A DNA stretch of 12,720 nucleotides from Acidimicrobiia bacterium (GTDB taxonomy: Bacteria > Actinomycetota > Acidimicrobiia > Spongiisociales > Spongiisociaceae). A program made the position numbers and the translations under genes. This document shows, piece by piece, positions 1 to 12,720 of the stretch. Numbering within the stretch: position 1 is the stretch's first letter; every line of letters starts with the position of its first letter. Below the pieces are notes generated by a model that saw nothing but the letters and a program-made list of their open reading frames with translations, had not been told where the DNA came from and ran no database searches. The stretch spans positions 1 to 12,720 of the forward strand of contig JBFGLM010000086.1 of assembly GCA_041576165.1 (NCBI GenBank). The letters are read 5' to 3'.

Positions 1-152
1 GCGTGCCGTCCGTGGCTCCCCCCGGAGGGGGGAGGGGTACCGCCGCCGGAGGCGGTGGGAAGGGGGGCGCGTGCCGTCCGTGGCTCCCCCCGGAGGGGGG
101 AGGGGTACCGCCGCCGGAGGCGGTGGGAAGGGGGGCGCGTGCCGTCCGTGGC
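1..152. repeat. 68-bp tandem palindromic repeat, type A (2 full copies + partial third; array may extend beyond the window edge)
   Basis: Identical units at 1-68 and 69-136, partial copy at 137-152. Each unit has hairpins CTCCCCCC-GGA-GGGGGGAG (16-34) and ACCGCC-GCCGGA-GGCGGT (39-56). Confidence 0.95.
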
Positions 153-301
153 CCCCCTACCTGCTTGGCCCTGCGGGCCGGCAGGGACCTTCCCCCCTTC
201 GGGGGGACTCACGGGGCGCGTACTGGTGGGGTGGCCCCCCTAACTGCTCGGCCCTGCGGGCCGGCAGGGACCTTTCCCCCTTCGGGGGGACTCACGGGGC
301 G
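148..301. repeat. ~71-bp palindromic repeat, type B (2 near-identical copies, 83-bp period)
   Basis: 148-218 and 231-301 differ at only a few positions. Hairpins CCCTGC-GGGCCG-GCAGGG and TCCCCCC-TTC-GGGGGGA (191-207). The reverse complement resembles the type A unit. Confidence 0.9.
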
Positions 302-325
302 GCGCCCTCTCGGGCCCACTCCCCC

Positions 326-373
326 TTGCCTCAACCCTGAACGCGTGTTTAGCATACTGAACATGAGTTCAGT
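326..373 (+). promoter_or_regulatory. Putative sigma70-type promoter with two operator-like inverted repeats upstream of/overlapping the tetR start
   Basis: TTGCCT (326-331), 18 bp, TAGCAT (350-355), 7 nt, ATG (363). Inverted repeats CTGAAC-gcgt-GTTTAG (337-352) and ACTGAAC-atga-GTTCAGT (356-373). Confidence 0.7.
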
Positions 374-1025
374 CATCGATACCGAGCTCACCACTAGGGC
401 ACGGATCCGCGACGCGGCGGTAGCCCGTTTTCCTCGCGACGGCTTCGCCGGAACCACCGTACGGGACATCGCCGCCGACGCCGGGGTCTCGCCGGCGCTG
501 GTGATCCATCACTTCGGATCCAAGGAGGACCTGCGCCGGGAATGTGACGAGTACGTGATCCGACTCCTCGGCGAGACGAAGCGCCGAGCAATCCAAGATG
601 GCACCGATCGCCACGGGGGCGCCATCGCGGCGACCTACCGGTTGATGGAACCGATTGCCCGTTACCTGGCGTGGGCCTTGCGAAGCGGCGGTGACGCCTC
701 CGAGCGCATCTTCGACGACCTGCTCGATGACGTGATCGCCCAGATGGAGGAGTACCGCTCCGCCGGCCTGATGGCCGAGGTCGAAGACGTCCGCACCCAA
801 GCTGCCGTCCTTCTCGTGATGCAGCTGGGAGGGCTGGTGTTGCACGAGCACCTCACCCGCACCCTGGGCGTCGACACCCTCAGCGCCGCCGGGATGTTGG
901 CATATGCACCCCACGCGCTGCGGATCTTCTCCGGCGAGCTCATCAACCCCGACATGATTGCCGCAGCAGGCCGTGCCCTCGACGACTTCAATACCCAGAT
1001 CCTCCGGGAGAAAGAGACGCAGTGA
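363..1025 (+). CDS. TetR/AcrR family transcriptional regulator (220 aa)
   Basis: N-terminal HTH signature RARIRDAAVARFPRDGFAGTTVRDIAADAGVSPALVIHHFGSKEDL. Start set at ATG 363 because the upstream in-frame extension is repeat-derived. Stop overlaps the next start (GTGA). Confidence 0.93.
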   Translation: MSSVIDTELTTRARIRDAAVARFPRDGFAGTTVRDIAADAGVSPALVIHHFGSKEDLRRECDEYVIRLLGETKRRAIQDGTDRHGGAIAATYRLMEPIARYLAWALRSGGDASERIFDDLLDDVIAQMEEYRSAGLMAEVEDVRTQAAVLLVMQLGGLVLHEHLTRTLGVDTLSAAGMLAYAPHALRIFSGELINPDMIAAAGRALDDFNTQILREKETQ

Positions 1026-1924
1026 CGAGCAATCCAGCCATCCTGACCGAGAAGCTCACCAAGCACTACGGCGACGTCAAGGCGCTCGTCGATCTCGATC
1101 TCACCGTCCACCGCGGCGAGGTATTCGGCTTCCTCGGACCGAACGGGGCGGGCAAGACGACGATGATCCGGACCATTCTCGACGAGATTCGGCCCACTTC
1201 GGGTAGCGCCTCGATCCTGGGCATGGACTCCCACGCCCAGTCCGTCGAGATCCGCGACCACATTGGGTACGTCCCGGGGGATCTCGCGCTGTACCCGAAT
1301 CTCACCGGTCGGGACACCCTCACCTACTTCGCCAATCTGCGCGGCGGCGTCGACTGGAGCTTCGTCAACGAGCTGGCGGAGCGCCTGGAGGCCGATCTCA
1401 CCAAGAAGGTGGGCGATCTGTCATCGGGCAACCGGCAGAAGGTGGGCCTGATCCAGGCCTTCATGAACAAGCCGGAGGTGCTGATCATGGACGAGCCCAG
1501 CTCCGGCCTCGACCCGCTCATGCAGCGCGAGTTTCAGAAGATGATGCGCGAGGTCGCCGCCGACGGGCGCACGGTGTTTCTCTCCAGCCACACCCTGTCG
1601 GAAGTGGAGCGAGTCGCCGACCGCGTCGGCATCATCCGTCGCGGATTCCTGATCGCCGTCGAAGAGGTGGCCAGCCTGCGTTCCAAGGCCATTCGCACGG
1701 TGAACCTCTATTTCGCGGAGCCCGTCGACGGGAAGGTGTTCGAGCCGGTTCCCGGCGTGCGAGACGTGCGGGTCGAGAACCAGCATGTCTCGCTGTCGTT
1801 CGATGGGCGGATGGAGTCGCTTCTCAAAGTCGTGGCCCAGAGGTACAACCTGCTCGACATAACCACCCAGGAAGCCGACCTCGAGGAGATCTTCCTCACC
1901 TACTACGAGGAGGCCTCCGCCTGA
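1022..1924 (+). CDS. ABC-2/DrrA-type ABC transporter ATP-binding protein
   Basis: Walker A GPNGAGKT, signature LSSGNRQK, Walker B LIMDE, H-loop SSH, C-terminal LEEIFL. Overlaps both neighbours. Confidence 0.97.
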   Translation: MTSNPAILTEKLTKHYGDVKALVDLDLTVHRGEVFGFLGPNGAGKTTMIRTILDEIRPTSGSASILGMDSHAQSVEIRDHIGYVPGDLALYPNLTGRDTLTYFANLRGGVDWSFVNELAERLEADLTKKVGDLSSGNRQKVGLIQAFMNKPEVLIMDEPSSGLDPLMQREFQKMMREVAADGRTVFLSSHTLSEVERVADRVGIIRRGFLIAVEEVASLRSKAIRTVNLYFAEPVDGKVFEPVPGVRDVRVENQHVSLSFDGRMESLLKVVAQRYNLLDITTQEADLEEIFLTYYEEASA

Positions 1925-3582
1925 TGCTGTCCACCGTCCTCACCAAGACCTTTCTAGATCGCTGGAAGGGTGAGGCGATCGGCGCCATGACGCTGATCCT
2001 GCTCTTTCTGATGGGCATGGCCGTCTATCGCGATATCGATCTCGCCGTCTACACCGACCTTCCCGAAGTGTTCCGCTCGCTGATGAACATCCCGGCCGAC
2101 GCCGACGTCGGGGCTCTCGCCTACGGCGCGATCTACACCTCCTATGGGGCGCTGACTCTCACCTCATTGGCATTGTCGATGGGCTCAGCCTCGATCGCCG
2201 GTGAGGAGAAGGACGGCACGATGGGCATCTTGCTCGGCAATCCCAAGAGCCGGACGCACATCCTCGTCTCCAAGGGTGCCAACGTGATTCTGCTCACCGG
2301 GTTGGGGTCGTTGCTGCTGTGGGCCGGTGGGGTGGCCGTGCCGGCGCTGCTCGACGTCGACGTGACCGGTATCCACGTCGGGGCGCTCGTGCTTCACATG
2401 TTTCTGATCGCCGTCTTTCACGGCTTCCTGGCGCTGGTTATCAGCGCCTGGACCGGCAAGACTTCGATAGCCTCCGGCGTCACCATCGCAGTGATGGTGA
2501 TCTCGTTCTTTGCGGTAGGGATCCTGCCGTTGATCTCGGGGCTCGAAGCCGGCGTCAAGGCATTCCCCTGGTACTACTTCAGCGGAAGCCAGCCGCATCT
2601 CAATGGTGTGTCGTGGGGCCATGCGGCGGTGTTGCTTGCGGGGATCGTTGGGTTTGCCGGTGCGGCCGTCGTCGGCGTCAACCGCCGCGATCTGCGCGAT
2701 CGAGAACTCGGTGCCGGGCTCGTCGATCGGTTGCGGAGCCACCCGCTCACCCAGAAGGTGGTCGAGCGGCTCGCCGGCTCCACTCGGGTATCGCGGATCT
2801 GGGTCAAGACCGCTTCGGAACACCAGGGAGTGCTCATCGTGGTCTCTTACGTGATGTTCTTGCTCATGGGGGTGGCCATCGGCCCGATGTACAACTTCAT
2901 CGACGACGCCCTGATCTCGCTGGCCGACGCGTTTCCTCCGGAAGTGCTCTCGCTGTTCGGCGGCGGTGACATCTCCACTCCTGAGGGGTGGTACCAGATC
3001 GAGACCTTCGGTCTCATGGCACCGATCGCCTTCATGGTCGTCACCGTGATGATCGGGTCGCGAGCACTCGCCGGGGAGGAAGCCAAACGCACGATGGGCC
3101 TGTTGCTGGCCAACCCGATCAAGCGATCGACAGTCGTGCTCGAAAAGACCCTGGCCATGGTGGTCTACGCGCTCGTGGTCGGAGTGGCGCTCTTTGCCGG
3201 TGTGGCTTTGGGCTCGATATTCGGCGGCCTCGGGATGAGCATCACGAACATCGCGGCGACCACCGCGTTGGCAACGCTGCTGGGGCTGGTCTTCGGCGCT
3301 CTCTCGTTCGCCATCAGTGCCGCCACCGGCCGAGTCCGGATCGCCGTCTATGGAACCATCGCGGTGGCCCTCGTGCTGTTCGTCGCCAATGGGTTTCTCC
3401 CTTTCAGCGACAGCCTGGCGGGCCTGGCGAAGTGGACCCCGGTCCACTACTACCTCAGCAGTGATCCGCTGAACAACGGCATGAATTGGACGCACGCCGG
3501 GGTGCTGTTGATCCTGTTCGGGTTGCTGACGTTCGCCGCAGTGGCGCTCTTCGATCGGCGAGATCTGCGGCAAGCGGCCTAG
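1924..3582 (+). CDS. ABC-2 type transporter permease with two tandem permease domains (552 aa)
   Basis: Many hydrophobic helices. Duplicated motifs IAGEEKDGTMGILLGNPKSR / LAGEEAKRTMGLLLANPIKR and NRRDLR / DRRDLR. TGATG overlap with the ATPase. Confidence 0.93.
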   Translation: MLSTVLTKTFLDRWKGEAIGAMTLILLFLMGMAVYRDIDLAVYTDLPEVFRSLMNIPADADVGALAYGAIYTSYGALTLTSLALSMGSASIAGEEKDGTMGILLGNPKSRTHILVSKGANVILLTGLGSLLLWAGGVAVPALLDVDVTGIHVGALVLHMFLIAVFHGFLALVISAWTGKTSIASGVTIAVMVISFFAVGILPLISGLEAGVKAFPWYYFSGSQPHLNGVSWGHAAVLLAGIVGFAGAAVVGVNRRDLRDRELGAGLVDRLRSHPLTQKVVERLAGSTRVSRIWVKTASEHQGVLIVVSYVMFLLMGVAIGPMYNFIDDALISLADAFPPEVLSLFGGGDISTPEGWYQIETFGLMAPIAFMVVTVMIGSRALAGEEAKRTMGLLLANPIKRSTVVLEKTLAMVVYALVVGVALFAGVALGSIFGGLGMSITNIAATTALATLLGLVFGALSFAISAATGRVRIAVYGTIAVALVLFVANGFLPFSDSLAGLAKWTPVHYYLSSDPLNNGMNWTHAGVLLILFGLLTFAAVALFDRRDLRQAA

Positions 3583-3602
3583 CTGCGGGGTCGGTCCGTA
3601 TC

Positions 3603-5069
3603 TCAGCGTCCGAGGAAAGCCTCCAGGACGGCTCGGGCGATCGGGGCAGCCACCGCGCCGCCCGTCCCGTCCTCGCCCCCAGCACCGCCGTCCTCTACGA
3701 CCACTGCGACCACGATCCGGGGAGCCTCCTCGTCGGCAGTGACCGGCCCGAAGCCGACGAACCACAGGTCGGGCGCCTCGTCGGGGACTTCGGCCGTGCC
3801 CGTCTTACCGGCGATCCCCACTCCCTCGATCTGGGCCCGGAAACCCGTGCCGGCATCCACTGCCTTCTCCATGAGGTCCGTCAGTGCCGCCGCCGTCGCC
3901 GGGGATATCGCTCGTCTCCAGACCGCCGGCTCCATTTCGGCCTCGATCACGCCTTCGCTGTTGAATACCTCCTGCACCAGGTAGGGCTCCATGATCTCGC
4001 CGTCGTTGGCCACGGCGGCGGCCACCAAAGCCATCTGGAGCAGGGTCGCCCGCACGTCGCGCTGTCCAATCGCGCTCTGGGCCACCCCGGGGAGGTCGTT
4101 GGCGAAAGAGGCGGCCGGCGGGATCACGGCGGTCAGCGTCTCCATGTCGAATGGTATCGGCTGGTTGAATCCGAAGGCTTCGGCCGTAGCGACCAGGTTG
4201 GCGGCCCCCACCTGCATTCCGAGTGCCGCGAACGTGGTGTTGCACGAGCTCACGAACGCCTGGGTCAACGTCACCGACTCACCGTTGCTGCAGACCCGAC
4301 CGTCGTAGTTCCTGATCGTCGCCGTCGAGCCCGGCAGCTCGAGGGCGATTGGGTCGGGAAAGGTCGTGCCTCCGCCGGCCATGCCTGCTTCCAGGGCGGC
4401 GGCTGCCGTGACGATCTTGAATGTACTACCGGGTGGATAAGTCGCATCGATGGCGCGGTTGCGCAGTGGCTCGGTGGGGTCGGAGGCGAGGTCATTGCCG
4501 GCCGGCCCGGCGTTGCGTCCCTGCAGGGAGGCAGGGGAGAAGCTGGGGCTAGAGACCATGGCGAGGATGGCGCCCGTGTCAGGGTCGAGCGCCACAACCG
4601 CACCGCGTTGGCCTCCGAGAGCGTCGATAGCGGCTCGCTGCAGAGAATCGACCAACGTCAGCCGGAGCCCGCGCGGTCGGATGTCGCCGCCGAGAATGGC
4701 GTTGAGCACGCCCGAGATCGTGGCGTCCCGATCCGAGACCAACGCGGCGGACTGACTGTCTTCCAAGCCGGCGGCTCCGAAGATCAGCGTGGCGTACCCG
4801 ACGGCATGGGCGTAGTTGGGCCCTTCTGGATACTCGCGTGTGAACTGCTGGGGGTCGGCGGGATCTGCTTGGGAGCGGGCCAGGATCACGCCATCGGCCG
4901 TGATGATGGTGCCCCGTTCCTTTCCCGCCCTGCCGGTCACCACCCGCAGGTTGCGGGAGTCGTCACGAAAGTCGGGCCCCTTGATGACCTGGAGATAGGT
5001 GACGGCGCCGACCATCAAGGCGAAACCGGCGAACATCACAGCCGCCAGGTGACGGATCGGGCCGTTCAT
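3603..5069 (-). CDS. pbpA: Class B penicillin-binding protein (transpeptidase), PbpA type
   Basis: N-terminal membrane anchor, RGTIITADG, SxxK (STFK), SxN (SCN), KTG (KTGT). Lies directly after rodA with ATGA overlap. Confidence 0.93.
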   Translation of the reverse strand: MNGPIRHLAAVMFAGFALMVGAVTYLQVIKGPDFRDDSRNLRVVTGRAGKERGTIITADGVILARSQADPADPQQFTREYPEGPNYAHAVGYATLIFGAAGLEDSQSAALVSDRDATISGVLNAILGGDIRPRGLRLTLVDSLQRAAIDALGGQRGAVVALDPDTGAILAMVSSPSFSPASLQGRNAGPAGNDLASDPTEPLRNRAIDATYPPGSTFKIVTAAAALEAGMAGGGTTFPDPIALELPGSTATIRNYDGRVCSNGESVTLTQAFVSSCNTTFAALGMQVGAANLVATAEAFGFNQPIPFDMETLTAVIPPAASFANDLPGVAQSAIGQRDVRATLLQMALVAAAVANDGEIMEPYLVQEVFNSEGVIEAEMEPAVWRRAISPATAAALTDLMEKAVDAGTGFRAQIEGVGIAGKTGTAEVPDEAPDLWFVGFGPVTADEEAPRIVVAVVVEDGGAGGEDGTGGAVAAPIARAVLEAFLGR

Positions 5070-6358
5070 GTCCGGGCTCCATGAGAGATGCGCGCCAGGA
5101 GCGCCAGCAGGATCATGTTGGCTAGCAGCGACGTGCCCCCGTAGGACATGAACGGCAGGGTGATGCCGGTGATCGGCAGGAGGCGTAGCACCCCCGCCAT
5201 GATGAGCAGCGTCTGGACCGCGAAGACCAGCGTGAGGCTGGCGGCGAGAAACTTGTGGAAGAGGTCCCGGGTCCGCAGCGCTATCCCAAAGCCGATAGCG
5301 ACCACCAGCGCGTAGCCCGTGATGACAGCAATGGCGCCGGCAACTCCCATCTCCTCGGCGACGGCGGCAAAGATGAAGTCAGTGGCTGCCGCAGGAATGA
5401 GATCCGGGCGACCCAACCCGATGCCGCTGCCGGTGAGGCTGCCCGATCCGAGAGCGAACAGCCCCTGGGCCACCTGATATCCGGCATCCGAGAAATCGGC
5501 AAAGGGATCGAGCCACGCGCTCACCCGACGTTGCACGTGGCCGAAGAGCTGATACGCCACCAGGCCACCAGCGGCAACCAGCGCGCCGCCGGCGACGACG
5601 TAAGCGAGCTTGCCGGTGGCGAGGTAGATCGCCCCGACGAACAATGCGAAGACCAGCAGCGATGCCCCCAGATCGCGCTGATACACCAACACTGCGAAAG
5701 CGGCGAGCGCTGCCAGCACGATCGGGCCGAACTGACGAAACGGCGGGACGGACAGCCGCCCGATCATGCGGCGCGTGGTCGCCATCGCCAGGTGATGGTC
5801 GGCGAGATAGGAAGCTAGGAATATGGCCAGCGCCAGCTTGGCGAGCTCGCCCGGCTGGAAGCTGACCGATCGCTCGACGGGGAGATCGAACCCGACCCAC
5901 AGTCGGGAGCCGTTGGCCTCGATCCCGTGGATCCAGAACGAGTCGGGTAGCAGCGGAAGCAGCAACAGCCCGGCGCCGGCCATCAGGAACAGATAGCGGT
6001 AGCGGCGCAGCACCACCACCCCTTCGCCGCGCAGCAAGGCCAGCACTCCGGCGACAGCCACCCCCGAGATCAGTAGGGACCAGCGCTGCAGGCTGCCCAG
6101 CTCAGGGTCGAGCCGGTAGACCTCGGTGAGCCCGATGGCGGTGAGAAACGCCGCTAGCGGAAACAGCAGGGGGTTGGCCGCGGGAGCCCATCGGCGCAGC
6201 GCGAGGTGAACGGTGCCGAAGGATGCGACGAAGACCATGAAGGTCACCGCCACTTGAGCGTCGAGCCCGACGCCGCGGGTGAATCCGATGAGCGCGGTGC
6301 CGAAAGCGGCGACAACGCTTGCCGTCAGCAACAGCGCCGCTTCGGCCGACCGGCTCAT
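5066..6358 (-). CDS. rodA: SEDS family (FtsW/RodA/SpoVE) peptidoglycan glycosyltransferase
   Basis: Polytopic membrane protein with SFQPGELAK, QRDLG, TDFIFA and PITGITLPFMSYGGTSLL motifs. Position between pstP and pbpA. Confidence 0.94.
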   Translation of the reverse strand: MSRSAEAALLLTASVVAAFGTALIGFTRGVGLDAQVAVTFMVFVASFGTVHLALRRWAPAANPLLFPLAAFLTAIGLTEVYRLDPELGSLQRWSLLISGVAVAGVLALLRGEGVVVLRRYRYLFLMAGAGLLLLPLLPDSFWIHGIEANGSRLWVGFDLPVERSVSFQPGELAKLALAIFLASYLADHHLAMATTRRMIGRLSVPPFRQFGPIVLAALAAFAVLVYQRDLGASLLVFALFVGAIYLATGKLAYVVAGGALVAAGGLVAYQLFGHVQRRVSAWLDPFADFSDAGYQVAQGLFALGSGSLTGSGIGLGRPDLIPAAATDFIFAAVAEEMGVAGAIAVITGYALVVAIGFGIALRTRDLFHKFLAASLTLVFAVQTLLIMAGVLRLLPITGITLPFMSYGGTSLLANMILLALLARISHGART

Positions 6359-7065
6359 TCGGTGACGTCGACGACGGCTACGGTCGTGTTGTCGAGGCCC
6401 CCTGCCGCGTTGGCGGCTTCTACGAGCGACCAGACGGCGTCGGCGGCTGCCGCGGTGTGCTCGAGGATGCGAGCGATGCGCTCATCGGAGACCATCCCGG
6501 TCAACCCGTCGGAACACAGCAAGACTCGATCGCCCGGCATCAAATGGATCTCCAGCGTGTCGACCAGCACGTCCCCCATCCCCACGGTGCGTGTGAGCAT
6601 GTGGCGGCGGGGGTGGGTTTCCGCTTCCTCGGGCGCCAGCCGCCCCTGGGCGATCAACTCGTGTACGAGTGTGTGATCGATGGTCAGCTGGGTCAGGCGC
6701 TCATTGCGCCACAGATAGGCTCGGCTGTCACCAACGTGGCCGATCTCGAGGCGGCCGTCGGCAGAGAAGATGGCCAACGTCAGCGTGGTGCCCATGCCGG
6801 CAAGGGCAACGTCGTCGGCCGCGGTTGCCACGACCGCGGCATTGGCGGCCTGTACCCGATCGAGCGCGCTGCCCTCGGCGAGCGCGGTGGCTTGCTCGAT
6901 GGCGAGGGCGCTGGCCACCTCACCGGCGGCGTGCCCGCCCATGCCGTCGGCAACGGCCACGATGACGGGGCCGCTGGTCGTCTCGTCTCCGACCGGGTGC
7001 ACGGCGTCCTCGTTGCCGTCGCGTACTCGCCCTACGTGGGTGGCGGTCGCAATCGTGTAGTTCAT
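6355..7065 (-). CDS. pstP: PP2C/PPM family Ser/Thr protein phosphatase (PstP/Stp1 type, catalytic domain only)
   Basis: RDGNED, VADGMGGHAAGEVAS, GMGTT, HVGDSRAY, LLCSDGL, GGLDNTT motifs and synteny. Confidence 0.93.
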   Translation of the reverse strand: MNYTIATATHVGRVRDGNEDAVHPVGDETTSGPVIVAVADGMGGHAAGEVASALAIEQATALAEGSALDRVQAANAAVVATAADDVALAGMGTTLTLAIFSADGRLEIGHVGDSRAYLWRNERLTQLTIDHTLVHELIAQGRLAPEEAETHPRRHMLTRTVGMGDVLVDTLEIHLMPGDRVLLCSDGLTGMVSDERIARILEHTAAAADAVWSLVEAANAAGGLDNTTVAVVDVTE

Positions 7066-7475
7066 CGCACCTCGAGGATGGTCTTGCCGATCTGGATGGA
7101 GTCACCCTTGATCAGCGGCGTCGGCACCGTTACTCGGCGGCCGTTCACGTAAGTGCCGTTGGTACTGCCGAGGTCGCTGGCCAGGACGGTGCCGTCCTGG
7201 ATGCCCACCCGGACGTGGAAATCGGAAGCGTACGGATCATCGATGACGATGTCGGCGTCGGCGCTGCGGCCTATGACCGCCGGTGCGCCAATGGGGAACC
7301 GCTGCCCCGGATTCGAATCAGAGCGAACCACCACCATCTCGGCGGCGCGCCTCGTGGAGCGACCGGCCTGGGGAGCCCCGACGTGGGACCCGATCGAGCG
7401 GGCCACCTGCCACAGGAAGAGATAGATCAACGCAAGGAAGATCAGCTTGAGCAGATTCAGGAAGAGCGCCGGCAT
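7062..7475 (-). CDS. fhaB: FHA domain protein with N-terminal membrane helix (FhaB/FipA type)
   Basis: N-terminal hydrophobic helix LLKLIFLALIYLFLWQV. FHA motifs IGRS...SDFH...DLGSTNGTYVNG. Synteny. Confidence 0.9.
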   Translation of the reverse strand: MPALFLNLLKLIFLALIYLFLWQVARSIGSHVGAPQAGRSTRRAAEMVVVRSDSNPGQRFPIGAPAVIGRSADADIVIDDPYASDFHVRVGIQDGTVLASDLGSTNGTYVNGRRVTVPTPLIKGDSIQIGKTILEVR

Positions 7476-7501
7476 GGGCTACTGACCCCCGGTTGTTCGA
7501 C

Positions 7502-8158
7502 TCATGGTTCCACCAAACGAAACATGAAGCTCACTGGGCCGATGGTCAACTGAGCGCCGGGCCGCAGCGGTGTCGAGTTCGTAACGCCGATCCCGTCGAC
7601 GGTGGTTCCATTGGATGAGTCGAGATCCGTTATCCAGGTCCGGTGCTGGGCGCGGTAGATGATGGCGTGACGCCGCGAGACCTCGGCGTCGGGGAGACGG
7701 ACATCGCAGTCCGCGGCGCGACCGATCAACACCCGATTGGCGCGAAGCTCGGCATGGCGCCCGGTGCCTATCAGCTGTCCCCACGGGTCCAACTCGCCGG
7801 GCGCTATGCGGCTCAGCATCTTCATGTGGTTGGGCTTCACGGAGGGCTCGGGGACCACCTCGATGTGAGGCGGCCCTTCGAGCCGCCAGCCGCGCTCGAC
7901 AGCGGTGGCCGCCAGAGTGTGGGTCAGCTCCGTGGCCAACGAGCCGGCTCCGACCGCGGCGAGATCCTGTGGGTTGAGGGCGATCTGATAGTCGTTGGGG
8001 ACCACCGGGCCGGCCGGGCCCTCGATCATGTTGAGGTCTGCGTCCCGCACGATCCGGGTGCCCAAGTCGACGGGATGCACCCGCCCCCGGAAGATCGCCC
8101 CCGACACCCCGTCGACGAGGCGTTCGAGACGCTTTTCCAACTCACGTGCCAGCCGCAT
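7502..8158 (-). CDS. fhaA: FhaA-type protein (DUF3662-like N-terminal domain + C-terminal FHA), 218 aa
   Basis: N-terminus LEKRLERLVDG...VHPVDLG...VVPNDY and FHA motifs IGRA...VSRRHA...DLDSSNGT. ATG at 8158 preferred over TTG 8197. Divergent from tRNA-Leu as in the known actinobacterial locus. Confidence 0.88.
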   Translation of the reverse strand: MRLARELEKRLERLVDGVSGAIFRGRVHPVDLGTRIVRDADLNMIEGPAGPVVPNDYQIALNPQDLAAVGAGSLATELTHTLAATAVERGWRLEGPPHIEVVPEPSVKPNHMKMLSRIAPGELDPWGQLIGTGRHAELRANRVLIGRAADCDVRLPDAEVSRRHAIIYRAQHRTWITDLDSSNGTTVDGIGVTNSTPLRPGAQLTIGPVSFMFRLVEP

Positions 8159-8171
8159 GGCTGGGATTGTA
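8159..8171 (-). promoter_or_regulatory. Putative -10 element of a leaderless fhaA transcript
   Basis: Minus strand reads TACAAT-cccagcc-ATG (TACAAT = 8171-8166). No Shine-Dalgarno. No convincing -35 at 17 bp. Confidence 0.55.
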
Positions 8172-8234
8172 AGGAGCCAGCGGAATAGCAGGAGCAATGG
8201 CCGCGGCGGGCGCGAATGATCGGTCGGCTGGGGC

Positions 8235-8243
8235 TGGTACCAT
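8235..8243 (+). promoter_or_regulatory. Putative extended -10 promoter of tRNA-Leu
   Basis: TGgTACCAT (TGnTAnnnT) 12 nt upstream of the tRNA 5' end. Confidence 0.5.
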
Positions 8244-8255
8244 CTTCACCCGCCC

Positions 8256-8339
<84 letters not shown>

Positions 8340-8340
8340 C

Positions 8341-8362
8341 GCGGACCCGCCGGGGGGTCCGT
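8341..8362 (+). terminator. GC-rich hairpin right after the tRNA (possible terminator/processing stem)
   Basis: CGGACCC (8342-8348) pairs with GGGTCCG (8355-8361). Only a weak T-tract follows. Confidence 0.4.
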
Positions 8363-8619
8363 TGGCGGTTTGCTTCGCAGACTGCTCTATTGATCGCCGG
8401 GTTGGTTCAGGAGCTGTTCTGTCACCGAAAGGCTGGAGCGATCCGTCCCTGTTGGTCGCACAGCGAAACGTCGTTAATGCACGACGAAGTCGGCGGCGAG
8501 ATCGCCAACGGTCGCCGCTTCCATGAACTTCGTGAAGACGACCCATGTCGTCCGGGTCGATGTATTAGAAGCCCCGGCGCCGACTGTTCACAGCCCTCCG
8601 GCGGTCCAGCAACGCGCGA

Positions 8620-8880
8620 CTAGGCGCTCCTTTCCATCTCTTTCTGGACGTCCACCTCGGTGATGGGACGCTCGAAATAGGCCGCCCACGCATTGAAGGC
8701 AAGCCCGACACCCCAGCCCGCGATTGGCCAAATCGGCCAGAAATACCCCGCGCCGGATATCGCCCAGATGACGACCAGCATCGTATTCACGACGACGTAG
8801 ACCGCCGCATGGTTTCTGAAGTCCCGCTTTGCTTTCACCCGTCTCAGGGCCGCTTCACGGCGATCAGTTAGGTCGGCCAC
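8620..8880 (-). CDS. Small 2TM-domain membrane protein (86 aa)
   Basis: GGAGG RBS before GTG at 8880. Sequence A.RRVKAKRDFRNHAAVYVVVN.MLVVIW...YFWPIWPIAGWGVGLAFNAW matches the 2TM family pattern. Confidence 0.85.
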   Translation of the reverse strand: MADLTDRREAALRRVKAKRDFRNHAAVYVVVNTMLVVIWAISGAGYFWPIWPIAGWGVGLAFNAWAAYFERPITEVDVQKEMERSA

Positions 8881-9062
8881 GGTCACCTCCTCACTCGGGT
8901 TTGCGATTCTCACGCGAGCGTGCCTTGCGACTCCGAAATGCGATAGAGGCGTACGCCCTCTTGGCCGATGACAAATCCGGCGGCCGCAAATGGTTGCCTG
9001 AGCCGACCGCTCGGCCGGTCGTTGCATGTTGCGATTAGGGCGAACGTGCATCCGGTCGCAGC

Positions 9063-9410
9063 CGGCCGGCCGGTCTTGCGTTCCCACATGTCGGCGAAGG
9101 CTTCGATGGCGGCTTCCTCATAGAGCGGCCGATCGGCCGCGACCGGCGGCGGAAATTAGGCGTGCTCGTTGGCAAGCTGGGCAGCTCGCTGACGGCTGAC
9201 GCCGAGGCGCTCACCGATCGTCGTCAGGTTGAGCAACGGGGTCCGGACCCAGGTGGCCTCACCATCGGGAGTGTTGGCGTCCGCAACCACCACGGCGGTC
9301 ACTATCCCCTCCAGGCCGGCAGGGGCCGCAGCGGCGTCCTCCAAGGACAGAGCCATGCCCAACGCACTGGAAGCGTCCGTGGCGCTGAAGGTCAGGCGCA
9401 TACGTGGTGA
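9063..9410 (-). pseudogene. Disrupted AlpA/HTH-like DNA-binding protein gene (in-frame TAA; 5' end uncertain)
   Basis: Reads LLNLTTIGERLGVSRQRAAQLANEHA*FPPPVAADRPLYEEAAIEAFADMWERKTGRP. The family-like sequence continues in frame past TAA at 9156-9158. Boundaries approximate. Confidence 0.7.
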
Positions 9411-9438
9411 TCGGCGTGAGCATTGGGTGTGCGGTCGA

Positions 9439-9477
9439 AGATGTAGACAGGCCATATACATTATGTAGACTACATCT
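9439..9477 (+). promoter_or_regulatory. Putative promoter/operator of the toxin-antitoxin operon
   Basis: AT-rich patch. TAGACA (9444-9449), 16 bp, TAGACT (9466-9471), 6 nt, ATG. Palindrome ATGTAG-A-CTACAT (9463-9475) and direct repeat ATGTAGAC at 9441 and 9463. Confidence 0.7.
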
Positions 9478-9714
9478 ATGGGTACTACGACAATTCGAGT
9501 GGATACCGACACCCACGCCCGCCTCCTCGCTCTGAGCAAAGCGACTGGGGCATCGCTCATCGAGACGGTTCGCGACGCCGCCGAAGCTCTCCGACGCCAA
9601 CGCTTCGCCCATCAGGTGGCCGCCGAGCTTGCCGATCTCCGCGAGGACCCTGAGGCATGGCATGCCTACCTCGCCGAGGCGGATGACACGTCGGTGAGCG
9701 ATGGCATCGGTTGA
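9478..9714 (+). CDS. Putative antitoxin with ribbon-helix-helix-like N-terminus (78 aa)
   Basis: TTTIRVDTDTHARLLALSKATGASLIETVRDA beta-alpha-alpha pattern and acidic C-terminus. Overlaps the toxin start by 14 bp. Confidence 0.8.
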   Translation: MGTTTIRVDTDTHARLLALSKATGASLIETVRDAAEALRRQRFAHQVAAELADLREDPEAWHAYLAEADDTSVSDGIG

Positions 9715-10039
9715 TGATCTCTGGCTCGTCGACTTCGGCGTGCCGTATCCCGGTGAGCCGGCCGCGCACCGCCCGGCATTGATCCTTGGTCCGCCCGACA
9801 CGTTCGGTCCTGGGTTTCCGTTCGTGATTGCAGTCCCACTGACCACTGCCCGGCGCGGCCTCTCGCTCCACGTCGAGGTCGAGGCCAGCGCCGACACCGG
9901 TCTCGACTCCACCAGCTACATCCAGTGCGAGCTGATCCGGTTGATCAACCGCAACCGGCTCGTTCATCGCCTCGGCGCCATAGGACCAGAGATCAGCAAC
10001 CAGGTCAGCACTGTCATCAAGACGCTGCTCAACCACTGA
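9701..10039 (+). CDS. mazF: Type II toxin, PemK/MazF family endoribonuclease (112 aa)
   Basis: LWLVDFG.P..GE...HRPALIL, VIAVPLTT, GL...SYIQCELIR.I...RL..RLG motifs. Downstream of a small RHH gene. Confidence 0.88.
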   Translation: MASVDDLWLVDFGVPYPGEPAAHRPALILGPPDTFGPGFPFVIAVPLTTARRGLSLHVEVEASADTGLDSTSYIQCELIRLINRNRLVHRLGAIGPEISNQVSTVIKTLLNH

Positions 10040-10197
10040 CCGGCACGCACCAGCGCGAGCACCTATGTGCCGTTCCAGTGCACTCGGCGGAACGCTCGTT
10101 CGTGCAACGTATTTGGTGTTCGGCGCCGCCACAGGCGACGCGGGGGAACCCCGGGATCTGTGGCCGAGAGCCTGTGAGTGACCGCGTTGATGAGGTG

Positions 10198-10953
10198 TCA
10201 GCTGGTCTGCTCGGCTGGGCTCCAGCGTCCTGGGCAGCCGTCGCAGTCTTTCCAGATTCGCTCGGGAGGAACGCCTGTGGCGACTCGTTGGGCCTCGTCG
10301 GCGAGGACGACTCCGATGAGGTGTCCTTGGGGGTCGGAGACGACTACGAGCTTGGTGCCGCGTCTTTTCATCTGCTGGAGGAGGGGGTGCAGGGACCCGT
10401 CCGGCCGGACTGTGGTAGGCCCGAGTTCCATGACCGCGTCGACAGTTGATTCGTTGTCGGCGTCCCAGGCGGAGCCTCGCAATCTCCCGACGACGATGCC
10501 GTCGCAGTCGACCACGAGGGCTTCATCCCATCCGGCCTCCTTGGCTCGTTGCCGAACGGTGCCGAGCGTTTCATGCGGTCGGGCGGTGAGGATGTCGGGT
10601 CGGGTGGCATCAGCGACGCGGAGGCCGGGGTCTTCGGTGCCGTCCACGTTGAGGCCGGCGGCTTTCCAGTCGGCGATGCCCGCGGTGTAGTCGTAGACCT
10701 GTTCGAATCCAAGTGCTTCGAGCCGGCACGCGGCTCGTGGAGACATGTCTCACAAGCCGTCGTGTCAGTAGACCACCACCGGTTTGTCTCGCCGCAACGC
10801 CGAAGTGGTCTCAGCGTCGAGGCGACGCAGCGGAACGCTGATCGCACCCGGGATGTGCTGCGCGGCGTACTCGGCGTCGGGAAGGACGTCCACGACTTGC
10901 GCGCCGTGGTCGATGAGTTCGAGCAGCCGGGTGCGATCGATGTTGGTCACCAT
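10198..10953 (-). CDS. Rhodanese-like + CBS-pair protein with two in-frame TGA codons (candidate selenoprotein, U63/U68), 251 aa
   Basis: ATG 10953 MVTNIDR...VVDVLPDAEYAAQHIPGAISVPL...KPVVVY, TGA (10767-10765), HDGL, TGA (10752-10750), then DMSPRAACRLEALGFEQVYDYTAGIADWKAAGL in the same frame. This completes a rhodanese domain, followed by two CBS repeats. Confidence 0.8.
10719..10737 (-). other. Candidate bacterial SECIS hairpin
   Basis: mRNA CGAGCCG-CGUGC-CGGCUCG: perfect 7-bp stem starting 12 nt after the second UGA, with G at loop position 2. Confidence 0.55.
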
Positions 10954-10954
10954 G

Positions 10955-11115
10955 TCAGGTCGCCTGTCGGAGGGCTGCTCGGAGCTGGTCGAGGCTCGGA
11001 GACCCGCCAAAGCCCGTCGCGGTCTGATACACCCGGCAGGACAGACCGACCGGGGTGTCCGGGTCGGCGAACGGGTCGGACCCGTCGATGAGGACTGTGG
11101 GTGAACCTCGGAAAG
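10955..11115 (-). pseudogene. 3' half of a small thioredoxin-like protein (family variously annotated as DUF2703 / alkylmercury lyase-like / DF family)
   Basis: FRGSPTVLIDGSDPFADPDTPVGLSCRVYQTATGFGGSPSLDQLRAAL matches the C-terminal half of this family as I recall it. The N-terminal half is absent. Stop is 1 nt before the rhodanese ATG. Confidence 0.7.
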
Positions 11116-11117
11116 GA

Positions 11118-11339
11118 CGCGCTGAGGGCGCCGACCGGGTCGACAAAGGCGGCTGCGAATGAGTCTCCGGCCGTAGTGAATACGTAGCCACCGTGTCCTT
11201 CGACAGTCTGGCGCACAATCGCGTCGTGTTGACGCACCGCTTCCTTCATCGCCTCCGGCTGCCCATCCCAAAGACGCGAACTGCCTTCGATGTCGGTGAA
11301 CAGGAAGGTGGTGATCCCGGTTGGGAGGTCGATGGCAAC
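11118..11339 (-). pseudogene. 5' fragment of a class III adenylate/guanylate cyclase domain gene
   Basis: LPTGITTFLFTDIEGSSRLWDGQPEAMKEAVRQHDAIVRQTVEGHGGYVFTTAGDSFAAAF...ALSA, then similarity ends abruptly. No in-frame ATG/GTG/TTG between upstream TAG (11366-11364) and the LPTG motif. Confidence 0.82.
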
Positions 11340-11685
11340 CCCTAGCTCTGGTTGCTTCCGAACCTAACCGCCCGGCACCATCTAAGCACAGATCCCCCAA
11401 ACTGTTGACTTGGAAATCCCCGAATCGACTTCACCACGTCGTCGACCTTCTTCGTTGAGGTGCCAGTCACATCGGCGTCATGATCACCGCCCACAGCGCC
11501 CGATCCACTGCGACGCCTCGGCTCCAGGAGGGTCGAGAAGAACGCCCCACCCGCACCTTGGGGATCCGCGACTCGACATCCCCCCGATCGGCTGGGACTT
11601 GCACCAAGGACTACAGGGTGTCGAGCACAGGCGCTCGGTTCCAGCCGCGCGGGGGTCCCGGTTCGGCAGAGTTCGGATGCTGTGG

Positions 11686-12189
11686 CTAGTTGCCAGGCTT
11701 CAAAACCAGAATCGAAAGCGTCTGCACGCCAGAGATGATGACGACCTGGCCCTCCTCGAAGATGTCAGTCTCGAGGTCAGCGTTCAAGATGTCAGCAAAC
11801 TCAGCGTCGATGGGGAACGGTCCATCCACGAACTCAAAGGTATTGGTGCACTCGACCAGATCCTTCCGCCCGTTCGCCGGTGCCGCGGCGCCGAAATCCG
11901 CCACGTCGACAAACGTCGCCGATGCGCTATCTCCGTCAACGATCTGTACCGTGACCTCACTGGTGAACGTGAACTGCTTGGCGACGTAGTTCTCGCCGGT
12001 TTCGACGTCCCAAGCTGCTAAGCCTCCCCCGGGTTGGGGCCGCACCGTAACGTCGCCGATGGGCGTATCGCACTCCAGCGGAATCAGCTCGTCGGCGTTG
12101 TTCTTGTTGTTCGGCGCTGCTGTAGCCGGTAGCGCCGAAGTCAGCAGCATGGCTGCCACCAAACCGAGCGTCGATAGTGTCTTCCTCAT
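11686..12189 (-). CDS. Hypothetical secreted protein (167 aa, Sec signal peptide)
   Basis: GGAGG RBS before ATG 12189. MRKTLSTLGLVAAMLLTSALPATA|AP has an A-x-A cleavage site. Acidic, beta-rich mature part with two Cys. Confidence 0.82.
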   Translation of the reverse strand: MRKTLSTLGLVAAMLLTSALPATAAPNNKNNADELIPLECDTPIGDVTVRPQPGGGLAAWDVETGENYVAKQFTFTSEVTVQIVDGDSASATFVDVADFGAAAPANGRKDLVECTNTFEFVDGPFPIDAEFADILNADLETDIFEEGQVVIISGVQTLSILVLKPGN

Positions 12190-12307
12190 GGGTCTCCCCT
12201 CCATCGCAATGGTCCCATCTCGTGTGAACCCCCTAGAGCAGGGCGTGATCTCGAGCCTACCCGCGTCGTGACGCGAGCGAGGCTCCGCCAGAAGAAGCCA
12301 AGCGGCG

Positions 12308-12332
12308 CTTGCTGGCACCGCGTGCCAGCAAG
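12308..12332. other. Perfect 11-bp inverted repeat upstream of the secreted-protein gene
   Basis: CTTGCTGGCAC-cgc-GTGCCAGCAAG. Confidence 0.6.
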
Positions 12333-12720
12333 GCAAAGATGTTGGGAGGCCGGCTCCTGGCGCTGATCTCCGCGGGCAGCGCTCTAACAGGGTCAAGCAC
12401 CACCATGCTATCGGAGCCGACGCACGGAGTCGGACCACTCAGATCACAGATCGCCTCGATCGACATGGCGCACTCCGTTTCGAGCCGAACCGGCGACTTG
12501 ATGATGTTGCTCATGCTGGGGCGTAGGCCACGCTTCGGTTGGGTCATTGGCGGGTCGCTCGCGAACCGGCTGCCAACCGGTGTGGGTTTGGCTCGTGAAT
12601 GGGGTGCGGCCCCGCTGGTGGCCGCTTGACGGGGAGTGGCTCAAGAGAGGTCTGCACTGCTGCAAGTCGCATTGCCCTCCTCGGCACATCGAGCTCGAGG
12701 AAGGGACGGGACGTATGGCA

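Follow-up and report, generated by a model that had tools for sequence, protein, structure and literature searches.

Does a frame interrupted by two TGA codons in an Acidimicrobiia bacterium encode a single rhodanese–CBS protein, with selenocysteine (Sec) at both interruptions? The locus lies on contig JBFGLM010000086.1 (assembly GCA_041576165.1), in a stretch of 12,720 nt that was analysed whole and is called the window here. The original prediction joined two open reading frames (ORFs), 10765..11400 and 10198..10746, and proposed Sec recoding of the TGAs that separate them. These ORFs do share a frame, and the read-through peptide around the UGAs is exactly as described, ...KPVVVY-U-HDGL-U-DMSPRAACRLEALGF...; the portion of ORF 10765..11400 that lies 5′ of 10953 is outside the gene and represents an out-of-frame read-through of an upstream gene remnant. 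Positions 10953..10198 of the minus strand form a single frame of 251 sense codons, in which TGA-63 and TGA-68 are the sole internal stops, as had been claimed. The features of the gene are:

10198..10953, minus strand: predicted rhodanese–CBS selenoprotein gene (frame, Pfam, full-length homologues, and an AF2 model with mean pLDDT 92.9)
10953-10951, minus strand: start ATG
10657..10929, minus strand: rhodanese domain, residues 9–99 (Pfam 65.4 bits, cut-off 22.2)
10765..10767, minus strand: UGA codon 63, probably read as Sec, in the alignment column of the first CxxxxC Cys of PDB 3nhv
10750..10752, minus strand: UGA codon 68, probably read as Sec, in the same loop, five residues after codon 63
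10270..10626, minus strand: CBS pair, residues about 110–228 (Pfam CBS at 173–217 and Foldseek)
10222..10254, minus strand: C-terminal W..C.GC.G.W beta-hairpin with Cys237 and Cys240 (motif conservation; model strands 232–237 and 240–246)
10200-10198, minus strand: terminal stop TGA

The rhodanese domain scores above the PF00581 gathering threshold, and in the AF2 model U63 follows strand 59–62, directly after the VVVY strand. Its top Foldseek match is BH2092 (3nhv; 33% identity, rmsd 1.4 Å, 107 columns, E 1.7e-10). In the profile alignment, the UGA-63 column is the first Cys of the BH2092 CxxxxC loop, and U63 and U68 together align with its Cys-x4-Cys, which places both TGAs where Cys had been expected. 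Pfam detects one CBS repeat (residues 173–217, 35.1 bits, cut-off 24), and the whole pair, as in a Bateman module of two tandem repeats, is backed by the fold of the model, which matches CBS-pair structures in Foldseek with TM (target) 0.73–0.87.

Homologues of the two TGA codons

Homologues were classed by codons 63 and 68 as UU (TGA..TGA), CU (Cys..TGA), CC (Cys..Cys) or UC (TGA..Cys). The distinct motif regions comprise 45 UU, 28 CU (24 published), 29 CC and 0 UC. Codon 63 is TGA in 45 distinct homologous sequences and TGC or TGT in 53–57 others; codon 68 is TGA in 69 of 98 published distinct sequences (73 of 102 with unpublished genomes) and Cys in 29. Across the distinct homologous sequences, Cys alone alternates with TGA at the two codons. 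The UU homologues from other assemblies (45 distinct sequences) share 45–84% protein identity and have open frames downstream. A six-frame search of 41 relatives gave 13 homologous places, nine TGA/TGA and four TGC/TGA, the latter all from two unpublished genomes, G028 and G039. Scans of the whole collection gave 55 loci, 54 of which were tabulated by script (28 Cys/Cys and 26 Cys/TGA) and one, L075, was assigned by eye as Cys/Cys, while a scan for the TGA..TGA DNA pattern returned 45 loci, of which 44 proved to be true homologues. Judged from these sequences, the double-TGA pattern is far beyond chance, since the same two TGAs occupy the same two columns in 45 distinct sequences with frames intact downstream.

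Conservation extends to either side of the TGAs. Median dN/dS across 39 UU sequences is 0.22 upstream of the TGAs, 0.14 for residues 69–105 and 0.22 in the CBS part, and the peptide between the TGAs, with its flanks, is invariant in A1. An in-frame UGA aligned with Cys, with conservation on both sides, is one criterion for a bacterial selenoprotein, and it describes this family. Independent contigs from runs of other studies (X5 record 21, X6 record 30) span the TGAs and show 0 differences. A pseudogene produced by two nonsense mutations, or an assembly error, is barely credible in the face of this evidence: the upstream partner gene is truncated here, making local decay conceivable, but the TGAs recur in the same columns with open frames beyond them, dN/dS stays at 0.14–0.22, and the contigs of other studies agree base for base.

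Public records call the family a ~180-aa "CBS domain protein" or hypothetical, and such calls, of 177–196 aa, make up 117 of the 120 best database matches. If this annotation were right, the product would be a 182-aa CBS protein starting at Met70 (10746), with the rhodanese part a relic or a separate 62-aa peptide. An ATG does stand one codon after UGA-68, but truncated calls are the expected output of any gene caller that treats TGA as a stop, and callers cut the gene at both UGAs, as the original prediction anticipated. The 62 codons upstream of the TGAs are under purifying selection (dN/dS 0.22), in every Cys form they run on unbroken into the rest of the gene, the peptide spanning the TGAs is invariant as noted, and a start at Met70 would fall in the middle of the modelled rhodanese fold; we consider this reading very unlikely. 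Curated models do not recognise the rhodanese–CBS family, which scores far below every cut-off. Hundreds of its database entries are truncated, and a curated model would correct those from Acidimicrobiia, Gaiellales, Thermoleophilia and Chloroflexota metagenome-assembled genomes (MAGs). The family appears widespread in marine and sediment actinobacteria and so far uncatalogued, though supplementary selenoprotein lists may already include it.

On the tree, an Acidimicrobiia clade (SH-aLRT 99) contains every UU row except L044, a UU sequence on a long branch placed just outside the clade, and the UU label requires four to five changes. Sec-68 is found in Acidimicrobiia, Gaiellales, Thermoleophilia and Chloroflexota MAGs. 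Sec-68 would be the older and wider state, and Sec-63 appears to have arisen inside the Acidimicrobiia clade, with several switches to and from Cys since. Among full-length sequences, the C-terminal CxGC motif occurs in 37 of 39 UU, 8 of 22 CU and 1 of 29 CC forms; the sole CC sequence with the motif, L051, is from Acidimicrobiia. With Cys..Cys, Cys..Sec and Sec..Sec all represented naturally in one loop, and position 63 switched repeatedly, the family offers a clean system for studying the effect of a second Sec.

The same assembly carries two tRNA-Sec genes (79.9 and 72.9 bits; ARAGORN anticodon TCA), two selA, two selB and a selD with one in-frame TGA, so that all four genes of the genome criterion for Sec decoding (selA, selB, selD and tRNA-Sec) are present, in an assembly with 7.5% contamination and with selA, selB and tRNA-Sec in two copies each. 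In the order sample, selA lies above cut-off in 39 of 41 genomes, gene carriers and non-carriers alike, so its co-occurrence is uninformative as a contrast. A selA match was looked for and not found in G035 (98% complete, two UU copies), which counts against the Sec reading. RNA runs were searched for the stretch, and none was found to contain it.

Very probably, then, this is a single functional gene whose product is a selenoprotein of 251 residues, with UGA-63 and UGA-68 both decoded as Sec. The tests attached to the original prediction (TGAs kept in homologues and aligned with TGC/TGT elsewhere, purifying selection around them, agreement of independent contigs and a Sec machinery in the genome) all turned out in its favour, and Sec recoding is supported as the reading of both codons. 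SelB and Sec-tRNA(Sec) would decode the two UGAs, and the product would carry Sec-x4-Sec in the rhodanese active-site loop, followed by the CBS pair and then by a short CxGC hairpin.

Candidate recoding hairpins

The spacing between UGA and SECIS is strict in E. coli. Two overlapping elements lie close to the UGAs here:

10719..10737, minus strand: SECIS-like hairpin H2, with a 7-bp stem CGAGCCG/CGGCUCG and loop CGUGC (10726-10730)
10732..10758, minus strand: candidate hairpin H1, a hint only, overlapping H2 and with UGA-68 in its 5′ arm

The H2 loop begins 19 nt downstream of UGA-68, or 34 nt downstream of UGA-63; the base of the hairpin lies 27 nt from UGA-63, and its MFE is −12.1 kcal/mol. 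The bSECISearch rules, as summarised in a review (PMC13188914), are a loop of 3–9 nt, a stem of 4–16 bp, a G in the first two loop bases, a spacing of 16–37 nt and an MFE of at most −7.5 kcal/mol. H2 agrees with this bacterial SECIS model in stem, loop, G position, spacing and energy for UGA-68, and in spacing for UGA-63 (PMC13188914). The departure is that one hairpin would serve two UGAs 15 nt apart, an arrangement on which no statement was found in the selenoprotein literature searched. An Rfam scan of 10600-10850 at E <= 10 gave four chance-level matches and no SECIS family. In the same genome, a comparable hairpin lies 16 nt past the UGA of selD.

H2 is paired in 99.8% of 469 cells, against 18–44% for slid controls. 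Double compensatory changes occur in four cells (CG>UA three times, CG>AU once) together with 16 GU; this covariation amounts to one pair plus GU wobbles, most pairs being invariant in a region that also codes for a conserved peptide. Pairing differs by form, at 100% in UU and 99.4% in CU versus 74.9% in CC. Third-position entropy at codons 75 and 77 is 0 in Sec forms versus 0.87–1.09 in Cys forms, and codon 76, in the H2 loop, reads UGY/UGG in 65 of the 69 Sec forms and Cys in 1 of 29 CC forms. By these comparative measures, H2 is conserved at bacterial-SECIS distance from UGA-68 in Sec forms and is not kept in CC forms.

This distribution also bears on whether the TGAs might be read as a standard amino acid (Trp, Cys or Gly) through a suppressor tRNA or an altered code. 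Sequence alone cannot decide which residue is inserted, but a SECIS-like hairpin goes with TGA and has not been preserved in the forms with Cys codons, codons 63 and 68 alternate with Cys only, TGA also terminates this gene and most homologues, and the Sec machinery is complete in the same genome; standard decoding is thus highly improbable.

Under the preferred Sec reading, H2 is the putative SECIS, ideally placed for UGA-68. A single SECIS for both codons would be the simplest model, as UGA-63, at 34 nt, also lies inside the published 16–37 nt window; H1 may assist at UGA-63. Two dedicated overlapping hairpins could act instead, H1 directing Sec insertion at UGA-63 and then being melted by the ribosome so that H2 forms and directs Sec insertion at UGA-68. 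The H1 loop starts 17 nt after UGA-63, the hairpin of this stretch reaches −19.8 kcal/mol, and H1 cells are paired in 89.6% of UU versus 64.8% of CU and 62.5% of CC; moreover, the third base of Leu67 is G in 44 of 45 UU and variable in CU (entropy 0.15 versus 1.61), and the structure preferred by RNAalifold for UU alone includes the H1 core. However, H1 pairing does not rise above column shuffles, the UU/CU comparison holds only four independent contrasts (sign-test p about 0.5), the outer pairs in many cases do not form (paired in 24 of 45 and 33 of 45), and H1 has no G in its first two loop bases. We regard the two-hairpin scheme as doubtful and, given the shuffles and the few contrasts, rejected H1 as a proven second SECIS; it stays a hint of a possible helper at UGA-63. 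For UU alone, RNAalifold also offers another, longer fold, in which the flank of UGA-63 pairs with the region of the H2 loop; its pairs are 86.7% kept in CU forms as well, and we therefore did not take it to be specific to UU. With two UGAs 15 nt apart and one well-defined hairpin, the locus would make a compact test of bacterial SECIS reach.

Neighbourhood and possible function

One further feature adjoins the gene:

10955..11113, minus strand: 5′-truncated remnant of a DF-family (seleno)protein, the usual upstream partner, ending 1 nt before the ATG

The remnant scores 35.4 bits against NCBIfam NF049942 (cut-off 70), aligning to profile positions 38–96 of 96 only, and its tblastn coverage is confined to residues 50–100. 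In the nearest relatives (L023, L024, L127 and L047) a MerR-family ORF lies upstream of DF and is missing here. This gene copy may have lost its promoter, since DF is truncated and the MerR-family ORF is missing. Contig C84 carries an intact DF/rhodanese–CBS pair. At loci with at least 700 nt upstream, a DF gene stands directly upstream in 20 of 39 UU, 15 of 27 CU and 0 of 28 CC.

The usual neighbours, with families named from one representative per cluster, are the DF-family protein, MerR/ArsR regulators, MerB and a membrane protein with a TGA/Cys site of its own; an ArsR-family ORF is nearby in 18 of 100 clustered loci. The membrane ORF has TGA at 12 of 13 loci and TGT at one. It matched no Pfam or NCBIfam family at E <= 0.1 except a chance-level GPHR_N match; a resemblance to CcdA/DsbD is conjectural. 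Pfam returned no match for the window ORFs 9156-9560, 9557-10132, 9259-9912, 11410-12021, 11686-12438, 12444-12719 and 8026-8340. The gene neighbourhood adds a metal- or organometal-resistance flavour.

These neighbours point weakly to a redox or soft-metal relay, a functional reading based on neighbourhood and motif, with CC forms showing none of that context. Within such a relay, the two selenols would alternate between a diselenol and a diselenide state, or would bind a soft metal as a chelate. Partners would be the DF-family protein, of thioredoxin size, the Sec/Cys membrane protein, the MerR/ArsR regulators and MerB, and the role of the CBS pair would be ligand sensing or dimerisation. 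The earlier guesses, an adenylate-regulated selenium/sulfur transferase or a diselenide switch, may likewise apply. An operon with a second likely selenoprotein, the membrane protein, suggests that sediment actinobacteria run a metal or redox relay based on selenium. Our fullest proposal is tentative: a single SECIS, or a nested pair with the second UGA in the stem of the first element, might programme two Sec 15 nt apart, and the diselenide-capable U-x4-U loop could serve an actinobacterial relay of several selenoproteins as its cytoplasmic end. This relay, made up of the Sec/Cys membrane protein, the DF-family protein and the rhodanese–CBS protein, controlled by MerR/ArsR and adjacent to MerB, might deal with mercury, some other soft metal or an organometal, and would be the split-gene equivalent of Tso.

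Comparison with known systems

The original prediction knew of no characterised rhodanese selenoprotein with two Sec in the active loop fused to a CBS pair, but double-Sec rhodanese loops as such have precedents: a UxU form was described earlier (Zhang & Gladyshev 2007, PMC1976440), and a review citing Haft & Tolstoy 2025 lists TsoB as the UxxxxU "rhodanese form 5" (PMC13188914). The UxU form of the LYCAU/CxU rhodanese-related (seleno)protein family (NF041203) resembles the present case as a rhodanese-fold selenoprotein in whose active-site loop a second Sec evolved beside the first. The LYCAU/UxU family differs in its x1 spacing (x4 here) and in being single-domain and deltaproteobacterial; our protein scores 26.5 bits against the NF041203 cut-off of 115, and its motif is U/C-x4-U. 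It also falls below the GlpE (31.9 versus 102) and PspE (18.3 versus 102) cut-offs.

BH2092 of Bacillus halodurans (PDB 3nhv, 3o3w), a structural-genomics rhodanese, is the best match in both sequence and fold, with its Cys-x4-Cys on U63/U68. It differs in having Cys at both sites and a single domain, with no CBS pair, no CxGC tail and no described function. The CC members (Nonomuraea, Planomonospora and Micromonospora, L074–L100), whose database name is "rhodanese-like domain-containing protein", share the rhodanese and CBS architecture and the same loop at 38–46% identity. They differ in having no Sec, no conserved H2 (74.9% paired), no CxGC (0 of 28 outside the Acidimicrobiia clade) and no DF/MerR/MerB neighbourhood (0 of 28).

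A parallel in motif is TsoB (rhodanese/DsbD fusion-like, NF045694), likewise a rhodanese with two Sec in UxxxxU. At 31.7 bits against a cut-off of 805, our protein lies outside TsoB, and score and architecture both set it apart: it has 251 aa, with a CBS pair and a CxGC tail in place of a membrane domain, and the membrane protein is here a separate gene. The neighbouring ArsR scores 28.8 against the TsoR cut-off of 115. Nonetheless, the two systems have in common an ArsR/SmtB-type regulator nearby (TsoR for Tso, an ArsR-family ORF here) and a thiol- or selenol-bearing membrane partner.

An intact rhodanese-CBS frame with two internal UGA codons

The rhodanese-CBS gene occupies one minus-strand frame of 251 sense codons, in which direct reading finds TGA codons 63 and 68 as the only internal stops.

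10953 (ATG) to 10198, minus strand: rhodanese-CBS gene, ending in the TGA at 10200-10198
10767-10765, minus strand: in-frame TGA, codon 63 (UGA-63)
10752-10750, minus strand: in-frame TGA, codon 68 (UGA-68)
Residues 9-99: rhodanese domain (Pfam, 65.4 bits)
Residues 173-217: CBS domain (Pfam, 35.1 bits)
Residues 232-246: C-terminal beta-hairpin bearing Cys237 and Cys240 (AlphaFold2 model)

The two table-11 ORFs named in the original prediction both sit in this frame, which is as described there. Translated through both TGAs, with U for selenocysteine (Sec), the loop reads VVVY-U-HDGL-U-DMSPRAAC. An AlphaFold2 model from 73 aligned homologues (mean pLDDT 92.9, pTM 0.73) predicts a rhodanese fold, a CBS pair and the C-terminal beta-hairpin.

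Among 39 full-length sequences of the Sec..Sec (UU) form, median dN/dS is 0.22 over codons 1-62, 0.14 over codons 69-105 and 0.22 in the CBS part, rough values with dS near saturation; the purifying selection proposed as a check is thus seen on both sides of the TGAs (0.14-0.22). Parts of the stretch are present in eleven studies, and contigs assembled from runs of other studies (X5 record 21 and X6 record 30) cover both TGAs with 0 differences. Summed depth peaks at 10701-10787, where many relatives have nearly identical nucleotides. Assembly error, which had been named as a way for the reading to fail, is excluded because these independent contigs agree at both TGAs, and a pseudogene is excluded by dN/dS on both sides together with the same TGAs in the other studies' contigs. 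The window gene is intact, and locus L136 encodes an identical protein. The gene is real, and both in-frame UGAs are very probably decoded as Sec.

A six-frame search of 41 relatives, in which stops were read through and which was thus blind to codon identity, located 13 homologous places at 45-81% identity. The two sites are TGA/TGA in nine, one of them a paralogue from the window's own assembly (contig C84), and TGC/TGA in four, all from G028 and G039, which are unpublished; later counts are independent of these four. Peptide patterns requiring Cys at one site (one genome per species) returned 55 loci, of which 54 were tabulated by script (28 Cys/Cys, 26 Cys/TGA) and the last, L075, is Cys/Cys by eye. 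Of 45 loci matching a DNA pattern with TGA required at each site, 44 are true full homologues; L131 is a chance match. Distinct motif regions number 45 UU, 28 Cys..Sec (CU; 24 without the unpublished genomes) and 29 Cys..Cys (CC), proportions that follow the scan definitions and are not prevalences. No TGA..Cys form occurs among loci from the scans, in which one peptide pattern could have caught it. TGA is kept at both sites, with Cys codons in other homologues, the pattern that had been put forward as support for Sec.

Existing annotation divides the gene. Among the best 120 protein-database matches, 117 are gene calls of 177-196 aa starting just 3′ of the second TGA and named "CBS domain-containing protein" or "hypothetical"; the other three, annotated "rhodanese-like domain-containing protein", are Cys forms of full length, and none of the 120 carries a selenoprotein name.

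Probable recoding hairpin and the decoding of UGA-63

Two overlapping hairpins lie near the UGA codons.

10737-10719, minus strand: H2, a SECIS-like hairpin (stem CGAGCCG/CGGCUCG, loop CGUGC, -12.1 kcal/mol) starting 12 nt 3′ of UGA-68
10758-10732, minus strand: H1, a candidate hairpin overlapping H2, with UGA-68 in its 5′ arm

The bacterial SECIS rules set out in part of a 2026 review (PMC13188914) call for a loop of 3-9 nt, a stem of 4-16 bp, G within the first two loop bases, a UGA-to-loop distance of 16-37 nt and an MFE <= -7.5. H2 conforms to all of these; measured to the start of its loop, UGA-68 lies 19 nt and UGA-63 34 nt upstream, both inside the 16-37 nt range. The element has no Rfam match.

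Across 69 published Sec-form sequences, H2 is paired in 99.8% of 469 cells, versus 18-44% with the partner slid. G-U changes number 16, and double compensation is seen in four cells of a single pair, three going from C-G to U-A and one to A-U. Most pairs are invariant and the same stretch encodes a conserved peptide, a coding confound; we therefore sought an RNA-level signal beyond protein constraint. Third-codon-position entropy in Sec forms is 0 at Ala75 and Arg77 and near 0 at Leu78, compared with 0.87-1.09 in CC forms, where just 74.9% of H2 cells are paired. Codon 76, which forms the H2 loop, is UGY or UGG (Cys or Trp) in 65/69 Sec forms, residues with little in common beyond the first two bases of their codons; in CC forms it is mostly His, with Cys in one of 29.

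In the simplest reading, H2 would act as a single SECIS for both UGA-63 and UGA-68, a model to which we give roughly even chances. A nested arrangement, in which H1 would instead serve UGA-63, draws on an H1 loop beginning 17 nt after that codon, on pairing in 89.6% of UU cells versus 64.8% in CU and 62.5% in CC, and on Leu67, whose third base pairs in H1 and is G in 44 of 45 UU sequences and free in CU. However, H1 pairing is no better than in column shuffles, the loop lacks the G of the SECIS model, and independent UU/CU contrasts on the tree number just four, giving p about 0.5 in a sign test. We consider two nested hairpins rather unlikely, and the shared H2 the more probable of the two models.

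Phylogenetic distribution and selenocysteine machinery

The maximum-likelihood tree covers 89 full-length proteins, without L101 and the four loci of unpublished genomes, and with sites 63 and 68 set as gaps where Sec. An Acidimicrobiia clade (SH-aLRT 99) of 47 rows (38 UU, 8 CU, 1 CC) holds every UU form but one, the long-branched L044, placed just outside. The UU label requires 4-5 changes within this clade, and the CU form L047 falls among the window copy's nearest UU relatives. CU forms also occur in Gaiellales, Thermoleophilia, Nitriliruptorales and Chloroflexota MAGs, and CC forms in cultured Streptosporangiales and Micromonospora, some Solirubrobacterales and one Acidimicrobiia MAG. From the tree and this distribution, Sec at 68 is the more widespread state, and Cys and Sec have replaced each other repeatedly at position 63, changes given without direction on an unrooted tree. 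Such switching is what a functional Cys/Sec site should show.

Nine double-TGA loci come from MAGs labelled Kiloniellales, Gammaproteobacteria or Acidobacteria (L105, L106, L113, L117, L121, L123, L130, L133, L143). Eight nest among Acidimicrobiia sequences on the protein tree, from which L106 is absent, which suggests mis-binning or mislabelling rather than transfer.

The Sec machinery whose absence would have spoken against recoding is all found in the window's assembly (5.1 Mb, 161 contigs, 96.5% complete, 7.5% contamination): two tRNA-Sec genes (79.9 and 72.9 bits, both called tRNA-SeC with anticodon TCA by ARAGORN), two selA and two selB above cut-off, and one selD (G000:C1:171385-172317, minus strand). 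This selD contains one in-frame TGA and is itself a selenoprotein gene; its hairpin loop, GUCCCGG, begins 16 nt 3′ of the UGA, comparable to H2. In a sample of the same order, selA is above cut-off in 39/41 genomes. A TIGR00474 search gave no selA match in G035, a 98% complete relative with two TGA..TGA copies (C118, C88); unless the assembly has a gap there, this calls for an explanation.

Elsewhere the window contains an actinobacterial cell-wall/division cluster (FhaA, FhaB, a PP2C phosphatase, FtsW/RodA and a PBP transpeptidase), so its contig is ordinary chromosome. A second, intact pair, consisting of the usual upstream partner gene (DF) and a TGA..TGA rhodanese-CBS gene with 64% protein identity to the window copy, lies at G000:C84:2033-3080 (+). 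This pair, the duplicate selA, selB and tRNA-Sec and a contamination of 7.5% could mean either genuine paralogues or a bin that mixes two organisms.

Gene neighbourhood, possible function and known systems

ORFs within 4 kb of 100 loci were clustered, each cluster being named from one representative; that of the DF (seleno)protein family scores 68.8 bits against NF049942 (cut-off 70). DF lies directly upstream on the same strand in 20/39 UU, 15/27 CU and 0/28 CC loci with >=700 nt upstream. Other conserved neighbours are a MerR-family regulator (31 loci), MerB (PF03243; 19), an ArsR/SmtB regulator (18) and a membrane protein (11 by clustering), and the typical order is MerB (opposite strand), ArsR, membrane protein, MerR, DF, rhodanese-CBS. 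The window copy departs from this order.

10955-11113, minus strand: DF remnant, C-terminal half only (profile positions 38-96)
5′ of the DF remnant: class III adenylate/guanylate cyclase fragment (PF00211), a weak match to the first third of the domain (21.3 bits, cut-off 21.9)
8620-9087, minus strand: ORF with a 2TM domain

Pfam matches nothing in the neighbouring minus-strand ORFs 9156-9560, 9557-10132 and 11686-12438. In L023, L024, L127 and L047, the nearest relatives, a MerR-family ORF lies upstream of a DF gene that appears complete. By this comparison, 10955-11345 (minus strand) looks like a rearrangement scar that lost the MerR-family regulator and the DF N-terminus, and the window copy's expression signals may have changed.

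The membrane protein, of roughly 277 aa and upstream in the same operon, has an in-frame TGA read at ...AGFG-U-TGPLL... (L117:1297-2130 and L132:3576-4403, both minus strand, with 11 further loci: L027, L029, L044, L056, L105, L118, L121, L123, L124, L128, L133). The codon is TGA in 12 of the 13 and TGT in L044, and on these codons looks like another Sec/Cys site. Near the N-terminus the protein carries a further motif, FFSPCSFP, and it matches no Pfam or NCBIfam family.

The C-terminal hairpin motif W..C.GC.G.W occurs in 37/39 UU, 8/22 CU and 1/29 CC sequences. Our best guess, a tentative one, is that the protein acts in a selenol/thiol redox or chalcogen-transfer relay. Mercuric reductase logic combines Cys-x4-Cys with a C-terminal Cys pair, and by resemblance to it the two selenols might, as the alternative, directly bind or hand over a soft metal (Hg), which we think somewhat less probable. 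Adenosine-ligand sensing or dimerisation is established for the CBS fold in general, and by analogy suggests the same for the CBS pair here.

The top fold match to the window protein is BH2092 (PDB 3nhv; 33% identity, rmsd 1.4 A), a protein without known function; in the profile alignment U63 and U68 fall on the two Cys of its Cys-x4-Cys loop. The window protein lies below every curated cut-off (TsoB 31.7 vs 805, LYCAU 26.5 vs 115, GlpE 31.9 vs 102). Neither rhodanese nor CBS is mentioned in the main text of deep-Sep (PMC12013277) or BSepDB (PMC13326102), and a selenoprotein paper brought up by a search on Acidimicrobiia does not mention this family. The supposed lack of precedent holds in part. 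Two-Sec rhodanese loops are published: the portion of the 2026 review of prokaryotic selenoproteomes that covers them (PMC13188914) gives five forms of rhodanese selenoprotein, among them TsoB, a rhodanese/DsbD fusion whose UxxxxU motif holds two Sec, and a passage of Zhang & Gladyshev 2007 (PMC1976440) describes a second Sec forming UxU in another rhodanese family. A selenoprotein joining rhodanese and CBS domains was not found in literature searches, which covered main texts. The double-Sec rhodanese loop is thus already described, and what is new here, as far as those searches go, is the family, architecture, phylum and context, of interest for annotation and to specialists in selenoproteins and recoding.
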